Shown here: one piece after another, positions 1-64,000 of the stretch | Position numbering within the stretch: position 1 is the first letter of the stretch | How the letters are laid out: every line of letters starts with the position of its first letter | Origin: a virus | Length of the DNA: 64,000 bases | Reading direction: 5' to 3' (one strand) | Virus record (IMG/VR): IMGVR_UViG_3300045988_129305 | Span: 25,078-89,077 of that record | Notes under the pieces: model-generated | Told to the model about the DNA's origin: nothing | The model's database searches: none | Seen by the model: the letters and a program-made list of their open reading frames with translations, nothing else | Translations under genes and position numbers: made by a program

Positions 1-160
1 ATAGAATGTATATCCATTGGCTGGGTTCAGGGCAATATGAGATATATAATTCTATTAAGGGTTTATATATATTAGGCCGAGAAGCCACACATCAACAGGT
101 TAAATCAGTTGTATTTGGGCTTATTGATAATATTAATAAGCTGGAAGGGGGCGATGCTTA

Positions 161-1435
161 ATGGCATTTAAGTTTTTTGATAATGCTATAATCAATGAAG
201 CACAGCCTATGCCCGATGAAATGTATCGTGAACAACAACAACAGTATATATTAGAACAATGGGATAATACTTCGGCTTTAGTTACTATGCAAGAACAGCA
301 AGGGCTTGGTAGTAATGAATATAAGTGTCTTGAGGTATGGATTGATTCTACTATTGCTGATACCACAACTGGCTCAAAAAATCCTTTTGATTTCAATAAA
401 ATAGTTTTCAAAGATATTAATCATACCACCATGTGGGGATTAATGTATAAATTTGAGAATAACTATTGGATAGTACATAGTTATACGCCGTGGGATGGAG
501 TTGTTCAGTCATGTGGGATAAGAAGATGTAACAATCGGCTAAAAATAATCGACCCTGAAAATGGCGCTATATTTAGTATACCATGTGTGGTTAATTATGA
601 TATGGCGGCGAGTAGCCTTAAAGTATCAAGATATATCAATACGCCGAGTAACCATGCAACAGTAATGGTTCAAGGTAATGAAGATACATTAAGATTATTT
701 AAGACAAATACCAGATATATGTTGTCTGGTAGACCGTTTAAGCTGTTAGGCTATCAAAACGCCGTTGAGCATGATTTAACATTACAACACGATACATTAT
801 TATACTTAGAGCTATATCTTGATGAATTACATGATGGTGATGATATTGTTACTGGCGTGGCTGATAATGGCAAATATGAATATTCACTGAATATAAGTGA
901 AGATATTCAGGCTGTTAAAGGCGCGACTGGTAAAATCAATACTACTGTTTTGCTGAATGGCAATGAGGTAAGCCGAGATATAGTATGGGATTATGATAAT
1001 ACTATAATAAATATTGCCGATGATGGTTCTTACACGATTATTGGTGATGTGGGCGATAAAGCCACTATTACAGCATATCTCAAGGGCAATCCCGATGTTC
1101 ATGCTCAATGCGTGGTAGAAGTTGTAGAAACGTCGGCTGATGTATGGAGCATAGATGCTGAACCTGAAATATCTATTATCAAACAATATGAGTCTATTGA
1201 TGTAACATATACTCTCTATAGAAATAATATTAAACAAGATAATATAATAGTCGGAATAAATGTCAATAGTGATAATATATCTATTACATCTATGAGCGTA
1301 AATACATATAAATTCACTGGTGTTAAGATTAGTCCTGAGCCGGTTGAATATAGTATTGAGGCCAAAGATATTAATGGTGATATAGTATATACTGAGGCTA
1401 AATCTATAACTGTTACAAGTATGTTAGGAGGTTAA
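161..1435 (+). CDS. virion structural protein, function unassigned; C-terminal Ig-like beta-rich region
   Basis: 424-aa ORF. Purine-rich SD (GGAAGGGGG) about 9 nt upstream of ATG 161. First ORF of a tightly packed same-strand late operon. The C-terminal third looks Ig-like (e.g. ATITAYLKGNPDVHAQCVVEVV). No family recognised with confidence. Confidence 0.7.
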   Translation: MAFKFFDNAIINEAQPMPDEMYREQQQQYILEQWDNTSALVTMQEQQGLGSNEYKCLEVWIDSTIADTTTGSKNPFDFNKIVFKDINHTTMWGLMYKFENNYWIVHSYTPWDGVVQSCGIRRCNNRLKIIDPENGAIFSIPCVVNYDMAASSLKVSRYINTPSNHATVMVQGNEDTLRLFKTNTRYMLSGRPFKLLGYQNAVEHDLTLQHDTLLYLELYLDELHDGDDIVTGVADNGKYEYSLNISEDIQAVKGATGKINTTVLLNGNEVSRDIVWDYDNTIINIADDGSYTIIGDVGDKATITAYLKGNPDVHAQCVVEVVETSADVWSIDAEPEISIIKQYESIDVTYTLYRNNIKQDNIIVGINVNSDNISITSMSVNTYKFTGVKISPEPVEYSIEAKDINGDIVYTEAKSITVTSMLGG

Positions 1436-1438
1436 TGT

Positions 1439-2008
1439 ATGTATAATAGTTTATCTGCTTTGCCTACTAGCTTATATAAAATACTTGAATATCTTGTAGT
1501 TAATAATGAGAATATATGGAAGATGCTTAAATATAACAGTTATGATGCTTTGAGTCAGCCGAATTTGACCGTAAGCGAGAAATTAGATTTCTTATGGCAA
1601 ACTGGACCTCAAGAAAAACATGGTGTGTTTTTAACTAATTTAGTTGAAGATGCTATATGTGAAAGCAAGTGTATATTTAAGCTATATAATTATCATGTCT
1701 ATGCAAGTCCGAGCGAATATTTATCTACGGCTGTATATGAATTTGATTTCTTATATGGCGGCACTATGGCGCTGGTTGATTATAATGGCATTCCTACTAA
1801 TCGAGGGACGCTATTTATTCACGAGATATTAAATACACTTAATGGTGTTTATATCGGCGGCGTAGGAAAATTAATATTCAATGATGATCAAGCAAGATAT
1901 GATGCGGCTCATAGTGTTATTGGTAATAGCAAAACATTCACAGGAGTACAAATGTGGTTAAGTACGCAAATGGGCGATTCTGGCGCGGAGGTTGGATGTG
2001 GCGATTGA
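1439..2008 (+). CDS. hypothetical late protein
   Basis: 189-aa ORF starting 4 nt after the previous stop, in the same-strand operon. No motif recognised. Confidence 0.6.
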   Translation: MYNSLSALPTSLYKILEYLVVNNENIWKMLKYNSYDALSQPNLTVSEKLDFLWQTGPQEKHGVFLTNLVEDAICESKCIFKLYNYHVYASPSEYLSTAVYEFDFLYGGTMALVDYNGIPTNRGTLFIHEILNTLNGVYIGGVGKLIFNDDQARYDAAHSVIGNSKTFTGVQMWLSTQMGDSGAEVGCGD

Positions 2009-2852
2009 TATTGGGTTTCTTAATGAAGCCTATTTTACATTCGATAAACCCGTTCCCTATCCGCTCAAATGCGGCAAAACTTTGTATATAAATCCTGTTA
2101 AACTTGAAGATTCTATGATTTTTATGACAAGTTATGGAATTTTAGATATAGATAAAAATCTTAGCACAGCCGTAGAAATAATCCAAATGTCATATCTTAA
2201 ATTTCTTAAAGAAAAGGTACTAATAGACAGTGCTACTAAACAACAATTAGTCAATATATGTTTATTATGTCTCGGCTTTGAATTGCCATATTTAGATTAT
2301 GATAATAAAGGCCGAGCTTTATTAGTCAATGCGGTTCGTGATACAGATACTAATGAATATAAATTAGACCTGGTTATAACGGCTAAAGAATTTGATGATA
2401 TAAAGCGAATTGTTCTTTATCAGAATCTACCTAATTTTGATGACGAATATGTCAATCCTGAATTAAAGGCGAATATGGCCGAATATGACGAGTTAAAGGC
2501 TAAAGGTATTAATCCGCCTAATCTTGAGCGGCGCATGGCTATTATCTCGGCTCACACCGGGTTAACTAAAGTTGAACAATTGGCTATGACATTACGTTAT
2601 CATAGTTTATTATTCTCTGAGGTATCTGGCGAAGTTGAGTATATGGTTACTAAGCCGTTGGCTATGTATGCTGGTAAGTCTGATAATGTTCAGTGGATAT
2701 TTAAGAAATCTAAGGGCAAGTATGATGATTATATTACGTCTGTTGAAAGTTATAATAAATCTATGGGTGGAGATGGTATGATTCATGCTGTCTCACAAGG
2801 AAATAATAGTGGAGATTTAACTTCACAATTCGATAAATTTATAGGAGGATAA
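1992..2852 (+). CDS. hypothetical late protein
   Basis: 286-aa ORF overlapping the previous ORF by 17 nt. Its stop lies 3 nt before the ATG of the split structural gene. Confidence 0.6.
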   Translation: MDVAIDIGFLNEAYFTFDKPVPYPLKCGKTLYINPVKLEDSMIFMTSYGILDIDKNLSTAVEIIQMSYLKFLKEKVLIDSATKQQLVNICLLCLGFELPYLDYDNKGRALLVNAVRDTDTNEYKLDLVITAKEFDDIKRIVLYQNLPNFDDEYVNPELKANMAEYDELKAKGINPPNLERRMAIISAHTGLTKVEQLAMTLRYHSLLFSEVSGEVEYMVTKPLAMYAGKSDNVQWIFKKSKGKYDDYITSVESYNKSMGGDGMIHAVSQGNNSGDLTSQFDKFIGG

Positions 2853-2855
2853 AAA

Positions 2856-2929
2856 ATGGCTCAGAATCATTTTCTGGCGGGTGTTGGTCGTGCACTCCTC
2901 TTCGATTCTAATAATCTTATAGGTGTGGT
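2856..2929 (+). CDS. major tail-tube-like structural protein, exon 1 (boundary approximate)
   Basis: ATG 2856 follows GGAGGA. The frame (MAQNHFLAGVGRALLFDSNNLIGVV) closes at TAA 2934. The exon end UGUGGU(2929) can pair with intron GCCAUG (2939-2944) as a P1 helix with U.G at the splice site. Confidence 0.6.
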
Positions 2930-3298
2930 AAAATAATAGCCATGCACATTTTGTGAAAAGTGTGTACTTTGGGTTAAATGCTGGCAATCCCTAAAGCTTA
3001 CATACCTAAACAGTAGTTAGAAATGACAAGCTGAATGGTTACGAAAGTAGAAAAAAGTTGTAAGATAGATATATGGTTAAATCCTAAGTATCTATACAAT
3101 GGGTCTTCAGCAACGAAATCCCTAAGTCTATAAAGATATGGGAAACGCTCAACGACTATCCCTTTGCGAGGGAGTAGGGGCAAGTGCTCCAAAAAATCCA
3201 CTTCTTAACAAATAAGAAGAACATATAGTCTTATCTCATGTGAAAGCATGAGCAGTTTATTTTGCTCGAATAAACGGCATAAGCCTAACGAACTTATG
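2930..3298 (+). ncRNA. group I self-splicing intron (phage td/IA2-like core), ORF-less
   Basis: 370-nt ORF-free gap between two in-frame coding pieces. Core motifs are CAACGACTATCC (3150-3161), GGAGTAGGGGCAAGTGCTCC (3170-3189) and ACATATAGTC (3221-3230, J8/7-P7-type). It starts after a U and ends in G 3298. Its length is a multiple of 3, as needed because both exons are in the same frame. Confidence 0.75.
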
Positions 3299-4310
3299 TG
3301 AAAATTATGCAAAGACCTTAACTGAGAGCACCTTTAATTTTAGTATATCCAATGAAGAGATTCGTGGCGGTAGCGGTAATGCACTGTTTGGCAAGTATTT
3401 CCATGACAGTAATCTTGCGATTACGCTTACGGATGCCATGTTTAAGCTCGAATATGTTGCGGCGAATCTTGGCGTTGATATTGAGCAGGGCGGTCTGTCT
3501 GTTTATGAGTCCCCTGCTCAGGGCGAAACTATTGGCACTGGCGGCGTAATTACTCTTACTAATACTGCCGTTGCATTTAATGGCTCCATTATCGGTTGGT
3601 ATAAGAAGCCCTCTGATAATTATTGGACTATTGCAAATATTGTTGGCAATAAGATAACTATTCCTGACTATCAGACTGGTGATAGTTATTGTATTAAGTA
3701 TTTCTATCAGAATCAGAACGCACGTCATATTACTATTAATACTCAGTATGTGCCCAAGACGCTTCATGTTGTTATTCTTAACGACCTGTTCTCTGGCGAT
3801 ACTAAGGACGTTGCAAATGCAAGTAAGTATGGTCGTCTGATTACTGATATTCCCAGTTTCCAGCTGGACGGTAATCAAGACCTTAATTTAACTGCAACTT
3901 CTGCGGCAACTGTTTCTCTGACTGGTAACGCTCTTGGCGTTGAGTCTGGTGATAGTTGTGAGGAAGAGCCGTATTATGGCACTATGACTGAGGAAATCTT
4001 TGGCGCGAACTGGAAGGATGATGTTGTTGCTCTCGCTATTGAGAACGCCGATATCGAGCTTGCTACTGGCGCTAAGGAGACTCTGGTTGTTCGTGCGGTT
4101 TATGGCGGTTCTGTTGCTTCTGCTCGTATTGATAATGCTGATGTAACGTTTGCTATTGAGGAGGGTACTTCTGGCTCTTCTACGGTAATTGAAGTCGGTG
4201 CTAACACTGGCGTTATTACCGCTAAGGCGGCTGGTAATGCTGTGGTTTCTGCAACGCTTACTGGTCATCCCAATATTGTTGCATACGCTACTGTTGAAGT
4301 TACTGGCTGA
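3299..4310 (+). CDS. major tail-tube-like structural protein, exon 2, with C-terminal Big_2-type Ig domain
   Basis: The frame is open from 3252, well upstream of the track ATG 3438 (..ENYAKTLTESTFNFSISNEEIRGGSGNALFGKYFHD..). The C-terminus (TLVVRAVYGG..VVSATLTGHPNIVAYATVEVTG) is Big_2-like. A strong terminator follows. The tail-tube assignment rests on position and the Ig domain only. Confidence 0.75.
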
Positions 4311-4324
4311 TATAAATTAATTTA

Positions 4325-4360
4325 TAAGGAGATTAGTTAATTCTAATCTCCTTATTTTTT
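4325..4360 (+). terminator. rho-independent terminator
   Basis: 12-bp stem TAAGGAGATTAG / CTAATCTCCTTA, 6-nt loop, then T6. Confidence 0.8.
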
Positions 4361-4372
4361 AAGGAGACAAGA

Positions 4373-4678
4373 ATGAGTTGTCAATATAGATACGACAGCA
4401 ATAAATGCAAGAAATTAAACGATGTATGTATTGTTATGTATTGGTGCAATAAGATAATGGGTTGGAAAGAAATAAGTCGAGCCAAAGAGGTATGTAAGTA
4501 TATGAGTGATGAAATGATTGATGTGCCGAAAGGTTATACTAAAATCGAATTTGTTCGGCATGGCAAATTATATATTAATATAGATGGAGTTGTCAGACCT
4601 TATGATAACCCATTTGATGATATTCCGCAATATGTAAAAGTAAAGAAAACAAAAAATGGCTACAAGTTTGAGAAATAA
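4373..4678 (+). CDS. hypothetical Cys-rich protein
   Basis: 101-aa ORF. AAGGAGA SD upstream of ATG 4373. Several Cys in the N-terminus. Confidence 0.6.
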   Translation: MSCQYRYDSNKCKKLNDVCIVMYWCNKIMGWKEISRAKEVCKYMSDEMIDVPKGYTKIEFVRHGKLYINIDGVVRPYDNPFDDIPQYVKVKKTKNGYKFEK

Positions 4679-4694
4679 AAGGAGATAAAAAGAA

Positions 4695-5093
4695 ATGAAG
4701 GAATTAGTACCAGAAAAGAGGTATCTCGAAGAATATGATGTTAATGTTATTTGTCATTTAACACCAGCTCAAATTGATGATATTGCAAAGACTGTTGCCA
4801 ATCTTAATACGTGGCTTGAGCGTGAGCAAATGATTTGTTATAAAATTCTATGCTATACGACAGATATAGGCGAAGAGAAAATTGAAGAGCTTGACCCCGA
4901 TATGATTGCTATGAGCGGTCTTTATCATGAGGTTAAAATGAACATACGTAATTCTTTTGATATTTATGCCGCCATTAAGCATTATGAGTCACCCGTCAGA
5001 ATGTTAGCTGATATAGCTCAAAATATGCCTGAATTGCTTGAACACCTTAAAGGTATAGATATTAAGGATGTTATAGGAAATGCCAACGTTTGA
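4695..5093 (+). CDS. hypothetical protein (tail assembly chaperone by position only)
   Basis: 132-aa ORF with AAGGAGA SD, lying between the tail-tube-like gene and the tape measure. Confidence 0.55.
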   Translation: MKELVPEKRYLEEYDVNVICHLTPAQIDDIAKTVANLNTWLEREQMICYKILCYTTDIGEEKIEELDPDMIAMSGLYHEVKMNIRNSFDIYAAIKHYESPVRMLADIAQNMPELLEHLKGIDIKDVIGNANV

Positions 5094-5577
5094 GAACGAC
5101 GAAGAATTATCCAAGGCCGCAACTGATAGGCTTGACCAAGCTATGAATTATATGATGGGCGAATTGCTTATAGAGAATGAAAAGAAAGTTCAAAAGACAG
5201 TATATGACGCATATTCGCCTGATGTCTATAAGCGTACTGACGATTTTAAGTTGGCTTGGGATATAGATCACTCAAAATCGGATAAATCAGTTGAGGGCGA
5301 ATTTTATTTTGAGCCGAGTTATTTATCTGTTGATGCCGACGACTTACAACACACTGATATATATGGTGAATCAATGGCTGATGAAATGGCAGATTTAATA
5401 TATCAAAGTGGTCCCGGTTTATTTCATAGACCAACGAAACGTAATGCTTGGAAGAAAACAGATAAATGGTTTAGTAAAAATAAAATAATAGAATTATATC
5501 AGCGCGGCATGAAACGAGCTGGGCTACCTGTTAAGAAATCAAGCGGTGATCCGGTTAAAACATCACATGAGGATTAA
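5080..5577 (+). CDS. hypothetical late protein
   Basis: 165-aa ORF overlapping the previous ORF by 14 nt in another frame. No slippery heptamer seen. Confidence 0.55.
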   Translation: MPTFENDEELSKAATDRLDQAMNYMMGELLIENEKKVQKTVYDAYSPDVYKRTDDFKLAWDIDHSKSDKSVEGEFYFEPSYLSVDADDLQHTDIYGESMADEMADLIYQSGPGLFHRPTKRNAWKKTDKWFSKNKIIELYQRGMKRAGLPVKKSSGDPVKTSHED

Positions 5578-6111
5578 ATGAGAAGTAATTGTATCATGGG
5601 CTTAGATTTATCTACATCTTGTACTGGATATAGTATATTTGATAAATCCGGCCTTATAGCGTATGGCAAAATTAAGCCAAAGAATAAAGATTGGCGAGAA
5701 CGTATAGAGGAACAAGCAATATCATTGGGTGATATAATGCGCAAATACCACCCAATAAGGGCGTATATAGAAGATGTACCATTAAAGCCCGGTTCGTCAA
5801 CATTGGTAAAATTAGGGGCTATGCAAGGTATGATATTGGCTTTATGTAGTCAATATAATTGTAAACCAATATTTCTTTTACCTGTTCATTGGCGAAAAGA
5901 GCTTGATTTATATGATGGTACTCGACAAGGATTACAGAGAGACATACTTAAACAAAAAGCCGTACAGACGGTGAATGACGAATTTGGCATTGGGCTTAAT
6001 TGGGTTTCACCTAAAAGCAAATTAAATGATGATGATATTGCTGAGGGTATACTTATAGCTTATAGCCAAATCATGAAATACAGACGTAGCCAAGAGAATA
6101 AATCACAATAA
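5578..6111 (+). CDS. RuvC-like Holliday junction resolvase
   Basis: GLDLSTSCTGYS (catalytic Asp), AYIEDV (Glu) and DDDIAEGILIAY (C-terminal Asp pair). Size is typical of RuvC-fold phage resolvases. Confidence 0.75.
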   Translation: MRSNCIMGLDLSTSCTGYSIFDKSGLIAYGKIKPKNKDWRERIEEQAISLGDIMRKYHPIRAYIEDVPLKPGSSTLVKLGAMQGMILALCSQYNCKPIFLLPVHWRKELDLYDGTRQGLQRDILKQKAVQTVNDEFGIGLNWVSPKSKLNDDDIAEGILIAYSQIMKYRRSQENKSQ

Positions 6112-6126
6112 GGAGTGTGATGGATA

Positions 6127-6489
6127 TTGGCGAATAGCGCATGGAAAATTAAAGTCGGCGTTGACCTTGACACTAGCGAGATTGATGCTAAACTACAAGA
6201 AAAGCAAAGCAAGCTAACAGTTAAAGCAAGTGGTGCTGAAGAAGTTGGGAAGTTAGGTAAAGCGACAGAGGAAGCCGATAACAAGGCTAAAGCTGCCGGT
6301 TTAACTTATCAACAGTATAGACTTATATTAGATAATTGTGCCAAGGCAATAACTAGTATGGCTGAACAGACAAAGAAGTTAGATTCTGCACAAACAGAGT
6401 TCAAGAAAGTCTCCGATTTGTCTGGCAAGTCATTAGATGATTACACTAAAAAGCTTGCCGATATGGGTAAGCAAGTTGGACGTAGCGGT
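6127..6489 (+). CDS. tail tape measure protein, exon 1
   Basis: TTG start 11 nt after AAGGAG. Coiled-coil N-terminus ..FKKVSDLSGKSLDDYTKKLADMGKQVGRSG. Exon end GCGGU(6489) can pair with intron GCCGC (6502-6506) as P1 with U.G. Confidence 0.7.
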
Positions 6490-6851
6490 TAACTTTTCTG
6501 AGCCGCCGTGATGGGATGGTAAACCAGCACGAAGAATAGCTCCTAAACCCTTGAAAGCCTCAAGAGCCTTGCCACCACAACATAAGGATGAGATAGGCCT
6601 AAGTGTGAAAAATATGTAGATTTGCTCCACATAATATAAAATTATGCAACTACATGGTGAGAAATCAATAAAACGGCAAGGATAATATATGGTCGAAAGA
6701 CCTAAGTATTATGTCACGAATATTATATAATAAACGGGACAAAAGGGCAGATTGGGCGCGAAGTCCTGATGAGGGATGTGTCAACAGACTATACAGAGCA
6801 GTCCACCAATTTATAGGATGAAGAAATAGTCGATAAGTAATTGAAAACTAC

Positions 6852-6880
6852 TTGACAAAAGATTCATTATGTGTTATGGT
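6852..6880 (+). promoter_or_regulatory. sigma-A-type promoter inside the intron region
   Basis: TTGACA (6852-6857), 17-nt spacer ending TGTGT, TATGGT (6875-6880). The only + strand copy of the promoter type used by the - strand early genes. Confidence 0.6.
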
Positions 6881-6906
6881 TGAATCAACCAAAGGAGGTT
6901 GATTAT

Positions 6907-7113
6907 ATGTTTATGGTGATTGTTGTTGTAGTTATTATTGTACCAGTTGTGTATATTACATTTTTTGCAAGTATTATACATTCATTGGTTACAAAGCCTA
7001 AAACAAGTGATAGTAATAGACATGTTCCTTCTGAGACTCAGATAAAAACTGAAGAGGAAGAAGGACTCGAACAGTATGGTGAATTTTTTGATGAACATTA
7101 TTTTTGGCCTTGA
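6907..7113 (+). CDS. small single-pass membrane protein with acidic tail, intron-embedded
   Basis: ATG 6907 about 8 nt after AAAGGAGG. MFMVIVVVVIIVPVVYITFFASII.. is a hydrophobic helix followed by an acidic tail (TEEEEGLEQYGEFFDE). The SD lies in an 8-bp hairpin AATCAACC/GGTTGATT. Confidence 0.6.
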   Translation: MFMVIVVVVIIVPVVYITFFASIIHSLVTKPKTSDSNRHVPSETQIKTEEEEGLEQYGEFFDEHYFWP

Positions 7114-7409
7114 TTAATTAGTCAGAAATGATTGAGGCTGCAACTAAATAATTTGGTTGAGTATATGGCGACATATATAATGAATGGGGTGAATTGCTGG
7201 GAAGCCCTTAGAGTCTTACATACCGAAGTGTGACAATTGTAAGAATTGGGTAATCAGCAGCTAAGCCAATATTGAGTTATTGGAAAGTCCAACGACTAAG
7301 ATTGAAATAATATCTGTAGGATTCAAGTGAGTCCGAAGTGCTCCATATCTATTGATAAATAGATAAAGATATAGTCTAAACTTATGTGAAAATATAAGAG
7401 GTGTTTATA

Positions 7410-8216
7410 ATGAGAAATAATAAATTAAAAGAAATTCAAGCATGGTGTGAAGGGCACAATATAAAACCCTATAATATTCGCAATGTTGTTCGAGGTGGCA
7501 AGACAGAAATAAAACTCACTTGTTCCTGTAAAGAATGTGGAGAGCGATACGATATTATGTGGTGTAGTTTGAAAGTCCAGACCTATCCGGGGCTATGTAC
7601 TAAATGTGCGCATAAGCGCTCTCAAGAAGGTCGCAGACTGTCGGCTCAAAAGGTAATAAGCTTGTTTGAAAAGTATGGCTACAAAGTCCTTACGCCTGTT
7701 GATAGAATTAAACCGATTGGTAAACAGCAGCTTTATAATAGGTCTATTGTTACGATTCAAGATAAATATGGAACTACTTATGATATATGTTGGAACAATT
7801 TTCACAATAGATTACAGTATTATCTTGATATAAACGATGGTGGACATTGTGCTGAGGGTGATAGAGATTTAAGTTGTTTAGAGCAAAAAGTAGCTGATTA
7901 TTTAGACGAATTGTGTATAAGTTATAAGCGCGAATTTAAGTTTTCTGATTGTCGTGGCAATAAAAGAATGTTGCCTTTTGATTTTTGCCTGAATTATGAT
8001 AAACCTAATAGGTTATTAATCGAAGCTGATGGGGAGCGACATTATAAAGAATATTTTGTTGAATTGCGCAAATATGATAAAATAAAAGATTATTATTGCA
8101 ACTCTCATAATATTCCCTTACTTAGAATCCCTTATTGGGAGTTCGACGATGATACTTACAAACAAAGTATAGATAATTTTATAAACACTAATAGTAGTAA
8201 CGATACTATTGAATAA
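7410..8216 (+). CDS. intron-encoded homing endonuclease, Vsr/PD-(D/E)xK (EDxHD-like) type with N-terminal zinc finger
   Basis: ATG 7410 after AAGAGGTG. CSCKECG..CTKC zinc finger. The C-terminal PFDFCL..LLIEADGERHY..IPLLRIPYWE matches the Vsr/DUF559-like nuclease core. It sits 3' of the intron P7 motif and ends 6 nt before the proposed 3' splice site. Confidence 0.75.
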   Translation: MRNNKLKEIQAWCEGHNIKPYNIRNVVRGGKTEIKLTCSCKECGERYDIMWCSLKVQTYPGLCTKCAHKRSQEGRRLSAQKVISLFEKYGYKVLTPVDRIKPIGKQQLYNRSIVTIQDKYGTTYDICWNNFHNRLQYYLDINDGGHCAEGDRDLSCLEQKVADYLDELCISYKREFKFSDCRGNKRMLPFDFCLNYDKPNRLLIEADGERHYKEYFVELRKYDKIKDYYCNSHNIPLLRIPYWEFDDDTYKQSIDNFINTNSSNDTIE

Positions 8217-8222
8217 TGATTG

Positions 8223-11200
8223 GAATTTCGCAAGAACTCATTCAATGATGAAGATTCCGCGACTCTGGCGCAAGTAGCGACATTATACCAAAATGTTGCT
8301 GATGATGCGATATCTGCAAGTGATAGTGCAAGTATTATAATATCTCAAATGAAAGCGTTCAATATTCCTGCTGAGAACGCGATTCATATCATAGATGCAA
8401 TTAATGCCGTCAGCAATAATTTTGCCGTTTCGTCTACAGATGTTGCCACGGCTTTATCTAAAACTAGCTCTGCAATGGGCGTTTTAGGTAATGATTTTGA
8501 GTCAACTATAGGACTTGTCGTGGCTGGTACGGAAATTATGACCGGACAAGCCACAAAAGTGTCACGTGGACTTAGAACCATCGGCAACAACTTTGCAAAA
8601 GCCGCTAATGATGCAGGAGAAATTGAATATAAAGTTGGTGGCGCAACAAAATCTTTATCTCTTATGGATGAAACCACGGGAGATATGAAATCGACATTCC
8701 AGATATTCAAAGATTTGAAATCCGATTGGGACAATATGTCGAGTTCTGAGCAGCAATCTATAGCATTGGCTTATGCTGGTAAGAACCAGTTTGAAGTATT
8801 CGGTGCGGTTATGAATAACTTCCAAGCGGCTATAGATGCTGCTAATACGGCTTATGATTCACAAAAATCTGCAATGGATGAAAATGCCTCTTATATGGAA
8901 TCTATTGAGGCGAAATTACAAAATCTCAAAGCCGCATATGAGAATTTTGCATCCAATACAATTACAAAAGAATTTATCGGTTCAATATTAGATGCTGGCA
9001 CAAAATTACTCGAATTTGCTAACACTGATATGGGGCAAGCCGTTGCTAAAGCAGTATTATTTGGCGGTGCGATTACTGGTGTTACTGGTATTGCCGGTGA
9101 ATTTATTAGCAAAATAATTGGCATTGCATCTTCAGTTAAAAAAGCCACGGGTGGCGTAGAGGCTTTTCTGGGGATGGCCGCTGGCGGTAAGTGGACAGTC
9201 ATAGCGTTGGCTATAGGCGCTGTCGCGGCGGCTATTATTTTAATTGTAGACGCGATAAAAAATGCCGACAGCAAATTCGATAAATTCATGGGCGAATTTG
9301 ATAAGTCTAAGCAAAAGACAGAAGAGTATCAACAAAGCTTAGATGATACAAAGAAAAAGCTCGATGAATTAAATAATACACCCTATGCCGATAGAACATC
9401 TGAACAACAGCACGAAATAGAAGTTCTTCAAGATCAGATAGAGTATTATCAGCAACTTATAGACCTTGAAAAACAGAGACAAACTGAGGCTGCTATAGGT
9501 GCGTATCAAGAAGCTATTAAGGGCGGCGTTAAAATGGGCACCAAAGTTCATGGCGCAGACCGTAGTATCTATGGACAATATTTACAGTATGGCGATAGAG
9601 ACAGATTTAAGGGCTTTGATTTAACTGCTGAAGAAATTGCACGATTTGATGCTTTGGATGCGTTACCATCTAAATTTAGTAGCGTTCAAGCAGCGGCGGA
9701 AGCCTATGCTAAGGCATTGGGGCTCTCATGGGTAAACGCTGACGGCACGATTAAGTCTGTCGAAGATATGCAAAATGAGCTTGAAGATTTCGGCATTGTT
9801 ATAGATGATGTTGTTGCAGATTTAGAAACCTCTTCATCGGCGTTTCAGGAGCTTGCTGATAACATAAGCAAGGGTGCAAAACCTACTCAAGAACAATTAA
9901 ATCTTGCAAAGAGCTACATAGAATCAAATAAGCAAATAGCTGATGGTTTGCAAGCTAGATTAGAAAATGGTGATAAACTATCTGATGCTGAGTCGCAATG
10001 GTTATCAAATTATAATAATCTACTTAATGCTTACAAAGAGGGTCAGGATGCATTAGATAAATATAATAAATCGGTTGAAACCGCAGATAAAGCGTTGGCT
10101 AGTTTCCCCGACCACATGAAGAATAGTTCAAGTGCAATAGGAGAAGTCGCTAAGGCACTTGTTAATAATTCTGAATTAGGTATAACTTCTGTTAAGGGAT
10201 TAAAGACAGCGCTGTTAGATTTAGCTGCGGGGGACGCTATTGATTTATCTAAAATTGGCAATATTGATGATTTTATTGCCAAGTTGGTAGAAGCCGAAGG
10301 CATTAAATTTAGCGATAAAAATATTAATGTCGAAACAAACGCCGAAGAAGCTAAAAATCAGATAGAAGCAGTCAATGATAGTGTGGAAGATCAGAGCATG
10401 GATGTCCACATTAGTACAGTTGCGGAAGGTCACGAACTTGAAGGGGCATTACAAAATATTGCCGACTGGATAGATAAGATTAATGGCAAAACAGTTAAAG
10501 TAACGCTTGAAGCTGATGTTTCTGCGGCTAAAGAACAAATCAATTCAGTAACAAATGATATAAATAATATTGTTGCTGGTGTTGATGTTACTATAACGAC
10601 TAATGCGCCAGAGGCTAGAGCGCAAATTCAAGACGTTCAATCTGCGGCTGATGCATTATCTAATGTTAAACCTAAAGTAACTGTTAAAGCTAATATAACC
10701 TCTGCTTTAACAAACCTTAACACCATTAAGAACTATACCATACCAGACAAATATTTCTCTGTTGTTTGTTCCGGTGCTAGTGTTGCTATACAGAATCTTG
10801 CTACTATTAAACGTGGACTTGACCAGTTGCATGATAAAACTGTAACTGTTACGGTTAATTATAAGAAAACAGGTAAGTATGCAACTGGTACTAAATCGGC
10901 TCCGGGTGGATTAGCATTAATAAATGATGGCGCACCTGTTAATGGTTCTGCTGGTGAATTAGTCGTACATGATGGTGTTGGTCAAATTTACAATGATGGT
11001 AAAGAGACCGTCCAGCCAATACCTAAGGGCGCTAAAATTTATACAGCTAGACAAACCCAAGGCATTCTTAAAGACCGTGGCTTAACAGTGGATGATGTAG
11101 CCGAGAATCCCATCCCGGCTATGGCCAACGGCACTAAGAATAATCCTAAATACCCCGATAGGCGAAATGATCCGACTTATTCTGGTGTTACTACTCTTTA

Positions 11201-11852
11201 TGGCTCTGGCGAGGACTTAAAGAAGAATTTTGAGGAATGGCTAAAAGAAAAGAAACACTGGCTTAATATGGATGTTATCTCTGAAGCACAGTATTATCGT
11301 GATTTAGAGATAATGAATGAGCGATACTTAAAAAATCTTAGTGATGCTAAAGACGAATATTGGCAACATGAGGAAGAAATATATAAGTATCAAAATCAGT
11401 CCCTTGAAGATCAGATTAGGCTTGAAGAGAAATTAAGTGATTTAGCTAAAGCCAAAGAGAATAGGGTATATGCGCTTAGTGGCGGTCGTTTCCAGTATTT
11501 ACAGAATCTTGATGCTATAGCAAAAGCTCAAAGAGAAGTCGACCAGTTAACAGGTAAGTATGCTAATGGTACAACTAACGCAAGAGGTGGACTATCTTTA
11601 GTTGGCGAAAATGGACCTGAGATGCGGGTGCTTGGACATGGCGATGGTATAATCCCGGCTGAAGCAACAAAGAATCTCATGGCATTGTCAAGCCTTAATA
11701 TTAAAGATGCCCTGTCCAACATAGGACGAGCCATAGTGACTAACTACTCCTTTGATATTAGTCGGCTTGAATTACCGAGCGTTTCTAATGCTGGTGAGTT
11801 CTTAGATGGCTTAAAGAATCTTGCATATCAATATAGTTATGCAAGAGCATAA
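8223..11852 (+). CDS. tail tape measure protein, exon 2
   Basis: About 1209 codons. TP901-type TMP core (FRKNSFNDEDSATLAQVATLYQNVADDAISASDSASIIISQMKAF..VSSTDVATALSKTSS), a Gly/Ala-rich membrane-like segment and long coiled coils. The frame has a stop at 8217-8219 just upstream. Confidence 0.85.
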   Translation, partial: EFRKNSFNDEDSATLAQVATLYQNVADDAISASDSASIIISQMKAFNIPAENAIHIIDAINAVSNNFAVSSTDVATALSKTSSAMGVLGNDFESTIGLVVAGTEIMTGQATKVSRGLRTIGNNFAKAANDAGEIEYKVGGATKSLSLMDETTGDMKSTFQIFKDLKSDWDNMSSSEQQSIALAYAGKNQFEVFGAVMNNFQAAIDAANTAYDSQKSAMDENASYMESIEAKLQNLKAAYENFASNTITKEFIGSILDAGTKLLEFANTDMGQAVAKAVLFGGAITGVTGIAGEFISKIIGIASSVKKATGGVEAFLGMAAGGKWTVIALAIGAVAAAIILIVDAIKNADSKFDKFMGEFDKSKQKTEEYQQSLDDTKKKLDELNNTPYADRTSEQQHEIEVLQDQIEYYQQLIDLEKQRQTEAAIGAYQEAIKGGVKMGTKVHGADRSIYGQYLQYGDRDRFKGFDLTAEEIARFDALDALPSKFSSVQAAAEAYAKALGLSWVNADGTIKSVEDMQNELEDFGIVIDDVVADLETSSSAFQELADNISKGAKPTQEQLNLAKSYIESNKQIADGLQARLENGDKLSDAESQWLSNYNNLLNAYKEGQDALDKYNKSVETADKALASFPDHMKNSSSAIGEVAKALVNNSELGITSVKGLKTALLDLAAGDAIDLSKIGNIDDFIAKLVEAEGIKFSDKNINVETNAEEAKNQIEAVNDSVEDQSMDVHISTVAEGHELEGALQNIADWIDKINGKTVKVTLEADVSAAKEQINSVTNDINNIVAGVDVTITTNAPEARAQIQDVQSAADALSNVKPKVTVKANITSALTNLNTIKNYTIPDKYFSVVCSGASVAIQNLATIKRGLDQLHDKTVTVTVNYKKTGKYATGTKSAPGGLALINDGAPVNGSAGELVVHDGVGQIYNDGKETVQPIPKGAKIYTARQTQGILKDRGLTVDDVAENPIPAMANGTKNNPKYPDRRNDPTYSGVTTLYGSGEDLKKNFEEWLKEKKHWLNMDVISEAQYYRDLEIMNERYLKNLSDAKDEYWQHEEEIYKYQNQSLEDQIRLEEKLSDLAKAKENRVYALSGGRFQYLQNLDAIAKAQREVDQLTGKYANGTTNARGGLSLVGENGPEMRVLGHGDGIIPAEATKNLMALSSLNIKDALSNIGRAIVTNYSFDISRLELPSVSNAGEFLDGLKNLAYQYSYARA

Positions 11853-11862
11853 TAAATTAATG

Positions 11863-11889
11863 AGGGGTAAGTTAATCTTACCCCTTTTG
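11863..11889 (+). terminator. rho-independent terminator
   Basis: 9-bp stem AGGGGTAAG / CTTACCCCT, loop TTAAT, then TTT. Confidence 0.7.
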
Positions 11890-11906
11890 ATAATAGAGGT
11901 GAAGTA

Positions 11907-12278
11907 ATGGCAGATACAAAAGTTCAAAAAGAAATACTTGATGCAATAAAAATAATTGTTGATGCCGCTATTAAAAAATCAACCCCTAACATATTATTTG
12001 GAGTAGTAACAGAAGTAAAAGGCAATAATACTTGTGTAGTAGATATAAATACTATTGGATATAATTTATCTTATTATGGCGATTATGCGCCTAAGATAAG
12101 CAAGAAATATCCTGTATTTGTACCTCCTGCTGGAATGAGTAAAGCTTTTGTTATTTCTACAAGTAGTCCAGATGAATATGTATTGCCTATTGCTTCCGCT
12201 ACGGAATTAGGTGGCGTTAAAATAGGCAATGGGTTAGAGATTGTTAATGGTGTGCTGAGTACAAAATCAACTACTTAA
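11907..12278 (+). CDS. hypothetical tail-associated protein
   Basis: 123-aa ORF with GAGGTGA SD, first gene after the TMP terminator. Confidence 0.6.
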   Translation: MADTKVQKEILDAIKIIVDAAIKKSTPNILFGVVTEVKGNNTCVVDINTIGYNLSYYGDYAPKISKKYPVFVPPAGMSKAFVISTSSPDEYVLPIASATELGGVKIGNGLEIVNGVLSTKSTT

Positions 12279-12296
12279 AGGAGGTGTTTGTTCTAT

Positions 12297-14189
12297 ATGG
12301 CAGATATTTCAACTATAACTGTTGATAATGTAAAGTATAATATAAAAGATGCTCAGGCGAGAGAATCTATTGCAACTTTAGATATACCTAAAAGCCCGGC
12401 TGATATAGGCGCTGTAGCTGTAACCGATATTACTCAAACATTAGGGTCAAGTACAACTAAAATACCGAGCGAAAAAGCCGTACAAGTTGCCTTAGCAAGT
12501 GTTGGGCAAGGCGATATGAAAAAAGTCGACTATGATGCCAATGGCGATGTTAAAACCGCTGGTGGCATAGATTCTTTTGTTAGTAATAAAATTGGTGAAA
12601 TCACATATCCGGTAACAAGTGTTAATAATAAAAAGGGCGATGTCAAATTAACTGCTGCTGATGTAGGTGCAATGCCAGATACTACTATCATACCAGTAGT
12701 TAATGATGCCAAATTAACCATACAGAAGAATGGGGCTAAAGTAGCGGAGTTCACGGCTAATGATGCTGATAATATTACGGCTAATATAATCGTGCCCACT
12801 CAAGCTAGTGACATCAATGCCGTACCCGATACTAGAAAGGTTAATTCTAAACAGCTCAATGAAGATATTGTTTTAACTCCTGCGGATATTGGAGCTTTAT
12901 CCGCCGATGGGAATGCCGCGACTGCTACTAAATTGGCTTCGGCTAAAAAAATAAATGGTGTGGCATTTGATGGCTCTGCTGACGTAACCGGCGCTTTTAC
13001 TTCTGGGCTGTATGATGGATATTTGCAATGGGGCGGAACTAATATTGCGAATGGTGTTTCACCAATTGACGCTGGGCTATGTTCTTTATTTGCGTCGAAT
13101 AAGGCCGAGTTTTCCCACGCAACGGGGATTACAGTTGAATATAGTAACAATGATGGCGCAACTTGGGTGGATTATGACGCGTCCGATGATTCCAAGAGAC
13201 AACTATTAAGTTTAATAGGCACTACTTACTTTATAGGTAAAAAAGTAAATACACCCGCTACGATTCAAGATAAACTTAGAATTACAGTTAATGCGAATGA
13301 CTGTGGTTTTTATACTGCGTTAAGAAAAATATTAATTAACGTCCGCACGAATGGTGCTCGTGGGTGTAAGGTTGTGATTGAACAGTCTCTTTTGGAATCG
13401 CCGACAATATTCACGACAGTAGACATCTATGAGGTAGCGGGTTGGTCAGGATGGAATTCTATTCCATTAAATGCGCCGTTTGGAGGCCCCCCCGCTTCAT
13501 CACAACAAATAGCTTCAATTCGGTTTATTTTTAGTATTTCCTCATTGGCGGCTTCTTTGCTGAATAATTTCTCTGTACTTAATATTTTATTCTACGGCGT
13601 TAGTGCTTGGGCAACCACTAGCGCTATGGCGAAAACTGGGCATTTATATGAATATGATATGAATCAAAATGCTATATTCCCAGCGCAAGTGAGAGCAACT
13701 AAGTTTATTGGTGATGGTTCTCAATTAACCGATGTGCCTTATCCTGTTACTTCTGTAAGCGGTAAAACAGGCGCAGTCAGTTTAGTCGCCAGTGATGTAG
13801 GGGCTGTTTCAACTTCTGATGTAACAACAACACTGGGTTCAAGTACAACTAAAGTACCGAGTGAGAAAGCTGTAGCGGATGCGATAACTGCGGCTGGTGG
13901 TGGTGATATGCTGAGAGCAACATACGACCCCACCAATGCTGTCGCCGATGCCGGTGGTATAGTTGATTATGTGGCGAATAATGTGTCTTATCCTGTTACT
14001 TCTGTTAATACTAAAACTGGTGCCGTTACTCTTAATAAATCAGATATAGGATTGAGTAATGTTGATAATGTAAAACAATATTCAGCAAGTAATCCTCCAC
14101 CTTATCCAGAATCAAATAAGAATAAGCTCGTTTCAACTCAACCTACTAATATGAACAGTGGTGATATTTGGTATAAAATTAAATCGTAA
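12297..14189 (+). CDS. tail fiber protein
   Basis: ATG 12297 about 9 nt after AAAGGAGGTG (the track start 12288 is TTG). Three copies of the fiber repeat YPVTSV(N/S)xKxGxVxL..D(V/I)G and two copies of LGSSTTK(I/V)PSEKAV. Confidence 0.8.
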   Translation: MADISTITVDNVKYNIKDAQARESIATLDIPKSPADIGAVAVTDITQTLGSSTTKIPSEKAVQVALASVGQGDMKKVDYDANGDVKTAGGIDSFVSNKIGEITYPVTSVNNKKGDVKLTAADVGAMPDTTIIPVVNDAKLTIQKNGAKVAEFTANDADNITANIIVPTQASDINAVPDTRKVNSKQLNEDIVLTPADIGALSADGNAATATKLASAKKINGVAFDGSADVTGAFTSGLYDGYLQWGGTNIANGVSPIDAGLCSLFASNKAEFSHATGITVEYSNNDGATWVDYDASDDSKRQLLSLIGTTYFIGKKVNTPATIQDKLRITVNANDCGFYTALRKILINVRTNGARGCKVVIEQSLLESPTIFTTVDIYEVAGWSGWNSIPLNAPFGGPPASSQQIASIRFIFSISSLAASLLNNFSVLNILFYGVSAWATTSAMAKTGHLYEYDMNQNAIFPAQVRATKFIGDGSQLTDVPYPVTSVSGKTGAVSLVASDVGAVSTSDVTTTLGSSTTKVPSEKAVADAITAAGGGDMLRATYDPTNAVADAGGIVDYVANNVSYPVTSVNTKTGAVTLNKSDIGLSNVDNVKQYSASNPPPYPESNKNKLVSTQPTNMNSGDIWYKIKS

Positions 14190-14206
14190 AGGAGTGATAT
14201 AATGTT

Positions 14207-15283
14207 ATGTTAACTACTCCTATTTTATATTCACAAGCGGCATTTGATGCTACACAAGCTCGTACATTTACTTTTAATGTAGTTGGTGGCGAACAAGTAA
14301 CACAGAATAGATTAGTCATAATTAATCAAGCCACGAGTGAAGTTGTCTATCGGGCGGTACAGACTACTTATAAATTTGAGCATATATTACCAGCTAATAC
14401 ACTAACCAATGGCGTATATTATTCGGCTTATATAGTAACATATAATGCTAATGGTGCGGCTTCTTCGCAATCTAATAGCATACAATTTTATTGTTATTCC
14501 ACTCCGAGCTTTACGTTTAGTAATTTACCTATAAATAATACCATAACCAACAGTTCGTATAATTTTCAAGTTACATATAACCAAGCTGAGGGTGAATTGC
14601 TGAATAGCTATTCATTCACTTTATATGACGCTCAAAGAATACAAATAGCGACAAGCGGTGTGCAATATGTTGGTGTTACAATTATACCGCCTACAATTAT
14701 TGCTCATCAATTCACAGGATTTGTTGATAGAACGAGTTATTATATTAGAGCAATAGGACAAACGGCTCAAGGTACTCAAGTAGATACTGGACTTATTGCT
14801 ATATCAATTATATATACTGTTCCTAGTTTATTTAGTATTATTGAATTAAGCAATAACTGTTCTGGTGGGTATGTATTAGTTAAATCAAATTTAATTGAGA
14901 TTGGCGCTAAGAGCAATCCTACGCCGCCCATTTATATTGATAATAATACGGCGGTTGATGATAGAAATAGCGGTAGATATGTTCAATGGGATTCGGGCTT
15001 TGAATTAAGTGATAATTTTACGGCTTCTTTATGGGGCAGAGCTTTTAATGAAAACTCAAATATAATCACTATGATAGATGATTATGATAATGAGATAACC
15101 ATTCGATATAGAACTAATGATGATGGTACTGTATATGCTGATGCTACTGTTACCAATGGTAGTGTTAGATATTATATATACAGTGCTTCAATTCCTAAGC
15201 CGACAGAAACCGATAAAATACAATTTTGGATTAGGCGTATTGGTTATCAATATACCATAAAATTAGCTAATGTAACAACATGA
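14207..15283 (+). CDS. tail/baseplate structural protein, function unassigned
   Basis: 358-aa ORF, SD AAGGAGTG upstream, beta-rich. Confidence 0.65.
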   Translation: MLTTPILYSQAAFDATQARTFTFNVVGGEQVTQNRLVIINQATSEVVYRAVQTTYKFEHILPANTLTNGVYYSAYIVTYNANGAASSQSNSIQFYCYSTPSFTFSNLPINNTITNSSYNFQVTYNQAEGELLNSYSFTLYDAQRIQIATSGVQYVGVTIIPPTIIAHQFTGFVDRTSYYIRAIGQTAQGTQVDTGLIAISIIYTVPSLFSIIELSNNCSGGYVLVKSNLIEIGAKSNPTPPIYIDNNTAVDDRNSGRYVQWDSGFELSDNFTASLWGRAFNENSNIITMIDDYDNEITIRYRTNDDGTVYADATVTNGSVRYYIYSASIPKPTETDKIQFWIRRIGYQYTIKLANVTT

Positions 15284-15299
15284 TAAGGAGGTGTTGTCA

Positions 15300-16208
15300 A
15301 TGTTTATGATGTGTGGATATAATTTTTGTAAAGATGGCAATGCCTTAGACCCCGCGCCGATAATGGCTAATAACTTCAAAACGGTTAGATTAACCAATGG
15401 CATATTTGACCATTGGAATGTAACAAGAGATGTAGATAGTGCTTATAGTTCAGAAATCCCTACTGCTTGGGAATATTTGACTGTTATGGACGCTAATTTT
15501 AATGGCAATATAGTTGCTGGTAATAGTGCATTCTCATTATCTTCAATAGATGGCATTAAGATAAAGCGTCGTAAGACAACTGATTTTGATTGGGTTTCAT
15601 TAAAATATATTTCGGTCGATGAAATGTCTACATTATCTTTTACATTTAATGATAATTTGGCCGCAAGTGGGGAACAGTATGAATATGCTTTTGTACCAGT
15701 TGTTGGCGGTGTTGAGGGTAATTATATAACTAATACAATATCAACAAAATTTGATGGTGTATTTATATGTGATTTAGACACTATATATAAATTTTATGCT
15801 GGTGTTAAATATGGCACTAATGAGCGCGTACAGAAAATAGGCGTATTTGAGCCTTATGGTCGTAAATATCCCGTTGTTGTAAGTAATGGTTTGATTAATT
15901 ATGAAACTGGTTCCGTAACTGGTACTGTATTAGCCGATAATTATCTCAAGACTAAGGCGATGAATCGGATAGCTATGGTTAAAGAGCAAAAAGCATTGAA
16001 GGACTTTTTAACCAATAAAAAGGCTAAGATATTAAAGGACTGGAACGGAAATAGCTGGCTAATGTTCGTAACAGATAATATCTCAACGTCCTATGAAAAC
16101 AATTATGGCATGGGCATAGCTGACGTTAGTTTCGACTGGACTGAAATAGGCGATTCTAATAATCAAGCCGACTTGTATAATAATAGCTTAACTGAGGTGA
16201 GTAATTAA
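15300..16208 (+). CDS. tail/baseplate structural protein (distal-tail-like by position only)
   Basis: ATG 15300 about 8 nt after AAGGAGG (the track start 15291 is GTG). Its stop overlaps the next start (ATGT..TAATG). Confidence 0.6.
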   Translation: MFMMCGYNFCKDGNALDPAPIMANNFKTVRLTNGIFDHWNVTRDVDSAYSSEIPTAWEYLTVMDANFNGNIVAGNSAFSLSSIDGIKIKRRKTTDFDWVSLKYISVDEMSTLSFTFNDNLAASGEQYEYAFVPVVGGVEGNYITNTISTKFDGVFICDLDTIYKFYAGVKYGTNERVQKIGVFEPYGRKYPVVVSNGLINYETGSVTGTVLADNYLKTKAMNRIAMVKEQKALKDFLTNKKAKILKDWNGNSWLMFVTDNISTSYENNYGMGIADVSFDWTEIGDSNNQADLYNNSLTEVSN

Positions 16209-17773
16209 TGTCTAATCAAATTACTCAATCACAGTATAATACGGCACATCAAAACATACGAAATACATATATAAGGGTTGATTTGCTTAATTTTCAGTTT
16301 TTAACGGTTGATAGCTTAGAGGGTAATTTACTTAAAGGCTCAGTTAGTATTGATGCCAATAGTGATATGCGGCGAACTTGTAACATTGAGTTAGTAGTGA
16401 CTGATAGCTCATATAATGTTCAAGCTGGTGGCAAGATATGGCTAGATAAATATATACAAATTTATGTCGGCATCGATGATATTCGTACTGGCGAAATATC
16501 ATGGACTAATATGGGTATATATTTAATTAATCAGCCGAGTTATAGTTATGATGCACAGACGCATACTTTATCATTTCAAGGCGTTGATTTAATGGCTAAA
16601 TTAACCGGACTGAGAAATGGCTATGTAACCGGTTTGGCTGGTGAAGATAAAGTGTTGCTCAGTGTCGGTCAAAATATTCGAGAAATCATTATCGGCATAT
16701 TAAAAGAAAATGGCTTTAATCGCTATGTAGTATCAGAATGTAAGAATATTGACGGCGCTATTCAAGATATTCCTTATGAGATGGAGTTTGAACAAGGCTC
16801 TACTTGGTGGGATGTATTAGAGGCATTAAGAGATATATTACCGTCTTATCAAATGTATTTTGATGCTGATGGAATATTTCATTATGATATGATACCTTAT
16901 AGGGCTAATGACCCTATAAGAATTGACTTAAATACATGGGACAATAATGCCATTAGTGAATCAGTCGATGTTGATTTTGAGTCGGTTAAAAATGCTATTG
17001 AGGTATATGGCACTATACATGAGCCTGATAATTTTAGTGAGAAAGATAAAACGACCGTTCAAGATAATATAATAGTGCCGCAATTTTCAGCCTTGACTGA
17101 ATTAAAAGAATATGATATGATAGGGTTAGTATTGCCCGAAGATGCTACTTCTGGCGGTGGCATATTATATACTATTGATGGGGAGAATTTAACTACTGAG
17201 GTCGGTTCGGTTACTAATGAAACTTTTTTACCTCAAGGCGGTTATGTGGTCAGTGAGAGCTTGATATTAACTAATGGCGAGGGATTAGTAATTAATTTTC
17301 TTGGTCATCATTCAATTGTTAATGCGAGTGGCGCACCAATTATGCAATTAGCTAAAGATACATATTGGGTATTTTCTTACCAAGCTAATGGTACTTGGTT
17401 ATTTATGGGACACGCGCAAGCCCAAGCCAAGTGGCAAGATAATAATCCTAATAGCCCATTTTATGTTGGTAGTTCTATTGGTAAAATAACATTACCTTTA
17501 TATGGCGATGATTATGAAAATATACAAACTGATGAATTGGCATTAGAAAGAGCTAAATATGAGATATATTTAAGATGTCGGCTTAATGATACTATTAATG
17601 TAACAACAGTGCCTATATATTGGGCTGATGTTGGTTGGAAAGTTAATTATAGACCATTAGGTGGCAATATAATTAATCAATATTTAGTTCAGTCTATTGA
17701 TGTTGATTTAGCTCCCGATGGTAAACAAACATGGAATTTAAGTAGATTTTACCCTCTGTATGAGTCATTTTAA
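16208..17773 (+). CDS. tail-tip/baseplate hub-like protein (Tal-like N-terminus)
   Basis: 521 aa. The N-terminus VDLLNF..LEGNLLKGSVSIDANSDMRRTCNIELV..IYVGIDD resembles siphophage tail-tip (Tal / endopeptidase-tail family) N-domains. From memory, not verified. Confidence 0.6.
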   Translation: MSNQITQSQYNTAHQNIRNTYIRVDLLNFQFLTVDSLEGNLLKGSVSIDANSDMRRTCNIELVVTDSSYNVQAGGKIWLDKYIQIYVGIDDIRTGEISWTNMGIYLINQPSYSYDAQTHTLSFQGVDLMAKLTGLRNGYVTGLAGEDKVLLSVGQNIREIIIGILKENGFNRYVVSECKNIDGAIQDIPYEMEFEQGSTWWDVLEALRDILPSYQMYFDADGIFHYDMIPYRANDPIRIDLNTWDNNAISESVDVDFESVKNAIEVYGTIHEPDNFSEKDKTTVQDNIIVPQFSALTELKEYDMIGLVLPEDATSGGGILYTIDGENLTTEVGSVTNETFLPQGGYVVSESLILTNGEGLVINFLGHHSIVNASGAPIMQLAKDTYWVFSYQANGTWLFMGHAQAQAKWQDNNPNSPFYVGSSIGKITLPLYGDDYENIQTDELALERAKYEIYLRCRLNDTINVTTVPIYWADVGWKVNYRPLGGNIINQYLVQSIDVDLAPDGKQTWNLSRFYPLYESF

Positions 17774-17793
17774 TAGAAAGGAGAGATAAGTAT

Positions 17794-18525
17794 TTGAGTG
17801 TAACATATCCGTCTCTTCAATTTACGACATTCCCTGATAGCATAAATTCTTTCGTTACAATGCTCAATATGTCCATAGCTGATGGCGCGGCTGTAACTGG
17901 CTATCAACAAGCTATGCAAGCTGGCAATAATACATTGGCACAGCAATATTATAGCCAAGTAACAAATGCTAATCAGAAATTCATTGATGCTACAAAAATG
18001 AACACGCTGATGGACACTTGTGTAGCATTACAGCGATTTTATAAAACCGATATAGAGCCTTATGTGCAGTCTCAGCAAACTATATGGGGCAATAGAATAA
18101 ATCAATTTAATTATGTTGGGGATTATAGCGCAAGTAAGCAATATGAGATAAATAATTTTATTACTTATATTGTTAATGGCGATACGCAAGTATTTATATG
18201 TATTGTTAGGCCACCTGTTGGAACTGTGCCTACCAATAGTAGTTATTGGCGACAATTAAGCCTTAGAGGATTACAAGGCGCGTCTGGTGAAAATTTATCA
18301 TTTAGATATGCTTGGAAATCTGATGAGACTTATTATGTTGAAGATGTTGTAGTATATGATAATGTAGTATGGGGTTGTTTGGTTCAGAATACTAATCAAA
18401 CGCCGCAATCTGGCTCAACATATTGGCAAAGTATATATAGTCCGCAACAGGTCGTTTATCCATTTACTACTACAGAGCCTATAAATATGCAAGAGGGCTA
18501 TTTGTGGTTTAAGAGAAAGTCGTGA
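17794..18525 (+). CDS. fiber-associated protein with CBM5/12-like aromatic motif (paralog 1)
   Basis: C-terminal YWRQLSLRGLQGASGENLSFRYAWKSDETYYVEDVVVYDNVVWGCLVQNTNQTPQSGSTYW parallels the next ORF. Confidence 0.65.
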   Translation: MSVTYPSLQFTTFPDSINSFVTMLNMSIADGAAVTGYQQAMQAGNNTLAQQYYSQVTNANQKFIDATKMNTLMDTCVALQRFYKTDIEPYVQSQQTIWGNRINQFNYVGDYSASKQYEINNFITYIVNGDTQVFICIVRPPVGTVPTNSSYWRQLSLRGLQGASGENLSFRYAWKSDETYYVEDVVVYDNVVWGCLVQNTNQTPQSGSTYWQSIYSPQQVVYPFTTTEPINMQEGYLWFKRKS

Positions 18526-18534
18526 TGGTGATAA

Positions 18535-19200
18535 ATGATCAGAGTACAAGATATACAAATAGATGATTTAGCATTAAAAAATCAATACGTCCAAGATATG
18601 GCTAATGGCGATTATGCCGGAATGAGCAATATTATTTCGGCCAATCCTCAATTAGATACTAAGATTTTTGATGCTGATAAAATTAATGATATAGTCGATT
18701 CATTAACGGCTCAACAGAATAATTATTTTACTAATGTGCCTGATTATATGGCGGCATTAGAGGCTCAATATAATGCGCTGATAAATGAATTTAAGAATGC
18801 GCATGATTGGGATGTTGGCGAAGAATATACTCGATACAATTTTGTTGTATATAACAATCTGTATTATATGTATATTAACGTCGATAGTAGTATAGGCAAC
18901 TTGCCTACTAATACTACTTATTGGAAAGAGATAGGGCTTAGAGGCGAACAAGGTGCACCGGGCGTTGGCCTTAATCTGAGATACGCTTGGAGTTCCGTTG
19001 TTAATTATAATCCACTTGATTTAGTATTTTATAATAATGCGTCATGGGTGGCAAAGGCTACTAACGTGAATCAAACTCCAAGCACAACATCCCAATATTG
19101 GGAAATATTTGTTAATCACGAGCCAGTCGGTATTGAATCATCTATTGCACAACCTGCTAAAAGATATTTAGGTCAAATTTGGTTAAAAATGAAGGAGTGA
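18535..19200 (+). CDS. fiber-associated protein with CBM5/12-like aromatic motif (paralog 2)
   Basis: C-terminal YWKEIGLRGEQGAPGVGLNLRYAWSSVVNYNPLDLVFYNNASWVAKATNVNQTPSTTSQYW aligns residue by residue with 17794-18525. Confidence 0.65.
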   Translation: MIRVQDIQIDDLALKNQYVQDMANGDYAGMSNIISANPQLDTKIFDADKINDIVDSLTAQQNNYFTNVPDYMAALEAQYNALINEFKNAHDWDVGEEYTRYNFVVYNNLYYMYINVDSSIGNLPTNTTYWKEIGLRGEQGAPGVGLNLRYAWSSVVNYNPLDLVFYNNASWVAKATNVNQTPSTTSQYWEIFVNHEPVGIESSIAQPAKRYLGQIWLKMKE

Positions 19201-19207
19201 TATAAAT

Positions 19208-19561
19208 TTGGCTCAAACATATGAAATAGATATAAATCGGTATAATGGTACTGATTATGATACATTGCTTCCAACTCCTGCAACTCATGCCAGTACACAT
19301 AAGGCCGAGGGGATTGACCCTGTTACGGCAAATAAAACGGCGAGTTTGACTGTGGCCGGTTGGAGCAACAATAAGCAGACGGTTACTGTTCAAGGCGTGA
19401 CGGCAAGTACGTCTGTTGTTGTTTCGCCTAATGCAAATTCTTTTACGGCTTATGGTGAATCTGGCGTATATTGTTCTGCTCAGGCGGTAAATAGTCTGAC
19501 ATTTTCTTGTGAGAGCGTGCCGACTACGGCATTAACTGTAAATGTTTTAATAATTCTATAA
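19208..19561 (+). CDS. hypothetical tail protein
   Basis: 117-aa ORF with a TTG start after AAGGAGTG. Confidence 0.55.
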   Translation: MAQTYEIDINRYNGTDYDTLLPTPATHASTHKAEGIDPVTANKTASLTVAGWSNNKQTVTVQGVTASTSVVVSPNANSFTAYGESGVYCSAQAVNSLTFSCESVPTTALTVNVLIIL

Positions 19562-19577
19562 GAGAGGTTAATCTTAT

Positions 19578-20642
19578 ATGATATTTAATATGGTAGGCGG
19601 AGCTGGTGGCGGCAGAGATGGTGCCGCTATACTTACTGTTCAGGCTCCTATCAATACTGATGTAACAGTATCGAAAGATACTAAATCATATACTAAAAAC
19701 TCTGGCACTACGGGTGTAGTTACATTCCAAGGCTTAACTACTGGCGAATGGGCTGTATCTATAAGCAATGAATTGCAAACACAAACGAGAACGGTAACTA
19801 TAACTACGACGTATTCTGTGGTTATTGCGTTCTTTACGGCTACGATAAACATTACTTATCCTGCTGGTTCAACTTGTACTGTTACTAAGGGCAGTACGGT
19901 ATTTACTGCCCCTGACACAAGCGGTACGTGGGATTGTGTCGTACCGGGCACAGGTACATGGGTTGTCGCTTGTACCGATGGCGCATTAAGTTCGAGTCAA
20001 AATGTTTCTATTACGGCTGATGGACAAACTGAGAGTGTTACTTTAGCGTATTTTACTGCTACGATAGCTGTTACTTATCCCGCTGGTTCTACTTGTTCTA
20101 CTGCTATGGGCGATATAACTCTTAATGCACCTGATACTAGTGGCGCTTGGAATTGTGTCGTACATTATGCTGGTGATTGGGTATTTACTTGTACTGACGG
20201 TTCTCAATCAACAACAAACACAGTTACAATCTCAACAGATGGTGAAAGTAAATCCTTAACGTTGAGTTATCGTCTTTATTTATTTTCGGAGACAGACGGA
20301 AATGTAGGTGGTTTTGTAGTTAGAAATAATTTTACTATAGATAGTAATTTTATGAAATTGCTTGATGGGGAGAACTCCGATGCGTCTCTTAATACTTGGG
20401 TAGATTTGTCTAATTATAATACACTTTATATTGATAGCATAAGAACATATGCTGGAACATTAACCAGAGGATATATATCACCCTCAAAGAGTACCACAAT
20501 TACAGAGGCAGGCTTAAATTTTGGTACTTCATTAACACGTAAAGTTGAATCCTTAGATATATCTGCTTATTCTGGTTCTTATAATATTTGTATCCATGGC
20601 TATTGGACTGTTGCTACAATTTATAACATCTGGCTTGAGTAA
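19578..20642 (+). CDS. structural protein with tandem ~72-aa repeats
   Basis: Two adjacent repeats (FFTATINITYPAGSTCTV..TAPDTSGTWDCVV..ACTDG.. and YFTATIAVTYPAGSTCST..NAPDTSGAWNCVV..TCTDG..). SD GAGAGG upstream. Confidence 0.7.
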   Translation: MIFNMVGGAGGGRDGAAILTVQAPINTDVTVSKDTKSYTKNSGTTGVVTFQGLTTGEWAVSISNELQTQTRTVTITTTYSVVIAFFTATINITYPAGSTCTVTKGSTVFTAPDTSGTWDCVVPGTGTWVVACTDGALSSSQNVSITADGQTESVTLAYFTATIAVTYPAGSTCSTAMGDITLNAPDTSGAWNCVVHYAGDWVFTCTDGSQSTTNTVTISTDGESKSLTLSYRLYLFSETDGNVGGFVVRNNFTIDSNFMKLLDGENSDASLNTWVDLSNYNTLYIDSIRTYAGTLTRGYISPSKSTTITEAGLNFGTSLTRKVESLDISAYSGSYNICIHGYWTVATIYNIWLE

Positions 20643-20653
20643 TGGAGGAGACT

Positions 20654-20953
20654 ATGACAATCTACATAGACAACGACTACAAGTGCCATGTCACACACCA
20701 CGGCACGATGACCGCCGTCAAGACCGATGTATTTGACGGCAAGTGCGCAGCCTACATAGAGGGTTATCGCTATGTCCCCACGGGACATACGTGGACACGT
20801 GACGACGGCGTAGAGTTTACGGGTGAGATGATCTCCCCGTGGCGCGACTGGGCGGAGCTCGACGCGGCGCAGCGTGAATACGAGCGCCAGCAGCTCGCAC
20901 AGTACGAATCCGCACTGACGGAAATAGAATCCGCGCTGGGGGTGAATACATGA
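20654..20953 (+). CDS. hypothetical protein on GC-rich island
   Basis: ATG 20654 after GGAGGAG (track start 20642). The sequence is sharply more GC-rich than its flanks. Ends in an acidic/Gln-rich helix AELDAAQREYERQQLAQYESAL. Confidence 0.6.
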   Translation: MTIYIDNDYKCHVTHHGTMTAVKTDVFDGKCAAYIEGYRYVPTGHTWTRDDGVEFTGEMISPWRDWAELDAAQREYERQQLAQYESALTEIESALGVNT

Positions 20954-21075
20954 CGATAGAAGAAAGGAAAAACGCTATCCTTGCCAAAATCGCGGAAATA
21001 AAGCAGAGTGGAACTGACGAGGAAAAGCAAGACATGAAAGCTGTATTGAATGTGTTAGAGGCAGTAGATAAATGA
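20950..21075 (+). CDS. small hypothetical protein (41 aa) on GC-rich island
   Basis: ATGA start/stop overlap with the previous ORF. MTIEERKNAILAKIAEIKQSGTDEEKQDMKAVLNVLEAVDK. Below the track cut-off. Confidence 0.4.
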   Translation: MTIEERKNAILAKIAEIKQSGTDEEKQDMKAVLNVLEAVDK

Positions 21076-21141
21076 GTCATTGCGATAATGCAAAGGCTGC
21101 AATTGACGCTATGCTAAGAAAGGCAGGCAGAAAGGAATAAA
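21073..21141 (+). CDS. very small hypothetical ORF (22 aa)
   Basis: ATGA overlap with the previous ORF. Its stop abuts the endolysin ATG (TAAAATG). Weak support only. Confidence 0.25.
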
Positions 21142-23484
21142 ATGACAATTACTGAAAGAGCAATATATATTTATAATGCTTTACGTAAGGCTGGTATGAC
21201 ATATGCTGGTGCTATTGGTACAATTGGCAATCTCCAAGGTGAAACGAGCGATTTTGACCCCATGAGTTGTGAGACTGCATATCTTAATCGTTTTAAGCTT
21301 ACTGATGCTGAATATACTAGACGTGCTGATAATGGCGAAATTATATATAACGGCAAATATTTCGAAAAAGATTCGGCTGGTTATGGTATAGTTCAATGGA
21401 CTTGGTGGGAGAGAAAGCGTAATTTACTTAATTATGCAAAATCTCAGGGCAAATCTGTGGGTGACTTAGATGTTCAGATTGCATTTATGATAAAAGAGAT
21501 GCAGACACGCTACACTTCTGTATGGAAAGTGGCAAGCACAACTACTGATTATGCTAAGGCTGTTAAAATTTGTGTAACAAATTATGAAAAACCTGCCAAT
21601 CAGTCTCAAGCTATTTCTACTCGTTGTGCTTATGCAAAGGCATGGATGAATATTATTAAAGATAAGGCTATAATTCCTGATGAGCCTAAGCAAGATGATA
21701 CGCCTACTGTTAGTAATTCTTTTGACAGAAAGAAAATAATCGCGCTTGCTGAATCTGAGGTTGGCTATCTCGAAAAGAGAACTAATGCACAATTGGATGA
21801 TAAGACGGCTAATGCCGGATATAATAATTATACTAAGTATGCTCGTGATTTAGATGCGGTTGGTGGTTTTTATAATGGTAATAAACAGGGCTATGCTTGG
21901 TGTGATGTGTTTGTTGATTGGCTTTTTGTTAAATGCTTTGGTGTTGAAAATGCTCTTAATCTTCTTTGCCAAAAGATGGGTTCTTCTGGTGCTGGCTGTA
22001 CTTATTCACTCAACTATTATATAGCCAATAAGCAATATTATACTAGAGCTACTAAGCCTCAAGTTGGCGACCAGATATTCTTTGGTAATGTTGGTTCTAG
22101 TAATCATACTGGCTTAGTATACAAAGTTGACGATACGACTGTTTATACCATTGAGGGCAATACGTCTGGCTCTGCTGGTGTTATATCTAATGGTGGCGGC
22201 GTGTTTAAAAAGTCTTATCCACGCAATTATAGCCTTATAGCTGGCTATGGTAGACCTAATTATAACGATGGGTTTACTGGCGATTCAGTTGAAGATAGTA
22301 CGGTTGTACCTGTCACCCCCAATGAACCTAAGCAGGATGATAACACGTCTACTTCGACTGGTATGCCTGAAATTAAGAAGGGCGATAAGGGCACATATGT
22401 AAAGAAAGCGCAACAGTTTCTTATAGCTAAAGGCTTTTCTTGTGGCAGTTTTGGAGCCGATGGTGATTTTGGCACGGGTACATATAACGCCGTTATAGCG
22501 TTCCAAAAGGCTAATGGGCTTGAGGCTGATGGTATTATTGGTGAGGCTACTTGGGCTAAATTGCTTGCTGATAATACAAAGAAAGACGAACCGACTGAAT
22601 CTAAGAAAGATAATATCCCTGCTCCTATTCCTACTAAGACTCAATTTGATAGACAGATATTACTTGACGTAGCTTATGCCGAAGTTGGCTATCTTGAAAA
22701 AAAGAGTGAATCACAGCTTGATAACAGAGAAGCCAATGCTGGGCAGGCTAATTTTAATAAGTACGCTAGAGATTTAGACGCTATAAAGAATTATTATTAT
22801 CATGACCGTAAGCAAGGGTTGAATTGGTGTGATATATTCTGTGACTGGTGTTTTGTTAAGGCATATGGAGCGAACGATTCTTTCACTGTAAATTGTCAGC
22901 CCCAATATAGCTATGGTGCTGGTTGCCCTCAGTCTATGGCATATTATAAAGCTCAAAATAGACTTGATACGAAACCTCAGATAGGCGACCAATTCTTCTT
23001 GTCTGATGGCATGGGGTCTACTGGGCATACTGGTTTAGTTATCGGTGTGTCTGATACTATGATTGATACTATTGAAGGCAATCAAGAAGTTCGCAATGGT
23101 GTTGATGGCGTTGTTAAGAAGAAACGTTATATATATGAGATAGCTGGCTTTGGGCATCCTATGTATAATGATGGTTATGGAACTGATGATTATATAGGTA
23201 AAAAGCCCGAAGAAGAAAAGCCTAGCGAACCTCAGCCCGATAAACCCAAAGAGATTAAAGTTGAGTTTAATCCTCCTGTGCTCAAGAGCGGAGATAAAGG
23301 CAATTCAGTCAAGAAGCTTCAGCATCTTTTGATCGACGGTGGTATTTCTTGTGGCTCGTCTGGCGCTGATGCTGACTTTGGCTCTGGCACGTTAAATGCA
23401 GTTAAGATAGCTCAGGCTAAAGCTAAATTGCCTATTACTGGCATAGCAGATGAAGCGATATGGGCTTGGCTTATTAACAATTAA
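21142..23484 (+). CDS. multidomain endolysin: lysozyme-like N-domain, then CHAP, PG_binding_1, CHAP, PG_binding_1
   Basis: N-terminus GNLQGETSDFDP..GYGIVQWTWWERK (phage tail lysozyme-like). Two CHAP units (..YAWCDVFVDW..NHTGLVY..TIEGNTS and ..LNWCDIFCDW..GHTGLVI..TIEGNQ). Each is followed by a PG-binding repeat (KGDKGxxVKKxQxxLI..G.SCGS.GADGDFG.GT.NAV). Confidence 0.9.
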   Translation: MTITERAIYIYNALRKAGMTYAGAIGTIGNLQGETSDFDPMSCETAYLNRFKLTDAEYTRRADNGEIIYNGKYFEKDSAGYGIVQWTWWERKRNLLNYAKSQGKSVGDLDVQIAFMIKEMQTRYTSVWKVASTTTDYAKAVKICVTNYEKPANQSQAISTRCAYAKAWMNIIKDKAIIPDEPKQDDTPTVSNSFDRKKIIALAESEVGYLEKRTNAQLDDKTANAGYNNYTKYARDLDAVGGFYNGNKQGYAWCDVFVDWLFVKCFGVENALNLLCQKMGSSGAGCTYSLNYYIANKQYYTRATKPQVGDQIFFGNVGSSNHTGLVYKVDDTTVYTIEGNTSGSAGVISNGGGVFKKSYPRNYSLIAGYGRPNYNDGFTGDSVEDSTVVPVTPNEPKQDDNTSTSTGMPEIKKGDKGTYVKKAQQFLIAKGFSCGSFGADGDFGTGTYNAVIAFQKANGLEADGIIGEATWAKLLADNTKKDEPTESKKDNIPAPIPTKTQFDRQILLDVAYAEVGYLEKKSESQLDNREANAGQANFNKYARDLDAIKNYYYHDRKQGLNWCDIFCDWCFVKAYGANDSFTVNCQPQYSYGAGCPQSMAYYKAQNRLDTKPQIGDQFFLSDGMGSTGHTGLVIGVSDTMIDTIEGNQEVRNGVDGVVKKKRYIYEIAGFGHPMYNDGYGTDDYIGKKPEEEKPSEPQPDKPKEIKVEFNPPVLKSGDKGNSVKKLQHLLIDGGISCGSSGADADFGSGTLNAVKIAQAKAKLPITGIADEAIWAWLINN

Positions 23485-23495
23485 ACACGCATATA

Positions 23496-23540
23496 CTAAG
23501 AGAGCTAGTAAAATTTATTAGCTCTCTTAGTTTTTTATTT
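23496..23540 (+). terminator. rho-independent terminator
   Basis: 12-bp stem CTAAGAGAGCTA / TAGCTCTCTTAG, 11-nt loop, then T6 ATTTTTT. Confidence 0.8.
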
Positions 23541-23563
23541 TTTGATTGAATTGGAGTGATGAT

Positions 23564-23746
23564 ATGATTACTCAATATCGCTCGGCGTATAATAATTTTT
23601 ATAAAGCACCTACATTTTCTGGTCGTTCGATTGATACTAAGCCAGTTAATGTAGAAAATGGCGCTGTTTACAAAGAAATAGATACGGGCAGGATATATCG
23701 TTATGATGCCGAAAACAACCGCTGGCACGAAGGTAAGGTGAGATAA
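23564..23746 (+). CDS. small hypothetical protein
   Basis: ATG 23564 after GGAGTG (the track start 23546 is TTG). Shares the motif ..Y.EIDTG..Y.Y....N.W.E with the N-terminus of the next ORF. Confidence 0.5.
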   Translation: MITQYRSAYNNFYKAPTFSGRSIDTKPVNVENGAVYKEIDTGRIYRYDAENNRWHEGKVR

Positions 23747-23747
23747 T

Positions 23748-25640
23748 TTGATTACACTTGAAAGACCGGCATATTATGACTCAAAAAGATATAATGAATA
23801 TTGCGGATTAAGTACTGATGATAAAACGATCGTAAGCGCTTATAATGGCGATGAGTTCTATGAAATCAATACTGGTAAATATTACAAATATAATCAAGTT
23901 TCAAATGAATGGGTAGAACAACCTGAAGATACAGCGGCTATTGACACCGGATTACCTCCAATTACTGATGAAACAAGCGGACATTTTTTAAGTAATGATG
24001 GTAATGTTACTCATTGGCAAGCATTAGCATCGAGAAATTTTGTTATTCAATTAACAGAAAATGTCAATAATAAAACTTATACCGCCGATAAGACTTATGT
24101 TGAAATCAAATCGGCGTTTGATGCAAAAGAAAATTTAGTTGTTAGATTAAATAGTAGCGAATTTAGCTTGATGAATGTTGAGTTCGCTAATGAGAATGAA
24201 GCTGGTTTTACTTTTGGTTATACTGAGGTTAGATTAGATGGACAAGTTATTGAAACAAGGTCTATTCAATATACTCACAGCAATGGGGCAGATAATTGGT
24301 CTGATAGCGATGACACTGCCGATTTGTCTGAATATCTATCTTTGTCTGGCGGAATATTAAGTGGCCGGTTACATTTAGCCGACAATCCTACTGAAGATTT
24401 AGAGGCGGCCACTAAGTATTATGTGGATAACCACAACATGATTGTTCGCTTTACATCAGATGCGGTGGCAGGATTTAATGCAGATAAATCTATTCAAGAG
24501 ATCGTAGCCGCTTCTTTAGCGAAAAAATATATAAGTGGTGAACTTAATGGCGATGTATATGGCTTGACTTCTATATCGGCTACAGAAGTGGTGTTTACTA
24601 GAGTTGACGAAAATAAGGTGTCTACGATTAGCTATTTAAATGGCGCATGGTCTAAGTCTGAGCAAACATTATTGCCACTTAAAGGTGGCAAAATGGATGG
24701 CAATATCAACATGAATAGCAATTCTATTACAAGTATACAAAAATTACATGTTGACGGTTCTGCTCCGATTTATATTGGTTCTGTTATTGAACCGGGCATT
24801 AATGCCCCACGGCTGGTTGGCTCTACAGGCGGCTCAGCAGCATTTGTTAAAGCATCTTCTCAGAGTGAATATGTACCAGTTGCTGTTGGAACTCCAAGCG
24901 CACCAGATCACGCTGTTAATTTACGGCAATTAACCCAAGAAGTATTGGCAGATGCGCCTACGGCTGATGGTTGTATTGCTAATAAGAAATATGTTGATGA
25001 TTGTGTTGCTCGAAAAGTACCATTGGTAGCGGCTAATCCGGGTGAATTAAAGGCATATCTCCAAAATGGTACTAAGCCTGATGTTTGTTTAGTATCTGAT
25101 GCTGGTGGAGCACAATGTATAGCAAGATATACAAGTGATGGGCATTTAATTGATACTCACGCTCCTACGGGCGATAATCAATTAGCGAATAAAAAATATG
25201 TCGATGATAAATTAGCGGCATATAGTAATGTATCTGGCAGTTTACAAATAGCTGGCGATTTAACGGTAAATGGCTCTGCCGCTGTTATTAAAGCACCTGT
25301 TAATAATGTGGATATTCCAAATAAGGGCTATGTCGATACTCAGATTAATTCGGCTGTGGCAGACACAGTAAGGAAACAATCTATAGAAGTTGGAGCTAAT
25401 TCAAGTGTTGATGTTACTTTATCTAACGGCGTTTATTTAGTAACTACTTCAGATAATGCGCATGGTGGCTTAACTTGTGTAGCTGTTTATCCTGATGGCG
25501 AAACAATTACTGGTTTAGTCAATCTGAATGGTTGGAAATGCGAGAAAATAACTAGTGGTAAGGGCATTAATTTAACTAATGTCGTAGGCACAAGTATGAC
25601 TGTTTATATAACCTCAATAGGTGAGGGTACTTATAGATAA
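23748..25640 (+). CDS. tail fiber-like protein
   Basis: 630 aa, TTG start after AAGGTGAG. Fiber motifs LSLSGGILSGRLHLADNPTEDLEAATKYYVD, LPLKGGKMDGNINMNSNSI, and repeated (A/P)NKKYVDD. Confidence 0.75.
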   Translation: MITLERPAYYDSKRYNEYCGLSTDDKTIVSAYNGDEFYEINTGKYYKYNQVSNEWVEQPEDTAAIDTGLPPITDETSGHFLSNDGNVTHWQALASRNFVIQLTENVNNKTYTADKTYVEIKSAFDAKENLVVRLNSSEFSLMNVEFANENEAGFTFGYTEVRLDGQVIETRSIQYTHSNGADNWSDSDDTADLSEYLSLSGGILSGRLHLADNPTEDLEAATKYYVDNHNMIVRFTSDAVAGFNADKSIQEIVAASLAKKYISGELNGDVYGLTSISATEVVFTRVDENKVSTISYLNGAWSKSEQTLLPLKGGKMDGNINMNSNSITSIQKLHVDGSAPIYIGSVIEPGINAPRLVGSTGGSAAFVKASSQSEYVPVAVGTPSAPDHAVNLRQLTQEVLADAPTADGCIANKKYVDDCVARKVPLVAANPGELKAYLQNGTKPDVCLVSDAGGAQCIARYTSDGHLIDTHAPTGDNQLANKKYVDDKLAAYSNVSGSLQIAGDLTVNGSAAVIKAPVNNVDIPNKGYVDTQINSAVADTVRKQSIEVGANSSVDVTLSNGVYLVTTSDNAHGGLTCVAVYPDGETITGLVNLNGWKCEKITSGKGINLTNVVGTSMTVYITSIGEGTYR

Positions 25641-25661
25641 GTAGAAAGGAAATGATGTTAT

Positions 25662-26174
25662 ATGGCTAAATATTGTGGTGGAATAAAAATAGACGAAACT
25701 ATGAAGATTATTAACGGCGTTATCTGTGATGCTAATGCAACGACGGTTGATGTTAGTAAAGCTGTTTCTGTTTGCGGTCAATTATGGGACGGTAATTTAT
25801 TTACTGTCTCTGATAAGGTAATTACCTTACATAGCTCTGAGGGTGAAGATGTTGGTACGCCTACAAAGATTAAAGGTAATTGCGGTATAGGTCTTGATGG
25901 GCGTTTTTTCAAGCCGTCTAAGGGCGTTGTTTCTCTTCAAGACGGCTTTGTTCTTACTGTTAATGTTACTCCTACTGATGCTATTATTAAGGTGGCTGAC
26001 GCTGATAGCACCATGATTGCTCCTATCACTGGTACGACTAATACCTTCTTGCTTAGTGGCCTTGGCGATACTTATACTGTTGAAGTAAGCAAGACTGGTT
26101 ATACTACTAAGACTCAGACTGTTACTAATAACGCCGACCAAAAGATTGCTATTACTCTTGAAGCGGCGGGTTAA
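25662..26174 (+). CDS. PEGA/carboxypeptidase-regulatory-like beta-sandwich protein
   Basis: 170 aa. C-terminal LTVNVTPTDAIIKVAD..YTVEVSKTGYTTKTQTVT is PEGA-like. Confidence 0.6.
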   Translation: MAKYCGGIKIDETMKIINGVICDANATTVDVSKAVSVCGQLWDGNLFTVSDKVITLHSSEGEDVGTPTKIKGNCGIGLDGRFFKPSKGVVSLQDGFVLTVNVTPTDAIIKVADADSTMIAPITGTTNTFLLSGLGDTYTVEVSKTGYTTKTQTVTNNADQKIAITLEAAG

Positions 26175-26183
26175 TATGTAATT

Positions 26184-26233
26184 ATAGGGAACATATATTA
26201 TCTTAATTGATGTATATATTCCCTATTTTTTTC
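26184..26233 (+). terminator. putative terminator at the convergence point of late and early modules
   Basis: 8-bp stem ATAGGGAA / TTCCCTAT with a large AT-rich loop, then T7. Confidence 0.5.
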
Positions 26234-26340
26234 TTTATTTATTTAGTATAATTTTAATGCTAAAATCGCTTGTAATTTAATGTGATAATTTATATTAGTT
26301 AAGTGATAGGATTAAAATTAGACTTGTTTTTATTGATTAT

Positions 26341-26817
26341 TTATGTACCGCTTGAGCCAAATCCGTTAGCTCCTCTATCTGTTGCGTCAAGTTCGTCAAC
26401 TTCGGTTAGATTAACATCGAGGACGGGCAAAATAGCAAACTGAGCTATTCTATCATCATGTTTTATAATTTGCGTTTCGTTACCGTCGTTGTATATTGAT
26501 ATTAGCCATTCGCCAACATATCCGCTATCTATTATGCCAGTGCTGTTAGAAAGACGCAAATGACGCTTGATACCCATGCCACTACGAGGGAATACAGCGG
26601 CAAAATAGCCGTTAGGAATATTGGTAGCAAAACCGGTATTAATAGTCTTAGCACAACCCGGTTCGATTCTTATGCCATTTATATCTTCTCGTATATCCCA
26701 ATCATAAAATATATCATTGGGGCAATCGGCATAAATATCAAAACAAGCATCGCTGGGATGAGCTTTAGCTGGGGTGATAGCTGTATTAGTAAGACGTTTT
26801 ATTTTTATATCAATCAT
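26341..26817 (-). CDS. dut: dUTP diphosphatase
   Basis: Motifs AHPSDACFDIYA, FPRSGMGIK, IDSGYVGEW and RGANGFGSSG. The real start is ATG 26817 (ATGA overlap with the upstream stop), not the track start 26919. Confidence 0.9.
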   Translation of the reverse strand: MIDIKIKRLTNTAITPAKAHPSDACFDIYADCPNDIFYDWDIREDINGIRIEPGCAKTINTGFATNIPNGYFAAVFPRSGMGIKRHLRLSNSTGIIDSGYVGEWLISIYNDGNETQIIKHDDRIAQFAILPVLDVNLTEVDELDATDRGANGFGSSGT

Positions 26818-27067
26818 TGATTGCCTCGATTTCAAGTGTTCTGTCGTTATCTTCATAATAATGCTTAATAGTAGAAATATCCATTGCATCACAAACGGCG
26901 TCAACAATGTTATCGGCACAATCGGCTATTTCTTTATTATTCATCTTGAGAAACATCACAACGAACATATTATACCATGTTTCTCTATTCCATGACTTAA
27001 ACTGATTAACATCAACGTCTATTGTACTTGCGTCAGTAATAATAGGCGTTTCAGACTTTTTAGGCAT
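26810..27067 (-). CDS. hypothetical early protein
   Basis: 85-aa ORF translationally coupled on both sides. Confidence 0.55.
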   Translation of the reverse strand: MPKKSETPIITDASTIDVDVNQFKSWNRETWYNMFVVMFLKMNNKEIADCADNIVDAVCDAMDISTIKHYYEDNDRTLEIEAIND

Positions 27068-27399
27068 TACTTATCCTCCTTAATATATTTCTTAAATAGC
27101 TCATTATATCGACCAGTATTACCAGTTATGCGCTTAATAATACAAGCCATAAGCCCTTTTTCTGCATCAAACGGCTCACCATTTTGAGCTTTAACGACTG
27201 TCTTAGTATTATCTGACCAAAATACTATTGTTGCAGGAGGCGAGAATCGAACGTCTTTTATAGATATGCCAATATCTATCTTATCTGTAGGGTAAAATCT
27301 AATAGGAGTGTTGCCAAGTATTTTTTTAATCATTTCTGGGGTGATATATACTTTAGCATCAAGTGATGTTGCAAAGGGGTTATATCCATCAAAGTGCAT
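27067..27399 (-). CDS. conserved hypothetical phage protein
   Basis: 110-aa ORF with AGGAGAATAAGCAATG upstream. No function recognised. Confidence 0.6.
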   Translation of the reverse strand: MHFDGYNPFATSLDAKVYITPEMIKKILGNTPIRFYPTDKIDIGISIKDVRFSPPATIVFWSDNTKTVVKAQNGEPFDAEKGLMACIIKRITGNTGRYNELFKKYIKEDK

Positions 27400-27402
27400 T
27401 GC

Positions 27403-28047
27403 TTATTCTCCTTTCTTATAAGCTATGTTATAAAATTCTTCAAGATAAGGGATGTTATCAAAACAAGCTTCTCTAAACGGCTCCCATTCTTCCTTGAGCT
27501 TATGTCCATCTCTCTGGTGCATTATGTTAAGCATTGTTTCAAATGAACCGTCCCATGTTGCCTTCATCATATAACTTTCGGGTAAAAGCTCAATCAATGC
27601 CCTCCAATATTTTCTATCATGTGTTTCGTTGTACATGATTCTGAGCTGGTCACAAGCATTAATAGTATTGATTAATGCATCATGGGCTATGGGAATTTCT
27701 ATACAACATTCATGTGCGAAATCATCAAGCTCAAACGGCTTAATATGTATTGTGTGCATCTTAGAGCATGAGTTGCGAGTAGTGCCGATTTTATATGTAT
27801 CAAACTCGGCCCACCAGAACATAGGCGCTGTTATATCCATCTGAACATGAATCATTCGAGTAAATTTCCTATGTTCTGTTCCAGCTTTGACAAGAGTCGA
27901 TGCAAGCCTCATGTCGTTTTCGCCGATGTAATAACCGTTACTTGCGGTGTTATAACTATCTGATTTTGCATAACTCTGCTTAGGGTTCCTCATACCACGA
28001 ATAGCGGCTTCCCAACCAAATGTTTCCATGTTTTCTACTTTAATCAT
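27403..28047 (-). CDS. ThyX (Thy1)-like protein with substituted signature motif
   Basis: ITAPMFWWAEFDTYKIGTTRNSCSKMH aligns to the ThyX block APIFVARQWFRHRxxSxxxxSxRY, but RHR becomes TYK and S..S.R becomes T..C.K. It lies next to dut. Confidence 0.55.
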   Translation of the reverse strand: MIKVENMETFGWEAAIRGMRNPKQSYAKSDSYNTASNGYYIGENDMRLASTLVKAGTEHRKFTRMIHVQMDITAPMFWWAEFDTYKIGTTRNSCSKMHTIHIKPFELDDFAHECCIEIPIAHDALINTINACDQLRIMYNETHDRKYWRALIELLPESYMMKATWDGSFETMLNIMHQRDGHKLKEEWEPFREACFDNIPYLEEFYNIAYKKGE

Positions 28048-28050
28048 ATA

Positions 28051-28284
28051 TTACCTCTCGTCTGGCCAGATATATCTTTCAACGAATAGATTGGTTTCGT
28101 TAACATCATAGTCGTGAAGAACATCTATGATTCGCCACACATTATAAAAACACACATCATAAACACCATCCTCGACAAATGCTATAAGTTCACCGTTAAT
28201 GGGACGAGTATCAAAGTATTCATTATCATCAATATCTATCAGGTGTTTTTCTCTGCCGAGTTCGCCTTCAAATACTCTTATCAA
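28051..28284 (-). CDS. hypothetical early protein
   Basis: 77-aa ORF, TTG start 17 nt after the previous stop, with AAGGAGTG. Confidence 0.5.
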   Translation of the reverse strand: MIRVFEGELGREKHLIDIDDNEYFDTRPINGELIAFVEDGVYDVCFYNVWRIIDVLHDYDVNETNLFVERYIWPDER

Positions 28285-28301
28285 TATATCACTCCTTATA
28301 T

Positions 28302-28481
28302 TTACAATTTACAATAAAGTCCGCAATGACACCAGCCGGATTCTTGTTCTCTAAATTCTTTGCACATACACTTATTTTCTGGTATGTGCTCAAGTCGGCA
28401 TGGGCAATAATTATCATTCGCCTTTAATGCCGCTCTTATTTCTTGCTTTTTATTTTCGTCGCTTGTTACTTCTATTCTCAA
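28302..28481 (-). CDS. small Cys-rich protein resembling the ferredoxin:thioredoxin reductase catalytic subunit (59 aa, not in the track)
   Basis: TTG start overlaps the nrdG stop (TTGA) and is preceded by GAGGTG. Translation ..NDNYCPCRLEHIPENKCMCKEFREQESGWCHCGLYCKL has a CPC / CxC / CHC triad. Confidence 0.55.
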   Translation of the reverse strand: MRIEVTSDENKKQEIRAALKANDNYCPCRLEHIPENKCMCKEFREQESGWCHCGLYCKL

Positions 28482-28984
28482 CTTATCACCTCTGCATATT
28501 GGTTATCACTTATTAGATTCACACCTAATACAGAATCAAAATGCGGTTTATTATTCGGCTTGAATCGGCCAAATTTAACAGTAATATTTTTCAACATTCT
28601 TAACATATACAATTCAGACAACTCGTGTTTATCATATCCAGTATATATAACAAACATATCGTCACAACCTTTAGCCCTGAAATAAAGAATTAGTTGAAAT
28701 ATTTCTTCAAATTGGTCGAATGGCTCTAAACCACCTATTACTATTGCTTTTGTGATTGGATTATTTATATAAGCTTGATATATAGATTCATATGAATATG
28801 TCTTAGTAGGTTGTTTAATCAATGATTGATTTTGGCATATAGATATATCTATATTAGCTTCTTTACAACATTTCCAATCACATATTGATGTTATAAGAAA
28901 CATGGAGGGGACTTTGTAATTAACAAAGTCCTCCATCACTATGCCCTTTAACCTTATTTTATCATACGATGCCATCTTTGTCAA
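28478..28984 (-). CDS. nrdG: anaerobic RNR activating protein-like (radical SAM)
   Basis: Lies immediately downstream of and overlapping nrdD, about 150-168 aa. Has Cys cluster SICDWKCC and VIGGLEPF. The CxxxCxxC motif is not canonical and the start codon is uncertain (28984, 28975 or 28936). Confidence 0.65.
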   Translation of the reverse strand: MTKMASYDKIRLKGIVMEDFVNYKVPSMFLITSICDWKCCKEANIDISICQNQSLIKQPTKTYSYESIYQAYINNPITKAIVIGGLEPFDQFEEIFQLILYFRAKGCDDMFVIYTGYDKHELSELYMLRMLKNITVKFGRFKPNNKPHFDSVLGVNLISDNQYAEVIS

Positions 28985-30884
28985 GTACGTTGTACCACTG
29001 GCGCTTATTAAATTCTTTCTTACGAATTGCTTGATAGCCTGAAACTGGTGTATAAAAGCCGACTACACGTGAGTATTGGTCATTCATAGGCTTGCCGCAC
29101 TGAGGACAATTCTGTGTGCCAATAAAGGCATGTTTATCTTCACATACATTTATCTTGGTTGTAAAAGCAAAGTAAATAACACCTTGAGACGCAACATAAT
29201 TAAGCATATCCCACGCCATTTCTTCATTGGGGAATCTATTCTCAATGTCGATATGAGCTATGCAACCGCCACCACACTTAGCGTCAAATAAATGTCCGAG
29301 GCGGCATTTCTCCTGAATTGTGCATTTTTCAGTAAGTGGAATCCACTGATTAGAATAGATAAAATATTTATCCTGTTCAAAAAGCAGATTATCAGCGGCA
29401 CAAATAACGCCAGCACAATTTTCTGCGGGAATCATTTCTACATTAAAGCTGAAATCACACTCGAAATTATCTTTAACGGCATTGATTGTATCGAGTATCT
29501 GTGAAGCAAAATCGACGGCTTCATCTGAGTAAGATTTATTGCCAAATTCATCTGTATGAATAAAGCCAAATAAATCCATTGCTTCATACATACCGATACC
29601 ACCGATAGTACAGAACTGCTTATCAAGCTCAACAGCACCGTCTTGATAGTTAGGAAGCAAGCCTTTTTCTATATTTCGCTCAATAATATGTCGCATAGAT
29701 GTGAGAGCCTTACAGTCAAGCAACACCCTATCTTTGAGTATCTTGAGATATTTCTTCCTATCAAATTCGCTTTCATAAGCTATGCGGACAAGATTTATTG
29801 TGCTTACTCGACAAGAACCAACTGAAAGAGCCGTACCGCCGATGCTATTGATAAACGCATCGAGCTTCTTAGTATCAGACAGCAGCCTACAACAGTTGCT
29901 CAATACACCAACATTATCGCTTACAAAGAAATTACTATCAGACCATTTAATATTATGGCTTGAGCACCATCTTGCGAATGGCTCGTCAACAAACTTCCCG
30001 TCCTGATAAAGTAGAGAGTAGGTTAAAACCGGAAAAGTGAACATTTGTTCATCTCGAATTTCACTTACTACTTCCATAAATATCTGCTGGCATTTTATTA
30101 GTTCTTCTATCTGATCAATAGCGCATGAGCCGTCAGGGAATACAACGCCACCAAACAGAGATTCAAGATAAGGGCGGTCAAATATGCTTACATTTGTAAA
30201 TGCACACTGATCTATTCTAAGAAACGGCTGATTGAGGCGATATACAAGTTTCTGAAAATTCTGTCTAAGATATGTGTCGGGGTCTTTCAAATAATATACA
30301 TTAGCTACATCATTCTTCCAGAAATAATATGCCCAAATAAGAACATTAGGCATACCAACCGCGCCTGACTGCCGATTAGATAGAAACGACACAAATTCTA
30401 TTACATCGTCAAGGTATGTCGTAAGATGCTTCGGAGGCTGATTATTATAACCCTCGATAAAGAACAGACCCTCAGTAGCCAGTCGAGTAAAATCATTCGC
30501 CCAGCAATAAGGGAAGTAACTAGCTGTAGCCGAGTCGTTCAAGTAAAACCCCTTGCTAAACTCTTGTTCAAGCCACTGTTTAGCCGTTCTCAGTCCCCAG
30601 TGCTTTTTAATCTCAAGGAATATCTTATTAAGTCCAAAGAGCTTATCTTCGCTCTTGCCCTTTTCGGTCATAAATGAACGAATGTCTTTATGTCTTGCAT
30701 TGGCGTTAGGGTCTATGGTTGCATCCGCCATAGTGTCTTTATCGACGAACTTATCAAGAAATTCACTGAAATCAAGCTGGCTGGGATGAATACCGTTAAT
30801 ATATTCAAACTCCTCACCATACTTTTTCTTCAGGTCATCGAGGCAACGTTCAAAATCTTTAGTAAGCTTTAGTGTTATATCCAT
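28962..30884 (-). CDS. nrdD: anaerobic ribonucleoside-triphosphate reductase (class III)
   Basis: 640 aa. C-terminal Zn site C..C..CPQCG followed by the glycyl-radical loop SRVVGFYTPV. Confidence 0.9.
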   Translation of the reverse strand: MDITLKLTKDFERCLDDLKKKYGEEFEYINGIHPSQLDFSEFLDKFVDKDTMADATIDPNANARHKDIRSFMTEKGKSEDKLFGLNKIFLEIKKHWGLRTAKQWLEQEFSKGFYLNDSATASYFPYCWANDFTRLATEGLFFIEGYNNQPPKHLTTYLDDVIEFVSFLSNRQSGAVGMPNVLIWAYYFWKNDVANVYYLKDPDTYLRQNFQKLVYRLNQPFLRIDQCAFTNVSIFDRPYLESLFGGVVFPDGSCAIDQIEELIKCQQIFMEVVSEIRDEQMFTFPVLTYSLLYQDGKFVDEPFARWCSSHNIKWSDSNFFVSDNVGVLSNCCRLLSDTKKLDAFINSIGGTALSVGSCRVSTINLVRIAYESEFDRKKYLKILKDRVLLDCKALTSMRHIIERNIEKGLLPNYQDGAVELDKQFCTIGGIGMYEAMDLFGFIHTDEFGNKSYSDEAVDFASQILDTINAVKDNFECDFSFNVEMIPAENCAGVICAADNLLFEQDKYFIYSNQWIPLTEKCTIQEKCRLGHLFDAKCGGGCIAHIDIENRFPNEEMAWDMLNYVASQGVIYFAFTTKINVCEDKHAFIGTQNCPQCGKPMNDQYSRVVGFYTPVSGYQAIRKKEFNKRQWYNVLDKDGIV

Positions 30885-30887
30885 AGA

Positions 30888-31085
30888 TTACTGATTATTC
30901 ACCCACTTTACTGCTGTATTAAAATCCATAAGTTCGCTATCTACTTCGAGATAAGGTGCAGTTTTAATGCCCTTATTAAGCATAGTATCTATATTATCTA
31001 TTTCTGTATAAGATAGATTTTTCTGCTTGAGCTTCATTTCGAGCACCTTGCACTTAGGACAATGAGTTGAATACAATACAATCAA
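30888..31085 (-). CDS. glutaredoxin/NrdH-like redoxin
   Basis: 65 aa, YSTHCPKCKVL (CxxC in a thioredoxin-fold context), TTG start after AAGGAGG. Confidence 0.75.
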   Translation of the reverse strand: MIVLYSTHCPKCKVLEMKLKQKNLSYTEIDNIDTMLNKGIKTAPYLEVDSELMDFNTAVKWVNNQ

Positions 31086-31089
31086 ATAA

Positions 31090-31269
31090 TCAATCCTCCT
31101 TAATCCATATACATATACTTGAGTTTTTGCTATTATCTATATCAATGACAGGTATAATGTCACTAATATCAACTAATTTATTGTTCCTACGAATACGAAT
31201 AGGCGTGTTAGGGTCATGTTCTGATAGAGCAGATATGAGCTGACCGACAGTATCAATTTTAATTGCCAT
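31090..31269 (-). CDS. small hypothetical protein (59 aa, not in the track)
   Basis: ATG 31269 overlaps the helicase stop. Its stop is 4 nt before the redoxin TTG. Confidence 0.4.
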   Translation of the reverse strand: MAIKIDTVGQLISALSEHDPNTPIRIRRNNKLVDISDIIPVIDIDNSKNSSICIWIKED

Positions 31270-32953
31270 TTACCAACAACTCCTTTAGCCAAGTATTGCG
31301 GCGTTTTTCTTCTTGAATTTTTAGCGATTCATTGATAGTATCTATATCGCCGATTACTACCAATTTTTCTTGCGCACGGCTCATAGCCACATAGCACAAA
31401 TTTCGTGTCAAAAAGAAACCATGGCTTTTATCTATAACAACAATTACGGCTTTGGCTTGCATACCTTGCACTTTATGTACAGTTAAACAATAGCCTAATA
31501 GTTGCTTATATATATCGCCCTTTTCAAGATAAGCTATGCCGCTTTCAAATTGAGCCTCAAGCAAACCACTTGATTCATCATATCCCACTACTTTACCAAC
31601 ATCGCCATTCATAACAGGTATATCAGCGAAGTTTTCACCCATCATGTGATAGTTGTTTTCTGTGTTAACTATTATATCATTGGTCTTAAAATCTATTTCA
31701 ACTGATTGCCGAGTATAAGATGTTAATGTTGGGTTAGAATTATACTTATCTTGAATAACTTTATTGATAACGTATGTACCCAATTCTTTAACATTAAACG
31801 GCGATAATATCAATATATCATCTCGTTTATATGTTTTAAGCAATTCGGCATATACATTTAATACATCATTTATCGGCTTTTTATCTATTTGAATAAACGA
31901 ATAATCATTAAATTCTGTATTAGCCGATATTTCTTTGCCTGTACGAACATCGGTAGCTATAGTTGCAAGCCCACTTGTACCATATCTAAATACATGAGTT
32001 AGATTAACTATTGGGACTATGCCGCCATCTATTATATCTTTTACTATATTTCCACAAGATATTGATGCCAACTGAGCTTCATCGCAGATAAGGATTATTT
32101 TTGTTTTTTTAGGGAGATTAGTAAATAATAGCCCTAATAGATTTACGCCGACCATGCTGCACTCATCTATTATAAGATATTCGCCCATAGCATTACCACT
32201 TGCGAGAAAACGATGAATAGTAGAAGCATCTTTGCCTGTTGCTTGTCTAAGCCGTTTTGCGGCTATACCAGTTGGGGCTAATAGGGTAAATGATTTACCA
32301 TTATCATATAGCATTTGTGTTAATGCTCTTGTAGTTTGTGTTTTTCCCGTGCCCGAATAGCCGTTTAACATAACAACACTATTATTACAAACAGACTCAA
32401 GCAAACTCATTTGTTCATCTGTAAGCTCAATATCATCTATATTACGATATTTTCGCCAATCCATATTATCAATGCCTGGATTATTTATTCGTTTCTTTAT
32501 TTCTTCAGCTATAAGCGATTCATTATAATATGTACTTGCTATGCTTGTAGCCTTAGATGATTTATCGTAATATATTCTATCCCAAGTTGTAACAGCTTCA
32601 TATACATAATCAATAAGCTCAGGATAATTTTGGCTTATTTGATTAAATAATATACTTGCATTTAGCTTGGTATGACCTTTAGCTTCATTTTGCTTGAGCA
32701 GATATAAACAGCACCATCTACATCTTTCAGCCGATGAACGCAAGCCGGGGAATAGCTCAAGTATCAGAGCGTCGGCATTTTTGAACGGCTTATCAAGATA
32801 TTCATGTATCATGTGATAAGGCTCGGCTCTTACCTTGGCTTCAAATTCGGCTGGACTGGGATATATCCTTTTAATAGAATTATATTTTCTTGTCGAATAT
32901 ATCTTATATTTCTTTTTTATTTCAGCCCAACCAGACGATTTAGCCAATTTCAA
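31259..32953 (-). CDS. RecD-like (SF1B) DNA helicase
   Basis: Walker A GYSGTGKT, Walker B IIDECSM, and C-terminal TVHKVQGMQAKAVIV and YVAMSRAQEKL. Confidence 0.85.
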   Translation of the reverse strand: MKLAKSSGWAEIKKKYKIYSTRKYNSIKRIYPSPAEFEAKVRAEPYHMIHEYLDKPFKNADALILELFPGLRSSAERCRWCCLYLLKQNEAKGHTKLNASILFNQISQNYPELIDYVYEAVTTWDRIYYDKSSKATSIASTYYNESLIAEEIKKRINNPGIDNMDWRKYRNIDDIELTDEQMSLLESVCNNSVVMLNGYSGTGKTQTTRALTQMLYDNGKSFTLLAPTGIAAKRLRQATGKDASTIHRFLASGNAMGEYLIIDECSMVGVNLLGLLFTNLPKKTKIILICDEAQLASISCGNIVKDIIDGGIVPIVNLTHVFRYGTSGLATIATDVRTGKEISANTEFNDYSFIQIDKKPINDVLNVYAELLKTYKRDDILILSPFNVKELGTYVINKVIQDKYNSNPTLTSYTRQSVEIDFKTNDIIVNTENNYHMMGENFADIPVMNGDVGKVVGYDESSGLLEAQFESGIAYLEKGDIYKQLLGYCLTVHKVQGMQAKAVIVVIDKSHGFFLTRNLCYVAMSRAQEKLVVIGDIDTINESLKIQEEKRRNTWLKELLVNGN

Positions 32954-32974
32954 TCCACCTCTTTTCTATAAGAG

Positions 32975-33003
32975 ATTATATCAGATATGTGTTAATTTGT
33001 CAA
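32975..33003 (-). promoter_or_regulatory. sigma-A-type promoter
   Basis: On the - strand: TTGACA (33003-32998), 17 nt, TATAAT (32980-32975). Upstream of the helicase. Confidence 0.65.
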
Positions 33004-33285
33004 GACCTCTTCGCCATAAAGTAGTTTTCGGCAATGCTCATTCCATGCAAGTTCAAGATTATAACAAATCTGCTTAAATGTGCCATCATAATACTCTTCC
33101 AAGTCTCTATTTAGTACATTTGGGTCGTATTTGATAAACCAATAGAAATCTACTTTTCTATTAAAGAAACAAAGATATTTGTCTGTTGTATATGGCAGGT
33201 CATCCTCGCGTCGTTCAATAGTTAAAAGATATTTCTCACTCAGGTCTTTAACAAGAAGGTTAATCCAATTATATATCTTATTCAT
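32992..33285 (-). CDS. hypothetical early protein
   Basis: 97-aa ORF with a 4-nt overlap with the upstream ORF. Confidence 0.55.
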   Translation of the reverse strand: MNKIYNWINLLVKDLSEKYLLTIERREDDLPYTTDKYLCFFNRKVDFYWFIKYDPNVLNRDLEEYYDGTFKQICYNLELAWNEHCRKLLYGEEVLTN

Positions 33286-33548
33286 ACTCTATACAACCTA
33301 TTCATCCATTTTTCTTCAAGCTCAATCATGATTTCTCCAAGAATAAGATTGTAACTACCCATAAGATAGGTTGGGTTAAAACAGTATGTAAAAGCCAAAT
33401 GACTATCGGACGCACCTATTAGCTGGCATGCCAACCCTATGCTATTTGGTACTGTAGTTTCAACAAATTTGCATTTGACATTATATCGCCGTTCCAAATC
33501 GGCTTTAAGATTATCCATTAAATCGCTCATATGTTTATAAACCATCAT
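33282..33548 (-). CDS. hypothetical early protein
   Basis: 88-aa ORF with SD GGAGGATAAATGATG. Confidence 0.55.
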   Translation of the reverse strand: MMVYKHMSDLMDNLKADLERRYNVKCKFVETTVPNSIGLACQLIGASDSHLAFTYCFNPTYLMGSYNLILGEIMIELEEKWMNRLYRV

Positions 33549-33556
33549 TTATCCTC

Positions 33557-34012
33557 CTATTTAATATTAAGATTTTCCATAAGCTGTTTTGTTTTAGCCT
33601 CTGTTTCGGCATTATTCTTTTCAATTTCAGCGCGAATATTTCGGATTAAATCACTCATTGCAACATTTAAGTCTCTTAGCGCATTGCGTTTTGCTTGCTC
33701 TTTAGCAACGCGATTAAACCATTTTTTATATTTGTAAACTTCGCCATAAGTAGTAAAATGAAACTCTTGTCCGCTGGCAATATAATAGGCCGATTCGTAA
33801 TAAAGTAGCCATTTCTTGGGATTAAGATTATAAAAAGAGAGAAATTGAGGAAAGGTTAAGCAAGGAGCGAACCTCTTGTTTTCCCTTGTTTTACAAAAAT
33901 ATAATAAAAAATAAATAAGTTTATCCTCACATCCCAATATCAAATAGATGGAGTATACACCAACGAAAATGAGACCGAATAGTCCAAGTAATGCTATTGT
34001 TTTACCTATCAT
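33557..34012 (-). CDS. hypothetical membrane-anchored protein
   Basis: 151 aa with an N-terminal hydrophobic helix TIALLGLFGLIFVGVYSIYLIL. Confidence 0.55.
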   Translation of the reverse strand: MIGKTIALLGLFGLIFVGVYSIYLILGCEDKLIYFLLYFCKTRENKRFAPCLTFPQFLSFYNLNPKKWLLYYESAYYIASGQEFHFTTYGEVYKYKKWFNRVAKEQAKRNALRDLNVAMSDLIRNIRAEIEKNNAETEAKTKQLMENLNIK

Positions 34013-34176
34013 TATTCATCCTCCTCATACTCAAAATCCCATCCACTTGGAGCAGAATTAAATGGACAAAATCCATCAACGCAAAGACAACATTCGTGAC
34101 AATTCTTAGCTTTATCACAGTATTTCATTATTTCTATTGCGCATTTCTTGAGTTTATCAGATTTTTTAATATTCAT
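34012..34176 (-). CDS. small Cys-rich protein (54 aa, not in the track)
   Basis: ATGA overlap upstream and TAATG overlap downstream. ..CAIEIMKYCDKAKNCHECCLCVDGFCPF.. followed by an acidic tail. Confidence 0.45.
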   Translation of the reverse strand: MNIKKSDKLKKCAIEIMKYCDKAKNCHECCLCVDGFCPFNSAPSGWDFEYEEDE

Positions 34177-34532
34177 ATCGTTTTACCTATTTTCTTAAAT
34201 ATTACTATTTTATCGTTACGTGTACGAATGAGATAAATGCTTTCGTGATACGATATTATGTACAGCATTGCATTGCTATCACCTTCACTGTCTATAATTT
34301 CGCCGTATCTTACTATTTGCCAAGGATAATCTTCAAAACAACAGGCCGGAATATTAAATCTACTGGACACATAATATTCTGAATTGACAGTCGGGATTGA
34401 AACATCAATTTCTTTGCCCCAAGGAACATCATCCTTATCTATCATTGCGATGGAACTATTGGCATCAATATAATATCCATTTTCGATAGCCATTTCTTTT
34501 GCTTTATCCCATGACATAAGTTTAAGTTTCAT
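34173..34532 (-). CDS. hypothetical protein, tandem paralog B
   Basis: 119 aa. Shares MS(W/F)(D/N)KA..NGY..DD(V/A)PWG..YY..IP..CFE..KKIG with 34522-34938. Confidence 0.6.
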   Translation of the reverse strand: MKLKLMSWDKAKEMAIENGYYIDANSSIAMIDKDDVPWGKEIDVSIPTVNSEYYVSSRFNIPACCFEDYPWQIVRYGEIIDSEGDSNAMLYIISYHESIYLIRTRNDKIVIFKKIGKTI

Positions 34533-34938
34533 TGTTTGCTCTCCCTATTTTCTTAAATTCTACAGTTTTGCCATTTACTATCTTAATATAATAAATATAA
34601 CCGCAACAATTAATAATCACAATGCGAACACAATAAGCGCTTTCATTGTTAGTATCATAAAGCTGGTCATCTGTAATAATTGTACCGTAACGAAGAACAA
34701 GCGATGAATCAACAGCTGTGATAGCCGCTTCAAAACAGTAAGAGGGTATAGAATAGTGATGAAAAGTATAATATTTGTCATCCAAATTATTACATTCAAC
34801 CATTATCTTCTCACCCCAAGGTGCGTCATCTTCTGTAAGCCCACAAATTTGATTTCGATGCGGTATGGTAAAATACCCATTGGAACGCGCGACGTCCATA
34901 GCTTTATTGAACGACATAAGCTCTGCTATCATTTTCAT
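34522..34938 (-). CDS. hypothetical protein, tandem paralog A
   Basis: 138 aa, AAGGAGG SD. Paralogous to 34173-34532. Confidence 0.6.
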   Translation of the reverse strand: MKMIAELMSFNKAMDVARSNGYFTIPHRNQICGLTEDDAPWGEKIMVECNNLDDKYYTFHHYSIPSYCFEAAITAVDSSLVLRYGTIITDDQLYDTNNESAYCVRIVIINCCGYIYYIKIVNGKTVEFKKIGRANNET

Positions 34939-34945
34939 AAGAAAT

Positions 34946-34998
34946 AACCTCCTTGATTTATGTAATCACAATATATCATAAATCAAGGAGGTTGTCAA
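34946..34998 (-). promoter_or_regulatory. 17-bp hairpin overlapping a promoter and the next gene's SD
   Basis: Perfect inverted repeat AACCTCCTTGATTTATG (34946-34962) / CATAAATCAAGGAGGTT (34977-34993). On the - strand: TTGACA (34998-34993), 17 nt, TATATT (34975-34970). The 3' arm of the RNA hairpin carries the AAGGAGG SD of gene 34522-34938. Confidence 0.6.
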
Positions 34999-35001
34999 GG
35001 G

Positions 35002-35643
35002 TCATTCTACGAAATTCTTAAAATCTTTCCATTTAATTTTAACGATTATCCTATTGCCGAGTCGATCTTTCATTTCAACTTTGGGTCTACCAACAACACC
35101 TTCCATAGCCGCCTTACCAATTGTTGAATTATTATGTTGCATCACACAATCAATTCCATCGCCAATAGTACCTTCCAGTACAATAGGAACAACATCAACA
35201 TTAAACATCTTAGCCGTAGCTTCAACCCATTCACGAGACTGCCAATTATCGCCAATTAGTACATCAAATAAAATAAACGATACATCAGAACGATAATCGC
35301 CGCCATTCTGTATTTTAGCTCCATAGCCTTCACCGAATAGCATTACATCTTTCTCGCCATAAGTCTGTTCAAATAGCTCTTCAACTTCGGGCGTAAGAAA
35401 TGTTGCGCTCAGATAATCCATAAGATGCTTAGGAATCTGTGCCCTATCAGTTCTGCCACCAATTTCTACATTATGCCCATCCCAATGTATTCTAATATTT
35501 GTTCCATCAATCTTTTCTGTAAACTGCCAAATATTGTCAGCAAGATATTCAACAGTTTCATTTCGATAATCGCCCCAAATAAGTCTCTTATCACCATCTG
35601 TAGAACGATTAAATACCGTTTCTATCTTATGATATTCACGCAT
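35002..35643 (-). CDS. ATP-dependent RNA (or DNA) ligase, small KxDG nucleotidyltransferase
   Basis: 213 aa. EKIDGTNIRI (motif I lysine), FGEGYG (motif IV-like) and KIKWKD (motif V-like). Confidence 0.8.
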   Translation of the reverse strand: MREYHKIETVFNRSTDGDKRLIWGDYRNETVEYLADNIWQFTEKIDGTNIRIHWDGHNVEIGGRTDRAQIPKHLMDYLSATFLTPEVEELFEQTYGEKDVMLFGEGYGAKIQNGGDYRSDVSFILFDVLIGDNWQSREWVEATAKMFNVDVVPIVLEGTIGDGIDCVMQHNNSTIGKAAMEGVVGRPKVEMKDRLGNRIIVKIKWKDFKNFVE

Positions 35644-35810
35644 TATTTTAATCTCCTTATCTTTTTTTTAATTCTGTGTCCTTTACTTATCATTTTAAGC
35701 ATTATCTTCTGATAACAAAATAATTTTATGCCAAAATACTGTTCAACAAATACGTCTGGATGTTTAGCATAAAGTTCCGAAATGAACGAATAAGCATCAT
35801 TCGTTTTCAT
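35643..35810 (-). CDS. small hypothetical protein (55 aa, not in the track)
   Basis: ATG 35810 overlaps the upstream stop. The TAATG junction overlaps the ligase start. Contains an A8 run near its 3' end. Confidence 0.4.
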   Translation of the reverse strand: MKTNDAYSFISELYAKHPDVFVEQYFGIKLFCYQKIMLKMISKGHRIKKKIRRLK

Positions 35811-36021
35811 CAAACTTAAAATTCCTATTCTTATCTATTAGTTCTTTTAATTCAATATAAGGTTGCTTGCCACATATCTTACAAGTATATTCCCACGGCT
35901 TATCCATATCATATATTTCTTTACCAATAGGCATACCACAATAACGGCATTTTAGAGCCAATGATTTACCAAGTTTATCAGTTTTCTTGACTTTCTTTAG
36001 CCAATTTCTTGCTCTGCTCAT
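35797..36021 (-). CDS. zinc-ribbon protein
   Basis: 74 aa, CRYCGMP..CKICGK. Overlaps the PP-loop gene end by 44 nt. Confidence 0.55.
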   Translation of the reverse strand: MSRARNWLKKVKKTDKLGKSLALKCRYCGMPIGKEIYDMDKPWEYTCKICGKQPYIELKELIDKNRNFKFDENE

Positions 36022-37054
36022 TTTCTTTCTCCTTATACTTTATACGATATTCATCTCGTTTGGCTTCATCACCGTCATTCCACCACTTTACGTTGATGAA
36101 ATCAAGGACTTTAGCCATACCAAGCCCTTTGTCAGGAACCCATTTACCAGATTCATCGTAATTGCCACCACGCATACAATAGTCATAGAGTTGTGGGTGT
36201 GTTTGAGCAAGGGTTTGAAAACGGTTTGGTTCTTTCTCAAGATGACATCCATAACCACAAAATACACAACCAGTCCGTTTATAATCAGTAAAGTAAAGAA
36301 TCCCATTAGTTTCTTTTAGTTCACCATAGACAGGCGCATAAGATAGATTGTATTTTTGGATGTATCGCAATACATCCTGTTCTGTCCAAAAAGCCATTGG
36401 TGTAGATATGAGAGCTTTTAAGTTAAAAGCATTATAACCTTGCAATAGCCATTGTTTTTCTCGTCTTTCGCTTTCGCAGGTCATCACGGCTGTCATTGGG
36501 TGTAAGTTGGTTCTTTTGTAATAATGTTTTAATGGTTCTTTTTTCATTTTATTGCAACAATTATCCCCAATGTTAAAATCGGCACTGGCACAATAATGAT
36601 ATTTATTTGGGAGCTTCATAGTAGTAGCCTTTCGCCCAGTAGCGGTAATGCCAGTTAATCTTAATCGCCTAGTTTGTTCATTGTGAGATGTTGGATGTTG
36701 CAAGTCCCAAATCATACGAGAACATTGTTTAGATATTATAGGATAACCGAATTTTGTAATAACTTCTCCGAATATCATTTTAGGCTTAACGATTTCAATA
36801 TTATTAAAAGTTTTGACAAACGCTCGGATTTCTGGAAATTCAAGCCCAGTATCACTGAAAACGCCTAAAACATTAGGATATGTACGTCTTACTAAATCAA
36901 GTAATACAGTAGAATCTTTACCACCTGAAAAACTCACACACACTTCCCCATTCCAACTTTCATACCACTCAATTATCCGGGCGGTAGAAATCTGGATTTT
37001 TTCTTCAAGGGGCTTGGATTGTAGTTCTCTCAAATCATCTTTTGTATGGCTCAT
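35978..37054 (-). CDS. PP-loop ATP pyrophosphatase of the PAPS-reductase family (DndC/SspD/TtcA-like)
   Basis: 358 aa. VCVSFSGGKDSTVLLDLV (SGGKDS PP-loop) and a C-terminal Cys cluster RTGCVFCGYGCH. Confidence 0.85.
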   Translation of the reverse strand: MSHTKDDLRELQSKPLEEKIQISTARIIEWYESWNGEVCVSFSGGKDSTVLLDLVRRTYPNVLGVFSDTGLEFPEIRAFVKTFNNIEIVKPKMIFGEVITKFGYPIISKQCSRMIWDLQHPTSHNEQTRRLRLTGITATGRKATTMKLPNKYHYCASADFNIGDNCCNKMKKEPLKHYYKRTNLHPMTAVMTCESERREKQWLLQGYNAFNLKALISTPMAFWTEQDVLRYIQKYNLSYAPVYGELKETNGILYFTDYKRTGCVFCGYGCHLEKEPNRFQTLAQTHPQLYDYCMRGGNYDESGKWVPDKGLGMAKVLDFINVKWWNDGDEAKRDEYRIKYKEKENEQSKKLAKESQEN

Positions 37055-38136
37055 TTTACATACAACTCCTTAAAATTCTTAATACCTTCAACCAACGCCT
37101 CTACATCCTCAACGTTACTATCCTCGCCAAAGCTAACCCTAATAACCTCACTGGCTTCATCGTTATTCAGCCCATAGGCGTTTAGCACTCGATAATCATG
37201 CTTTTCAGCGCAAGCAGAACCACCAATAGATACATAGATTTGCTTAGATGCGAGGTACTGTTGGAGGGCATCTGCATTAAATCCGGGCAGACGAATGGCG
37301 TTGATTGCTAAAGCAAAAGGCTTGTCAGCTTCACTCGCCGGTACTGTTGGAATAAAACTATGTTTTATATTTGCTCTATCCAACTCTCTATCAAGTTCAT
37401 TAACTAAATTAAACCATTTGGTATCTCGTTCAATCAATGCTTCTTTATCGCAAACCTCCTCTACCGCTTGAGTCAAAGCCAATGCACCGGTAAGATTAGG
37501 TGTGCCGTGTAGCTTAAAACCATTGAGCCATTTGTCTAATCCATCAGAAATCCACATAGCACCAATGCCAAGCTCAGTGCCTAACTTATGACCGCTCCAA
37601 ACAGCACAGTCACACCATTGGTCGATGTTGGTCGGAATTGGGACTTTACCAATCATAGTTGTCATGTCACAGATGTAAAAAGCACTATACTCATGGCAAA
37701 GCTTGCCAATTTCTTCAACTGGAAAAACTTCACCCGTAAGATTGTTAACACCTTGCCATATCACAAACGACTGGTCATAACTTTCAGGGTCATTTTTATA
37801 AGCAATCAATAAATTTTTCATCCAGTTTATATTGTCGGACATATTGTCTGCATATCTAAAAAAACTATCATGTTCATAAACAGAGCACAAAACATTTCGA
37901 AAAAAAGTTTCCTCGTTGATAGCCGTCATCAAATTCTCAATCAACTGACTGCTCGTACCACCAAAAACAACCTTACCAGATTTGGCTCCAACGGCCTTTT
38001 TTATTCTATCCTCACACTTCTTTAACAGTTGCTTTTCCTTGTAAGCATAGTTGGCATTAACATTAAAAAACGAACCATAATTAGAGCAAGGATATTTAAC
38101 TTTAGGGCAAGCAGCGGCATAATCCAAATAAACCAT
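37051..38136 (-). CDS. cysteine desulfurase (class V aminotransferase, NifS/IscS-like)
   Basis: 361 aa. SGHKLGTELGIGAMWI (PLP lysine) and GGSACAE (catalytic Cys loop). 4-nt overlap with the PP-loop gene. Confidence 0.8.
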   Translation of the reverse strand: MVYLDYAAACPKVKYPCSNYGSFFNVNANYAYKEKQLLKKCEDRIKKAVGAKSGKVVFGGTSSQLIENLMTAINEETFFRNVLCSVYEHDSFFRYADNMSDNINWMKNLLIAYKNDPESYDQSFVIWQGVNNLTGEVFPVEEIGKLCHEYSAFYICDMTTMIGKVPIPTNIDQWCDCAVWSGHKLGTELGIGAMWISDGLDKWLNGFKLHGTPNLTGALALTQAVEEVCDKEALIERDTKWFNLVNELDRELDRANIKHSFIPTVPASEADKPFALAINAIRLPGFNADALQQYLASKQIYVSIGGSACAEKHDYRVLNAYGLNNDEASEVIRVSFGEDSNVEDVEALVEGIKNFKELYVK

Positions 38137-39779
38137 TACTTAAATAAATCCTCCCAACTTAATTCATTATCATCTTCAACATTGCTTATCTCATATCTAT
38201 CTATTTCACATTGCGGCGTAAGAACGTTATTATAATCATTAACCTTACAGTTTTTTACTATAATTTCGAGTCTAAATTTGTTTTTACTTATTAAGGTGGA
38301 TATATCTTCGTCTTTAGCAAAAAATTTCAAACAGGTTAAATTTCCTAATGATATTCTAATAGTATTTGTACTTTTTTTGAATACGACTATATTATCTTGA
38401 GTAACAATAGTCGATATATAGAATGTAGGCGAATCTAAGCCGTGTCCCCATAATTGTCTATTAGAATCTATTATTTCACATAGCTTAACATCTATGTCAT
38501 TAGAATCAACAATAGCCGTAACAGGTATATCAGGCTGAACATCTAAGTCCAGAGAATCCAGCCAATTAGCAAATCGCCTTAATTGCGATTTTTTAACCAC
38601 TACACCACAAGCCGATTGATGACCCATAGCTTTAGCAAGCTTAGACGTATTGATTCTATCAGCCAACTCAACTGGACTACGCAATGAGCCAGACCATGTG
38701 GTATTATTAGATTCTCTAAGCAATATAGTTGGTTTATTATATTTACCAACAAATTTATTAGCTATTAAGCCGAGATAATTCTTATCCTCAACTTCGCCAA
38801 ATCCAATAATTACTTTATGGTCAAGATTTAATTTCGGCTCGATTGTATTAGTAGCCAATTTAACCGCTTCGTCTTGCTGGCGTTTAATGCGCCTTAAATC
38901 TGTTAAAGCCTCATTACCATCTATATCGCCTATAAGAGCTTTAAAGAATAATAACTTAGTCTCTTGATTATCTACTCTTGCTAATGCATTAGCTAACGGC
39001 GCAATACCCCATGCTATAGCTTCGGGCGTATAACCATATTTTTTACTATTCTTTTCAAATAATAGCCGCAAGAATGGATTCGTAACATTATTTAACCCGT
39101 TATATAGATAGGCTCTATTTTCTAATGTTGTTATATCACATACATCAGATATAAGACTAATAGCAACTAAATCATCAAAGAACCATCTACTACAACCACA
39201 TTTTTCGCAATATGCCCTAACAAATTTATCTGTTACGCCAGTGCCACTAAGAGCCGTATTAAGCCCGTTACCTAAATGATGATTAATTACTATGGCGTAT
39301 GGATTACTATTTAATATTTCGTGATGGTCGAGTACAATAGTGCGAATATGATTTTGAGCTAATGTCATACATTCGGCTCTATCATTGGAACTAGCGTCAG
39401 GAATTATAAGTAAATCAACAGGCGAATTTATTATATCATCTAAGACATCATTTAGTCCGTGTTGTTTGCCAGTATGCTGAAATATTATAGGATTGATTCG
39501 TCTTTGTCTAAGTAACCCACGTAGAAACATTGTCATTAGAGCCGCCGAAGCACAGCCATCAAGATCAGAATCAACCAATATACCGATAACACATTCATCC
39601 TGTATAGCCGTATTTAACAGCTCAACAGCTTCTTCCATATTCGAATAAGCCCAAGGCGAATCAAAACAGCTATTATCTGGACGGAGATATTTATCTATAT
39701 CTTTTACACCACAAGCTGATAGATAATCATTGATAAATGTATTGCTTAAAACTTGAGGCAACTTAGGACTAACTTTCAA
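38136..39779 (-). CDS. DHH/DHHA1 phosphoesterase (RecJ-like)
   Basis: 547 aa. DSDLDGCASAA, IIPDASSND, VLDHHE and DHHA1-type GHQSACG. Confidence 0.85.
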   Translation of the reverse strand: MKVSPKLPQVLSNTFINDYLSACGVKDIDKYLRPDNSCFDSPWAYSNMEEAVELLNTAIQDECVIGILVDSDLDGCASAALMTMFLRGLLRQRRINPIIFQHTGKQHGLNDVLDDIINSPVDLLIIPDASSNDRAECMTLAQNHIRTIVLDHHEILNSNPYAIVINHHLGNGLNTALSGTGVTDKFVRAYCEKCGCSRWFFDDLVAISLISDVCDITTLENRAYLYNGLNNVTNPFLRLLFEKNSKKYGYTPEAIAWGIAPLANALARVDNQETKLLFFKALIGDIDGNEALTDLRRIKRQQDEAVKLATNTIEPKLNLDHKVIIGFGEVEDKNYLGLIANKFVGKYNKPTILLRESNNTTWSGSLRSPVELADRINTSKLAKAMGHQSACGVVVKKSQLRRFANWLDSLDLDVQPDIPVTAIVDSNDIDVKLCEIIDSNRQLWGHGLDSPTFYISTIVTQDNIVVFKKSTNTIRISLGNLTCLKFFAKDEDISTLISKNKFRLEIIVKNCKVNDYNNVLTPQCEIDRYEISNVEDDNELSWEDLFK

Positions 39780-40009
39780 CTAACCACCTCATCAATTTTA
39801 GCTTGGAGCTTACGATTCTTAGCTCTAAGCCGTTGACATTTTCTTCGCCAGTTTAGATTATTCTTTTTAAGTTTCTTTGTTATCTGTTCTCTTGTTTGCT
39901 TAAAATCACATTTATTCGCCGTACCCTTTACAAGCAAATAAACACAAACGGGCTTATGCAAGCAATCATCACATAGTCTCGCATTATAATTTTCATCGGA
40001 CATAAACAT
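39776..40009 (-). CDS. small Cys-rich / basic coiled-coil protein
   Basis: ATG 40009 after AAGGAGG. The track start 40069 lies inside the promoter -35. CDDCLHKPVC..KCDF followed by a Lys/Arg-rich helix. Confidence 0.5.
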   Translation of the reverse strand: MFMSDENYNARLCDDCLHKPVCVYLLVKGTANKCDFKQTREQITKKLKKNNLNWRRKCQRLRAKNRKLQAKIDEVVS

Positions 40010-40040
40010 AAGAAATGACCTCCTTATAAATTGTAAATCA

Positions 40041-40069
40041 ATCTTACCATAAGAAGGCCATTTTGTCAA
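40041..40069 (-). promoter_or_regulatory. sigma-A-type promoter
   Basis: On the - strand: TTGACA (40069-40064), 17 nt, TAAGAT (40046-40041). Confidence 0.5.
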
Positions 40070-40073
40070 GTAT

Positions 40074-41474
40074 TTATATGTATATTTTTTGATTTTCTTG
40101 AGTACAAATTACTCTTGCTGATTTACCTTGAGATATAAGTTCGTCTTGTAGTGTATAGGCAAATTTTACTTTATCCTCATAATTACCATGTACTAATGCA
40201 ATCTTATTATATCGGCATTGATTGGCATAATAATCTATCAGCTCTTCATAACTGGCATGAGACGAAAATGAACGAAGTTCAGTAATATTTGCATTATTGG
40301 GTACCAATACACCATCAATCATTACCTCTTTTTGGCCAGATTTAATTTGGCTTGCAAGATTATTATCACCGGCATATCCAACAAATATAAGATGATTGTT
40401 TGAATGTGGTAGAGCTGTTTTAAGATGGTTTATTATCCTCCCACCTTGAAGAAATCCAGACGCGCTTATAATCACACAATGAGCATTAGATGCTTGTAAC
40501 AAAACAGATGATTCCCATGAATCAATAACTTTTAAATTATCCCAATGACTTATTTTATCCCATTCAAAAGAATCGGGCCAAATAGAATTGATTCTACTTG
40601 CTAATGGACTATCAAGATATACAGAGAACGGAAAAGCTAATTTGTTCCTATCCCAAAGATGATATAACACAGTCAATATCTCTTGAGTTCGGCCTAAAGA
40701 GAATGTTGGAATTAGTATCTTGCTATATGCGTTTATAATAGATACCAATTTTTCTTCATCTTTGGGACGGTCTTTTATATTATTAGGTCGAGCTGGGCTA
40801 TTATATGTATTTTCGCCTATTAGTACATCGATAAATGGCAATGATTGCTTATTATTAACATAAGGTCGAGATGCATTGCCACCTATATCACCAGTATATC
40901 CTACTCGTTTAGTTATATTACCCTCTTTCAATTCGACTATAACTTGTGCCGAGTTGATAATATGACCGGCTGGATAATAAGTAAAACTAATACAATTATT
41001 GATTTTATATGGTTTATTAAAATCAACTTCTATACATCTCATCAATGCCTTAGATATATCATTGGCTGAATAATATGGGCTTGCTTTACGTCCATGTTTA
41101 GCTTCTATCTTTTGGCAATCAGATGTAAGAATTTTTAAGCTATCATCCCATAATAATTTAAGGAAATCAACAGAGCCTTTAGGAACATATACATGAGCAT
41201 TACAGCCTTTAGCGAATAGAGCCGGTATAAGCCCACTATGATCTATATGCACATGAGATAAAATAATATAATCTATCTCATTGGCTTTAATTGATTCTAT
41301 TTGATTCTTATTAGCTTGCTATACCGATACTATATCGCCGCCTTGTACCATACCACAATCAAGAAGTAATGAATATTTCTTAAATCGCAAATGATGCATT
41401 GAGCCTGTTACATCAGTAGATGAGCCGCCTATCATGTGTAGATATGGCCGACTTGTGCCATTACCTTTTACCAT
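40074..41474 (-). CDS. metallo-beta-lactamase / beta-CASP nuclease interrupted by one in-frame TAG (41319-41321)
   Basis: ATG 41474 abuts the upstream stop (TAAATG). N-terminus MVKGNG..LLLDCGMVQGGDIVSV, then TAG, then QANKNQIESIKANEIDYIILSHVHIDHSG (HxHxDH). The track ORF begins only at GVG 41252 inside the HxHxDH motif. Confidence 0.75.
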
Positions 41475-41810
41475 TTATCTCTTTTTATCCTCATAATATT
41501 CATCATCATTTGATTCATTGGGGACTTCAAAACCAATAGCTTGAGTAATCGCACCAGTAGGAGATATTGTTTCAGCCGCAGCTTCAGCTTCACGTTTATC
41601 TAATTCCATATCTAACGACCATTTATTAACGGTTTTATTAATGGCGCTAATAGCCATACTTGCAAGCCCATCAAGCAACGGTAATACCATATTGACAAAT
41701 ATTACAGAACCACTAGCAATGGCAAGTGCTCTTACTTCGTCCCTCTCGATATTATATCTATTGTGCTTAATACACTCAGACCTCCCCATATAATACATAT
41801 CAATATCCAC
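41475..41810 (-). CDS. hypothetical membrane/acidic-tail protein (start uncertain)
   Basis: 111-aa ORF. The hydrophobic segment ALAIASGSVIFVNMVLPLLDGLASMAISAI overlaps 41732-41917 by 79 nt. Internal Met at 41690 is possible. Confidence 0.5.
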   Translation of the reverse strand: MDIDMYYMGRSECIKHNRYNIERDEVRALAIASGSVIFVNMVLPLLDGLASMAISAINKTVNKWSLDMELDKREAEAAAETISPTGAITQAIGFEVPNESNDDEYYEDKKR

Positions 41811-41917
41811 ATTGCGCCACCATCTATTCTAGCGGCATATATAGAAATACCAAATGCTACCCACTGAACCAGAACATATAGTATTGTCAGAAAATTCTTC
41901 ATTTCTCTCTTCTCCAC
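41732..41917 (-). CDS. small two-helix membrane protein
   Basis: 61 aa, FLTILYVLVQWVAFGISIYAA and MWILICIIWGGLSVL. Confidence 0.5.
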   Translation of the reverse strand: MEKREMKNFLTILYVLVQWVAFGISIYAARIDGGAMWILICIIWGGLSVLSTIDIISRGTK

Positions 41918-42165
41918 TTAAAACAATTATATTGAGTTAATTCATTATCGGATTTGACGCAATCGGACATTTTAGCGCATAGAGAACAACGGCAATCATA
42001 AACAACAGCCTTATATAAGTCTGATTTACACACATCTAACATATTTTCAGTTTCGACTAGCCTGTCTCTAGTCCAATTTAACCCCTCTTGATACTGTCCT
42101 AGCTTAGTTCTAAGCTCTTTTATTTCGGCTTTAAGTTCTTGAATCTCCAAATCTTTTTCAGTCAC
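41899..42165 (-). CDS. hypothetical coiled-coil / Cys protein
   Basis: 88-aa ORF with a GTG start. Confidence 0.5.
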   Translation of the reverse strand: MTEKDLEIQELKAEIKELRTKLGQYQEGLNWTRDRLVETENMLDVCKSDLYKAVVYDCRCSLCAKMSDCVKSDNELTQYNCFKWRREK

Positions 42166-42178
42166 AACAAGTAATCCC

Positions 42179-42265
42179 TCACTTATATCTTATATTATTC
42201 CAATTCAATACCAAAACAACACCCATAAATACTGCTATGCTAAATATGACTACATCTGGATTCAT
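42179..42265 (-). CDS. very small membrane peptide (28 aa, not in the track)
   Basis: ATG 3 nt after the primase stop. MNPDVVIFSIAVFMGVVLVLNWNNIRYK. Weak support. Confidence 0.3.
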   Translation of the reverse strand: MNPDVVIFSIAVFMGVVLVLNWNNIRYK

Positions 42266-42268
42266 ATC

Positions 42269-43327
42269 TTATAATTTTATCCTCCTTTCATATAATTTAT
42301 CAAATACTGCTTTACCTTTATCTATTGGACTATCTTTATAGCCTAATAAATCTTTATCATCATATAGCACATATACATTACAATAAGGCTTAAATAGATT
42401 AGCTATTTTTTTTACTTGCTTAACATATATATCAAATTCAGTACCATTAGACTGAATATATTGTTTATCAAGGGCTATTATCACAGAGTTGATATTATAT
42501 TCTAATAGCATATTACGCCGCGCCTTATTAAAATTCCAACCGAACATGCCTAATGCTGGAACATCAATGCCTTGTGATAAGCTCTGTAAGGTCGATTTTG
42601 GGGCTTCATACAAAATAACTTGCTTATTATCTTGTATATTATCTTGCTGTTCATATAGCCCATAGATAGCTTGACCTGTTGGGAACTTATATTCGCAATT
42701 CAGCGTTTTTAATGGCTGATATTTAAGCCCTTTATCGACTAATACCTTACGAGTATTTCTTGCATGAATACCTATTAAATCGCCATTAGGATTAAATACA
42801 GGCATAGTTATTTGAGCATTGCGACCATACCATCCTATATTAAATCGGCTCATTACGGCCTGAGTTATACCATCGTTGAGCCAAGATTGATGAGGAATCG
42901 GCTCAAACAAATCTAATACTTGTTTATCGTATATCGGTATATCAACTTCATCAGGTTCGGCATTGGGCAAGAATCTTTTTAGCTCTTTTTGCCATGGATC
43001 AATAGCTGTATTCTGCATACATTCTTCTGTATTTATATGCAGAGTCTTGCAAATATATGTAATAGATTGCTTAAAATCGCATTGTTTTATTTGCTGGATT
43101 AGGCTTATTATATCGCCGTGAAATGAGCAACTATAACAATGTGCCGTACCGTCTGGATATACATATAATTTTGGCTTGTGTTTTTCACATTCATCATGCC
43201 AATGACAAGCCGAATAAAATATCATTGTTTGTTCATCGGCTTTAACTAATGGCACATTCAAAGAATCTAATAAGGAGATAATATCATCTGTATCTATCTT
43301 TGCTTTAAGTGCTTCAATATCTATCAA
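42269..43327 (-). CDS. DnaG-like DNA primase
   Basis: 352 aa. CHC2-type zinc finger CHWHDE..HCYSCSFHGD, TTG start after GAAAGGAGATG. Confidence 0.75.
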   Translation of the reverse strand: MIDIEALKAKIDTDDIISLLDSLNVPLVKADEQTMIFYSACHWHDECEKHKPKLYVYPDGTAHCYSCSFHGDIISLIQQIKQCDFKQSITYICKTLHINTEECMQNTAIDPWQKELKRFLPNAEPDEVDIPIYDKQVLDLFEPIPHQSWLNDGITQAVMSRFNIGWYGRNAQITMPVFNPNGDLIGIHARNTRKVLVDKGLKYQPLKTLNCEYKFPTGQAIYGLYEQQDNIQDNKQVILYEAPKSTLQSLSQGIDVPALGMFGWNFNKARRNMLLEYNINSVIIALDKQYIQSNGTEFDIYVKQVKKIANLFKPYCNVYVLYDDKDLLGYKDSPIDKGKAVFDKLYERRIKL

Positions 43328-43352
43328 ATAATATCATCTCCTTTCTGAGACG

Positions 43353-43381
43353 ATTATAACATACGCGATTAGTTATGTCAA
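43353..43381 (-). promoter_or_regulatory. sigma-A-type promoter
   Basis: On the - strand: TTGACA (43381-43376), 17 nt, TATAAT (43358-43353). Overlaps the dnaB stop and lies upstream of the primase. Confidence 0.65.
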
Positions 43382-44862
43382 GAATTTTTATATATTAAAT
43401 TTGTTGAGGTAAGATTTATGAGCTGATTGAATTTATTAGTAGCAAACATATCTGTAACATGACCAGTATTCAAATCAACGAAACACCATACTTTAATACC
43501 TTGTTCTTCTGAACCGAAACGAACTTTAGCCATTGATAATACGCGGTTGGGTTTTATTTTGTTACCAGCAAATTTACTCTCCATTACCATGTCACATACC
43601 TCTTGTTCTTGTTTGCGCAAAGGGGACATGATGCCTAATATATCACAAGTATTTTGAATAGCTCTTGAACCAGCAATAACACCAGCATCTAAGATTTCTT
43701 GTGTATTTATATTAGCATTGACTTGTGTAAAGCTCATAATGGCTACATTCAAATCAACGGCTATATCTTTAAGTTTAGACACAATTGCCGCAAGTGCTTG
43801 GTCAGAGCGAGTTGATACGCCATTTTTCTTAGCTAAATCATTAAAGGCTGAAGCTCCATCAGTTATATAGTCATATACAATATACTGTACATTATGATTT
43901 ATAACATAATCTTTTACATAAGATTCAATCATATCAACAGTAAAATTAGGCATACAAACGATATATATATTAGACCGATTAAGTATATCGATAGCCTTAT
44001 CTACTCGCTCTTCTTCGCCTTCTTGATATTTGCCATTAAGTATTGTTCTTGTGCCAACACCGCTTATAGACGATATGAGCTTAGGCGTTACCTCTCTTTT
44101 AGCGTCCATTTCCCATTCGAGATATAGGCCACCTTTATGCTGATAACATGGATTAGGTATATATCTATCGGACTTATCATCCCATATCTCAGGGCAACAT
44201 ACTTTAACAAGATTATATAAACCGATAGTTGATTTCCCAGTGCCACTTGGCATACTATATACAGATAACTGTCCGGGAATCCAGCCACGAGTTATAGTAT
44301 TAACCATTGGGCTAAATGTACTTGCGCCATACATCGGCTCAACCTTAAAGCCCTCTTTTATCTCCGCGAACCCATCACCGGCTTTATATTCTTTAACAGA
44401 TTTATCTTGATAAAATTGTTTTCTTATAGCTATCTGCTGTCCCTCATAATATTGAACTATATCTTCTATGCTATATTTTTCAATATCGCGCTCGAACTTG
44501 CTGATATTAAATCCAGCATCGCCATACGAATTAAGCAAACTACATTTTCTTACAGCCTCATAATATAGGGCATAATTATCTATATTAACTAATTGCTTAA
44601 TCGTATCTATAAACCCAGATAAATCATTATCATCAAATACTCTTTTAACAGTTGAGTTATTTCTGCATAGATTATATACATCAATAGCCGATACCGATTG
44701 GCATCCTTTTTTAGCCAAAGCATTTATGGCCTGATATAATCTTTGATGAAATTCATTTGTTGAAAAGTCGGCTTTATTTAATGGGTACTTTTCATCGAGT
44801 ATAAATGTTGGTTTAATCAGCAATGCTCCAAGAAGTAATCTTGCTGATTGAGCATCATACAA
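43378..44862 (-). CDS. dnaB: replicative DNA helicase (DnaB family)
   Basis: 494 aa. N-terminus SARLLLGALLIKP, Walker A SMPSGTGKST, RecA-like C-domain. Confidence 0.9.
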   Translation of the reverse strand: MYDAQSARLLLGALLIKPTFILDEKYPLNKADFSTNEFHQRLYQAINALAKKGCQSVSAIDVYNLCRNNSTVKRVFDDNDLSGFIDTIKQLVNIDNYALYYEAVRKCSLLNSYGDAGFNISKFERDIEKYSIEDIVQYYEGQQIAIRKQFYQDKSVKEYKAGDGFAEIKEGFKVEPMYGASTFSPMVNTITRGWIPGQLSVYSMPSGTGKSTIGLYNLVKVCCPEIWDDKSDRYIPNPCYQHKGGLYLEWEMDAKREVTPKLISSISGVGTRTILNGKYQEGEEERVDKAIDILNRSNIYIVCMPNFTVDMIESYVKDYVINHNVQYIVYDYITDGASAFNDLAKKNGVSTRSDQALAAIVSKLKDIAVDLNVAIMSFTQVNANINTQEILDAGVIAGSRAIQNTCDILGIMSPLRKQEQEVCDMVMESKFAGNKIKPNRVLSMAKVRFGSEEQGIKVWCFVDLNTGHVTDMFATNKFNQLINLTSTNLIYKNS

Positions 44863-44896
44863 TAATTATCACCTCTTTTATGAGAGATTAGGGGAA

Positions 44897-45112
44897 TTAA
44901 TCCTCCGGCAAATTAACATGACACCAGCGGTCTGTAGACGAACAAGGACTAATATCATTAATCATATTGCACCACCAATTACGCCGATTTAACTTTCCCA
45001 CAAAGCATAGCTCTTTATCTCGTTGCCCTGCTACAATTTGACTTATAAGTACATATTCACCTGACCCAACCGGATAATCCTCAACTTTATGCCATTTCAT
45101 TAACTTTCTCAT
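44897..45112 (-). CDS. hypothetical early protein
   Basis: 71-aa ORF overlapping the upstream ORF end. Confidence 0.5.
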   Translation of the reverse strand: MRKLMKWHKVEDYPVGSGEYVLISQIVAGQRDKELCFVGKLNRRNWWCNMINDISPCSSTDRWCHVNLPED

Positions 45113-45461
45113 CTATTCGATTTACAGCCTCAACAAGCTCGTTGATTTTCTTTGATATATCACCAATATCTATTATACGATCTTCTTCTAGCGATGTCAC
45201 GTGTATAATATAAGGCATAGTATAATTTTCAGGCAGAGGCTCAATCTTGCCTTCGTCCTTCTTAGTAAAATCATATTGCCCAATACGATTAAATCGAAAT
45301 TCGAGCTGAGAATCGACAACATTATAAGAATAAATTTTATCGTCTGTAAAATGAACATAAAGACAAATATGCCCATTACTTAAAGGTTGCATCTTAGAGA
45401 TATAACCTATACCTCCCTCTTTCATCTCAACATAATTGCCTACATAAAATTCGTATTTCAT
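45087..45461 (-). CDS. hypothetical protein, tandem paralog B
   Basis: 124 aa. Shares MK(Y/C)EF(Y/H)V..GG..G(Y/F)I..(Q/R)P.. and C-terminal INEL(V/I)EAVN with 45458-45790. Confidence 0.6.
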   Translation of the reverse strand: MKYEFYVGNYVEMKEGGIGYISKMQPLSNGHICLYVHFTDDKIYSYNVVDSQLEFRFNRIGQYDFTKKDEGKIEPLPENYTMPYIIHVTSLEEDRIIDIGDISKKINELVEAVNRIDEKVNEMA

Positions 45462-45790
45462 CTCAATCTCCCTTTTAATTCATTAACAGCTTCGATAAGT
45501 TCATTTATTGTATCAACTATATCATTACCTCGGTAATCAGATGATAATGGTTTAATCTCCTCAATTTCATCGCTTTTACTAAAATTATACTCACCGATAT
45601 GCTTAAATATATTGGACATATCATTATATCCGTCAAATTCGCCCAAAGGAATGGCAAACGTATAATACCAACCAGTATACGTACATATTGTAATAATTTG
45701 GTAGTTATTATAAGGGCGTATATGCGCAATAAAGCCTTTATTGCCTCCTATAGTCTCAAAGGTATCATTTACATGAAACTCACATTTCAT
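45458..45790 (-). CDS. hypothetical protein, tandem paralog A
   Basis: 110 aa, 4-nt overlap with its paralog. Confidence 0.6.
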   Translation of the reverse strand: MKCEFHVNDTFETIGGNKGFIAHIRPYNNYQIITICTYTGWYYTFAIPLGEFDGYNDMSNIFKHIGEYNFSKSDEIEEIKPLSSDYRGNDIVDTINELIEAVNELKGRLR

Positions 45791-45815
45791 TTATTTATCA
45801 ACCCCCTTGCATCAG

Positions 45816-45998
45816 CTACGGCATAAATACGGCATAAATAATAATTGCTACTACTAATACAACAATCCAAACCCAAGCAGGAGCAAGAACCCACCACCAA
45901 GACCAGTTAATTACTTTGCAAAGTTTGAGTATAATAAATGCAAGCTGAAGTAAGCTCGTAAACCCAATGTTACTATTACTATTTGATTTATTACTCAT
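45816..45998 (-). CDS. small membrane protein
   Basis: 60 aa. LLQLAFIILKL..WWWVLAPAWVWIVVLVVAIIIYAVF. Confidence 0.55.
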   Translation of the reverse strand: MSNKSNSNSNIGFTSLLQLAFIILKLCKVINWSWWWVLAPAWVWIVVLVVAIIIYAVFMP

Positions 45999-46398
45999 TG
46001 TTTACACCACTTTCTAAACTGATAAATTCTAAATCATCATATATATTCGGATAATAAATACCTAACCAGAAATCTCGTTGAGCCGCCTTGTGGTATGCAA
46101 GACTTGTATTCCACTTTTCGATTTGCTGGACAAGCTCGTATTTACCTATATCATTGTCGTTATCATAAAAATTATTTTCGTACTGATATGTTAGAGATTC
46201 ATACTGTGCTTGGTATTTGGCTATTGTCGCATCAAGACAAAGATGATTACATCCTATAATAGAAAGACTTATACTAACCGCAATACCTACAATAACGGCT
46301 GTAGCGCCCGATAGCACCTGAAGAATATCATAATCCCATAAGAGTTCCACAAATACCAATGATACAATTAAAATAATTACAAATAACCAAAACAACAT
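45991..46398 (-). CDS. membrane protein
   Basis: 135 aa with two N-terminal hydrophobic helices. Confidence 0.55.
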   Translation of the reverse strand: MLFWLFVIILIVSLVFVELLWDYDILQVLSGATAVIVGIAVSISLSIIGCNHLCLDATIAKYQAQYESLTYQYENNFYDNDNDIGKYELVQQIEKWNTSLAYHKAAQRDFWLGIYYPNIYDDLEFISLESGVNNE

Positions 46399-46417
46399 TT
46401 TTTATTATTGACCTCCC

Positions 46418-46570
46418 CTATATCGCAATTGTTATCACCAACATCCAAATCCAACCCAATATAGCATAACAAGCACAGAAGCCCTTTTCTACTATATCAT
46501 CAGAAAACGATATTGCTATTGTTAAACCAACTGCGGTAATCAAACTAATTGTAGCTATGCAAAATAACAT
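46418..46570 (-). CDS. small membrane protein (50 aa, not in the track)
   Basis: MLFCIATISLITAVGLTIAISF..GFCACYAILGWIWMLVITIAI. The stop is followed by GGGAGG and the next ATG. Confidence 0.4.
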   Translation of the reverse strand: MLFCIATISLITAVGLTIAISFSDDIVEKGFCACYAILGWIWMLVITIAI

Positions 46571-46575
46571 AATTA

Positions 46576-46761
46576 TTAATCCTTTATGCCCATACAAACA
46601 AAATCATCACAATAGCCACAAGCATCGGCGATTTCTTGATGTTCTTCGTCAAGATGCAAACTGCATCCTTTCGGGCCAAAATTAATCGAATTTTCTACAT
46701 CAGGAATCATATATTTACAAAACATACAACAGGGTATACAATCATGCTCACACAACTTCAA
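46576..46761 (-). CDS. Cys-rich small protein
   Basis: 61 aa, 10 Cys. Confidence 0.5.
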   Translation of the reverse strand: MKLCEHDCIPCCMFCKYMIPDVENSINFGPKGCSLHLDEEHQEIADACGYCDDFVCMGIKD

Positions 46762-47225
46762 TCAAACACATCCTCCTCTTTAATTGTCTTAATAACCGTC
46801 TCTTCATTTTGAACAAAATCATAAGCAATGATTTGATTTTTTATTTGTCTTAGCCATTTATAATAATTAGCCGCTTCATCATAGTAGTAAGGAACAAGCC
46901 CTAATGGAGATATAGATACATCTTTGCCAGCATGATTAGCTATATACCATATAGTATACTTTATACCGCCATAGGTCATTTTAGGACAATCAGCCATCAT
47001 CTTTTTTAATTGACTACTAATAACAACAAAATTGGCATTAGGACAAATTTGGCCGATATAATCAAGTAATTCTTTTCGACCATTATTTATTGGTTTAGTC
47101 GACTTGCCTTTGCTTTCATATACCTGCTTACATTCATCACAGCATACATATATTCTTGGCTTAATTTGTATTGCTTGTGATTTATCTATTTGTTTGTTAC
47201 AGATTCGGCATTTTATTTCAGACAT
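46758..47225 (-). CDS. hypothetical protein with N-terminal zinc ribbon
   Basis: 155 aa, CRICNK..CCDECK. Confidence 0.55.
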   Translation of the reverse strand: MSEIKCRICNKQIDKSQAIQIKPRIYVCCDECKQVYESKGKSTKPINNGRKELLDYIGQICPNANFVVISSQLKKMMADCPKMTYGGIKYTIWYIANHAGKDVSISPLGLVPYYYDEAANYYKWLRQIKNQIIAYDFVQNEETVIKTIKEEDVFD

Positions 47226-47227
47226 AT

Positions 47228-47467
47228 TTAATATTCAACTTCCGCCATAAGATTTACGGCATATACATCATCTGCATCACTAAATCTTACTAACGATCCA
47301 GTATTAAGATTAATGCCATTATACGTATAGCCATGAGCATTTACGGGATATCCAAACTTCATACAATATGCAGAACAGTTAGGACTTTTGAATGTATCAC
47401 CAACTTTAAGTGTCTGAAATTTAACCGTTTTATTTTTCTTCTCAATAAATTTTATCATTCCCACCAC
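47228..47467 (-). CDS. hypothetical early protein
   Basis: 79-aa ORF. Confidence 0.5.
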   Translation of the reverse strand: MVGMIKFIEKKNKTVKFQTLKVGDTFKSPNCSAYCMKFGYPVNAHGYTYNGINLNTGSLVRFSDADDVYAVNLMAEVEY

Positions 47468-47661
47468 TCACCTTTCTTGCGATAACAAATTTCAGTATAT
47501 TCTTCATATCCCGACTCTACATCATAGTCGATGCAATAATGACATACATCGCTTACCCTTTTCTTAATTTCTTCGTCCGTAGTATTATCGTCTACATAAA
47601 ACTCAAAATCATACTGACCAAGTGCGCGAACACTTATATAACCAGATACTTTCTTGGCCAT
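47455..47661 (-). CDS. hypothetical early protein
   Basis: 68-aa ORF. Confidence 0.5.
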   Translation of the reverse strand: MAKKVSGYISVRALGQYDFEFYVDDNTTDEEIKKRVSDVCHYCIDYDVESGYEEYTEICYRKKGEWWE

Positions 47662-47855
47662 TATTCTGCCTCCGCTCCAATATTTCTTATAATAGAATCT
47701 ATTACCACATTATCATACTTATTAAGTTTGTTCATTACATATCGCCTCGCAACAAAGGCGCTACAACACGTCGAAACCCTACAGACAAAACTTACATATT
47801 CCTTGCTTTCAGTTTCATAGTAATACCCGCGAATCTCATAGTTGCGCAAGTTCAT
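47661..47855 (-). CDS. hypothetical early protein
   Basis: 64-aa ORF, first gene downstream of promoter 47903-47931, with AAGGAGG SD. Confidence 0.5.
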   Translation of the reverse strand: MNLRNYEIRGYYYETESKEYVSFVCRVSTCCSAFVARRYVMNKLNKYDNVVIDSIIRNIGAEAE

Positions 47856-47902
47856 TTTTATTACCTCCTTAAAATAAAAGACAAAAGCCTTTCGCTGTAT
47901 TT

Positions 47903-47931
47903 ATATTATCACACCAAAAAGCTTTTGTCAA
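47903..47931 (-). promoter_or_regulatory. sigma-A-type promoter
   Basis: On the - strand: TTGACA (47931-47926), 17 nt ending GTGTGA, TAATAT (47908-47903). Confidence 0.55.
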
Positions 47932-47941
47932 GGGTTATTTA

Positions 47942-48835
47942 TTAATTTTTATCTTCTTCAGGGATGCTTTTCAAAATATGGGCGATTACATCAACTGTCC
48001 AGCCATTGCCAATCGCCAAGCTTCTTTGAGAGCCAGTAACGTCTTTAACGTCTGTGTACCCGTCTGGTAGCGTCTGCAATCTTTCTTGTTCAGTGTAGGT
48101 TAGAAATCTACAGAAATCTTCAAATTGAATAAGCCCAGCATTATAATTTCTATCTTGTTTGCTTGCTACAGTCCCAGATTTGTGTTTATTAGTAATATTA
48201 TCACAGCAAATAGCGCCGTTTACACGTCCCTTGCCTTCATTCCACATTCTAATGCGAGAAGGCGTTTGCTTGACTTTAAAAGGGGCGATTTTATTATATT
48301 CTGTCTCAAGAATATTTTGCAAATCAATTCCTTTATCTTCTGGAAGATTAAAAGGAATATTAGTCCAATAACATCTTTTTCTATTTTGGGCAAACACTAA
48401 ATTAGAATTTATCATTACACAATTTACGCCTAACTGTTTAGTAATCTCTTCCTTAATTTCTTTACTTATGGAAAAATTATTTTCATAAAGAAAATATTTA
48501 CAACCAGTAGCTTCTACAGCTTCAACGAATTTCATAAATAAATTCCAGCCCAAACCACTACATTCGACTTCGCGCTTGTGTTTAGCAGAACTACTTCTTG
48601 CAATACTCCACCACGTACACGGGCTACCTCCAATGACCGCATCAAAACCTTTATATTGAGCAAAATCGGTAGACATTACATCTCCCATGTATTCAATATC
48701 ATTCCAATTAGCCTTGCTTATTTTAATTGCATTTTCATCAATTTCATAAGCCACATAACGCTCAACAGGAATACCAGCTCTTTCTAAAGCCAAACGTCCG
48801 CAGCTAATACCGTCAAACAAACTTAATACTTTCAT
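47942..48835 (-). CDS. DNA (cytosine-5)-methyltransferase
   Basis: 297 aa. LSLFDGISCG (motif I), GGSPCTWWS (motif IV Pro-Cys), LYENN (motif VI-like), QRLQTLPDGYT and IGNGWTVDV (motif X). Confidence 0.85.
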   Translation of the reverse strand: MKVLSLFDGISCGRLALERAGIPVERYVAYEIDENAIKISKANWNDIEYMGDVMSTDFAQYKGFDAVIGGSPCTWWSIARSSSAKHKREVECSGLGWNLFMKFVEAVEATGCKYFLYENNFSISKEIKEEITKQLGVNCVMINSNLVFAQNRKRCYWTNIPFNLPEDKGIDLQNILETEYNKIAPFKVKQTPSRIRMWNEGKGRVNGAICCDNITNKHKSGTVASKQDRNYNAGLIQFEDFCRFLTYTEQERLQTLPDGYTDVKDVTGSQRSLAIGNGWTVDVIAHILKSIPEEDKN

Positions 48836-48847
48836 TATACACCTCTA

Positions 48848-49489
48848 TTAATTTTCAGAAATTATATCCCATTCAAGTAATAATTTCTTTTTTAATTCAT
48901 CATCAATATATTTATCTAACTTGTCATATGACAATATAGATAATTCACTGTTATCATTTGATTGAACAACACTATTAACTATATTATACCCAGCATTATA
49001 CCCTAATTTTAAGTGGTATAAACAATCATCTTGCCATATATTAGGCGGCGTAATATTGAATACCCTCGGACTTGAATATAACACATTTAAGAATTGATGA
49101 TTGTTTATCCATTGTCCATCAAGCTCAATAGATAACATATCAGCCATATCACTAAATTGCATATAACACATATTAAAAAATACTCGATTTGTATAAGCCG
49201 ATAAATTACCAGATATGAACAATCGGCTCGGCTTATCTTGTTTGAGTTTATAATATTGTTCACCTTTAGTATAAACCCAACCATCAATTTTACAATGCAG
49301 ATTCGGCAACATCGATATTATATTATCATATTGCTGTCTGTTGAATCTTTTAGATATAGTTTGATATAATGTTAATGTTATACTGTTTATACTAAGAGAT
49401 AATTTTATTTTAATATGTGTTGGATATAATTGGATATTGGCTTCTTGGAGTTGTCCAATAGCCGTAAATTTATTTGTAAGATTAATCAT
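48848..49489 (-). CDS. hypothetical early protein
   Basis: ATG 49489 after GGGAGG. The track start 49522 lies upstream of the promoter -10. Confidence 0.55.
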   Translation of the reverse strand: MINLTNKFTAIGQLQEANIQLYPTHIKIKLSLSINSITLTLYQTISKRFNRQQYDNIISMLPNLHCKIDGWVYTKGEQYYKLKQDKPSRLFISGNLSAYTNRVFFNMCYMQFSDMADMLSIELDGQWINNHQFLNVLYSSPRVFNITPPNIWQDDCLYHLKLGYNAGYNIVNSVVQSNDNSELSILSYDKLDKYIDDELKKKLLLEWDIISEN

Positions 49490-49495
49490 CTTCAA

Positions 49496-49541
49496 CAAAA
49501 CCTCCCTTACATAACTTATCACATAAAGGAGGTTTTGTCAA
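49496..49541 (-). promoter_or_regulatory. hairpin / promoter / SD composite (second copy of the architecture)
   Basis: Inverted repeat CAAAACCTCC (49496-49505) / GGAGGTTTTG (49528-49537). On the - strand: TTGACA (49541-49536), 17 nt, TAAGTT (49518-49513). The 3' arm carries the SD of 48848-49489. Confidence 0.55.
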
Positions 49542-49561
49542 GTATTATTTTATGTTATTGT

Positions 49562-50176
49562 TTAATCGCCCCAAATATTATCATCATCGGTATCAAACGG
49601 ACTGGTATTATCATCAAACGGGCTTTCAGTAGGCTTATCATCTTCAAAGGGATTAACGATAGCGCCGTTAGAATTGCCGGTAGTGGCAGTTACGGTAAGC
49701 TTCTTGAGTTCAGGAACAGTAAAATCGCCCTTTTCAATTGCCTCAACACTATGTACGCTTGCTATATAGCTACGAGTACCAATCTTACCATTGTTCTTCT
49801 GATACTCTTCAGATGCGAATACAACGCCGAAAATCTTGTTCTTGAGAGACTGTTCATCCCACTTCCAGTCAAAATTCTTATTAGACTTGGTTACAGACGT
49901 AATAAAGCCCTTAAAGAACGGAAGCGCCTTCTCCTTATAACTCCTGATGAGTACGCCATCTCTCGGCCACCACTTTTCTTCTCTGGTATCAGCGTCATAC
50001 TGCTTCTGAAAATAATTCTTGTGTTCGCCCTTACATACATCAAGCTCAATTCTCAGAAATTCCTTGTCAGAATCATCACTTACATTCTTTATGCCAACAA
50101 TATATCCACCATCGGGCAACCGCTTATAACCACTGCTGTTTTCCTGAATCTTGTCAAAATCGTTAATCTTCTTCAT
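49562..50176 (-). CDS. DUF669-like putative ssDNA-binding / recombination accessory protein
   Basis: 204 aa. N-terminus GYKRLPDGGYIVGI and acidic C-terminal tail DTDDDNIWGD. Adjacent to the Sak4-like ATPase. Family call is from memory. Confidence 0.55.
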   Translation of the reverse strand: MKKINDFDKIQENSSGYKRLPDGGYIVGIKNVSDDSDKEFLRIELDVCKGEHKNYFQKQYDADTREEKWWPRDGVLIRSYKEKALPFFKGFITSVTKSNKNFDWKWDEQSLKNKIFGVVFASEEYQKNNGKIGTRSYIASVHSVEAIEKGDFTVPELKKLTVTATTGNSNGAIVNPFEDDKPTESPFDDNTSPFDTDDDNIWGD

Positions 50177-50209
50177 AAATAATTTTCTCCTTGAATTTTT
50201 ACATCATTT

Positions 50210-50857
50210 TTAATTCTTAGATTCTTTTGCTTTAGGCTGAGATTTAAGCCCATAATATTCCCTAATGGTATCATCTACTATTTTAAGGTCATTGTCAATT
50301 TCTATATCATCAAACATACCCATAGGTGACTTACAAGGATTAGTGCCATCAGACTGAGTGACAAAATAATGCCGCTTTTCATCGGCTTTGGTCAACAGTA
50401 CAATAGTAAACAACCCCTCTATTGTGAGTTGCTGGTCGAGCATCTTACCAAGAGTTTTGGCTTTAACCTTACCATTCTCATCAGTATCAATGTGTTGCAT
50501 AATATATACTATAGTATCAGGTGAAGTATCTTCCTGTATATATCTGAGCATCTCTTCATAGTTTTTAGCCATAAGAGTAAACTTCGTATAGCCAGTCTCA
50601 TTCGCCTTTTCAAAGCTCTCAAAAGCCATGAGATACTGAGCATCATCAATTACATAACTAAGACTCTGACCACTTGAAACAGCACCCTTAATCATAGCAT
50701 AAGTTGCTTTATTTGCCTTCTTCAGTTTATTTACATTTCTAAACGGAAACGGCTTAGAAGCTACATTAAGCACTCTTACATCCTCTGAATTAAAATTACG
50801 CATAGAGGCTGATTTGCCAGAGCCACTTTCGCCGAGTATGAGTACAGCTACTCCCAA
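50210..50857 (-). CDS. Sak4-like (AAA_24) RecA-fold ATPase
   Basis: 215 aa with P-loop ILGESGSGKSAS at the extreme N-terminus. Confidence 0.65.
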   Translation of the reverse strand: MGVAVLILGESGSGKSASMRNFNSEDVRVLNVASKPFPFRNVNKLKKANKATYAMIKGAVSSGQSLSYVIDDAQYLMAFESFEKANETGYTKFTLMAKNYEEMLRYIQEDTSPDTIVYIMQHIDTDENGKVKAKTLGKMLDQQLTIEGLFTIVLLTKADEKRHYFVTQSDGTNPCKSPMGMFDDIEIDNDLKIVDDTIREYYGLKSQPKAKESKN

Positions 50858-50880
50858 TTTACATCATATCCTTTCTTTAA

Positions 50881-51123
50881 TTAAGTAATTTCAGAATTAT
50901 ATACTTTCTTAGTTGCGCCACATTTATCGCATATATATGTAATGCCATCACCAACAGCATTATCATAGCATGTCATGATGCGCCAGTGATGATTAAAGCC
51001 GCACGGGCATTCGCTCTCAGCATTGCTTAACTGCTCATCAGACTTGCAATCACACGACCCAATGAATGGCGCATTTACTTTGCCACATCTTGGACAAATC
51101 CATCCTTCTTTCATATTATCCAA
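50881..51123 (-). CDS. zinc-ribbon protein
   Basis: 80 aa, CPRCG..CDC..CPCG..CDKCG. Confidence 0.55.
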   Translation of the reverse strand: MDNMKEGWICPRCGKVNAPFIGSCDCKSDEQLSNAESECPCGFNHHWRIMTCYDNAVGDGITYICDKCGATKKVYNSEIT

Positions 51124-51478
51124 CCTTTACAATACGTATATAATTATCTATAACTGAAACGTTATAACCCCCATCAAAAGTATTAAGAAACCGATTAACC
51201 TTTTTAAGAAGCTGAGGTAACACCATTGGGTCAAAATGTGCGCCGCCTAAATCGCCACCATAATCAACTGCATATTCAAGCACCTTGTTCAGCAAATCAA
51301 TTTGGTTATTGGATAAGGATATTGTATCTATTGTTGGCGCCGATGTAATATAACCCCACATCATGTCAATAGCATCATTATAGCCATCCATTTCAGCATA
51401 TGACATTCCCGCTCCTGTTATATTATCATCTTCAGCATAAACAGGTTTATTAAGTTTATCAATATCAATTAATCTCAT
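51116..51478 (-). CDS. hypothetical early protein
   Basis: 120-aa ORF. Confidence 0.55.
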   Translation of the reverse strand: MRLIDIDKLNKPVYAEDDNITGAGMSYAEMDGYNDAIDMMWGYITSAPTIDTISLSNNQIDLLNKVLEYAVDYGGDLGGAHFDPMVLPQLLKKVNRFLNTFDGGYNVSVIDNYIRIVKVG

Positions 51479-51711
51479 TATCTCACCTCAATATAAGCAG
51501 CATCCAGTAAATCCTCTAAACTGCTTATCTCACTACTTCCAATATAATCTCCATCATCATCGAAATATTGATATATTGTACATGGTCTTGCTTCAATACC
51601 AGCGCATTCTTTTAATTTATTATGAAATTTGTTTATGTTATAGCAACTATCTCTTATTTCTTGAAGCTGTTGTTTTGTTATATAGTGCATTAATAACTCC
51701 TTTGATTCCAT
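51478..51711 (-). CDS. hypothetical early protein
   Basis: 77-aa ORF. Confidence 0.5.
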   Translation of the reverse strand: MESKELLMHYITKQQLQEIRDSCYNINKFHNKLKECAGIEARPCTIYQYFDDDGDYIGSSEISSLEDLLDAAYIEVR

Positions 51712-51878
51712 GCCTCAATAGCCATATCTTTTGTGTTCTTCTCTTTTGTGCAATATGAGCATCTTGGACATGCAATACGATATGTAATTTCATCGCTTTG
51801 AAAATGACCATATGGTATTATCCTACCACGACTATAGCTACATTTTTTACAAGGCATTAATTTGAAATTATCCATCAA
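51690..51878 (-). CDS. Lar-like restriction alleviation protein
   Basis: 62 aa. PCKKCS..(spacer)..CPRCSYC..MAIEAWNQR matches the Lar family pattern (two CxxC pairs plus AIEAWNRR). Confidence 0.65.
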   Translation of the reverse strand: MMDNFKLMPCKKCSYSRGRIIPYGHFQSDEITYRIACPRCSYCTKEKNTKDMAIEAWNQRSY

Positions 51879-52080
51879 CTTACCTCAACTATAAACATTA
51901 ACGCCATAATCAAGATTATCCTCATTCTTAATTTTCGCTATTTTATCAGCGGATAAGGTTCGATTGCTTGTATAAACAATATGATCATCAGTTCGATTAG
52001 GACAAAAAATATACATTTACAATAATATGAGTTAGTTATTTTGTTTACTCGAAATGGGCAATTATAATTATAACAATTTA

Positions 52081-52395
52081 TCATTCTATTTCTCCCAACC
52101 AAAATTCACGACGGCAAGTACAGCAATTAGTTATTTCATTATCATTGCTATCTTTACAAACATCAGCAATAACTTCACACGGCTGTATAGCAATTATCCC
52201 ATTACTATCCAAAGCAGGGTTAGGAAACATTTTCAGAAATTCGCTCTGTCTCATTTTAACAGGATGTTCTTTAGCCCACTTTTCTGTTTCGAACACCACC
52301 TCTTCTGGATTTATATAATCATTATACAAATCTGTTACTCTACAAGTTTGCTTTAACATACGCCTACGAATCTTAACAAATTCTACAGCATCCAT
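52081..52395 (-). CDS. hypothetical early protein
   Basis: 104-aa ORF, Cys-rich C-terminus. Confidence 0.55.
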   Translation of the reverse strand: MDAVEFVKIRRRMLKQTCRVTDLYNDYINPEEVVFETEKWAKEHPVKMRQSEFLKMFPNPALDSNGIIAIQPCEVIADVCKDSNDNEITNCCTCRREFWLGEIE

Positions 52396-52399
52396 TTAT

Positions 52400-55300
52400 T
52401 TAATCCTCCAATCTTTTATAACATTTTATATAAGTTTCCATTTCAGCCGACTTAACAAATTCGCCATTTTCATTTTTACGCCATTTATTTCTTTCGGCTA
52501 ATACACATCTAACAACATTACCAACAACCAACTCACTCGATTTATTAACGTATTGTTTAGCTAATTTATATCGCCTATTGGCTCCATAACAAATATTATA
52601 TAACGATAAAAATACTGAACCATAACTATTCTTTTCTATATTTGTTATTATCCAGTCATTAGCATCTCGTGTCGAATCTGTTAGATTTGAATAGCCTAAT
52701 AGCTCTATTTGCCATTTGATTTGTTCGCCGATGGTTGTTTTTGGCATTGGGGTCGAACGCAATAGACCCAATATAACACTACGATTATCAATCCCACTTG
52801 CTGTTTTACCGGTCATTTTTTGAGTATAGAGCTTTAACTGTTCTATATTATAACCCATCTCAACCCATTTGTCAAGCTTAATTGTCTTACATTTATAAAA
52901 TTTATTAAATATTTCTACGCCTTTAAGCAATGCATTAGGTTTACCAAATTCTTCAAAATAACCTATTTTAATCAATATATCAAGCTGTCGACTATCTGGT
53001 CTTGAATCAAGCCATTGCATGGCATATAATACATCAATAAAATTCTTAAAATTTATATCGCGTATACCATATAACGCCTCCGCTACATTGGCACTCATAT
53101 GCTTAATAGAATTTAAGCCTTGATATATTATATTTTTATCTTTATCAAGAAAATATTTAGCTCTTGAATGGCGAAATTTAGGCGGTTTTAATGCTATGTT
53201 ACGCTGTTTAATTAGCTCTGTACCATTAGCCAAATCCTCGTCATTGTTAGCATTATTAAGCAAAGCCGTACAAAATTCTATAGGATAATAATATCTAAGA
53301 TATGCACATAGATACCCAATCATTGAGTAGCCTGTACTATGATTATATCCAAATTGATAATTACTGCTGTCCTCTATTATCTGTAGAAACGCCCTTGCTT
53401 CTTGTTCTGCCTCTTCTCTCGGTTTAGACGATTTGTTACAATAACCCTCAAGAATTTGTGGCAATGCTTTTTGTAGCCTATCTACTTGTTTACGACCAAT
53501 AGCGCGACGAACGTTATCGGCATCAGAACCACTAAGCCCACATATTTCCTGAAGAAATTTTATCGTATCTTCTTGGAATACAAGATAACCGTGATTGTCT
53601 GCCAATAATTCATCTATCTGTTCTGATGGATTATGATTTGGCTCTTTATTAAGTAATCTATCTCTATAACTTTCACCAGACGGCCTAAGCGCAGCATTAG
53701 TAAGAGACATATCATTGATAGTATGAGGCGACATTTTCTTTAGGCTATCAAAAGCAAACTTTGATTCAAACTGAAATATACCAACAGGCGAAGTTATCAT
53801 GTCAGCCCATACAGCTTCATCATTCCAATTAATTTCATGTGATTTAGGATATTTAATACCAGCTAATTCACAAGTGTCTCGAATGATTTGTATATTTCTA
53901 AGCCCAAGTATATCGTACTTAACAAGACCGGTTTCATGTACCTCTTCCATATTAATATAAAGAATCTGTTGCCCATCATTATTGATAAAGCAACCATAAT
54001 TTTCTATAAGATTAATAGGACTGGCCACAATCCCGGCAGGATGCATAGACTGAGAAACTACAGTACCATTAAGCCCATCAAAATAATAGAATAAATCGGG
54101 ATATTTCTTTTTTGTTTCTTCAGGATTAGTCGCAAACTCATCTTTAATTTGCTTAATTGCAGAAAGAGTGTAAGGCGAGTTCTTATCTCTATAAGCCAAC
54201 GCACGACCTATTTCGTCTATACAACCCTTATCGTTCACCGTACCGCTTGCAAGGATATAAGCCGTTTTTTCAGTGCCAAAACGATTAATAATATAATCAT
54301 ATACCAAATGTCGTTGATCGGGAGCTATATCAACATCTATATCGCCGACTTCTGTTCTATATTCATTAGCAAAACGTGCAAATATAGTATGCCATGTAAA
54401 TGGATTAACATCTATTATATCACTAATATATGCCTCCATAGAGCCGCCAACAGAACCACGGCAGAACCCAACAGGTATATTATGTTCCCAACACCAACTA
54501 ATCATCTCAGACATAAAGAGCATAAAGCCCGTCATGCCGATTTTCTTTAATACACGCATTTCTTCTTTTATACGTGCTACATATTCGGCTCTTTGCGACT
54601 TATCAATTATACCTTTTTGTTCTTTATCTAACAACTTAGTCTTTAGCGTGTCCCATAATATTTTTTCATCATCATCACCGTAAAGGATAGGGTATTTAAG
54701 AGACGTGTCGAGTTCAAACGGCTCGACACTATCAGCCATAACATTAGTATTTTCTATGGCTTGCAGATATATGTCTTTAGATAATACGCCTTGCTTATCA
54801 AACATATCTACCAATTCATCATATGACTTATATGTTAAATCAAATGAGTCCTCATTAGCAAATTCTATTTTCTTAGCAAGTTGCAATATTGTTCGACACT
54901 CGGCTTTATAAGTATTAAGACTATGAGTATCAGTACCAGCTATAAGCGGTTTATTATATTTTTTAGCCATTTCTATAAGCCATAAATTATAATCTTTCTG
55001 TTCTTGACTATTTATATGTGGCTGAATCTCATAATAGTCATAAGCTTGTAAAATACGCTCATCAATATCTATATCGCCCCTACGCATTTTATTAAGCGGA
55101 GATGCAAGACAAGCAGATATTTTTATAATATTAGGACTAATAGCCAAAAATTCATCAAATGTAATTCTCGGCTTATAATAGAAATGGTCGGGCGTAGAAG
55201 CTATATAACATAGCTTATTAAGCTCTTTTAGCCCCTCATAATTCATAGCAATAAGAATGGTATGGTAGTTGTCTCTGACTTTCTTTTTGCCGTCTTTAAG

Positions 55301-55612
55301 AATCCTATTCAGTGCTTTTTGAACTTCTTCATCATCTCGGCCTAATTGGGACTCATACCATTCATCTGATATTTCAGGATATTCAAATAGCTCTTTAGTT
55401 AGGTAACATTCAACGCCATGTAGATACTTAATACCATTAGCATCACAATACATTTTCTTTTCTACCCATGAGAAAATATTGCCGTGTTCAGTAAAGCATA
55501 TTGCTGTCTGCCCTAATTCTTTAGCCCTATTTACATAGAGCCTATAATTAGTACAACTATCAAGTAAGGACTGTTCAGTATGTAAATGATAACATACATA
55601 ATTATTTCTCAT
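52400..55612 (-). CDS. DNA polymerase III alpha-subunit-like replicative polymerase (PHP + pol domain)
   Basis: 1070 aa. PHP motif CYHLHTEQSLLDS, palm GFCRGSVGGSMEAYISDIIDVNP and catalytic DIDVDI. Confidence 0.9.
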   Translation of the reverse strand: MRNNYVCYHLHTEQSLLDSCTNYRLYVNRAKELGQTAICFTEHGNIFSWVEKKMYCDANGIKYLHGVECYLTKELFEYPEISDEWYESQLGRDDEEVQKALNRILKDGKKKVRDNYHTILIAMNYEGLKELNKLCYIASTPDHFYYKPRITFDEFLAISPNIIKISACLASPLNKMRRGDIDIDERILQAYDYYEIQPHINSQEQKDYNLWLIEMAKKYNKPLIAGTDTHSLNTYKAECRTILQLAKKIEFANEDSFDLTYKSYDELVDMFDKQGVLSKDIYLQAIENTNVMADSVEPFELDTSLKYPILYGDDDEKILWDTLKTKLLDKEQKGIIDKSQRAEYVARIKEEMRVLKKIGMTGFMLFMSEMISWCWEHNIPVGFCRGSVGGSMEAYISDIIDVNPFTWHTIFARFANEYRTEVGDIDVDIAPDQRHLVYDYIINRFGTEKTAYILASGTVNDKGCIDEIGRALAYRDKNSPYTLSAIKQIKDEFATNPEETKKKYPDLFYYFDGLNGTVVSQSMHPAGIVASPINLIENYGCFINNDGQQILYINMEEVHETGLVKYDILGLRNIQIIRDTCELAGIKYPKSHEINWNDEAVWADMITSPVGIFQFESKFAFDSLKKMSPHTINDMSLTNAALRPSGESYRDRLLNKEPNHNPSEQIDELLADNHGYLVFQEDTIKFLQEICGLSGSDADNVRRAIGRKQVDRLQKALPQILEGYCNKSSKPREEAEQEARAFLQIIEDSSNYQFGYNHSTGYSMIGYLCAYLRYYYPIEFCTALLNNANNDEDLANGTELIKQRNIALKPPKFRHSRAKYFLDKDKNIIYQGLNSIKHMSANVAEALYGIRDINFKNFIDVLYAMQWLDSRPDSRQLDILIKIGYFEEFGKPNALLKGVEIFNKFYKCKTIKLDKWVEMGYNIEQLKLYTQKMTGKTASGIDNRSVILGLLRSTPMPKTTIGEQIKWQIELLGYSNLTDSTRDANDWIITNIEKNSYGSVFLSLYNICYGANRRYKLAKQYVNKSSELVVGNVVRCVLAERNKWRKNENGEFVKSAEMETYIKCYKRLED

Positions 55613-56288
55613 GTTGTATTCTCCTTACTGGCATTGTAACCACATCAGCTTTGCTCCACCCTGCTTTCAAACGATGACAAATAGCAGACGGAGTTGTGCC
55701 AAGTATATTAGCCCATTCCGTCATGTTATGAGTAACGCCATTAACAGTAATGTTTATATTAGTAGTTTTATTGTTTGCTTGTTCTTGAATTGTAAGCCAC
55801 GTACAATTTGATGGCGTATAATCTCCATTTGTATCTTTGCGTTCAATGGTATATACGCCTCGTTCCGCACTTTCATCATAGCCCGTACTCAAAGCCCATT
55901 GCTTAAATGATTCATAAGAGCTTCGCCATTCATCACAAACCTTAATACCCCTTGCACCATATGCATTATACCGCTTATTATGTGGATTATAGCATCGAGA
56001 TTTCATGCCCTGCCATACACAATATAGTCTTGAGCCTGTTTCGTGATGAATTGCTTTTGATTTTTTTAAATTATCTATGTTATAACATCCACATGACTTA
56101 GTATGACCATTACGCAAATATACACCACTTGTGACAAATTCTTTGCCACAATCACACCGGTATTTCCACATTGTTGATTTACTGCCACATGGTGAGACAA
56201 AATCATCTACACGATATAATACAGTTACACGACTATTCGGCACATTATGTTCGCGCATTATCCAGCCTGTCATATCTATCAATTTCAT
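55602..56288 (-). CDS. zinc-finger DNA-binding protein of a homing-endonuclease-associated family
   Basis: 228 aa. CDCGKE..GHTKSCGC and RLYCVWQGMKSRCYNPHNKRYNAYGARGIKVCDEW, a motif common in free-standing phage HNH/AP2-like proteins (from memory). Overlaps the polymerase start by 11 nt. Confidence 0.6.
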   Translation of the reverse strand: MKLIDMTGWIMREHNVPNSRVTVLYRVDDFVSPCGSKSTMWKYRCDCGKEFVTSGVYLRNGHTKSCGCYNIDNLKKSKAIHHETGSRLYCVWQGMKSRCYNPHNKRYNAYGARGIKVCDEWRSSYESFKQWALSTGYDESAERGVYTIERKDTNGDYTPSNCTWLTIQEQANNKTTNINITVNGVTHNMTEWANILGTTPSAICHRLKAGWSKADVVTMPVRRIQHEK

Positions 56289-56370
56289 TCGCTATTTACC
56301 TCATTATTGCTAAGAGACGAATGTTTATGATAATTTGCCCATATCGGTTCCATTATTTATCCTCATAATT

Positions 56371-57057
56371 TTAACAACTTAATCTATTCTTTGCTATTTC
56401 AAAATAATCTTTATTTAACTCAACGCCAACATATTTACGACCAAGATTTTTTGCTACAAAACAATGACTACCACTACCACAACACGGGTCGAATACGGTT
56501 TGAACTTCGTTCGTGTTATCTTTAATTAAATCTTCAAGTAAAGCATGGTTCTTCTCAGTAGGATGCAACTTACTCCGGCCATTGGGGTAATGAAACACAG
56601 TATTTTTGCAATGAGCATTAAATGTTTTAGCCCCTTGCTTTTTATACCATACACCCATTTCAACACCGCTGAGATAGATATACTGACCATTCATAGGGCT
56701 TGGGTTAGTTTTCTCCCAGATGACAGGACGTACAGTACCCTTACCAATATCGGCAAAGGATTTATAGATTTGACTAAATTGCTCCTTGCCACAGAAGATA
56801 CAAACGGAATTGGAAGTAACTCTTAATACCTGTTTAAGAAACTCATCAAGGTTAAAAGTGATAATATCCGCGTTGCCTTTGTCGAGATTTCTTAGGCCAT
56901 TACTATCTCGATTTACGGCATCATAAGGAATATCAGTAATGGTAAAATCAACAGAGCCTTCATCCATCTTAGCCATAATATCAAGACAATTGGCATTAAA
57001 TAGCATACCAGATTTGTCTTTGTAATCCGCCTGTTTGTAAAGTTCATTAAGATTCAT
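56371..57057 (-). CDS. DNA N6-adenine / N4-cytosine methyltransferase (beta class)
   Basis: 228 aa. TDIPYD (DPPY-like motif IV) precedes FDPCCGSGS (motif I). Confidence 0.8.
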   Translation of the reverse strand: MNLNELYKQADYKDKSGMLFNANCLDIMAKMDEGSVDFTITDIPYDAVNRDSNGLRNLDKGNADIITFNLDEFLKQVLRVTSNSVCIFCGKEQFSQIYKSFADIGKGTVRPVIWEKTNPSPMNGQYIYLSGVEMGVWYKKQGAKTFNAHCKNTVFHYPNGRSKLHPTEKNHALLEDLIKDNTNEVQTVFDPCCGSGSHCFVAKNLGRKYVGVELNKDYFEIAKNRLSC

Positions 57058-57073
57058 TTATACCTACACCTCA

Positions 57074-57301
57074 TTAAACATTAATATAATGGCATGGAAC
57101 ATACATCTTATTATTATTTTCAGTTACAATAGGCAATACATCCCAATAATTTCTTTGAACTTCTCTATTAGCCAATCTTGGAGGAATAATAAATAAATCC
57201 TCATGGTCAATCCAACAAGTAGCCACTTCATATCCATCCTCACAAATGGCGCACAGTTCATGTACATTTGTTTCACGTCTAAGAAAATCATAAAGTTTCA
57301 T
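57074..57301 (-). CDS. hypothetical early protein
   Basis: 75-aa ORF with AAAGGAGG SD. Confidence 0.55.
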   Translation of the reverse strand: MKLYDFLRRETNVHELCAICEDGYEVATCWIDHEDLFIIPPRLANREVQRNYWDVLPIVTENNNKMYVPCHYINV

Positions 57302-57548
57302 AATAAAACAAACCTCCTTTATCAGTTTTATTCGTCATATTTTCGACTCGATTTTCAGATTCATCGAATTTACTTTTAAGGTATTTCTTTATTTTATTAG
57401 CACTGGTCATAGATTTACACTGTTCATATACGATATTAATAGCCGCATCATAACCAGCCATTATACCACGATTAAATGATTCTTTAAGCTTCGGCTCAAT
57501 CGTATCGGCTATTATCTGCTCAAGCTTCTTATTATTCTGTTCGTCTAT
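57288..57548 (-). CDS. hypothetical protein with possible non-canonical (ATA) start
   Basis: Open frame 57554-57288. AAGGAG sits 9 nt upstream of ATA 57548. The first ATG would give only 57 aa with no SD. Fills an otherwise empty 260-nt gap. Confidence 0.4.
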   Translation of the reverse strand: MDEQNNKKLEQIIADTIEPKLKESFNRGIMAGYDAAINIVYEQCKSMTSANKIKKYLKSKFDESENRVENMTNKTDKGGLFYYETL

Positions 57549-57561
57549 TTTATATCACTCC

Positions 57562-57870
57562 TTAACTAAAATCACAATTAGGACAACACATCTCAGACAT
57601 TTCTTCAAATCGCATAGGTTCATCTACTTCAGGATGATATTCACGCCAAGTAAATGTCTGCAACTTACTACCACAATAAGGGCAATAATTCATAGATATA
57701 AGCTCGTCTCTTGCAACTTCCACAAGCTCAAGTAGATTACCAGTAGATAGCCAAGATAAACAATCAACAGTCATAGATTCATCGTCTTTATAATATTCTC
57801 TAATTGCATCTATAATTTCATTTTTCATCTGTTTTATCCTCTTTCGGCGTAAACATTTCACACATGTCAT
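57562..57870 (-). CDS. zinc-ribbon protein
   Basis: 102 aa, CPYCG..CCPNC. Confidence 0.55.
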   Translation of the reverse strand: MTCVKCLRRKRIKQMKNEIIDAIREYYKDDESMTVDCLSWLSTGNLLELVEVARDELISMNYCPYCGSKLQTFTWREYHPEVDEPMRFEEMSEMCCPNCDFS

Positions 57871-58009
57871 TCCACGTCACTTGCTGGACAAAGCCATCGG
57901 GTTCATTAGCTAAGACAATACAACAATCTTTAACAAACTCTCGATATGGCTGATATATAACATGGCGAAATGGCTTGCAATAAATACAATTCATACAACA
58001 TTCAGTCAT
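57818..58009 (-). CDS. Cys-rich small protein
   Basis: 63-aa ORF. Confidence 0.45.
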   Translation of the reverse strand: MTECCMNCIYCKPFRHVIYQPYREFVKDCCIVLANEPDGFVQQVTWNDMCEMFTPKEDKTDEK

Positions 58010-58256
58010 TTTTATTATCCTCCATACATACTTCCATCAGCTTTATCCAACTCAAAATATACTTATCAAGCCCATCTTCCCAATCTTCCATAAGTCTCAT
58101 TCCAACAGAATTTATTTGCCAATAGCCCAATTCAGAATCGTATTCAATGAAGGCTATAACATAACAACTCGTTTCTTTATACCAATCAACCAGCTCGAAT
58201 TTATTTTCATCTTGGGATTCTGGTACAGGTCGAATTTCAAAATTTTTATATCTCAT
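58002..58256 (-). CDS. hypothetical early protein
   Basis: 84-aa ORF. Confidence 0.5.
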   Translation of the reverse strand: MRYKNFEIRPVPESQDENKFELVDWYKETSCYVIAFIEYDSELGYWQINSVGMRLMEDWEDGLDKYILSWIKLMEVCMEDNKND

Positions 58257-58543
58257 GTTTTTCTTTACTCACACGCATCTATAATATCTCCCATATCACA
58301 AAAAGTTCCCTGCCAATGAAGGTAATAGGAGTAAGCCCTAAACTCAGAAAAACTTGTATCTTTATTCATTTCTATTCTTCTCTTTCCTTATTTCGTCTAC
58401 AATATCTATAACTGCTTCTACAATTATTCCTATAAGCCAAATCACAGGCCAAACCCCAAAACTAAAATACAATTACTAACATATCTTTCACTGGTATCTG
58501 GTTCATGTGTTGCTTTCCAAAAATATGTCGTTTTGATCATGTT

Positions 58544-58765
58544 TTACCTCTCAACCTTTTCGTTGAATTTTTCAGCCAATTTGTCGGCATCAACCAACCG
58601 TATTGATAGTGCCTCCATCCATTTTTCACCGCTTCCCAAAAACAGCTTGAGCAGCTCAATGTCGCACAGTACCCATACGCCGATTGCCATCAGATCCGCA
58701 GCCGTTGTTGGCGCGGCCACCCCTGCCGCACAAGCAAGCGCGGCGAAAATTGTAAAACATATCAT
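58544..58765 (-). CDS. small membrane protein on a GC-rich patch
   Basis: 73 aa with an Ala-rich helix FAALACAAGVAAPTTAADLMAIGVWVL. The local sequence is much more GC-rich than its flanks. Confidence 0.5.
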   Translation of the reverse strand: MICFTIFAALACAAGVAAPTTAADLMAIGVWVLCDIELLKLFLGSGEKWMEALSIRLVDADKLAEKFNEKVER

Positions 58766-58977
58766 TCTCTCACGTCCATTCTCGCGCCATAATTAGGACA
58801 GTAATTCTTAGAATTGTCCACGCCAAGGCTATTTTTTTGGTTCATTTCGGCTTCACATTGTGAGCAAATGACAAAATCGCCATCAGATATCCATCTCCCA
58901 TACACCACCGGTTCATAATCTTTTTGAATAGCAATACGCTTAAATTCACTGTCACTTAGTTTAATGTTGTCAGCCAT
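58762..58977 (-). CDS. zinc-ribbon protein
   Basis: 71 aa, CSQC..CPNYG. Confidence 0.5.
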   Translation of the reverse strand: MADNIKLSDSEFKRIAIQKDYEPVVYGRWISDGDFVICSQCEAEMNQKNSLGVDNSKNYCPNYGARMDVRE

Positions 58978-58978
58978 T

Positions 58979-59215
58979 TCATTTACTCCAATCTATCGCT
59001 TGCCCACAATTACTACAATATTTCAAGCGAGTGCCTTTATTAGTCAGCGGCAAATAACCACACGAACACAACCCATTAGAATTTGGTTTCTTTGGAATTT
59101 GTTTACCCAAAGCATCTAATGCACACATTAGCGCACACTTGTCAGTCAATAGTCCGAACCAAACAAATCGTTTATAATGCCTGTTCATATACTCTGACGC
59201 TTCCTTATAGGTCAT
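58979..59215 (-). CDS. zinc-ribbon protein
   Basis: 78 aa, CSCG..CSNCG. Confidence 0.5.
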   Translation of the reverse strand: MTYKEASEYMNRHYKRFVWFGLLTDKCALMCALDALGKQIPKKPNSNGLCSCGYLPLTNKGTRLKYCSNCGQAIDWSK

Positions 59216-59216
59216 A

Positions 59217-60068
59217 TTACCATAACTCCTTTCTCATAGCATTTTCAACATCATCTTCAGACGATTTAATATATCTATTAGTTGTCTGTATATTACTATG
59301 TCCAAGCATATCACGAATAGTAGCTACATCAACGCCATTTTTATTAGCAATAGTAGCACACGCAGCTCTAAGCCAATGAGGACTGATTTCTTTCCAATAA
59401 CTCAATCCAGCCCTATATGCTATCTGCTTAAGACTCTTACAAGCATTAGCCTCATTTATAACATTACCTTCAAACGATTCAAACAACATGGTATGCTGAC
59501 GACCATTGGCAATTTCATCGGCTATATACTTATCTATATACATCATTGTTTTCTCATTGATATATATTTTACGTTGCTTATTGCCTTTACCTGTAATGAT
59601 TATATCATTAGTTTTACCAGCTCTAAATTCTTCATATTGTTTCATCGTAATGCTATTCATTTCGGCAAAACGAAGCCCAGTTGAAGCCAATATAGATATT
59701 ATTGCTCTTGCTCTCGGCGATTCAGTAGCGGCTATCATCTTAGATACATCCTTAGCCGTCATGCACTGTTTGACTTTAGGATTATTTTTGAGCTTTTTAA
59801 CTTTATCAAATGGATTATCATCAACCATATCCATATCTTCAAGCCAAACCCAATAGCTCTTTATAGCACTGAGCCGAAGATTGATGCTACTTGCACTCAA
59901 GCCAGTCAATGTAGCCTTATAACCAATCAATTCGGCATTGCCGATTTCTTCTTCAGGCTTATCGCAGAACCGCATAAACTCATTTATGTACTTAACATAA
60001 TTTTTTATTGTCTGCTCAGATTTCTTATCGGCTCTAAGTGATTTAATATACTGGTCTATTCTATTCAT
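59217..60068 (-). CDS. int: tyrosine recombinase / integrase (XerC/D-like)
   Basis: 283 aa. SAM-like N-domain, ..GLRFAE.., HWLRAACAT and LGHSNIQTTNRYI (R-H-R-Y catalytic set). Confidence 0.9.
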   Translation of the reverse strand: MNRIDQYIKSLRADKKSEQTIKNYVKYINEFMRFCDKPEEEIGNAELIGYKATLTGLSASSINLRLSAIKSYWVWLEDMDMVDDNPFDKVKKLKNNPKVKQCMTAKDVSKMIAATESPRARAIISILASTGLRFAEMNSITMKQYEEFRAGKTNDIIITGKGNKQRKIYINEKTMMYIDKYIADEIANGRQHTMLFESFEGNVINEANACKSLKQIAYRAGLSYWKEISPHWLRAACATIANKNGVDVATIRDMLGHSNIQTTNRYIKSSEDDVENAMRKELW

Positions 60069-60100
60069 TTTGTTTACCTCCCGCTCTTTATCTTGGTTAT

Positions 60101-60129
60101 ACTATATCACAGATATTTTTATTTGTCAA
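60101..60129 (-). promoter_or_regulatory. sigma-A-type promoter upstream of int
   Basis: On the - strand: TTGACA (60129-60124), 17 nt ending CTGTGA, TATAGT (60106-60101). Confidence 0.6.
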
Positions 60130-60134
60130 TAACA

Positions 60135-60179
60135 AAATGAGCAAATCCCTAAATTTTTTCTTAGAAGATTTGCTCATTT
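60135..60179 (-). terminator. rho-independent terminator closing the tRNA/ncRNA unit
   Basis: 13-bp perfect stem AAATGAGCAAATC (60135-60147) / GATTTGCTCATTT (60167-60179). On the - strand it is followed by TTTTGTTATT. Confidence 0.7.
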
Positions 60180-60231
60180 ATGAAAAGAAAGGAGGTGAAC
60201 AATGAAAGCTTCCCCACAAGCCATCACCGAC

Positions 60232-60313
60232 TGGAACGAGAACGAGGAATCGAACCTCAAAAATTATATACTAGAGTTCCTATGACTTATATATAACCCA
60301 CACCAGTTCTCGC
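60232..60313 (-). ncRNA. tRNA-like element A (canonical acceptor/T-arm/CCA, non-canonical anticodon arm)
   Basis: 82 nt. GCGAGAA(C) pairs with (G)TTCTCGT, T-arm GAGG-TTCGATT-CCTC, 3' TCCA. The central region gives only a 6-bp TATATA/TATATA stem with a 17-nt interior. No 5-bp stem with a 7-nt loop could be drawn. Confidence 0.45.
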
Positions 60314-60319
60314 ATATAA

Positions 60320-60434
60320 GCTCCATAATCAGAATCGAACTGATTTCCTCTCTCGGACTGTCTGTTATCATTAAAGAGCGACTTTAATGTTTTCTCACGA
60401 CCAATTAACAAGTATGCCCCTTACACCAATGGAG
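60320..60434 (-). ncRNA. tRNA-like element B (T-arm and 6-bp acceptor, about 115 nt, 8-bp central hairpin)
   Basis: CTCCAT pairs with ATGGAG. T-arm ATCAG-TTCGATT-CTGAT. Central hairpin CATTAAAG-TCGCT-CTTTAATG. No encoded CCA. Too long and irregular for a standard tRNA. Confidence 0.3.
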
Positions 60435-60759
60435 ATAACGCTACACTATCGTAGTAGCCAACGCTCATTGTTGTTCATCTACGCCTCGAATAAGGCTGTT
60501 TAGAATCAGAGATTCGATATTTGGTTAGATGCCTCTTGCATGAGTAGCTTGAGGTTAATTAGTCAAATTTCATCCATTAATCGCAATTAAATAGTATTGA
60601 CTAACTGCATTTGGCAATTACTGACAGACCAGCTTTACACTTATCTGCCCTCGGTTTGGCTGTGGAGAGGATGCCCAACATCATACACACAACTGTCTTG
60701 GTCACTTTCGTTGCCAATCTTTAGCTTAACGGACTAAAGATGAATCTCAGTAGATACCG

Positions 60760-60834
60760 TGGCGGGGGCAATAGGACTCGAACCTATAATGTTGGAGTCA
60801 AATTCCAATATGTTACCAATTACATCATACCCCT
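60760..60834 (-). tRNA. tRNA-Gln (anticodon UUG)
   Basis: 75 nt with encoded CCA. D-arm ATGT/ACAT with AATTGGTA loop, anticodon arm TTGGA-ATTTGAC-TCCAA, T-arm ATAGG-TTCGAGT-CCTAT. Discriminator G73 and an unpaired A1.C72, both consistent with Gln identity. Confidence 0.8.
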
Positions 60835-61365
60835 ATAGTTATTTTTTTTGCCCCAACCCCATAAATCGAATAGGCCAATGGTGCGCCCAAACATCTACCG
60901 TTCTGAATTGCCTTTAAGCGCTATTAGCACATTCAACCGGATAGACAGCCTTTTATCTATACGCACGTTCCCAATATAAAATTAACTATTTATTTCTCTC
61001 TGTAAATATTAAATAGTTGATTTGTTCAGTGCTCTTGGCCTTCGAGCTATCCTATGAAGTTGCTGTTCCCCAACTAATAGATTCCTTCACGTGCAATCTC
61101 ACGGTATAGTCTTGGCGTGTTTTAAGTGCTTCTTCTAATTCGCATTCACTATACTAACATCAGCACTATTTTAATTAGCCGTTAAGCTAAGTAAAACCAA
61201 TCAAGGAAGGTAAACCATATTTTCTCTAACCTATACAGAAATATGGAAAGAGGTTTATCATGTCTCGCCTGATTTTGAGCGGATAGTTTTAAGCTTTACT
61301 ATCAAAACTCCTTGTTTTTACCGTTTATAGGGTCGTTAAAACAAGTCAAAATCACACAGTCCCTT
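60835..61365 (-). ncRNA. 531-nt ORF-free spacer, candidate large structured RNA (family unknown)
   Basis: Lies between tRNA-Leu and tRNA-Gln inside one promoter-to-terminator unit. No ORF of 60 aa or more on either strand apart from a tRNA-antisense artefact. Several 6-8-bp hairpins by eye (61214-61246, 61281-61304, 61310-61346). Confidence 0.35.
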
Positions 61366-61450
61366 TGGTGCGGAATATGGGACTCGAACCCATAAGCCTT
61401 ACGGCATCCGAGCTTAAATCGGATGTGTTTCCCAGTTTCACCAATTCCGC
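61366..61450 (-). tRNA. tRNA-Leu (anticodon UAA), class II
   Basis: 85 nt with encoded CCA. Acceptor GCGGAAT/ATTCCGC, anticodon arm TCCGA-TTTAAGC-TCGGA, long variable arm TGCCGTAAGGCTT, T-arm ATGGG-TTCGAGT-CCCAT. Confidence 0.9.
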
Positions 61451-61463
61451 TCATTTCATCGAT

Positions 61464-61492
61464 ATTATATCACACAATTTTTATTTTGTCAA
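61464..61492 (-). promoter_or_regulatory. consensus sigma-A promoter directly upstream of tRNA-Leu
   Basis: On the - strand: TTGACA (61492-61487), 17 nt ending TGTGA, TATAAT (61469-61464). The predicted start is about 7 nt before the tRNA 5' end. Confidence 0.75.
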
Positions 61493-61583
61493 GAGGAAAT
61501 TTTATTTTCCAGAACTTTTATTTCTCACTGTGCCATCCACCGCTTTATCATGACAAGAACTTTATTTCCTCTTGACATCATGC

Positions 61584-61612
61584 ATTATAACATATCAATT
61601 TTGGTTTGTCAA
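61584..61612 (-). promoter_or_regulatory. second consensus sigma-A promoter in tandem
   Basis: On the - strand: TTGACA (61612-61607), 17 nt, TATAAT (61589-61584). Confidence 0.7.
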
Positions 61613-61633
61613 GCATTATTTTTAGAAATTTTA

Positions 61634-61804
61634 TTAGCACCAATAATGTGTACTAATTTTGCCATATCTTTCTGGATGTAACCGATTATTCTCATAACTG
61701 TTATGCTTATCAACTATATAAATAAGCAGACAACATATAAACAATACCAGAATTGTAATCCCAAATATTGCCCCAAAAATTATTTCCATTGCTGTCGGTG
61801 CCAT
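61634..61804 (-). CDS. small membrane protein (56 aa, not in the track)
   Basis: ATG 61804 after AAGAAGGATGG. MAPTAMEIIFGAIFGITILVLFICCLLIYIV.. First gene after promoter 61835-61863. Confidence 0.5.
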   Translation of the reverse strand: MAPTAMEIIFGAIFGITILVLFICCLLIYIVDKHNSYENNRLHPERYGKISTHYWC

Positions 61805-61834
61805 TTAACCATCCTTCTTTACTTTGTTAATTGA

Positions 61835-61863
61835 ATTATATCACATCAAATTCAATTTGTCAA
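61835..61863 (-). promoter_or_regulatory. consensus sigma-A promoter
   Basis: On the - strand: TTGACA (61863-61858), 17 nt ending TGTGA, TATAAT (61840-61835). Confidence 0.7.
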
Positions 61864-61872
61864 TACTAAATT

Positions 61873-62076
61873 TTACATTCTTCCCACTATTTTATGTCGA
61901 GCTATATTTCTATATGATTCAACGGTATTGGCATTAAGTTGTTTAATCCGAATATCAGAATTTATAGCATCCAGTTTAAACCTATAATCTTTGTATTCAC
62001 CGCAAACACCATGGCATCCTACAGCTCGATTAGTGCAATTAGCGCACGGTATATTAAGCCCATATTTAGATTTCAT
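61873..62076 (-). CDS. Cys-rich small protein
   Basis: 67 aa, CANCTNRAVGCHGVCGEY. Confidence 0.55.
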   Translation of the reverse strand: MKSKYGLNIPCANCTNRAVGCHGVCGEYKDYRFKLDAINSDIRIKQLNANTVESYRNIARHKIVGRM

Positions 62077-62198
62077 TATTTGCCATCCTTTATAAAATTA
62101 CTATAATTTTATCTCTAAAATCAATTCTAATTTTTAACGTCAAATTATATTATTTATATATTATCGAACGAAATAGAATCAATTTTATACTAAAATAA

Positions 62199-62447
62199 TC
62201 AATGATTTTTAGCTTCTCTTGCCTTTTGCAATCTCTCTTTTGCTGCTTGGCGCTGTTCTTCTGTCATCTGCCGTTTCGATCTTGATTTATTAACGCCAGT
62301 TCGCATCATATATAATGGACAATGTTCATCTACACACGATCTAACATCGGCAGAATTATAACCACAACACTCCAAACAAAATTCCTTTATTGCCGATAGC
62401 GGACTTGTCGGTCTGTCATGTCCATTCCTCAGTTTGATTTCATTCAT
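62199..62447 (-). CDS. zinc-finger protein (C..CC...C....CPLY family)
   Basis: 82 aa. FCLECCGYNSADVRSCVDEHCPLYMMR plus a basic tail. A motif common in prophage early regions (from memory). Confidence 0.65.
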   Translation of the reverse strand: MNEIKLRNGHDRPTSPLSAIKEFCLECCGYNSADVRSCVDEHCPLYMMRTGVNKSRSKRQMTEEQRQAAKERLQKAREAKNH

Positions 62448-62610
62448 TCGGCTTATTCTCCTTATTTGAATTTCTAATAATTATAGGTCTACCACAACAA
62501 TATCCATTGTCCGTTTCTCTTGCTATTTTAAGAGCTTCATCAAAAGAATCGGCTTCAATAAATAGCGTTTCCAGTTTATAACCACTAATTTCCCATAACG
62601 ATTTTTTCAT
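62440..62610 (-). CDS. small hypothetical protein
   Basis: ATG 62610 after GGAGGG. The track start 62685 lies upstream of the promoter. Confidence 0.55.
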   Translation of the reverse strand: MKKSLWEISGYKLETLFIEADSFDEALKIARETDNGYCCGRPIIIRNSNKENKPNE

Positions 62611-62644
62611 TTTGAATTTTACCCTCCATTCATTTGGTAAATTA

Positions 62645-62673
62645 AATATAACACACAAATCATATCTTGTCAA
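62645..62673 (-). promoter_or_regulatory. sigma-A-type promoter, rightmost of the leftward early set
   Basis: On the - strand: TTGACA (62673-62668), 17 nt ending TGTGT, TATATT (62650-62645). Confidence 0.65.
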
Positions 62674-62729
62674 TAGAAAAATCAAACTAAAATTTTCAAA
62701 TTAAAAAATAGGGGTCATTATGGACGACC

Positions 62730-62835
62730 ACGAATCTAAATTTCAAAAATCCCGCCCATTTTCGATTCAGAAAATCGAAATCAAAAATCCGAATCTGGAT
62801 TTCAAAAATGGAAGTCGAAAATCGATTTTGAATTT
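62730..62835. repeat. cluster of palindromes and direct repeats built on AAAATCGA / ATTTCAAAAAT
   Basis: TTTCGATT/AATCGAAA (62760-62780), AAATCC/GGATTT (62785-62802) and the 12-bp palindrome AAAATCGATTTT (62818-62829). Direct repeat GAATCTnnATTTCAAAAAT at 62732 and 62791. Confidence 0.7.
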
Positions 62836-62867
62836 AGAAAATACAACTCGTGTATATATGCGAATAT

Positions 62868-63071
62868 TTATTCATTATCATAAACATTTTCACATACATA
62901 TACATAATCACAATCATTTACATTTACACTTTCATCTTCATTGCCACATTCAAATACATTTGCATTAACATAGCCAACATCATATTCATTTTCATGCTCA
63001 TTCACAATTGCATCATCAGCTCCATCAACATCATCATTCAGCGCATAAATGATAAAATTGGACGTCCACAA
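62868..63071 (-). CDS. putative highly acidic small protein (coding status uncertain)
   Basis: 67-aa ORF rich in D/E/N/V/Y that spans the whole CAT-NNN periodic stretch without a stop. TTG start with a weak SD. Confidence 0.35.
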   Translation of the reverse strand: MWTSNFIIYALNDDVDGADDAIVNEHENEYDVGYVNANVFECGNEDESVNVNDCDYVYVCENVYDNE

Positions 63072-63109
63072 TCATCCAGCTTCACCACAGCTTATTGCAG
63101 ATTCACGCC

Positions 63110-63157
63110 TTAACTTGAAATAACACAAAGCTTTACTTATAACTTATTTCAAGTTAA
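63110..63157. repeat. 14-bp inverted repeat (hairpin)
   Basis: TTAACTTGAAATAA (63110-63123) / TTATTTCAAGTTAA (63144-63157) with a 20-nt loop. Confidence 0.65.
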
Positions 63158-63389
63158 ATAAATAAAGGAATGTTAGCCGCCCACAAAATTCCCTGCAAAT
63201 AATGTACATATCAACACAAAATTCCACAATAAAATGCACGATAGGATAACATTAACTCACTTACAACGCCAATTGACCGATTATCACTTAACACACCACC
63301 AGTGCATTACCAGCGAATTTATTCGATTGTTATATATACCTCACGCGATTTTTTCAATTTTCATGTAATACGTTTCGCCCATCCGTACA

Positions 63390-63760
63390 TTTGTCGCAAA
63401 TTTGTAACAATTCGTAATCCTGGCGAAATGCGCGTGTATATGCCCGGAGTTTTAGAAAATTGATGTAATCCGTTAAAGCACTCAACTCAAACTTCAAATG
63501 CTTTAGCCCACTAAAGCGCTAAACTTCACTGTGATGAAGCGCTAATGAGTTAACACACTAACACACTATTGCTTTAGCGTGTAAAAGTAACTTTTTCGGC
63601 ACTTTGAGACCGCCACCCATAAGCTTGACTAATTATCATTAGTCACTAATTGTAACCAAATTGTAATCAATATTAAATTATCAAGGCGCAGAATTGTAAC
63701 TATATAACATTAAAATTGTTACCAGATTTTAACCAACTCAATGCAGCGGATCGCTTTAGG
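63390..63760. repeat. iteron-like short repeats in an ORF-free region
   Basis: AATTGTAA(C/T) at 63648, 63659 and 63692, AATTGTTAC at 63714 and TTTGTAAC at 63401. GCTTTAG at 63500, 63571 and 63753, plus inverted CTAAAGC at 63511. Confidence 0.6.
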
Positions 63761-63933
63761 TCTGCGCACGGCATACTGCATCTACATAAGACATTTATAT
63801 AAATCGCTCTCAGACCGCACAGGATCGCGCGCACCGCATTTTAAGCCGTGACAAATATATCTATACTCCCAAAGCTCAACGCGATTTTAGGCCGGTTTTC
63901 ATGCGTCTCAGAAATAAGCCGCATTAATCCCGT

Positions 63934-64000
<67 letters not shown>

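What the first reader, a model, noticed from the sequence alone, without database searches (positions are those of the whole stretch)
6490..8222. Tape-measure gene interrupted by a 1.7-kb composite of two group I intron cores (tandem or nested)
The TMP N-terminal piece ends ..GKQVGRSG at 6489. The TP901-type TMP core resumes at 8223 (EFRKNSFNDEDSATLAQ..). Deleting 6490-8222 begins after a U, ends in a G and is exactly in frame. Two separate sets of intron core motifs lie inside.
- Set A (6490 to about 6850) has a P1 (GCGGU/GCCGC) and td-like P4-P6/P7 5' motifs, but I could not find its P8/P7' half before the embedded promoter and ORF.
- Set B (about 7125-7400) looks like a complete td-like intron with the homing endonuclease in its 3' region.
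Stops in all frames between A and B leave room for at most a few-nt mini-exon. This suggests a twintron or intron-in-intron arrangement, or a defective intron rescued by its neighbour.
Basis: partly seen in the sequence, partly recalled or inferred. Interest (0 to 1): 0.7.

Follow-up and report, generated by a model that had tools for sequence, protein, structure and literature searches.

The report
Two tandem introns, 24-base mini-exon

Summary
The 1.7-kb insert is real, but it is not one composite or nested element. It is two independent group I introns in tandem:
- exon 1 ends at 6489
- intron A is 6490-7121
- a 24-nt mini-exon is 7122-7145 (SEMIEAAT)
- intron B is 7146-8222
- exon 3 starts at 8223

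The three-exon product aligns without a gap to uninterrupted tape-measure proteins.

Intron B is an ordinary IA2-type intron (Rfam 79.6 bits). It carries an I-Bth0305I-like homing endonuclease in its 3' tail.

Intron A scores below the Rfam threshold (about 12 bits), but it is a complete ribozyme. P1-P10 and the P3/P7 pseudoknot are supported by 27 compensatory pairs across 30 relatives. Instead of an endonuclease it carries a conserved sigma-A-type promoter and a small membrane-protein gene under purifying selection.

Relatives show all four states of the two sites: neither intron, A only, B only, or both. This excludes a twintron and a "defective intron rescued by its neighbour".

Group I introns at several sites in tape-measure genes were already described in Bacillus cereus-group prophages. 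This is therefore a new variant of a known kind. Splicing itself is inferred, not shown.

The parts
6127..6489 (+). TMP exon 1 (121 codons, ends ..GKQVGRSG).
   Evidence: ORF. It aligns with the N-termini of uninterrupted TMPs. Its last 5 nt, GCGGU (6485-6489), form P1 of intron A.
6490..7121 (+). Intron A, 632 nt. A divergent group I intron that scores below the Rfam threshold. It starts with an in-frame UAA and ends in G7121.
   Evidence: Homologues lie at the same TMP site in about 46 loci. Seventy modelled pairs are 99.4% paired, and 27 show compensatory change against 1-3 in slid controls. The window copy keeps 69 of 70 pairs. All 37 relatives with a readable 3' end finish in G before TC(A/T)GA.
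6496..6506 (+). Internal guide sequence of intron A. UUCUGA (6496-6501) pairs with the mini-exon start UCAGAA (P10). GCCGC (6502-6506) pairs with the exon 1 end GCGGU (P1, with a U6489-G6502 wobble).
   Evidence: Read directly from the sequence. P1 has compensatory changes (CG/GC, CG/UA) and an invariant U-G in 30 of 30 sequences. P10 has a compensatory change in L073: guide UCAGA with exon UCUGA, against UCUGA/UCAGA elsewhere.
6507..6853 (+). Ribozyme core of intron A:
- P2 6507-6531
- P3 6539-6542/6796-6799
- P4 6548-6552/6743-6747
- large P5 extension 6567-6702
- P6/P6a 6755-6782
- P7 6785-6791/6827-6832, with a bulged A
- P8 6801-6819
- P9 6835-6853
   Evidence: The Rfam model aligns P6, J6/7-P7, P8, the GAAGAAAUAGUC element and P9 with high posterior probability. 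P4 never varies, so it is untested.
6852..6880 (+). Sigma-A/sigma-70-type promoter inside intron A (TTGACA, 17 nt, TG-n-TATGGT). The -35 hexamer overlaps the 3' strand of P9.
   Evidence: TTGACA-17-TGnTAnnnT is present in 25 of 25 distinct intron A copies.
6907..7113 (+). Cargo gene of intron A: a 68-aa protein with one N-terminal transmembrane helix and an acidic, aromatic C-terminus (..EQYGEFFDEHYFWP). RBS AAAGGAGG at 6892-6899.
   Evidence: Every intron A copy carries 1-3 such ORFs. dN/dS is 0.06-0.21 in seven pairs. No Pfam, PHROG or NCBIfam family matches.
7122..7145 (+). Mini-exon (exon 2), 24 nt: UCA GAA AUG AUU GAG GCU GCA ACU = SEMIEAAT.
   Evidence: It fills exactly the 8-residue gap left by a 6489/8223 join. 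It is continuous with the downstream exon in A-only loci and with the upstream exon in B-only loci. 0 of 5000 shuffles encode a matching peptide.
7146..8222 (+). Intron B, 1077 nt. An IA2-type group I intron with an in-frame stop after one codon (AAA UAA). It ends in G8222.
   Evidence: RF00028 at 79.6 bits, E 1e-18. Homologues score 79-101 bits in L034 and L072-L076. In 8 sequences, 33 pairs covary. An ORF-less version of about 300 nt in L034 ends ..UUAUUG|GAAUUUCGC.
7141..7159 (+). P1/P10 region of intron B. The mini-exon end CAACU (7141-7145) pairs with GGUUG (7155-7159), with a U7145-G7155 wobble. AAUUU (7150-7154) can pair with the exon 3 start GAAUU (8223-8227) as P10.
   Evidence: P1 has compensatory variants: CAGCU/GGCUG (L017), UUACU/GGUAA (L073) and CCACU/GGUGG (L079).
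7161..7398 (+). Ribozyme core of intron B:
- P2 7161-7178
- P3 7185-7191/7339-7345
- P4 7195-7200/7254-7259
- P5/P5a 7204-7251
- P6 7267-7282
- P7 7292-7298/7372-7377
- P7.1 7299-7315
- P7.2 7319-7334
- P8 7346-7365
- P9 7381-7398
7410..8216 (+). Homing endonuclease gene in the 3' tail of intron B (268 aa). It has an N-terminal Cys-rich region and a C-terminal PD-(D/E)xK-type nuclease domain. Its stop codon lies 6 nt before the 3' splice site.
   Evidence: It matches phrog_559, 9084 and 7140. Sixty-nine homologue clusters were found; all nine sampled loci (L072-L079) put them in this intron at this TMP site. The AF2 model has pLDDT 91. The best PDB fold match is the I-Bth0305I catalytic domain, 3r3p_B (prob 1.0, target TM 0.69, E 0.013).
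8223..11852 (+). TMP exon 3 (1209 codons plus stop), starting EFRKNSFNDEDSATLAQ.
   Evidence: PF10145 at 59.4 bits and phrog_4211 at E 1e-60. About 40% identity to Enterocloster phage TMPs.

Best explanation
The tape-measure gene is split into three exons by two independent, tandem group I introns. It is transcribed as one pre-mRNA.

Each intron removes itself by the standard two-step, guanosine-initiated mechanism:
- Intron A (6490-7121) pairs its guide GCCGC with the exon 1 end GCGGU (P1). It pairs UUCUGA with the first six bases of the mini-exon (P10).
- Intron B (7146-8222) pairs GGUUG with the last five bases of the mini-exon (P1). It pairs AAUUU with the start of exon 3 (P10).

The two guide-binding sites in the 24-nt mini-exon (7122-7127 and 7141-7145) do not overlap, so either intron could go first. 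Ligation gives ..GKQVGRSG-SEMIEAAT-EFRKNSF.., a 1338-aa TP901-type tape-measure protein.

Intron B is a conventional mobile IA2 intron. Its I-Bth0305I-like endonuclease presumably cuts intron-less alleles near GCAACT/GAATTT.

Intron A has no endonuclease. It carries its own sigma-A-type promoter and a small membrane-protein gene, which is expressed independently of the TMP message.

Shown here: the anatomy, conservation, covariation, occupancy states and reading-frame restoration. Inferred: catalysis, order of splicing, endonuclease target, and expression and role of the cargo.
For: 1. The three-exon product aligns without a gap across both junctions to five uninterrupted TMPs. The two-exon product leaves an 8-residue gap and loses 19-21 bits.
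2. Intron B: RF00028 at 79.6 bits, with 33 covarying pairs including P1.
3. Intron A: 70 pairs are 99.4% paired and 27 are compensatory, against 1-3 in slid controls. P1, P2, P3, P6a, P7, P8 and P9 are all supported. U-G at the 5' splice site is invariant and the terminal G is invariant. P10 carries a compensatory change.
4. All four occupancy states exist:
   - neither intron (P0044, P0052 and others; Enterocloster phages)
   - A only, in 36 loci
   - B only, in L077-L079
   - both, in the window, L034, L017 and L072-L076
5. L034 has an ORF-less intron B with the same ends.
6. In-frame stops lie at or next to both 5' splice sites.
7. No Shine-Dalgarno sequence precedes the TTG at 8220.
Against: - No RNA data exist, so splicing is inferred from sequence alone.
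- Intron A fails the Rfam gathering score (11.6-11.9 against 50 bits).
- The P4 and P5 pairings of intron A never vary, so they are untested.
- The divergent copy in L073 could not be fitted to my P3/P4 model.
- P10 of intron B is short and A/U-rich (5 pairs, one a wobble), and it overlaps the lower part of P1.
- The endonuclease fold match is the top hit, but its E-value is only 0.013.
Confidence: 0.88

Rival explanations
1. 6490-8222 behaves as one composite unit, either a twintron or a defective intron A rescued by intron B. It is removed as a whole, joining 6489 to 8223.
For: The 6489/8223 join follows a U, ends in a G and is in frame. Rfam does not recognise intron A at its threshold.
Against: - The join deletes eight residues that every uninterrupted homologue has, including a nearly invariant Met.
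- Those residues are encoded at 7122-7145.
- A and B each occur alone at their own sites.
- Intron A's core is complete, and 69 of 70 pairs are intact in the window.
- Intron A's P10 guide UUCUGA matches the mini-exon, not exon 3 (GAAUUU).
Confidence: 0.03
2. Exon skipping as a side product. Besides the three-exon mRNA, some transcripts join exon 1 directly to exon 3 and skip the mini-exon. This would give an in-frame TMP that is 8 residues shorter.
For: The skipped product is in frame. From my own knowledge, not checked here: exon skipping by group I ribozymes was reported for the three-intron orf142 of Staphylococcus phage Twort (Landthaler and Shub 1999).
Against: Intron A's P10 guide shows no complementarity to exon 3. 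The eight residues are conserved in all homologues, so a skipped product would probably be defective. There are no data on it.
Confidence: 0.15
3. No splicing. The intron cores are relics, and the TMP is made as two polypeptides: 121 aa from 6127, and 1210 aa from the TTG at 8220.
For: Gene callers annotate the pieces separately, and many database homologues start or stop at these points.
Against: - Both ribozymes are held by compensatory substitutions across dozens of genomes.
- The guides co-vary with the exons.
- No RBS precedes 8220.
- The mini-exon keeps coding for the conserved octapeptide although it lies in no long ORF.
- Related phages encode one continuous TMP across the site.
Confidence: 0.04

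Closest known systems
Group I introns TMP-IVS1, -IVS2 and -IVS3 in tape-measure genes of Bacillus cereus-group prophages (Tourasse and Kolsto 2008, PMC2504315)
   Same: - The host gene is of the same type (a TMP of more than 1200 aa).
- Several alternative insertion sites lie within one gene.
- The introns are IA-class.
- Occupancy among related phages is patchy.
- P1/P10 are adapted to each site.
- Some copies lack a complete endonuclease gene.
   Different: - Here two introns sit only 24 nt apart in the same gene copy.
- One of them is a ribozyme lineage that Rfam does not detect, and it has no blastn relative in 50,697 GenBank phage records.
- That intron carries a promoter plus a membrane-protein gene rather than an endonuclease or nothing.
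- The phages are about 85-100 kb gut phages, nearest to Enterocloster phages.
Multi-intron phage genes: Twort orf142 with three group I introns (own knowledge), and the Bacillus phage Moonbeam terminase and DNA polymerase with two introns each (PMC4299906)
   Same: Several self-splicing group I introns lie in one phage ORF. The exons are short. Each intron has its own guide sequence.
   Different: I found no report of a phage exon as short as 24 nt between two group I introns. Here all four occupancy states are documented in natural genomes.
T4 td / nrdB / nrdD (sunY) type IA2 introns with an endonuclease ORF
   Same: Intron B has P7.1/P7.2, conserved P4/P6/P7 elements, a stop codon just inside the 5' splice site, and an endonuclease ORF with its own RBS outside the catalytic core.
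   Different: The endonuclease is not GIY-YIG or HNH but PD-(D/E)xK-like. The ORF fills the 3' tail almost up to the splice site.
I-Bth0305I, the homing endonuclease of the recA group I intron of Bacillus phage 0305phi8-36 (PDB 3R3P)
   Same: It is the best structural match to the C-terminal nuclease domain of the window's endonuclease. Both are encoded in a group I intron in a phage of a Gram-positive host.
   Different: Identity is only 24% over 114 columns, with E 0.013. The conserved residues here read E205-x-D207-x3-H211 .. K226. The N-terminal 150 residues, including a Cys-rich segment, have no solved counterpart.
Mini-exons between group I introns in fungal mitochondrial cox1 genes (own knowledge, not checked here)
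   Same: Very short exons are flanked by two autonomous group I introns. Each end of the exon must serve as a guide partner for a different ribozyme.
   Different: Those are organellar, depend on maturases, and are not in a virus.

Membership tests
Group I intron (Rfam RF00028): intron B | Covariance-model score at or above the curated gathering score | tested here: met
   79.6 bits against 50, E 1.3e-18, with the full model 1-253 matched.
Group I intron (Rfam RF00028): intron B | U-G wobble at the 5' splice site in P1, a terminal G, and P10 with the 3' exon | tested here: met
   U7145-G7155 is kept in 8 of 8 sequences, with compensatory changes elsewhere in P1. G8222 is the last base. AAUUU/GAAUU can form P10. 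P10 itself has no covariation test.
Subgroup IA2: intron B | P7.1 and P7.2 hairpins between P7 and the P3 3' strand | tested here: met
   P7.1 is 7299-7315 and P7.2 is 7319-7334. Both have compensatory changes.
Group I intron: intron A | Covariance-model score at or above the curated gathering score | tested here: not met
   11.6-11.9 bits against 50. Only the P6-P9 half is aligned sensibly.
Group I intron: intron A | A contiguous internal guide forming P1 (with U-G at the 5' splice site) and P10, plus a terminal G | tested here: met
   U-G in 30 of 30 sequences. P1 has 2 compensatory pairs. P10 has a compensatory change in L073. The last base is G in all 37 copies with a readable 3' end.
Group I intron: intron A | P3/P7 pseudoknot, with P7 carrying a bulged nucleotide, and P8 between P3' and P7' | tested here: met
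   - P3: 7 U-A against 23 C-G.
- P7: two compensatory pairs, including the pair across the bulge.
- P8: two compensatory pairs.
Group I intron: intron A | Canonical P4-P5-P6 domain with J4/5 | tested here: inconclusive
   P6/P6a are well supported. P4 (CCCUU/AAGGG) never varies. No P5 partner was identified. A large multi-hairpin extension replaces a simple P5. The L073 variant did not fit.
Group I intron: both introns | Guanosine-dependent self-splicing | not testable with these tools
   Needs in vitro transcription and splicing, or cDNA.
Twintron / nested intron | One intron lies inside the other, so the outer one is interrupted and the two are not separated by exon sequence | tested here: not met
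   A conserved 24-nt coding exon separates them. Each intron exists alone at its site in relatives.
PD-(D/E)xK 'EDxHD' homing endonucleases (I-Bth0305I family) | Fold of the catalytic domain | tested here: met
   The top PDB hit is 3r3p_B (prob 1.0, target TM 0.69, rmsd 4.5 over 114 columns), but with E 0.013. The model has pLDDT 91.
PD-(D/E)xK 'EDxHD' homing endonucleases (I-Bth0305I family) | Catalytic motif and site-specific cleavage of the intron-less allele | tested here: inconclusive
   D191, E205, D207 and K226 are invariant and H211 nearly so, but the spacing was not compared residue by residue with I-Bth0305I. Cleavage is not testable here. There is no sequence-level PDB hit. Pfam gives only a sub-threshold DUF2726 match.
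TP901-type tape-measure protein (Pfam PF10145 PhageMin_Tail) | Pfam domain above the gathering score, long length, and position in the tail module | tested here: met
   59.4 bits against 33.2 for exon 3. phrog_4211 at E 1e-60. The spliced length is 1338 aa. It is syntenic with the Enterocloster phage TMPs.

The most novel reading that the evidence does not exclude
Intron A represents an undescribed lineage of endonuclease-less group I introns whose conserved payload is a promoter-driven cassette of 1-3 small membrane-protein genes.

On this reading it is a self-splicing intron used as a carrier for accessory ('moron'-like) genes inside an essential tail gene. It would be kept because the cargo benefits the phage, for example through superinfection exclusion or lysis timing. 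It might spread by co-conversion when the neighbouring intron B endonuclease cuts 24 bp away.

The evidence does not exclude this:
- the promoter is present in 25 of 25 copies
- the cargo has dN/dS of 0.06-0.21
- no endonuclease is present in any copy
- the intron is common at one site in this phage group (46 loci retrieved)
Probability: 0.4. Interest if true: 0.7.

Novelty: new variant of a known kind. Interest (0 to 1): 0.5.

Why it matters
- **Annotation.** The TMP of this whole group of gut phages is called as two to five fragments. The obvious in-frame repair (6489/8223) gives a protein missing eight conserved residues, so short exons between adjacent introns need homology-guided splicing.
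- **Detection.** Intron A is invisible to RF00028 at the curated threshold, although it is a well-conserved ribozyme present in dozens of genomes. It would extend the group I seed, especially for the unusual P5 region.
- **Biology of the two sites.** The four occupancy states, 24 bp apart, form a natural system for asking two questions. How do adjacent introns and one endonuclease influence each other's spread, through co-conversion or target disruption? Does a 24-nt exon constrain folding or the order of splicing?
- **Biology of the cargo.** A group I intron whose constant cargo is a promoter plus a small membrane protein, not an endonuclease, would change the view of what phage introns carry, if the cargo proves functional.

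Tried and rejected
- **Rfam on set A.** It scored only 11.6-11.9 bits. I had to build the structure from 30 relatives instead.
- **RNAalifold on intron A.** It paired GCYC with an invariant GGGC at alignment columns 272-275. I rejected that in favour of P3 with columns 323-326, which co-varies 7 against 23.
- **P4/P5 of intron A.** No P5 partner was found and P4 never varies. The divergent L073 copy could not be reconciled with my P3/P4. This is left open.
- **An early idea about intron B's guide.** I thought it might pair with the end of exon 1 (GCGGUU). I dropped this once GAGGCUGCAACU turned out to be the mini-exon itself.
- **megablast of 5500-9500 against GenBank phages.** No match. blastn of the intron A core also gave no match.
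- **Host identification.** I scanned one genome per species for intron A motifs. One motif gave nothing. The other hit only a 20.8-kb contig of a Bacteroidales MAG, probably a binned phage contig.
- **Endonuclease.** There was no sequence hit in the PDB, none in NCBIfam, and no close relatives in IMG/VR. It was classified only by predicted fold.
- **Cargo protein.** No Pfam, PHROG or NCBIfam family matched. Only nine near-identical homologue clusters were found.
- **Literature.** Searches for phage mini-exons, tandem introns or membrane-protein intron cargo found nothing directly comparable.
- **Third intron at 2915-3252.** Its exact junction could not be fixed.
Full report
**What is at the coordinates**

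The window carries the tail module of a phage. Its tape-measure protein (TMP) is nearest, at about 40% identity, to those of the 97-107 kb Enterocloster bolteae phages CB473P3 and PMBT24.

An ORF at 6127-6489 ends ..GKQVGRSG and runs straight into TAA. A 1210-codon ORF whose sequence from 8223 reads EFRKNSFNDEDSATLAQ.. holds the PF10145 TMP domain. In the Enterocloster phages one continuous TMP of about 1510 aa spans both pieces.

**The missing eight residues**

I joined 6489 to 8223 as proposed and aligned the product with 19 homologues. Every uninterrupted homologue has eight extra residues exactly at the junction: consensus GR-T-x-x-E-M-V-x-x-A-T-EFRK, against GRSG-EFRK in the window.

Those residues are encoded inside the insert. 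Bases 7122-7145 read UCA GAA AUG AUU GAG GCU GCA ACU, which is SEMIEAAT.

The three-piece product ..GRSG-SEMIEAAT-EFRKNSF.. aligns without a gap across the site to five uninterrupted TMPs. It gains 19-21 bits over the two-piece product. None of 5000 shuffles of the insert encodes an octapeptide fitting the consensus.

**Intron B (7146-8222)**

Rfam's group I model matches 7136-7398 end to end at 79.6 bits (gathering score 50, E 1e-18). The first helix of that match is P1. The mini-exon end CAACU (7141-7145) pairs with GGUUG (7155-7159), and U7145-G7155 is the splice-site wobble.

Eight homologues from other contigs keep this wobble. They change the other P1 pairs in a compensatory way: CAGCU/GGCUG, UUACU/GGUAA and CCACU/GGUGG. 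Thirty-three of the predicted pairs covary, including P2, P3, P5a, P7.1, P7.2, P8 and P9. The presence of P7.1 and P7.2 makes it an IA2-type intron, like most phage introns.

AAUUU (7150-7154), directly 5' of the P1 guide, can pair with the first five bases of exon 3 (P10), and G8222 is the terminal G.

A close relative (L034, IMG/VR 3300013383_000026) has the same intron without the ORF. It is about 300 nt long and ends ..UUAUUG|GAAUUUCGC. This fixes the 3' boundary and shows that the ORF is an insertion in the 3' tail.

**The endonuclease of intron B**

ORF 7410-8216 matches PHROG families annotated as homing or intron-encoded endonucleases. It has 69 homologue clusters in gut metagenomes.

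An AlphaFold model built on 36 sequences has pLDDT 91. Its best match among solved structures is the catalytic domain of I-Bth0305I, a PD-(D/E)xK homing endonuclease from a group I intron of a Bacillus phage (3r3p_B: prob 1.0, target TM 0.69, but E only 0.013).

D191, E205, D207 and K226 are invariant in the family. No sequence-level match to any solved structure was found.

**Intron A (6490-7121)**

Rfam gives only 11.6-11.9 bits, so I tested it by comparison.

*Distribution.* Two conserved 21-mers retrieved about 46 loci from IMG/VR, plus two ENA contigs found through the closest TMP homologues. Each copy sits at the same TMP site (..GR(T/S)G | intron | S(E/D)M..), and each contig had a single match to each motif.

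*Structure.* An alignment of 30 distinct cores supports a group I architecture:
- P1 with an invariant U-G
- P2
- the P3/P7 pseudoknot
- P6/P6a
- P7 with a bulged base
- P8 and P9
- a large multi-hairpin extension where P5 would be

*Covariation.* The 70 modelled pairs are 99.4% paired. Twenty-seven have compensatory changes, against one to three when the 3' partners are slid by 1-3 columns. No shuffle reaches the observed covariation score. The shuffle control ignores relatedness, so the slid control is the stronger one.

*The window's copy.* It keeps 69 of 70 pairs. The Rfam model, where it aligns at all, places P6, J6/7-P7, P8, the GAAGAAAUAGUC element and P9 on the same bases as my model.

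*The guide.* It is contiguous and classical. UUCUGA (6496-6501) is the exact complement of the mini-exon start UCAGAA (P10). It is followed by GCCGC (6502-6506), which pairs with the exon 1 end GCGGU (P1).

*P10 covaries.* In the divergent copy L073 the guide reads UCAGA and the exon reads UCUGA, where all others have UCUGA and UCAGA. This is a compensatory change made through a synonymous Ser codon.

*Terminal G.* All 37 copies with a readable 3' end finish in G.

*Open points.* P4 never varies, no P5 partner was identified, and L073 does not fit my P3/P4.

They lie at 6801-6832, upstream of the promoter.

**Tandem, not nested**

The two sites are occupied independently.
- **Neither intron:** P0044, P0052, P0063 and others, and the Enterocloster phages.
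- **A only:** 36 loci in which the exon after intron A runs on as SEMVEAATEFRKNGF...
- **B only:** L077, L078 and L079. There exon 1 runs ..GRTGSEMIDAAT and is followed directly by intron B with the endonuclease.
- **Both, always with a 24-nt exon between:** the window, L034, L017 and L072-L076.

This excludes a twintron and a defective-intron-plus-helper model. The two guide-binding segments of the mini-exon (7122-7127 and 7141-7145) do not overlap, so either intron could splice first. In-frame stops sit at 6490-6492 and 7149-7151, just inside each 5' splice site.

**The cargo of intron A**

Between P9 and the 3' splice site every copy carries one to three short ORFs. Each has a strong RBS, one or two N-terminal transmembrane helices and an acidic, aromatic C-terminus. 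Examples are ..NEWGLDDDWRWGKL and ..KYDNEWGYIK. In the window it is 68 aa at 6907-7113, ending ..EQYGEFFDEHYFWP.

- All 25 distinct copies have TTGACA, exactly 17 nt, then TG-n-TAnnnT. This is an extended -10 promoter whose -35 overlaps the 3' strand of P9.
- Seven pairwise comparisons give dN/dS of 0.06-0.21, so these are real genes.
- They match no Pfam, PHROG or NCBIfam family.
- No copy of intron A encodes an endonuclease.

What the proteins do is unknown. How an endonuclease-less intron became so common at one site is also unknown. Co-conversion during homing of intron B, 24 bp away, is one possibility that I could not test.

**Comparison with what is known**

Group I introns in TMP genes, at three alternative sites and with patchy occupancy, were described in Bacillus cereus-group prophages (PMC2504315). 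Phage genes with two or three group I introns are also known (PMC4299906; Twort orf142, from my own knowledge).

The kind of thing is therefore known. Three aspects are new relative to what I could find:
- the 24-nt exon between two autonomous introns in a phage gene
- a ribozyme lineage that neither Rfam nor blastn against 50,697 GenBank phage records detects
- its constant non-endonuclease cargo

Literature searches found no matching description, but the searchable library is incomplete.

**Verdict**

The best-supported reading is two independent tandem group I introns and a three-exon TMP (confidence 0.88 for the architecture). Splicing, the endonuclease target and the cargo's function are inferred. 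I rate it a new variant of a known kind, with interest 0.5.

Noticed in passing
window 2857-3437 (Rfam hit 2915-3252, + strand): A third group I intron lies in the window. It scores 46.9 bits, just under the gathering score of 50 (E 8e-9).

It splits a tail gene:
- Exon 1 starts at ATG 2857 (MAQNHFLAGVGRALLFDSNNLIGV..) and stops near 2925-2930.
- The frame of ORF 3438-4310 is open from 3252 (..AKTLTESTFNFSISNEEIRGG..).

L039 has the same gene without the insert (..TIIGFAKTLTESTFGF..). It appears ORF-less. I could not fix the exact splice junction.
   Followed up: partly
L034 9332-9676 (- strand); equivalent to window 6401/6402: The close relative L034 has a further 383-nt group I intron (RF00028, 101 bits). 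It is inserted in TMP exon 1 at the site TE|FKKVS, 87 nt upstream of intron A. That TMP therefore has three introns within about 115 nt of coding sequence. The window lacks this intron.
   Followed up: partly
P0012, P0013, P0016, P0019 (end after ..AYAGK); P0044, P0052, P0063 (end at ..YMESLEA); L075 3816-5518; L076 3879-5687; L077 3888-4257: Many TMP homologues on contigs of 50-120 kb are called as fragments of only 350-400 aa. They read through into non-homologous sequence at two recurrent points. Some loci have extra ORFs of 239 or 385 aa inside the TMP. This suggests further intron sites downstream in the TMP of this phage group. The window's exon 3 is uninterrupted.
   Followed up: no
L073 2113-2718: This is a divergent copy of intron A.
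- It has a long insertion in the P8 region.
- Its P3/P4 segment is changed (GAAUUGUUCAAAAUCCAG.. where the others have ..AGCCCCUAAACCCUUG..).
- I could not fit it to the P3/P4 pairings supported by the other 30 sequences.
   Followed up: partly
window 5578-6111: A RuvC-like Holliday-junction resolvase gene (PF02075, phrog_827) lies immediately upstream of the TMP, inside the tail module. The same placement occurs in Enterocloster phage PMBT24, where it is annotated as RuvC endonuclease.
   Followed up: no
window 60763-60834 and 61369-61450 (- strand): Two tRNA genes (Rfam RF00005, 56.9 and 56.3 bits).
   Followed up: no
L080 2679-2699 (SFEA01000039.1, 20.8-kb contig of a 'Bacteroidales bacterium' MAG): This is the only hit for an intron A motif among one genome per bacterial species. 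It is probably a phage contig binned into the MAG, so it says little about the host.
   Followed up: no

Follow-up and report, generated by a model that had tools for sequence, protein, structure and literature searches.

A facultative desulfurase and PAPS-reductase-like gene pair in a gut phage may act as a sulfur-relay cassette on nucleic acid

A cysteine desulfurase and an ATP-dependent PP-loop enzyme lie side by side in the 64,000-nucleotide stretch of phage DNA analysed here (the window), which raises the question of what these sulfur-related genes do and which of their neighbours belong with them. The initial annotation had grouped seven genes into a candidate system for nucleic-acid thiolation and repair. 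All seven were found at the positions it had given, on the minus strand (Table 1), and a second, independent gene call made on the identical 89-kb ENA contig returned the same genes. Its domain assignments were also borne out, namely a RecJ-like DHH nuclease, a class-V desulfurase, a PAPS_reduct PP-loop protein (hereafter the PAPS-like protein), a Zn ribbon and an RNA ligase.

Table 1. Positions of the genes and candidate signals of the locus in the window
Feature	Position	Strand	Relation to the cassette or basis
Small Cys-rich protein, 77 aa, basic C-terminal helix (NWRRKCQRLRAKNRKLQ)	39776..40009	-	neighbour
RecJ-like DHH ssDNA exonuclease, 547 aa	38136..39779	-	neighbour, outside cassette
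NifS/IscS-type (group I) cysteine desulfurase, 361 aa	37051..38136	-	core
PAPS-reductase-family PP-loop ATP pyrophosphatase, 358 aa, CC...CxxC cysteine set	35978..37054	-	core
Basic Zn-ribbon protein, 74 aa	35797..36021	-	possible accessory
55-aa ORF	35643..35810	-	neighbour
Small RNA-ligase-family nucleotidyltransferase, 213 aa, KxDG motif	35002..35643	-	neighbour
Promoter-like site preceding the small-protein and RecJ genes	40041..40069	-	consensus match only
17-bp hairpin after the ligase gene	34946..34993	-	folding

The 1–4-nt overlaps initially described throughout the operon held only in part. The genes overlap by 1–4 nt at four junctions, including 4 nt between the desulfurase and PAPS-like genes, but the overlap reaches 44 nt between the PAPS-like and Zn-ribbon genes and 14 nt between the Zn-ribbon gene and the 55-aa ORF. 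A promoter-like site and a 17-bp hairpin had been taken as the operon bounds. The former, read from 40069 to 40041, is a consensus match only, a sigma70-like TTGACA-17-TAAGAT plus TG (10/12), of a kind matched 61 times in the 9-kb region where 44.7 matches were expected. The hairpin is real (dG -24.9 kcal/mol, z = -6.3; 0/200 shuffles equally stable), but it is no plain terminator: it has a 14-nt loop and lacks a clear U-tract, the next gene (34522-34938) has its Shine-Dalgarno sequence within the 3' arm, and the highest-scoring promoter-like site in the region (34998-34970, 11/12 plus TG) overlaps it.

A comparison with about 130 related loci did not uphold the seven-gene system, and the RecJ, ligase and beta-CASP nuclease genes are displaced, absent or replaced in relatives. 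The desulfurase and PAPS-like genes were the sole pair recurring together among the compared genes, and the claim of a desulfurase coupled to a PP-loop enzyme is retained: the pair recurs in this phage clade and is translationally coupled. The two are adjacent in 11 of the 28 IMG/VR phage contigs that have a desulfurase of this family and in 10/18 clade loci that have the PAPS-like gene. This adjacency spans three desulfurase sub-lineages (33-64% identity) and both gene orders; the pair also occurs in loci L094-L096, L098 and L099. Wherever a fetched locus has both genes, they are less than 1 kb apart on the same strand. Because both use one accessory slot, some of this adjacency could come from a shared insertion hotspot. 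Each gene also occurs without the other, the desulfurase in 17/28 contigs and the PAPS-like gene in 8/18 clade loci, and no adjacent desulfurase was found at any of 80 cellular loci with the PAPS-like family. The cassette is dispensable: the PAPS-like gene is missing from the nearest relatives, L001 and L012, whose neighbouring genes are 90-95% identical, and in L211-L214 only its last ~30 codons are left as a deletion scar. The pair is best described as a facultative cassette that occupies an accessory-gene slot within the replication module. The phage, of approximately 89 kb, comes from gut metagenomes, and its host is probably an anaerobic member of Bacillota.

The RecJ gene, the small Cys-rich protein, the 55-aa ORF and the RNA ligase are ordinary replication/repair-module neighbours. 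The RecJ-like protein matches phrog_2484 (2.7e-114), TIGR00644 (1.5e-66 over the full length) and Pfam DHH (3.1e-08). In one sub-clade its gene directly precedes the cassette; in another it lies past the primase gene, 3-5 kb downstream. The 77-aa protein starts with an ATG at 40009, which has AAGGAGG 8 nt upstream, and its ORF extends to 40069 solely through an upstream TTG. It had no family match in Pfam, PHROG, NCBIfam and PADLOC profile searches, and its C-terminal motif recurs in proteins near the desulfurase of L120, L123 and L125. Homologues of the 55-aa ORF are placed after DnaB in L004, L026 and L050, not at the cassette. The RNA ligase matches PF09414 at 1.5e-16 (61.5 bits; cut-off 27) and phrog_548 at 2.1e-21, carries EKIDGTN and found no match in a PDB sequence search; L001, L012 and L211 also carry the gene, L098 has none, and in L094 a Thg1-family gene takes its place. 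A beta-CASP RNase-like gene is also located upstream of the cassette. The Zn ribbon (CxxC...CxxC, all family matches sub-threshold) may be a cassette accessory, as it is encoded after the PAPS-like gene in L004, L020, L023, L024, L027, L036, L094, L095 and L098; in L001, L012 and L211, which are without the PAPS-like gene, it comes straight after the desulfurase.

The desulfurase retains its full set of catalytic residues. It matches Aminotran_5 at 5.7e-24 and has the SGHK and GSAC motifs with Lys184 (37585-37587) and Cys309 (37210-37212), both of which align with the corresponding residues in its top PDB matches, IscS/NifS at 1e-11. H89, D157, K184, C309 and R333 are invariant across 30 homologues (35-80% identity). 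The PADLOC models for SspA (1.6e-25) and DndA (4.8e-25) matched it, and every NCBIfam equivalog score was far under its cut-off. Since the desulfurase stands alone in 17 of the 28 contigs, it must have a PAPS-independent role, and it could be a general sulfur donor for the Fe-S clusters of phage or host enzymes during infection. The PAPS-like enzyme would then be one client among others, and its reaction may involve no net transfer of sulfur or be of some other kind. We regard this as rather unlikely. Within the clade, the desulfurase has the wider distribution of the two genes, and a homing-endonuclease-like ORF interrupts it in L113 and L123; conserved genes are often the sites of such elements. 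NrdD and a Fer4_12-type NrdG are encoded by the phage, and this anaerobic RNR activase and the cluster of the PAPS-like protein itself are candidate clients. DndA was first shown to build the Fe-S cluster of DndC (You et al. 2007, cited in PMC12839542), and viral iscS was read as Fe-S supply in a rumen virome study (PMC5704599). However, no IscU/NifU/SufU-type scaffold gene lies beside the desulfurase in the loci examined, L095 has the pair with a class I/II-type RNR in place of NrdD, and such a role leaves the constant adjacency and translational coupling of the co-present genes unexplained.

The PAPS-like protein (PAPS_reduct, 8.3e-20; phrog_424, 1.8e-44) has an SGGKDS loop (codons 36911-36928) and C263xxC266xxxC270. 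Among 80 family members (36-78% identity), SxSGG[KV]DS and C166, C167, C263 and C266 are invariant. The C-terminal CxxCxxxC noted initially is present, and its CxxC is conserved in the family, but C270 occurs in 34/80 only. The AlphaFold model (pLDDT 94) has the PAPS-reductase/adenine-nucleotide-alpha-hydrolase fold, and Foldseek placed CysH/APS reductase best (E 1e-7), with TtuA and LarE weaker. It is conceivable, although in our judgement very unlikely, that the protein is a CysH/APS-reductase-type enzyme of assimilatory sulfate reduction, that the desulfurase is an unrelated metabolic gene, and that together the two boost the sulfur economy of the host. CysH and APS reductase are its best fold and PDB matches, and these closest solved folds, being small-molecule enzymes, count against a role on nucleic acid. 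The spacing of CCxxxK...GCxxC presumably resembles the Fe-S ligand set of APS reductase, and a further cysteine, C293, occurs in 70/80 members 27 residues after the CxxC. Virome papers label cysH and iscS as auxiliary metabolic genes and handle the two separately (PMC5704599, PMC6145125). On the other hand, the canonical ATP-pyrophosphatase loop SGGKDS is family-invariant, in contrast to the degenerate loop of CysH (SSSFGIQA at the aligned positions in E. coli), and the ECGLH-type C-terminal motif is absent. NCBIfam cysH models gave 38.8-43.7 bits against cut-offs of 154-165, and the gene lies in replication/DNA-modification contexts with no other cys genes nearby.

Taken together, the recurrent pairing, the catalytic residues of the desulfurase, the canonical PP-loop and the invariant cysteines make sulfur insertion, as initially proposed, a reasonable reading of these sequences. 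We tentatively favour a two-gene sulfur relay that acts on nucleic acid, most likely phage DNA. The genomic context probably points to a DNA target: at the 80 cellular loci, mostly prophage-like, the top neighbours were C5 DNA methyltransferase (10), ParB-fused N6/N4 methyltransferase (8) and Dam-like methyltransferase (4), and at viral loci SSB (16), C5 methyltransferase (15) and RecJ (13). In Clo-PEP-1, a family gene is flanked by the small and large terminase genes. Fusions of family members to an HTH_17 DNA-binding domain, to a HerA/TraG-type P-loop ATPase and to a SAM methyltransferase also occur.

The RNA ligase or Thg1-family gene just downstream and the phage-encoded tRNA-Gln(UUG) and tRNA-Leu(UAA) may speak for an RNA target, and the pair might thiolate phage or host tRNA, for example at s2U34 or s4U8, and so aid translation or evade anticodon nucleases. 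In bacteria, tRNA-Gln(UUG) carries s2U34. The cassette would then mirror the dedicated desulfurase/PP-loop gene pairs YrvO-MnmA and NifZ-ThiI of Bacillota, and the beta-CASP RNase-like gene and the TtuA and LarE fold matches fit the same picture. We nevertheless consider it improbable. To our knowledge, PF01507 includes no tRNA thiolase; the TtcA and TilS profile matches are marginal (E about 5e-3) and limited to the PP-loop, and by fold TtuA matches weakly (TM about 0.3). Neither the ligase nor the Thg1-family gene is a constant neighbour, and the neighbours shared family-wide are DNA methyltransferase, SSB and terminase genes, not tRNA genes.

Whichever function applies, the cassette could be decaying in this genome. 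Cys207 is present in 76/80 family members, including the 95%-identical copies of L094 and L098, but the window copy has Tyr (TAT, 36434-36436) and may be impaired. It is possible, although we lean against it, that C207Y has inactivated the gene and that it is heading for the loss seen in sister phages, where it is deleted. The neighbouring beta-CASP gene also has an in-frame TAG where relatives have Tyr. However, the PAPS-like ORF is otherwise intact, and both C207Y and the TAG could be assembly errors (the contig record name gives cov_20.7).

As for the mechanism, the intact catalytic residues suggest that the desulfurase would draw sulfur from cysteine to form a Cys309 persulfide and hand it to the adjacent, translationally coupled PAPS-like enzyme. 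By analogy with DndC, SspD, BrxP, TdpC and Fe-S thiolases, the PP-loop would adenylate a substrate oxygen, and the CC...CxxC cysteine/[4Fe-4S] site would swap this oxygen for sulfur. The product may be backbone phosphorothioation or a thio-base in phage DNA, and it would serve to mark the genome or protect it from host restriction. Where a phage has the PAPS-like gene alone, a host desulfurase may act as donor, and phages with only the desulfurase suggest that it also has a PAPS-independent client.

Our literature search found no functional study of a phage desulfurase/PAPS-like pair and, as had been supposed, no characterised phage system of this kind. Profile searches assigned the PP-loop protein to none of DndC, SspD, BrxP, TtcA/TtuA and QueC, the matches spanning residues 16-85 only, and its likeness to DndC/SspD/BrxP is confined to the PP-loop region. 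The cassette is flanked by neither a DndD/SspC/BrxC-type NTPase nor a DndE/SspB-type DNA-recognition partner. It has been reported that the PF01507-domain proteins DndC, SspD and BrxP put sulfur into DNA with a desulfurase as donor, and that TdpC alone is enough for phosphorothioate synthesis (PMC12914056).

All seven genes that the initial annotation had placed in one operon were recovered by gene calls and family profiles, in the same order and with the same motifs (see the table below). An 89-kb metagenome contig in ENA encodes the identical desulfurase protein (100%), and the independent gene calls there agree with those of the window. Translational coupling by overlaps of 1-4 nt was found at the other junctions but not at two of the six (44 and 14 nt), and the small first protein is present with its start at the ATG at 40009. 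The GC content of the window is ~35%, and close relatives come from human-gut metagenomes, Hadza samples among them. The gene content and the homologues suggest an anaerobic Bacillota host because the phage has an anaerobic RNR and an SPbeta-YorH-like domain, and MAGs of Oscillospiraceae, Lachnospiraceae and Christensenellales carry homologues of the PAPS-like protein.

Positions of the features discussed, in the window unless a related contig (L number) is named
Feature	Position	Strand	Remark
Structural and lysis module	up to ~26 kb	plus	tape measure, endolysin
Replication module	after ~26 kb	minus	NrdD/NrdG, RecD-like helicase, primase, DnaB, two DNA methyltransferases, Sak4, ~1,070-aa DNA polymerase, HNH endonuclease
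119-aa gene	34173-34532
138-aa gene	34522-34938
Hairpin	34946-34993		pairs the Shine-Dalgarno AAGGAGG of the 138-aa gene with an upstream anti-SD
Extended -10 promoter	34998-34970		near-consensus TTGACA-17-TGxTATATT
RNA ligase	35002-35643	minus
55-aa ORF	35643-35810	minus
Zn ribbon	35797-36021	minus
PAPS-like gene	35978-37054	minus	PF01507 PP-loop protein
Codon 207 of PAPS-like gene	36434-36436		TAT (Tyr)
Desulfurase	37051-38136	minus
RecJ-like gene	38136-39779	minus
First gene of the operon	39776-40009	minus	77 aa
Beta-CASP/metallo-beta-lactamase nuclease	40074-41474	minus
In-frame TAG of the nuclease gene	41319-41321		leaves 51-aa and 392-aa ORFs
Integrase-like gene	59217-60068		far end of replication module
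tRNA-Gln(UUG)	60760-60834		adjoins integrase-like gene
tRNA-Leu(UAA)	61366-61450		adjoins integrase-like gene
Thg1-family gene	L094 1573-2430
Interrupted desulfurase gene	L113 4082-5873; L123 3868-5810		188-243-aa homing-endonuclease-like ORF
75-aa ORF after desulfurase	L211 6043-6270		also in L212-L214

The view of the seven genes as one operonic system was not borne out by synteny. The comparison covered 12 and then 28 IMG/VR contigs with this desulfurase family, 80 viral and 80 cellular loci with the PAPS-like family, and a number of contigs drawn from the protein collection. A gene was scored as absent from pattern scans of whole contigs and 5-8-kb flanks, which missed at least one PAPS-like gene, the L127 copy detected solely via its desulfurase. 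Over the ~130 loci, the RecJ gene, the beta-CASP nuclease, the ligase and the small ORFs relocate, disappear or are substituted. RecJ is immediately upstream of the desulfurase and PAPS-like genes in one sub-clade; in another, it lies 3-5 kb off, past the primase, and the desulfurase is between the beta-CASP nuclease and the primase. The RNA ligase is found in L001, L012 and L211 and is missing in L098, while L094 has in its place a Thg1-family gene (3'-5' nucleotidyltransferase of the tRNA 5'-end repair type). It suggests that this slot gathers RNA-repair functions. The 55-aa ORF is located after DnaB in other relatives.

The PAPS-like gene is on the same strand as the desulfurase and within 1 kb of it in 11 of the 28 desulfurase contigs, and the two genes adjoin in 10 of the 18 clade loci having a PAPS-like gene. 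This pairing spans three desulfurase sub-lineages (33-64% identical to that of the window) and both gene orders. The desulfurase occurs without the PAPS-like gene in 17 of the 28 contigs and the PAPS-like gene without the desulfurase in eight of the 18 loci; an adjacent desulfurase was found in none of the 80 cellular loci of the PAPS-like family. As the two genes stand together in some contigs and each alone in others, the pair is a facultative cassette that occupies a slot for accessory genes. In L001 and L012, which are the closest relatives (neighbour genes 90-95% identical), the Zn ribbon and then the ligase follow directly on the desulfurase. The 75-aa ORF that follows the desulfurase in L211-L214 ends in the last ~30 PAPS-like residues (DDEAKRDEYRIKYKEKENEQSKKLAKESQEN), and judging from this remnant it is a deletion scar of the PAPS-like gene that keeps the overlapping start region of the Zn ribbon.

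The desulfurase has a clear Aminotran_5 match (5.7e-24; 85.2 bits against a Pfam cut-off of 21.5), and its best PDB matches are IscS and NifS. The PLP-binding K184 of the SGHK motif does not vary among 30 homologues (35-80% identity), nor do C309 (GGSAC), H89, D157 and R333, and K184 aligns with the lysine of the 5zsp desulfurase, whose cysteine and arginine are also matched. The protein thus has the features of a group I (NifS/IscS-type) desulfurase, namely the S-x-H-K lysine, the catalytic cysteine on the SxGSAC loop, the PLP-stacking histidine, the pyridine-N aspartate and the substrate arginine, and is probably active. No cut-off of the named equivalogs (NifS, IscS, DndA, SufS) was reached, the best being NifS with 79.3 against 530.75 bits and DndA with 50.8 against 480, and the protein is ~40 residues shorter than the matched IscS/NifS chains of 380-426 residues in the PDB. 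Such profile scores place it in a divergent phage sub-family. Searches with tblastn using the desulfurase gave only matches of 22-31% identity, mostly in unannotated records, and the operon had no megablast match in a set of 50,697 phage records.

Desulfurase identity falls to 70-74% in phages that are otherwise 90-95% identical. Mosaic recombination was considered and rejected as the cause, since the divergence is concentrated in two hypervariable regions (residues ~91-120 and ~241-270). A homing-endonuclease-like ORF breaks the desulfurase gene of L113 and L123, so that its N- and C-terminal parts are separate ORFs in an intron-like arrangement.

The PAPS-like protein matches PF01507 (8.3e-20) and is a member of phrog_424; its family is very large, as the scored candidates form at least 7,900 clusters when grouped at 90% identity. 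The loop SGGKDS, canonical for an ATP pyrophosphatase, and the cysteines C166, C167, C263 and C266 are invariant in 80 members of 36-78% identity, and C293 and C207 are present in 70 and 76 of them, respectively. The C-terminal CxxCxxxC cluster described at first is conserved as CxxC, but its third cysteine, C270, occurs in just 34 of the 80. The AlphaFold model (pLDDT 94) is closest to the solved CysH/APS reductase folds 6vpu, 1sur, 2goy and 7lhs (Foldseek E 1e-7 to 1e-5; target-normalised TM 0.56-0.67), with TtuA and LarE much weaker. In the PDB and BFVD, the Foldseek matches listed bore generic CysH/PAPS-reductase names alone, with no DndC, SspD, BrxP or TdpC, and no Tdp entry was seen among the 50 PDB fold matches listed or the 18 PDB sequence matches. 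Profile searches went against membership in the known groups: the PADLOC and NCBIfam profiles of BrxP, SspD, DndC, TtcA, TilS and QueC match the PP-loop region only, and therefore the protein is classified, by sequence, outside these families.

Codon 207 of the window copy encodes tyrosine, while cysteine is found at this position, within the family motif GCNAF, in 49 of 49 other sequences of the family alignment and in the 95%-identical copies of L094 and L098. The window copy may be impaired by C207Y, or the base call may be wrong. We consider it doubtful that this copy is decaying, a point independent of what the pair does. In distant phages (L054-L077, e.g., L070 and L077), the PAPS-like gene is often two ORFs encoding an N-terminal ~150 aa and a C-terminal ~220 aa, which suggests an intervening element or a frameshift. 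L014, from the same contig as L005, has an in-frame TAA at PAPS-like codon 200, a column that holds Gln or Lys in relatives; a pseudogene, an error or recoding could account for it.

The DHH protein was confirmed as to its domain, but its phosphoesterase label was refined to a full-length RecJ-like exonuclease. Residues 20-528 align to positions 9-545 of the 546 in TIGR00644 (E 1.5e-66; phrog_2484, 2.7e-114), and the score falls short of the equivalog threshold (224.9 against 396.9), so the protein is RecJ-like and not a strict equivalog. A pAp/nanoRNase-type phosphoesterase tied to PAPS chemistry was rejected because of this full-length RecJ-like match. The RNA ligase has the KxDG motif in EKIDGTN and passes the PF09414 gathering threshold (61.5 bits against 27); it misses the Rnl2 equivalog cut-off (26.8 against 197).

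The 17-bp hairpin that was noted downstream of the operon is real (dG -24.9 kcal/mol, z -6.3), but its 3' arm contains the Shine-Dalgarno sequence of the next gene, and the strongest promoter-like site of the region overlaps it. It resembles an insulator of translation or transcription more than a plain terminator. Transcripts from the promoter would miss the 5' arm, and for the 138-aa gene, the read-through mRNA would be translationally closed and the promoter-derived mRNA open. The 138-aa and 119-aa genes, whose products have similar N-termini (M..SFNKAMDVARSNGYF and MSWDKAKEMAIENGYY), appear to be tandem paralogues, and neither has a family match. On the other side of the operon, the beta-CASP nuclease gene is interrupted by a TAG codon; L001, L098 and L211 have Tyr at this codon and a single 466-aa ORF. 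The TAG reflects a nonsense mutation or else an error of the assembly, and there is no suppressor tRNA within the window.

What the pair acts on was considered from the family as a whole. The commonest neighbours of the PAPS-like gene are a C5 methyltransferase, a ParB-fused N6/N4 methyltransferase and a Dam-like methyltransferase in cellular loci, and SSB, a C5 methyltransferase and RecJ in viral loci; in Clo-PEP-1, it is flanked by the genes of the small and large terminase subunits. Some family members (P0261, P0344 and P0323) are fusions with a HerA/TraG-type P-loop ATPase (the distant member P0261), an HTH_17 DNA-binding domain or a SAM methyltransferase, and the methyltransferase fusion cluster has 86 member sequences. 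Because these neighbours (methyltransferases, SSB, RecJ, terminase) and these fusions are DNA-related, the family-wide context points to DNA as the target. A natural desulfurase-PAPS fusion was absent among the 120 matches listed for the concatenated pair. In the best-supported reading, which we hold tentatively, the pair is a two-gene sulfur relay: the desulfurase would hand its persulfide to the PP-loop/Fe-S enzyme, and the PAPS-like enzyme would adenylate and then thiolate nucleic acid, probably DNA. It is doubtful, and so put forward with reserve, that the pair forms a minimal DNA sulfur-modification machine in a human-gut clade, in which the desulfurase and a stand-alone PAPS-like sub-family apart from DndC/SspD/BrxP would phosphorothioate or thiolate phage DNA without a DndD/SspC/BrxC-type NTPase.

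The supply of Fe-S clusters to NrdG and other clients is required anyway to account for the phages having the desulfurase only, and neither a second PP-loop partner nor an Fe-S scaffold was found beside the desulfurase in those loci. As an explanation of the pair, we regard Fe-S supply as rather unlikely.

Thiolation of tRNA has some arguments on its side, as RNA-repair-type genes (ligase, Thg1-family) are found just downstream of the cassette and the phage carries its own tRNAs. Bacillota have dedicated desulfurase/PP-loop pairs for tRNA thiolation, YrvO-MnmA and NifZ-ThiI, as a precedent. These and TtuA/NcsA resemble the proposed relay as short sulfur relays with a desulfurase gene beside a PP-loop ATPase gene and with adenylate-then-thiolate chemistry, in some cases with a [4Fe-4S] cluster. 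However, these tRNA thiolases belong to other PP-loop families (MnmA, ThiI, TtcA/TtuA) and not to PF01507, and the PAPS-like protein has no THUMP, PUA or zinc-finger RNA-binding modules. Compared with the ATP_bind_3-type PP-loop domain, flanking zinc fingers and three Fe-S cysteines typical of TtcA/TtuA/NcsA, it also gave no PF01171 match, its TtcA match covers residues 8-56 only (E 0.0054) and the TtuA fold match is poor (E 6e-4, TM ~0.33). We judge a role of the pair in tRNA thiolation improbable.

A true sulfur-assimilation auxiliary gene would agree with the PAPS-reductase fold and with the DTG[LY]xFPE motif common to CysH/APS reductase and the PAPS-like protein, whose CC...CxxC arrangement recalls APS reductase; when the C-terminal half was run against the PDB to compare CC...CxxC with the ligands of APS reductase, no alignment was significant. 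On the other hand, the loop is degenerate in CysH (SSSFGIQA at the aligned positions) and canonical here, the ECGLH tail with its catalytic cysteine is missing and the genomic context is DNA-related. The curated cysH cut-offs were not reached (38.8-43.7 bits against 154-165). Sulfur assimilation is the least probable of the functions considered.

Returning to the sulfur relay on nucleic acid, the two genes have been noted in viruses separately. A survey of the rumen virome listed iscS and cysH among the most frequent viral "AMGs", as separate metabolic genes for sulfur assimilation and Fe-S (PMC5704599), and phage genome papers label the PAPS-like family a sulfate-assimilation gene (PMC6145125). 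The literature searched contained neither a functional study of phage PAPS-like proteins nor a description of the two genes as a coupled pair, in agreement with the earlier statement that no characterised phage system with this gene set was known. In the present case, the "cysH" has the features of an ATP-pyrophosphatase rather than a reductase, and "cysH" and "iscS" are coupled in the replication module of one gut-phage clade. If sulfur is indeed inserted into phage DNA, this would be the first case of a phage encoding a sulfur modification of DNA. It would also offer a new minimal route to that modification and would probably serve against the Dnd, Ssp and BREX type 4 systems, present in ~7.7% of gut microbiome genomes (PMC12914056). 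In that case, the genes annotated as "viral cysH" and "viral iscS", which are very abundant in gut and rumen viromes, would in reality serve genome modification or anti-restriction, and thousands of viral "sulfur AMGs" would need re-annotation. Should Fe-S supply or sulfate assimilation be all that the pair does, the finding is an ordinary one.

Among phages, phiCP34O gp07 (Clostridium), Tyrion gp48 (Enterobacter) and Basilisk gp11 (Bacillus) are phrog_424 proteins of the same family with 35-47% identity over ~90% of the length. They have the PAPS-like gene alone, and a desulfurase dedicated to it as a partner is a peculiarity of this clade of gut phages of ~50-125 kb.

Among cellular systems, DndC is a PF01507 PP-loop ATP pyrophosphatase with Fe-S cysteines and a Cys-Cys dyad, paired with a NifS-like desulfurase (PMC10853773), and the pair likewise joins a NifS-like desulfurase to a PF01507 PP-loop protein with putative Fe-S cysteines and Cys-Cys. 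The Dnd desulfurase is dispensable given a housekeeping one, which fits the patchy distribution of the desulfurase in these phages. However, the DndD, DndE and DndB partners are missing, the PAPS-like protein is ~120 residues shorter than the DndC profiles (468-481 positions), which match its residues 16-56 only, and the setting is a phage replication module instead of a cellular defence island. SspA-SspD and the BREX type 4 desulfurase-BrxP share the sulfur-inserting core of a desulfurase and a PAPS-domain protein, but the BrxP and SspD profiles match residues 27-78 and 40-85 alone, and SspB, SspC, BrxC, PglZ and BrxL are absent here. NCBIfam PRK06850 similarly matches residues 12-55 only. 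The protein thus has the PAPS_reduct domain and the canonical SGGxDS PP-loop of DndC/SspD/BrxP and no full-length similarity to their profiles. Besides the two core genes, the eight operon proteins gave no PADLOC match to an adjacent NTPase (DndD, SspC, BrxC) or recognition partner (DndE, SspB, DUF4007). DndC, SspD and BrxP, all with the PF01507 domain, insert sulfur into DNA with a desulfurase as donor and normally require an NTPase (PMC12914056); TdpC is sufficient alone for making phosphorothioate, through an adenylated intermediate and without a separate NTPase (PMC12914056). Taken together, we rate the pair as a putative Dnd/Ssp/BREX4-like sulfur relay of a desulfurase and a PAPS-domain protein, which differs from these systems by its distinct PP-loop sub-family, the lack of an NTPase partner and its place in a phage replication module.

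Follow-up and report, generated by a model that had tools for sequence, protein, structure and literature searches.

A phage tRNA island is commonly interpreted as a codon-supply or anti-nuclease device, with no attention paid to what lies between its tRNAs. The locus described here raises the question of what such sequence might be for. Within a 64,000-nt stretch of viral DNA (hereafter the window; positions 25,078 to 89,077 of IMG/VR record IMGVR_UViG_3300045988_129305), an ORF-free 1.5-kb unit runs on the minus strand from promoter to terminator, and much of it consists of long spacers around two tRNAs. The virus is a gut phage, and we take it for a Firmicutes phage akin to SPbeta and the large C. 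difficile phages. The reading that we favor, and consider on balance probable, is that of an early non-coding RNA island driven by host sigma A, with a trailer directed at the recombinase gene next door.

Layout of the island

The original prediction placed promoters, tRNA-Leu, a 531-nt spacer, tRNA-Gln, a 325-nt spacer, two tRNA-like elements, and a terminator at this locus, and all of them were present in those positions. Its statement that there is no credible ORF also held, as transcribed-strand ORFs reached at most 50 aa and overlapped the tRNAs or lineage-specific sequence. With both strands considered, we rejected a protein-coding island: the ORFs were short, lacked a Shine-Dalgarno sequence (SD), or were unconserved. 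Unless noted otherwise, all features below lie on the minus strand.

Transcription would start at two tandem promoters, P1 (61584–61612), a perfect TTGACA-17-TGnTATAAT with extended TG, and P2 (61464–61492), a perfect TTGACA-17-TATAAT consensus, also with extended TG. Calling these the two best promoters of the phage was an overstatement. The window contains six perfect and five one-mismatch promoters of this kind, against a chance expectation of 1.5 at this stringency, so P1 and P2 are not uniquely best; a third perfect promoter lies only 250 nt upstream (61863–61835). Between P1 and P2, the leader (61487–61577) is predicted to fold back on itself (MFE −23.5, z −3.9). A 14-bp pairing with 100% complementarity joins the first part of the P1 transcript, UGUCAAGAGGAAAU, to AUUUCCUCUUGACA, which contains the P2 −35 box. 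This outer stem is kept in the related loci L001 and L004 despite differing interiors.

Both tRNAs are canonical, encode their CCA, and were found by ARAGORN as well as by the Rfam tRNA model: tRNA-Leu(UAA) at 61366–61450 (56.3 bits) and tRNA-Gln(UUG) at 60760–60834 (56.9 bits). They match the codon usage of the phage, which has UUA as 37% of its Leu codons and CAA as 67% of its Gln codons. Spacer 1 (61365–60835, 531 nt) lies between them, and spacer 2 (60759–60435, 325 nt) follows tRNA-Gln.

The island among related phages

Most relatives were obtained by recombinase protein look-ups in Logan and ENA; datasets that include relatives are SRR26064468, SRR36265356, SRR14160769, and ERZ808275. 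Where the recombinase is 60–97% identical, the island is flanked by a membrane ORF of 56 aa and by the recombinase gene, its syntenic anchor; at 32–45% identity, dispersed tRNA arrays are found upstream of the recombinase. Spacers of 100–900 nt between dispersed tRNAs are in fact the rule upstream of the recombinase in this phage group, contrary to the original view that long spacers are unusual. The promoter arrangement also recurs, since L027 (recombinase 39% identical) has the same tandem P1/P2 before tRNA-Leu(UAA). Two further candidates were set aside as relatives: the match in L018 fell inside coding sequence, and L096 had no extended similarity.

Content at this position differs strongly between phages. 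Close relatives are without tRNA-Gln, the first tRNA-like element (el1), and most of the spacer sequence, and carry other inserts instead, whereas the distant L034 (recombinase 35% identical) carries spacer 2 module C and el1 at 75–93% nucleotide identity, behind its own tRNA-Gln. ORFs of 215 aa and 255 aa occupy the island position in L004 and L027. Among cultured relatives, blastn against INPHARED matched the tRNAs alone. Pattern scans for the H3 motif of spacer 1, the trailer, and the second tRNA-like element (el2) in IMG/VR, JGI metagenomes, and GTDB genomes returned the same two to three near-identical contigs or chance matches, indicating that the family is rare in these collections.

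Such turnover would be expected if the island were a decaying tRNA array in a recombination hot spot, its spacers and tRNA-like elements being remnants of dead tRNA and accessory genes. Only the two tRNAs would then be functional, and the conservation of some pieces would stem from recent common ancestry or from promoter and terminator signals. The locus is indeed hypervariable among phages whose flanks are 80–95% identical, and the relatives’ ORFs at the island site, together with their aberrant tRNAs overlooked by detectors, fit this explanation. 

Conserved modules in the spacers

Directly 3′ of tRNA-Leu, module A (61196–61365; ~80% identical in L001) contains three covarying stems, namely the hairpins S1 (61345–61311) and H2 (61303–61282) and the H3 motif (61257–61199; stem 61245–61207). 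H3 is framed by the conserved flanks CCUCUUU and UUUACCUUCC, and its stem has been wholly rewritten among relatives while its loop and flanks are invariant. A covariance model of H3 (R1) that was built without L012 recovered L012 at E=3.4e-4.

The rest of spacer 1 is more particular to this genome. A 174-nt insert (61022–61195; fold z −1.3) has no homologue in any of the loci or collections searched. It is followed by an AU-rich 9-bp hairpin and UUUUAUAU (60974–61021), which look like a weak terminator and are 92–94% identical in L001 and L004, where the hairpin sits directly 3′ of the CU-rich flank of H3. The 139-nt segment upstream of tRNA-Gln (60835–60973) likewise has no homologue among the searched collections, and its predicted fold is much more stable on the transcribed strand (MFE −33.8) than on the opposite strand (−18.1). 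We do not claim 60973–60835 as a module shared with L012 and L027, to which it bears only a short AAUAGCG(Y)UUA resemblance.

In spacer 2, the 5′ part (60613–60759) is mostly genome-specific but includes a 25-nt hairpin (60743–60719) that is identical in L034. Module C (60440–60612) follows, with a 10-bp stem (AGUUAGUCAA/UUGACUAAUU), a UGCG-loop hairpin, a CCUC/GAGG stem, and a terminal hairpin (60458–60440) carrying the conserved 9-nt loop UACGAUAGU. Its stems show compensatory changes, and its sequence is 95% identical in L001 and 82–84% identical in L034. The loop motif is itself repeated, occurring in two to three copies per locus in L001 and L004.

Across 13 helices picked by eye and hand, we counted 38 pairs changed on both sides, 10 changed on one side, and 3 disrupted. 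Because each module is represented by just five to seven distinct sequences, covariation statistics are weak. MAFFT misaligned L012 in H3 and the L006-type trailer helix, and we used a covariance-model alignment and a hand-set register for these instead. Overall, roughly one-half of the spacer sequence has conserved counterparts elsewhere, in the form of hairpins with many compensatory changes, including in relatives whose recombinase is only 35–60% identical. The homologue-free share in all collections searched is ~59% of spacer 1 and ~39% of spacer 2, and these parts have unremarkable folding z-scores (−0.7 to −1.3). Thermodynamic stability of the whole spacers was also not significant (z −1.6 to −1.7).

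The original prediction would have been undone by spacers without conservation or covariation in related phages; both spacers instead proved partly conserved, with compensatory pair changes. The implied ~850 nt of a single unexplained RNA did not survive the comparison. Judged by sequence, the extra RNA is a mosaic of short cassettes, variable among close relatives and reappearing in distant ones. Between these phage tRNAs lie at least four RNA motifs that are conserved and covarying and appear in no catalogue.

These patterns weigh against a decaying array. Although around half of the spacers consists of unique sequence with no unusual predicted stability, both-side pair changes far exceed disrupting ones in several helices, the H3 stem was replaced around an unchanged loop and flanks, and G·U pairs mark the transcribed strand. 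So does the 75–93% identity of module C and el1 in L034, whose recombinase protein is only 35% identical. We regard decay as unlikely.

A different possibility is that the spacers jointly belong to a single large, ornate RNA similar in kind to ROOL or GOLLD. ROOL and GOLLD are non-coding, are abundant in phages, and adjoin or surround tRNA islands, and GOLLD linkers can hold tRNAs (PMC12286853). The island RNA is similarly non-coding, phage-borne, and located beside and around tRNAs, and its position and 0.5- to 1.3-kb length resemble those of ROOL and GOLLD (PMC12286853), with which tRNA-adjacent lncRNAs of phage K have also been compared (PMC9241854). However, ROOL and GOLLD models gave no match at E≤10 in a 2.1-kb search (59900–62000), none at gathering score in the window or 13 distant loci, and none at E≤0.5 in 5 close loci. 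The conserved pieces are short local hairpins, and several hundred nucleotides in the middle are deleted or replaced in close relatives, which is a misfit with a single tertiary fold. Rather than one conserved multi-pseudoknot fold, the island is a chain of short, replaceable hairpin modules, and the large-RNA explanation is largely refuted and very improbable.

Other identities were tried and rejected. In the window and 18 related loci, Rfam searches at gathering and permissive thresholds yielded only tRNAs and an unrelated group I intron. A CRISPR-like or ToxI-like array was dismissed for want of internal repeats, the only repeated items being promoters and T arms. An integron-like cassette array was considered since a tyrosine recombinase adjoins exchangeable cassettes. 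However, cassettes in L004, L012, and L027 often have their own consensus promoters rather than being promoterless, the recombinase is co-oriented and of a XerC/D rather than divergent IntI type, and we found no repeated attC-like element bounding the modules.

tRNA-like elements

Downstream of spacer 2 lie two elements that resemble tRNAs in part. The first, el1 (60320–60434), encodes no CCA and combines an acceptor stem and a T arm with a D-like arm and a long central arm; the long arm is branched and stands in for the anticodon arm, and the predicted fold is a four-way junction. The second, el2 (60232–60313; MFE −20.6, z −2.0), lacks a D arm; its parts are an acceptor stem of 8 bp, an AU hairpin of 11 bp, a T arm, and a discriminator base with CCA. 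Common to both are a 6- to 8-bp acceptor stem, five of five T-stem pairs, and the loop TTCGATT, which matches TTCRANY. Neither combines a D arm with a canonical anticodon arm (5-bp stem, 7-nt loop).

tRNA detectors mostly passed them by. Default ARAGORN called neither, and both were called only under relaxed thresholds; the relaxed runs also gave tmRNA and permuted tmRNA calls, which we rejected as implausible because they spanned ~680–690 nt. Neither element reached the Rfam tRNA threshold of 29 bits. The best Rfam match of el2 was tRNA-Sec (16.5 bits, E=7), and el1 had no tRNA-clan match at E≤10. Still, the T arms stand out from the rest of the window, in which the T-arm motif GTTCGANTC occurs 8 times against 0.95 expected, and only the four copies inside the island are surrounded by a full 5-bp T stem.

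Conservation differs between the two. el2 is 91–95% identical in L001 and L004, with one compensatory change in the T stem, and ARAGORN calls the L004 copy a tRNA-Leu(tag). el1 is missing in L001 and L004 but occurs in L034, relative to which it shows two compensatory changes in the inner hairpin and one in the T stem. Neither the canonical T loop nor the D-loop GG survives in the L034 copy, suggesting that tRNA likeness may not be the conserved property of el1. tRNA-like elements are numerous across the phage group, and aberrant tRNAs that detectors miss also occur in relatives. The phage further encodes an RNA ligase and a beta-CASP RNase.

Together, these observations invite an explanation in terms of RNA-based counter-defense, in which the tRNAs replace host tRNAs cut by anticodon nucleases, and the tRNA-like elements and cassettes act as decoys or inhibitors of RNA-targeting or RNA-sensing defenses. 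Phage anti-defense regions are typically hypervariable, early, and strongly promoted, and a counter-defense role would account for both the early strong promoters and the cassette turnover. The two RNA-processing genes and the many tRNA-like elements of the group agree with it, and evasion of tRNA-targeting defenses by phage tRNAs is known (PMC11555353). However, codon usage explains the tRNAs equally well, and no defense-related protein partner is encoded within the locus. We consider this explanation rather doubtful, a little more so than decay.

Trailer, terminator, and recombinase start

The best-defined module of the island is the trailer (60180–60231), a hairpin (60229–60200) followed by the single-stranded tract UUCACCUCCUUUCUUUUCAU (60199–60180). 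Segment 60231–60125 was placed between the CCA of el2 and the end of the 13-bp terminator, on the same strand. The tract (UUCACCUCCUUUCUUUU) resembles the 3′ end of 16S rRNA and precedes the intrinsic terminator (60135–60179), whose 13-nt arms (60135–60147 and 60167–60179) are 100% complementary and are followed by the U-tract UUUUGUUAUU. Across relatives, the terminator stem is 100% paired; two of its pairs differ on both sides, and L004 has a G·U pair that is compatible with the transcribed strand only.

We found the trailer in six lineages, always directly after a CCA-ending tRNA or tRNA-like element, with four different elements upstream. It is limited to the clade in which the recombinase is at least 60% identical, and is absent from L010, L012, and L027. 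Its hairpin (CGGUGA...UCAUUG) includes two invariant G·U pairs that fit the transcribed strand only, and the predicted fold reaches −11.5 to −12.3 kcal/mol on that strand vs. −4.6 to −7.3 on the complement. The trailer alignment changes on both sides in 2 of 24 pairs, a level that 52 of 500 shuffles matched. In all predicted trailer folds, the tract is unpaired.

One could argue that the conservation here is that of a gene on the other strand. In this explanation, plus-strand AAAGGAGGTGAACAATG is the real ribosome-binding site of a 27-aa gene (60202–60285), and the trailer is conserved as coding sequence or leader peptide. A perfect SD, ideally spaced from an ATG, is kept along with that ATG in six lineages. 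The peptide, however, is not: the L001 version is MKAFP-stop, and those of L006 and L008 are short, unrelated after the first residues, and antisense into the local tRNA. No upstream plus-strand promoter is ever better than 9/12. Moreover, on the plus strand the two invariant G·U pairs would turn into A·C mismatches, and folding is 5–7 kcal/mol worse. A plus-strand gene is thus highly improbable, and we read the trailer as a minus-strand RNA.

What the tract might pair with is suggested by the neighboring gene (59217–60068), which encodes a 283-aa XerC/D-type tyrosine recombinase with Pfam Phage_integrase and SAM-like N-terminal domains. Its promoter and initiation region (60062–60129) comprises a promoter at 60129–60101 (11/12), GGGAGGUAAACAAAAUG, and the ATG at 60068. 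From the SD to the AUG, the start of the recombinase mRNA is complementary to the tract. In the window, this region ranked 1 of 945 as a predicted partner of the 3′ flank of H3 and 2 of 945 as a partner of the trailer tract, for which another gene (start 34012) scored higher. The recombinase start ranked first for the tract in L001, L004, L006, and L008 and third of 62 in L005, and was among the top three predicted partners in all six lineages. The match is partly generic, as a CU-rich tract pairs with any strong SD.

Because the tract lies upstream of the recombinase promoter, it is present only on transcripts started outside. In the minimum-energy fold of such read-through RNA, the tract pairs with the recombinase SD in six of six lineages. 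By contrast, the 5′ UTR from the recombinase’s own promoter is predicted to be unstructured in the five lineages to which this result applies, L006 being left out since a far-upstream promoter was picked in that run.

A proposed working and its relation to known systems

In the working that we propose, a single polycistronic transcript from P1/P2 would carry two tRNAs for the favorite Leu and Gln codons of the phage and, between and after them, a string of short RNA cassettes that fold independently and are exchanged among phages. The true tRNAs and the tRNA-like elements, with their acceptor stems and T arms and, in el2, also a CCA, would punctuate this transcript. Host enzymes, namely RNase P and the nucleases of 3′ maturation, probably cleave the RNA at this punctuation, which would free the intervening RNAs. 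The last module would be the trailer, made up of a small hairpin, the single-stranded CU-rich tract, and the terminator, with the recombinase gene starting 110 nt downstream. In read-through transcripts, the tract would fold back onto the recombinase ribosome-binding site, such that the recombinase would be translated only from its own promoter and damped during high island transcription. The terminated trailer could act likewise in trans on int mRNA. This offers a concrete hypothesis, that an RNA resembling the 16S 3′ end insulates or represses recombinase translation.

Several known systems resemble parts of this proposal. In IS10 and IS50, an upstream segment present on outside-started transcripts pairs with the transposase ribosome-binding site, and only own-promoter transcripts are translated. 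The predicted read-through folds of the island would similarly sequester the recombinase SD. Here, though, the complementary segment is part of a distinct RNA operon that is itself terminated, has a terminator and a promoter between it and the target, and could also act in trans. The 3′ETS-leuZ RNA of E. coli is the segment from the last tRNA to the terminator, ends with that terminator, and acts by base pairing as a sponge of RyhB and RybB. The trailer lies likewise between the last tRNA(-like) gene and the operon terminator, but it bears an anti-SD-like tract, its predicted target is an mRNA start region, and its release by RNases is putative.

For the tRNA look-alikes, the nearest parallels are eukaryotic. 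In MALAT1-mascRNA and the TMERs of murine gammaherpesvirus 68, non-translational tRNA-like structures recruit RNase P or RNase Z to excise a neighboring non-coding RNA. el1 and el2 may serve as comparable processing handles, with putative cleavage at both. Were this borne out, a bacterial virus would join the eukaryotic viruses known to have tRNA-punctuated non-coding RNA operons.

In T4, RNA C and RNA D share transcripts with tRNAs and are released by processing. These small stable RNAs are transcribed from the tRNA region of the phage, and what they do is still unknown (PMC3014915). The island modules are likewise predicted RNAs in a phage tRNA region. The T4 tRNA clusters are tight, however, whereas the island modules are longer, more numerous, and mosaic, and no sequence relation to the T4 RNAs is expected. 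If the proposal is right, the modules would add new RNA families to gut-phage annotation, and RNA cassettes would be exchanged among phages much like accessory protein genes.

A bolder extension, which we offer tentatively and think unlikely to hold in full, is that the island is a toolkit of horizontally exchanged structured RNA cassettes in one early operon, cut at tRNA and tRNA-like punctuation, with several cassettes exposing mimics of the 16S rRNA 3′ end that capture SD sequences. If true, the mimics would govern the phage recombinase and possibly redirect translation in host or phage on a broader scale, and phage regulatory RNAs would gain a new class. The mimics in this extension are CCUCUUU, ACCUUCC, and CACCUCCUUUCU.

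Organization of the tRNA island

On the minus strand between 61612 and 60135, the order of elements in the original prediction held. Two perfect extended −10 promoters, P1 (61612-61584) and P2 (61492-61464), precede tRNA-Leu(UAA) (61366-61450), a 531-nt spacer (spacer 1), tRNA-Gln(UUG) (60760-60834), a 325-nt spacer (spacer 2), the tRNA-like elements el1 (60434-60320) and el2 (60313-60232), a 52-nt trailer (60231-60180), and a terminator with a perfect 13-bp stem (60135-60179). The unit was also confirmed as ORF-free, with transcribed-strand ORFs reaching at most 50 aa and overlapping tRNAs or non-conserved sequence. Both el1 and el2 are real yet non-canonical tRNA-like elements: they combine an acceptor stem with a T stem of 5 bp and a TTCGATT loop, and all four copies of this combination in the 64-kb window lie inside the island. 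Neither passes the Rfam tRNA model or default ARAGORN.

P1 and P2 are not the phage's uniquely best promoters, as had been proposed, because promoters of this kind number six perfect and five one-mismatch matches across the window. Among these are a promoter 250 nt upstream and, in front of the downstream recombinase gene, one matching at 11/12 positions. The P1 transcript begins with 14 nt that are a perfect complement of the P2 −35 region (61487-61577, minus strand), forming a 14-bp stem (9 bp in the related locus L010) around a 63-nt interior that is variable among relatives; this leader stem may stabilise the 5′ end or serve as an operator-like inverted repeat.

The phage's DnaE-type polymerase is nearest to those of large Clostridioides difficile phages and SPbeta-like Bacillus phages (35-47% amino-acid identity), its promoters and ribosome-binding sites are of Firmicutes type, and its genomic G+C is 36%. 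UUA and CAA are the commonest Leu (37%) and Gln (67%) codons, so the two canonical tRNAs have an ordinary codon-supply explanation.

Related islands share a layout and differ in content

Relatives were gathered via the adjacent 283-aa XerC/D-type recombinase, and those with 60-97% recombinase identity comprised L001/L002/L013, L004, L005, L006/L007, and L008. All of them keep the same layout from a 56-aa membrane ORF to the recombinase, namely consensus promoters, tRNAs or tRNA-like elements, long spacers, a single terminator, and a recombinase promoter. The contents of this interval differ sharply among them. Missing from L001 are tRNA-Gln, el1, and the greater part of each spacer, with a different 296-nt insert present, and the 2.9-kb interval of L004 contains two additional promoters and a 215-aa ORF. 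In most scanned loci at 32-45% recombinase identity, the same interval holds tRNAs in a dispersed array, 100-900 nt apart; long spacers are therefore a trait of the phage group rather than a single-genome oddity. The same tandem perfect promoter pair stands directly before tRNA-Leu(UAA) in L027.

In L001 (3133-3216) and L004 (4224-4308), the canonical tRNA-Leu is replaced by an aberrant tRNA-Leu(UAA) whose acceptor stem, anticodon arm, and variable arm are good but whose T loop has only 6 nt (GUCGAA); both ARAGORN and Rfam miss it. Further tRNA-like elements with an acceptor stem and T arm, some with CCA, are called by no detector (L012 4425-4505; L006 4797-4860 and 5075-5140), and elements of this sort are common in the phage group. 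The 215-aa ORF (L004 2943-3590), which matches no Pfam family, recurs in the tRNA islands of distant relatives; in L004, L028, L030, L032, and L036, a conserved AT-rich stretch rich in CAAAG/TAAAG repeats comes after it (3779-3961 in L004) and may represent iterons or a binding array.

Conserved, probably structured parts of the spacers

The original prediction turned on conservation and covariation in the spacers, which we found in modules A and C but not in 61195-61022 and 60973-60835, segments of spacer 1 without a homologue in any locus or collection searched. Within spacer 1, module A (61365-61196, directly 3′ of tRNA-Leu) and 61021-60974 are common to the window, L001, and L004. The conserved parts of spacer 2 are module C (60612-60440) and one 25-nt hairpin. 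Together with el1, these are 75-100% identical in L034, where they likewise sit 3′ of tRNA-Gln and where the recombinase protein is only 35% identical. Different module pairs link other islands (L004-L034, L006-L034, and L012-L027). These common non-coding modules (L004 4734-4866/L034 2503-2635, L006 4058-4214/L034 3473-3630, and L012 1275-1390/L027 2815-2929) are 70-86% identical although the phages that carry them are only distantly related, and none is in Rfam; the L012/L027 module includes a compensatory change from CUGC/GCAG to CCGC/GCGG.

The shared spacer pieces form local hairpins in which stems vary and loops and flanks are fixed. Hairpin H3 of module A reads, in order, CCUCUUU, an 8-bp stem, CUG...GGUYAGAG, the stem return strand, and ACCU(U)CC. 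Its stem is CCAUAUUU/AAAUAUGG in the window, CCUCGUUU/AAACGAGG in L004, and ACAAGCU/AGCUUGU in L012, and a covariance model made without L012 recovers L012 (E=3.4e-4). Two-sided pair changes also occur in hairpins S1 and H2 of module A; in a 10-bp stem, a UGCG-loop hairpin, and a UACGAUAGU-loop hairpin of module C; and in the el1 inner hairpin and T stem, the el2 T stem, the trailer hairpin, and the terminator. Summed over distinct variants, helix changes were 38 two-sided, 10 one-sided, and 3 disrupting, in a sample of 2-6 distinct sequences per module with helices picked by reading the sequences. The UACGAUARK loop motif of module C has 2-3 copies within a few hundred nt in L001 and L004, against a chance expectation of 2.6 per entire 64-kb window on both strands. 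Whole-spacer folding energies were unexceptional.

With fair confidence, we read the locus as modular, non-coding and, in part, selected for its RNA structure. A decaying tRNA array would account for the half of the spacer sequence that is unique, but leaves the covariation unexplained.

In an Rfam search of the island and related loci, tRNA was the sole family matched. The large RNAs ROOL and GOLLD share the island's address, being found at phage tRNA islands (PMC12286853); however, their covariance models gave no match and their architecture is unlike that of the island, and we rejected a single RNA of either type. The classical examples of small RNAs without an assigned role from a phage tRNA region are RNA C and RNA D of T4 (PMC3014915), and abundant lncRNAs adjoin the tRNAs of phage K (PMC9241854). 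The island's RNA motifs are new families whose general kinds already have precedent.

A conserved trailer precedes the recombinase gene

Of all parts of the island, the trailer tells the most. Six lineages share the trailer order NN-CGGUGA, inner hairpin, UCAUUG, UUCACCUCCUUU(C/U)n, terminator, and recombinase promoter. The element directly before it varies and ends in CCA in every case: el2 in the window, L001, and L004, tRNA-Thr in L005, tRNA-Gln in L008, and another tRNA-like element in L006. In the trailer hairpin, two G·U pairs are invariant and the inner stem covaries (GGCUU/AAGCU vs. AGAGC/GCUUU); folding energies are −11.5 to −12.3 kcal/mol for the transcribed strand vs. only −4.6 to −7.3 for the complement. 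Given the G·U pairs and the weaker complement fold, the structure belongs to RNA of the tRNA strand, which explains away a perfect SD and ATG on the plus strand. The corresponding micro-ORF was rejected, as relatives do not preserve its peptide, which in L001 reads MKAFP-stop. In a shuffle control of the trailer alignment, the two two-sided pairs were matched by 52 of 500 shuffles, which is not decisive, while percentage paired and covariation score were each matched by 3 of 500, favouring structure.

The single-stranded tract has UCACCUCCUUUCU in common with the 3′ end of Firmicutes 16S rRNA, with the B. subtilis sequence as reference. Among 945 candidate start regions in the window, that of the recombinase is the second-best predicted partner of the tract and the best for the H3 flank UUUACCUUCC (11 consecutive pairs). 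As tract partner it ranks first in L001, L004, L006, and L008 and third in L005. Tract and H3 flank are within the top three island sites for pairing with their own phage's recombinase start, a rank kept in L006 and L008 although the second tract lies on the opposite side of H3. Part of this match is non-specific, as a strong SD will pair with CU tracts in general. In predicted folds of read-through RNA from trailer to recombinase start, the tract pairs with the SD in 6/6 lineages, enclosing terminator and promoter. The predicted 5′ UTR from the recombinase promoter is short and unstructured in the five lineages with the promoter correctly located (L006 was left out, as a far-upstream promoter was selected there). 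We propose tentatively, at somewhat less than even likelihood, that the trailer insulates or represses recombinase translation, whether by folding back within read-through transcripts or by acting in trans. It resembles tRNA 3′-ETS-derived regulators and, in predicted function, IS10-type fold-back inhibition.

The island as a whole would be an early tRNA/sRNA island, transcribed as one polycistronic precursor that carries two codon-matched tRNAs and exchangeable structured RNA cassettes. The tRNA and tRNA-like punctuation probably directs precursor processing, with el1 and el2 as candidate handles by analogy with mascRNA and TMER. A less likely but plausible rival reading has them as RNA counter-defence decoys, in keeping with the turnover of the cassettes and with the RNA ligase and beta-CASP RNase that the phage encodes. 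Genes for this RNA ligase (PF09414; 35002-35643), the beta-CASP/RMMBL RNase-type metallo-hydrolase (40074-41252), and a neighbouring cysteine desulfurase and PAPS-reductase-like pair (35978-38136) all lie on the minus strand; they may be linked to the repair or processing of RNA, or else to thiolation of nucleic acids.

Other features of the window

A group I intron at 7136-7398 (plus strand) matches the Rfam model over its full length at 79.6 bits; it sits in the structural-gene region, flanked by ORFs 6127-6492 and 7401-8216. A local G+C peak at 58500-58900 (0.44-0.52 vs. about 0.33 around it), downstream of the recombinase gene, falls inside a 1.2-kb insertion relative to L013 and holds only small cysteine-rich ORFs. 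The stretch 62700-64000 has few ORFs, imperfect 18-nt repeats at 62878-62961, and a perfect (GACA) x16.8 tetranucleotide repeat (63934-64000) reaching the window end.
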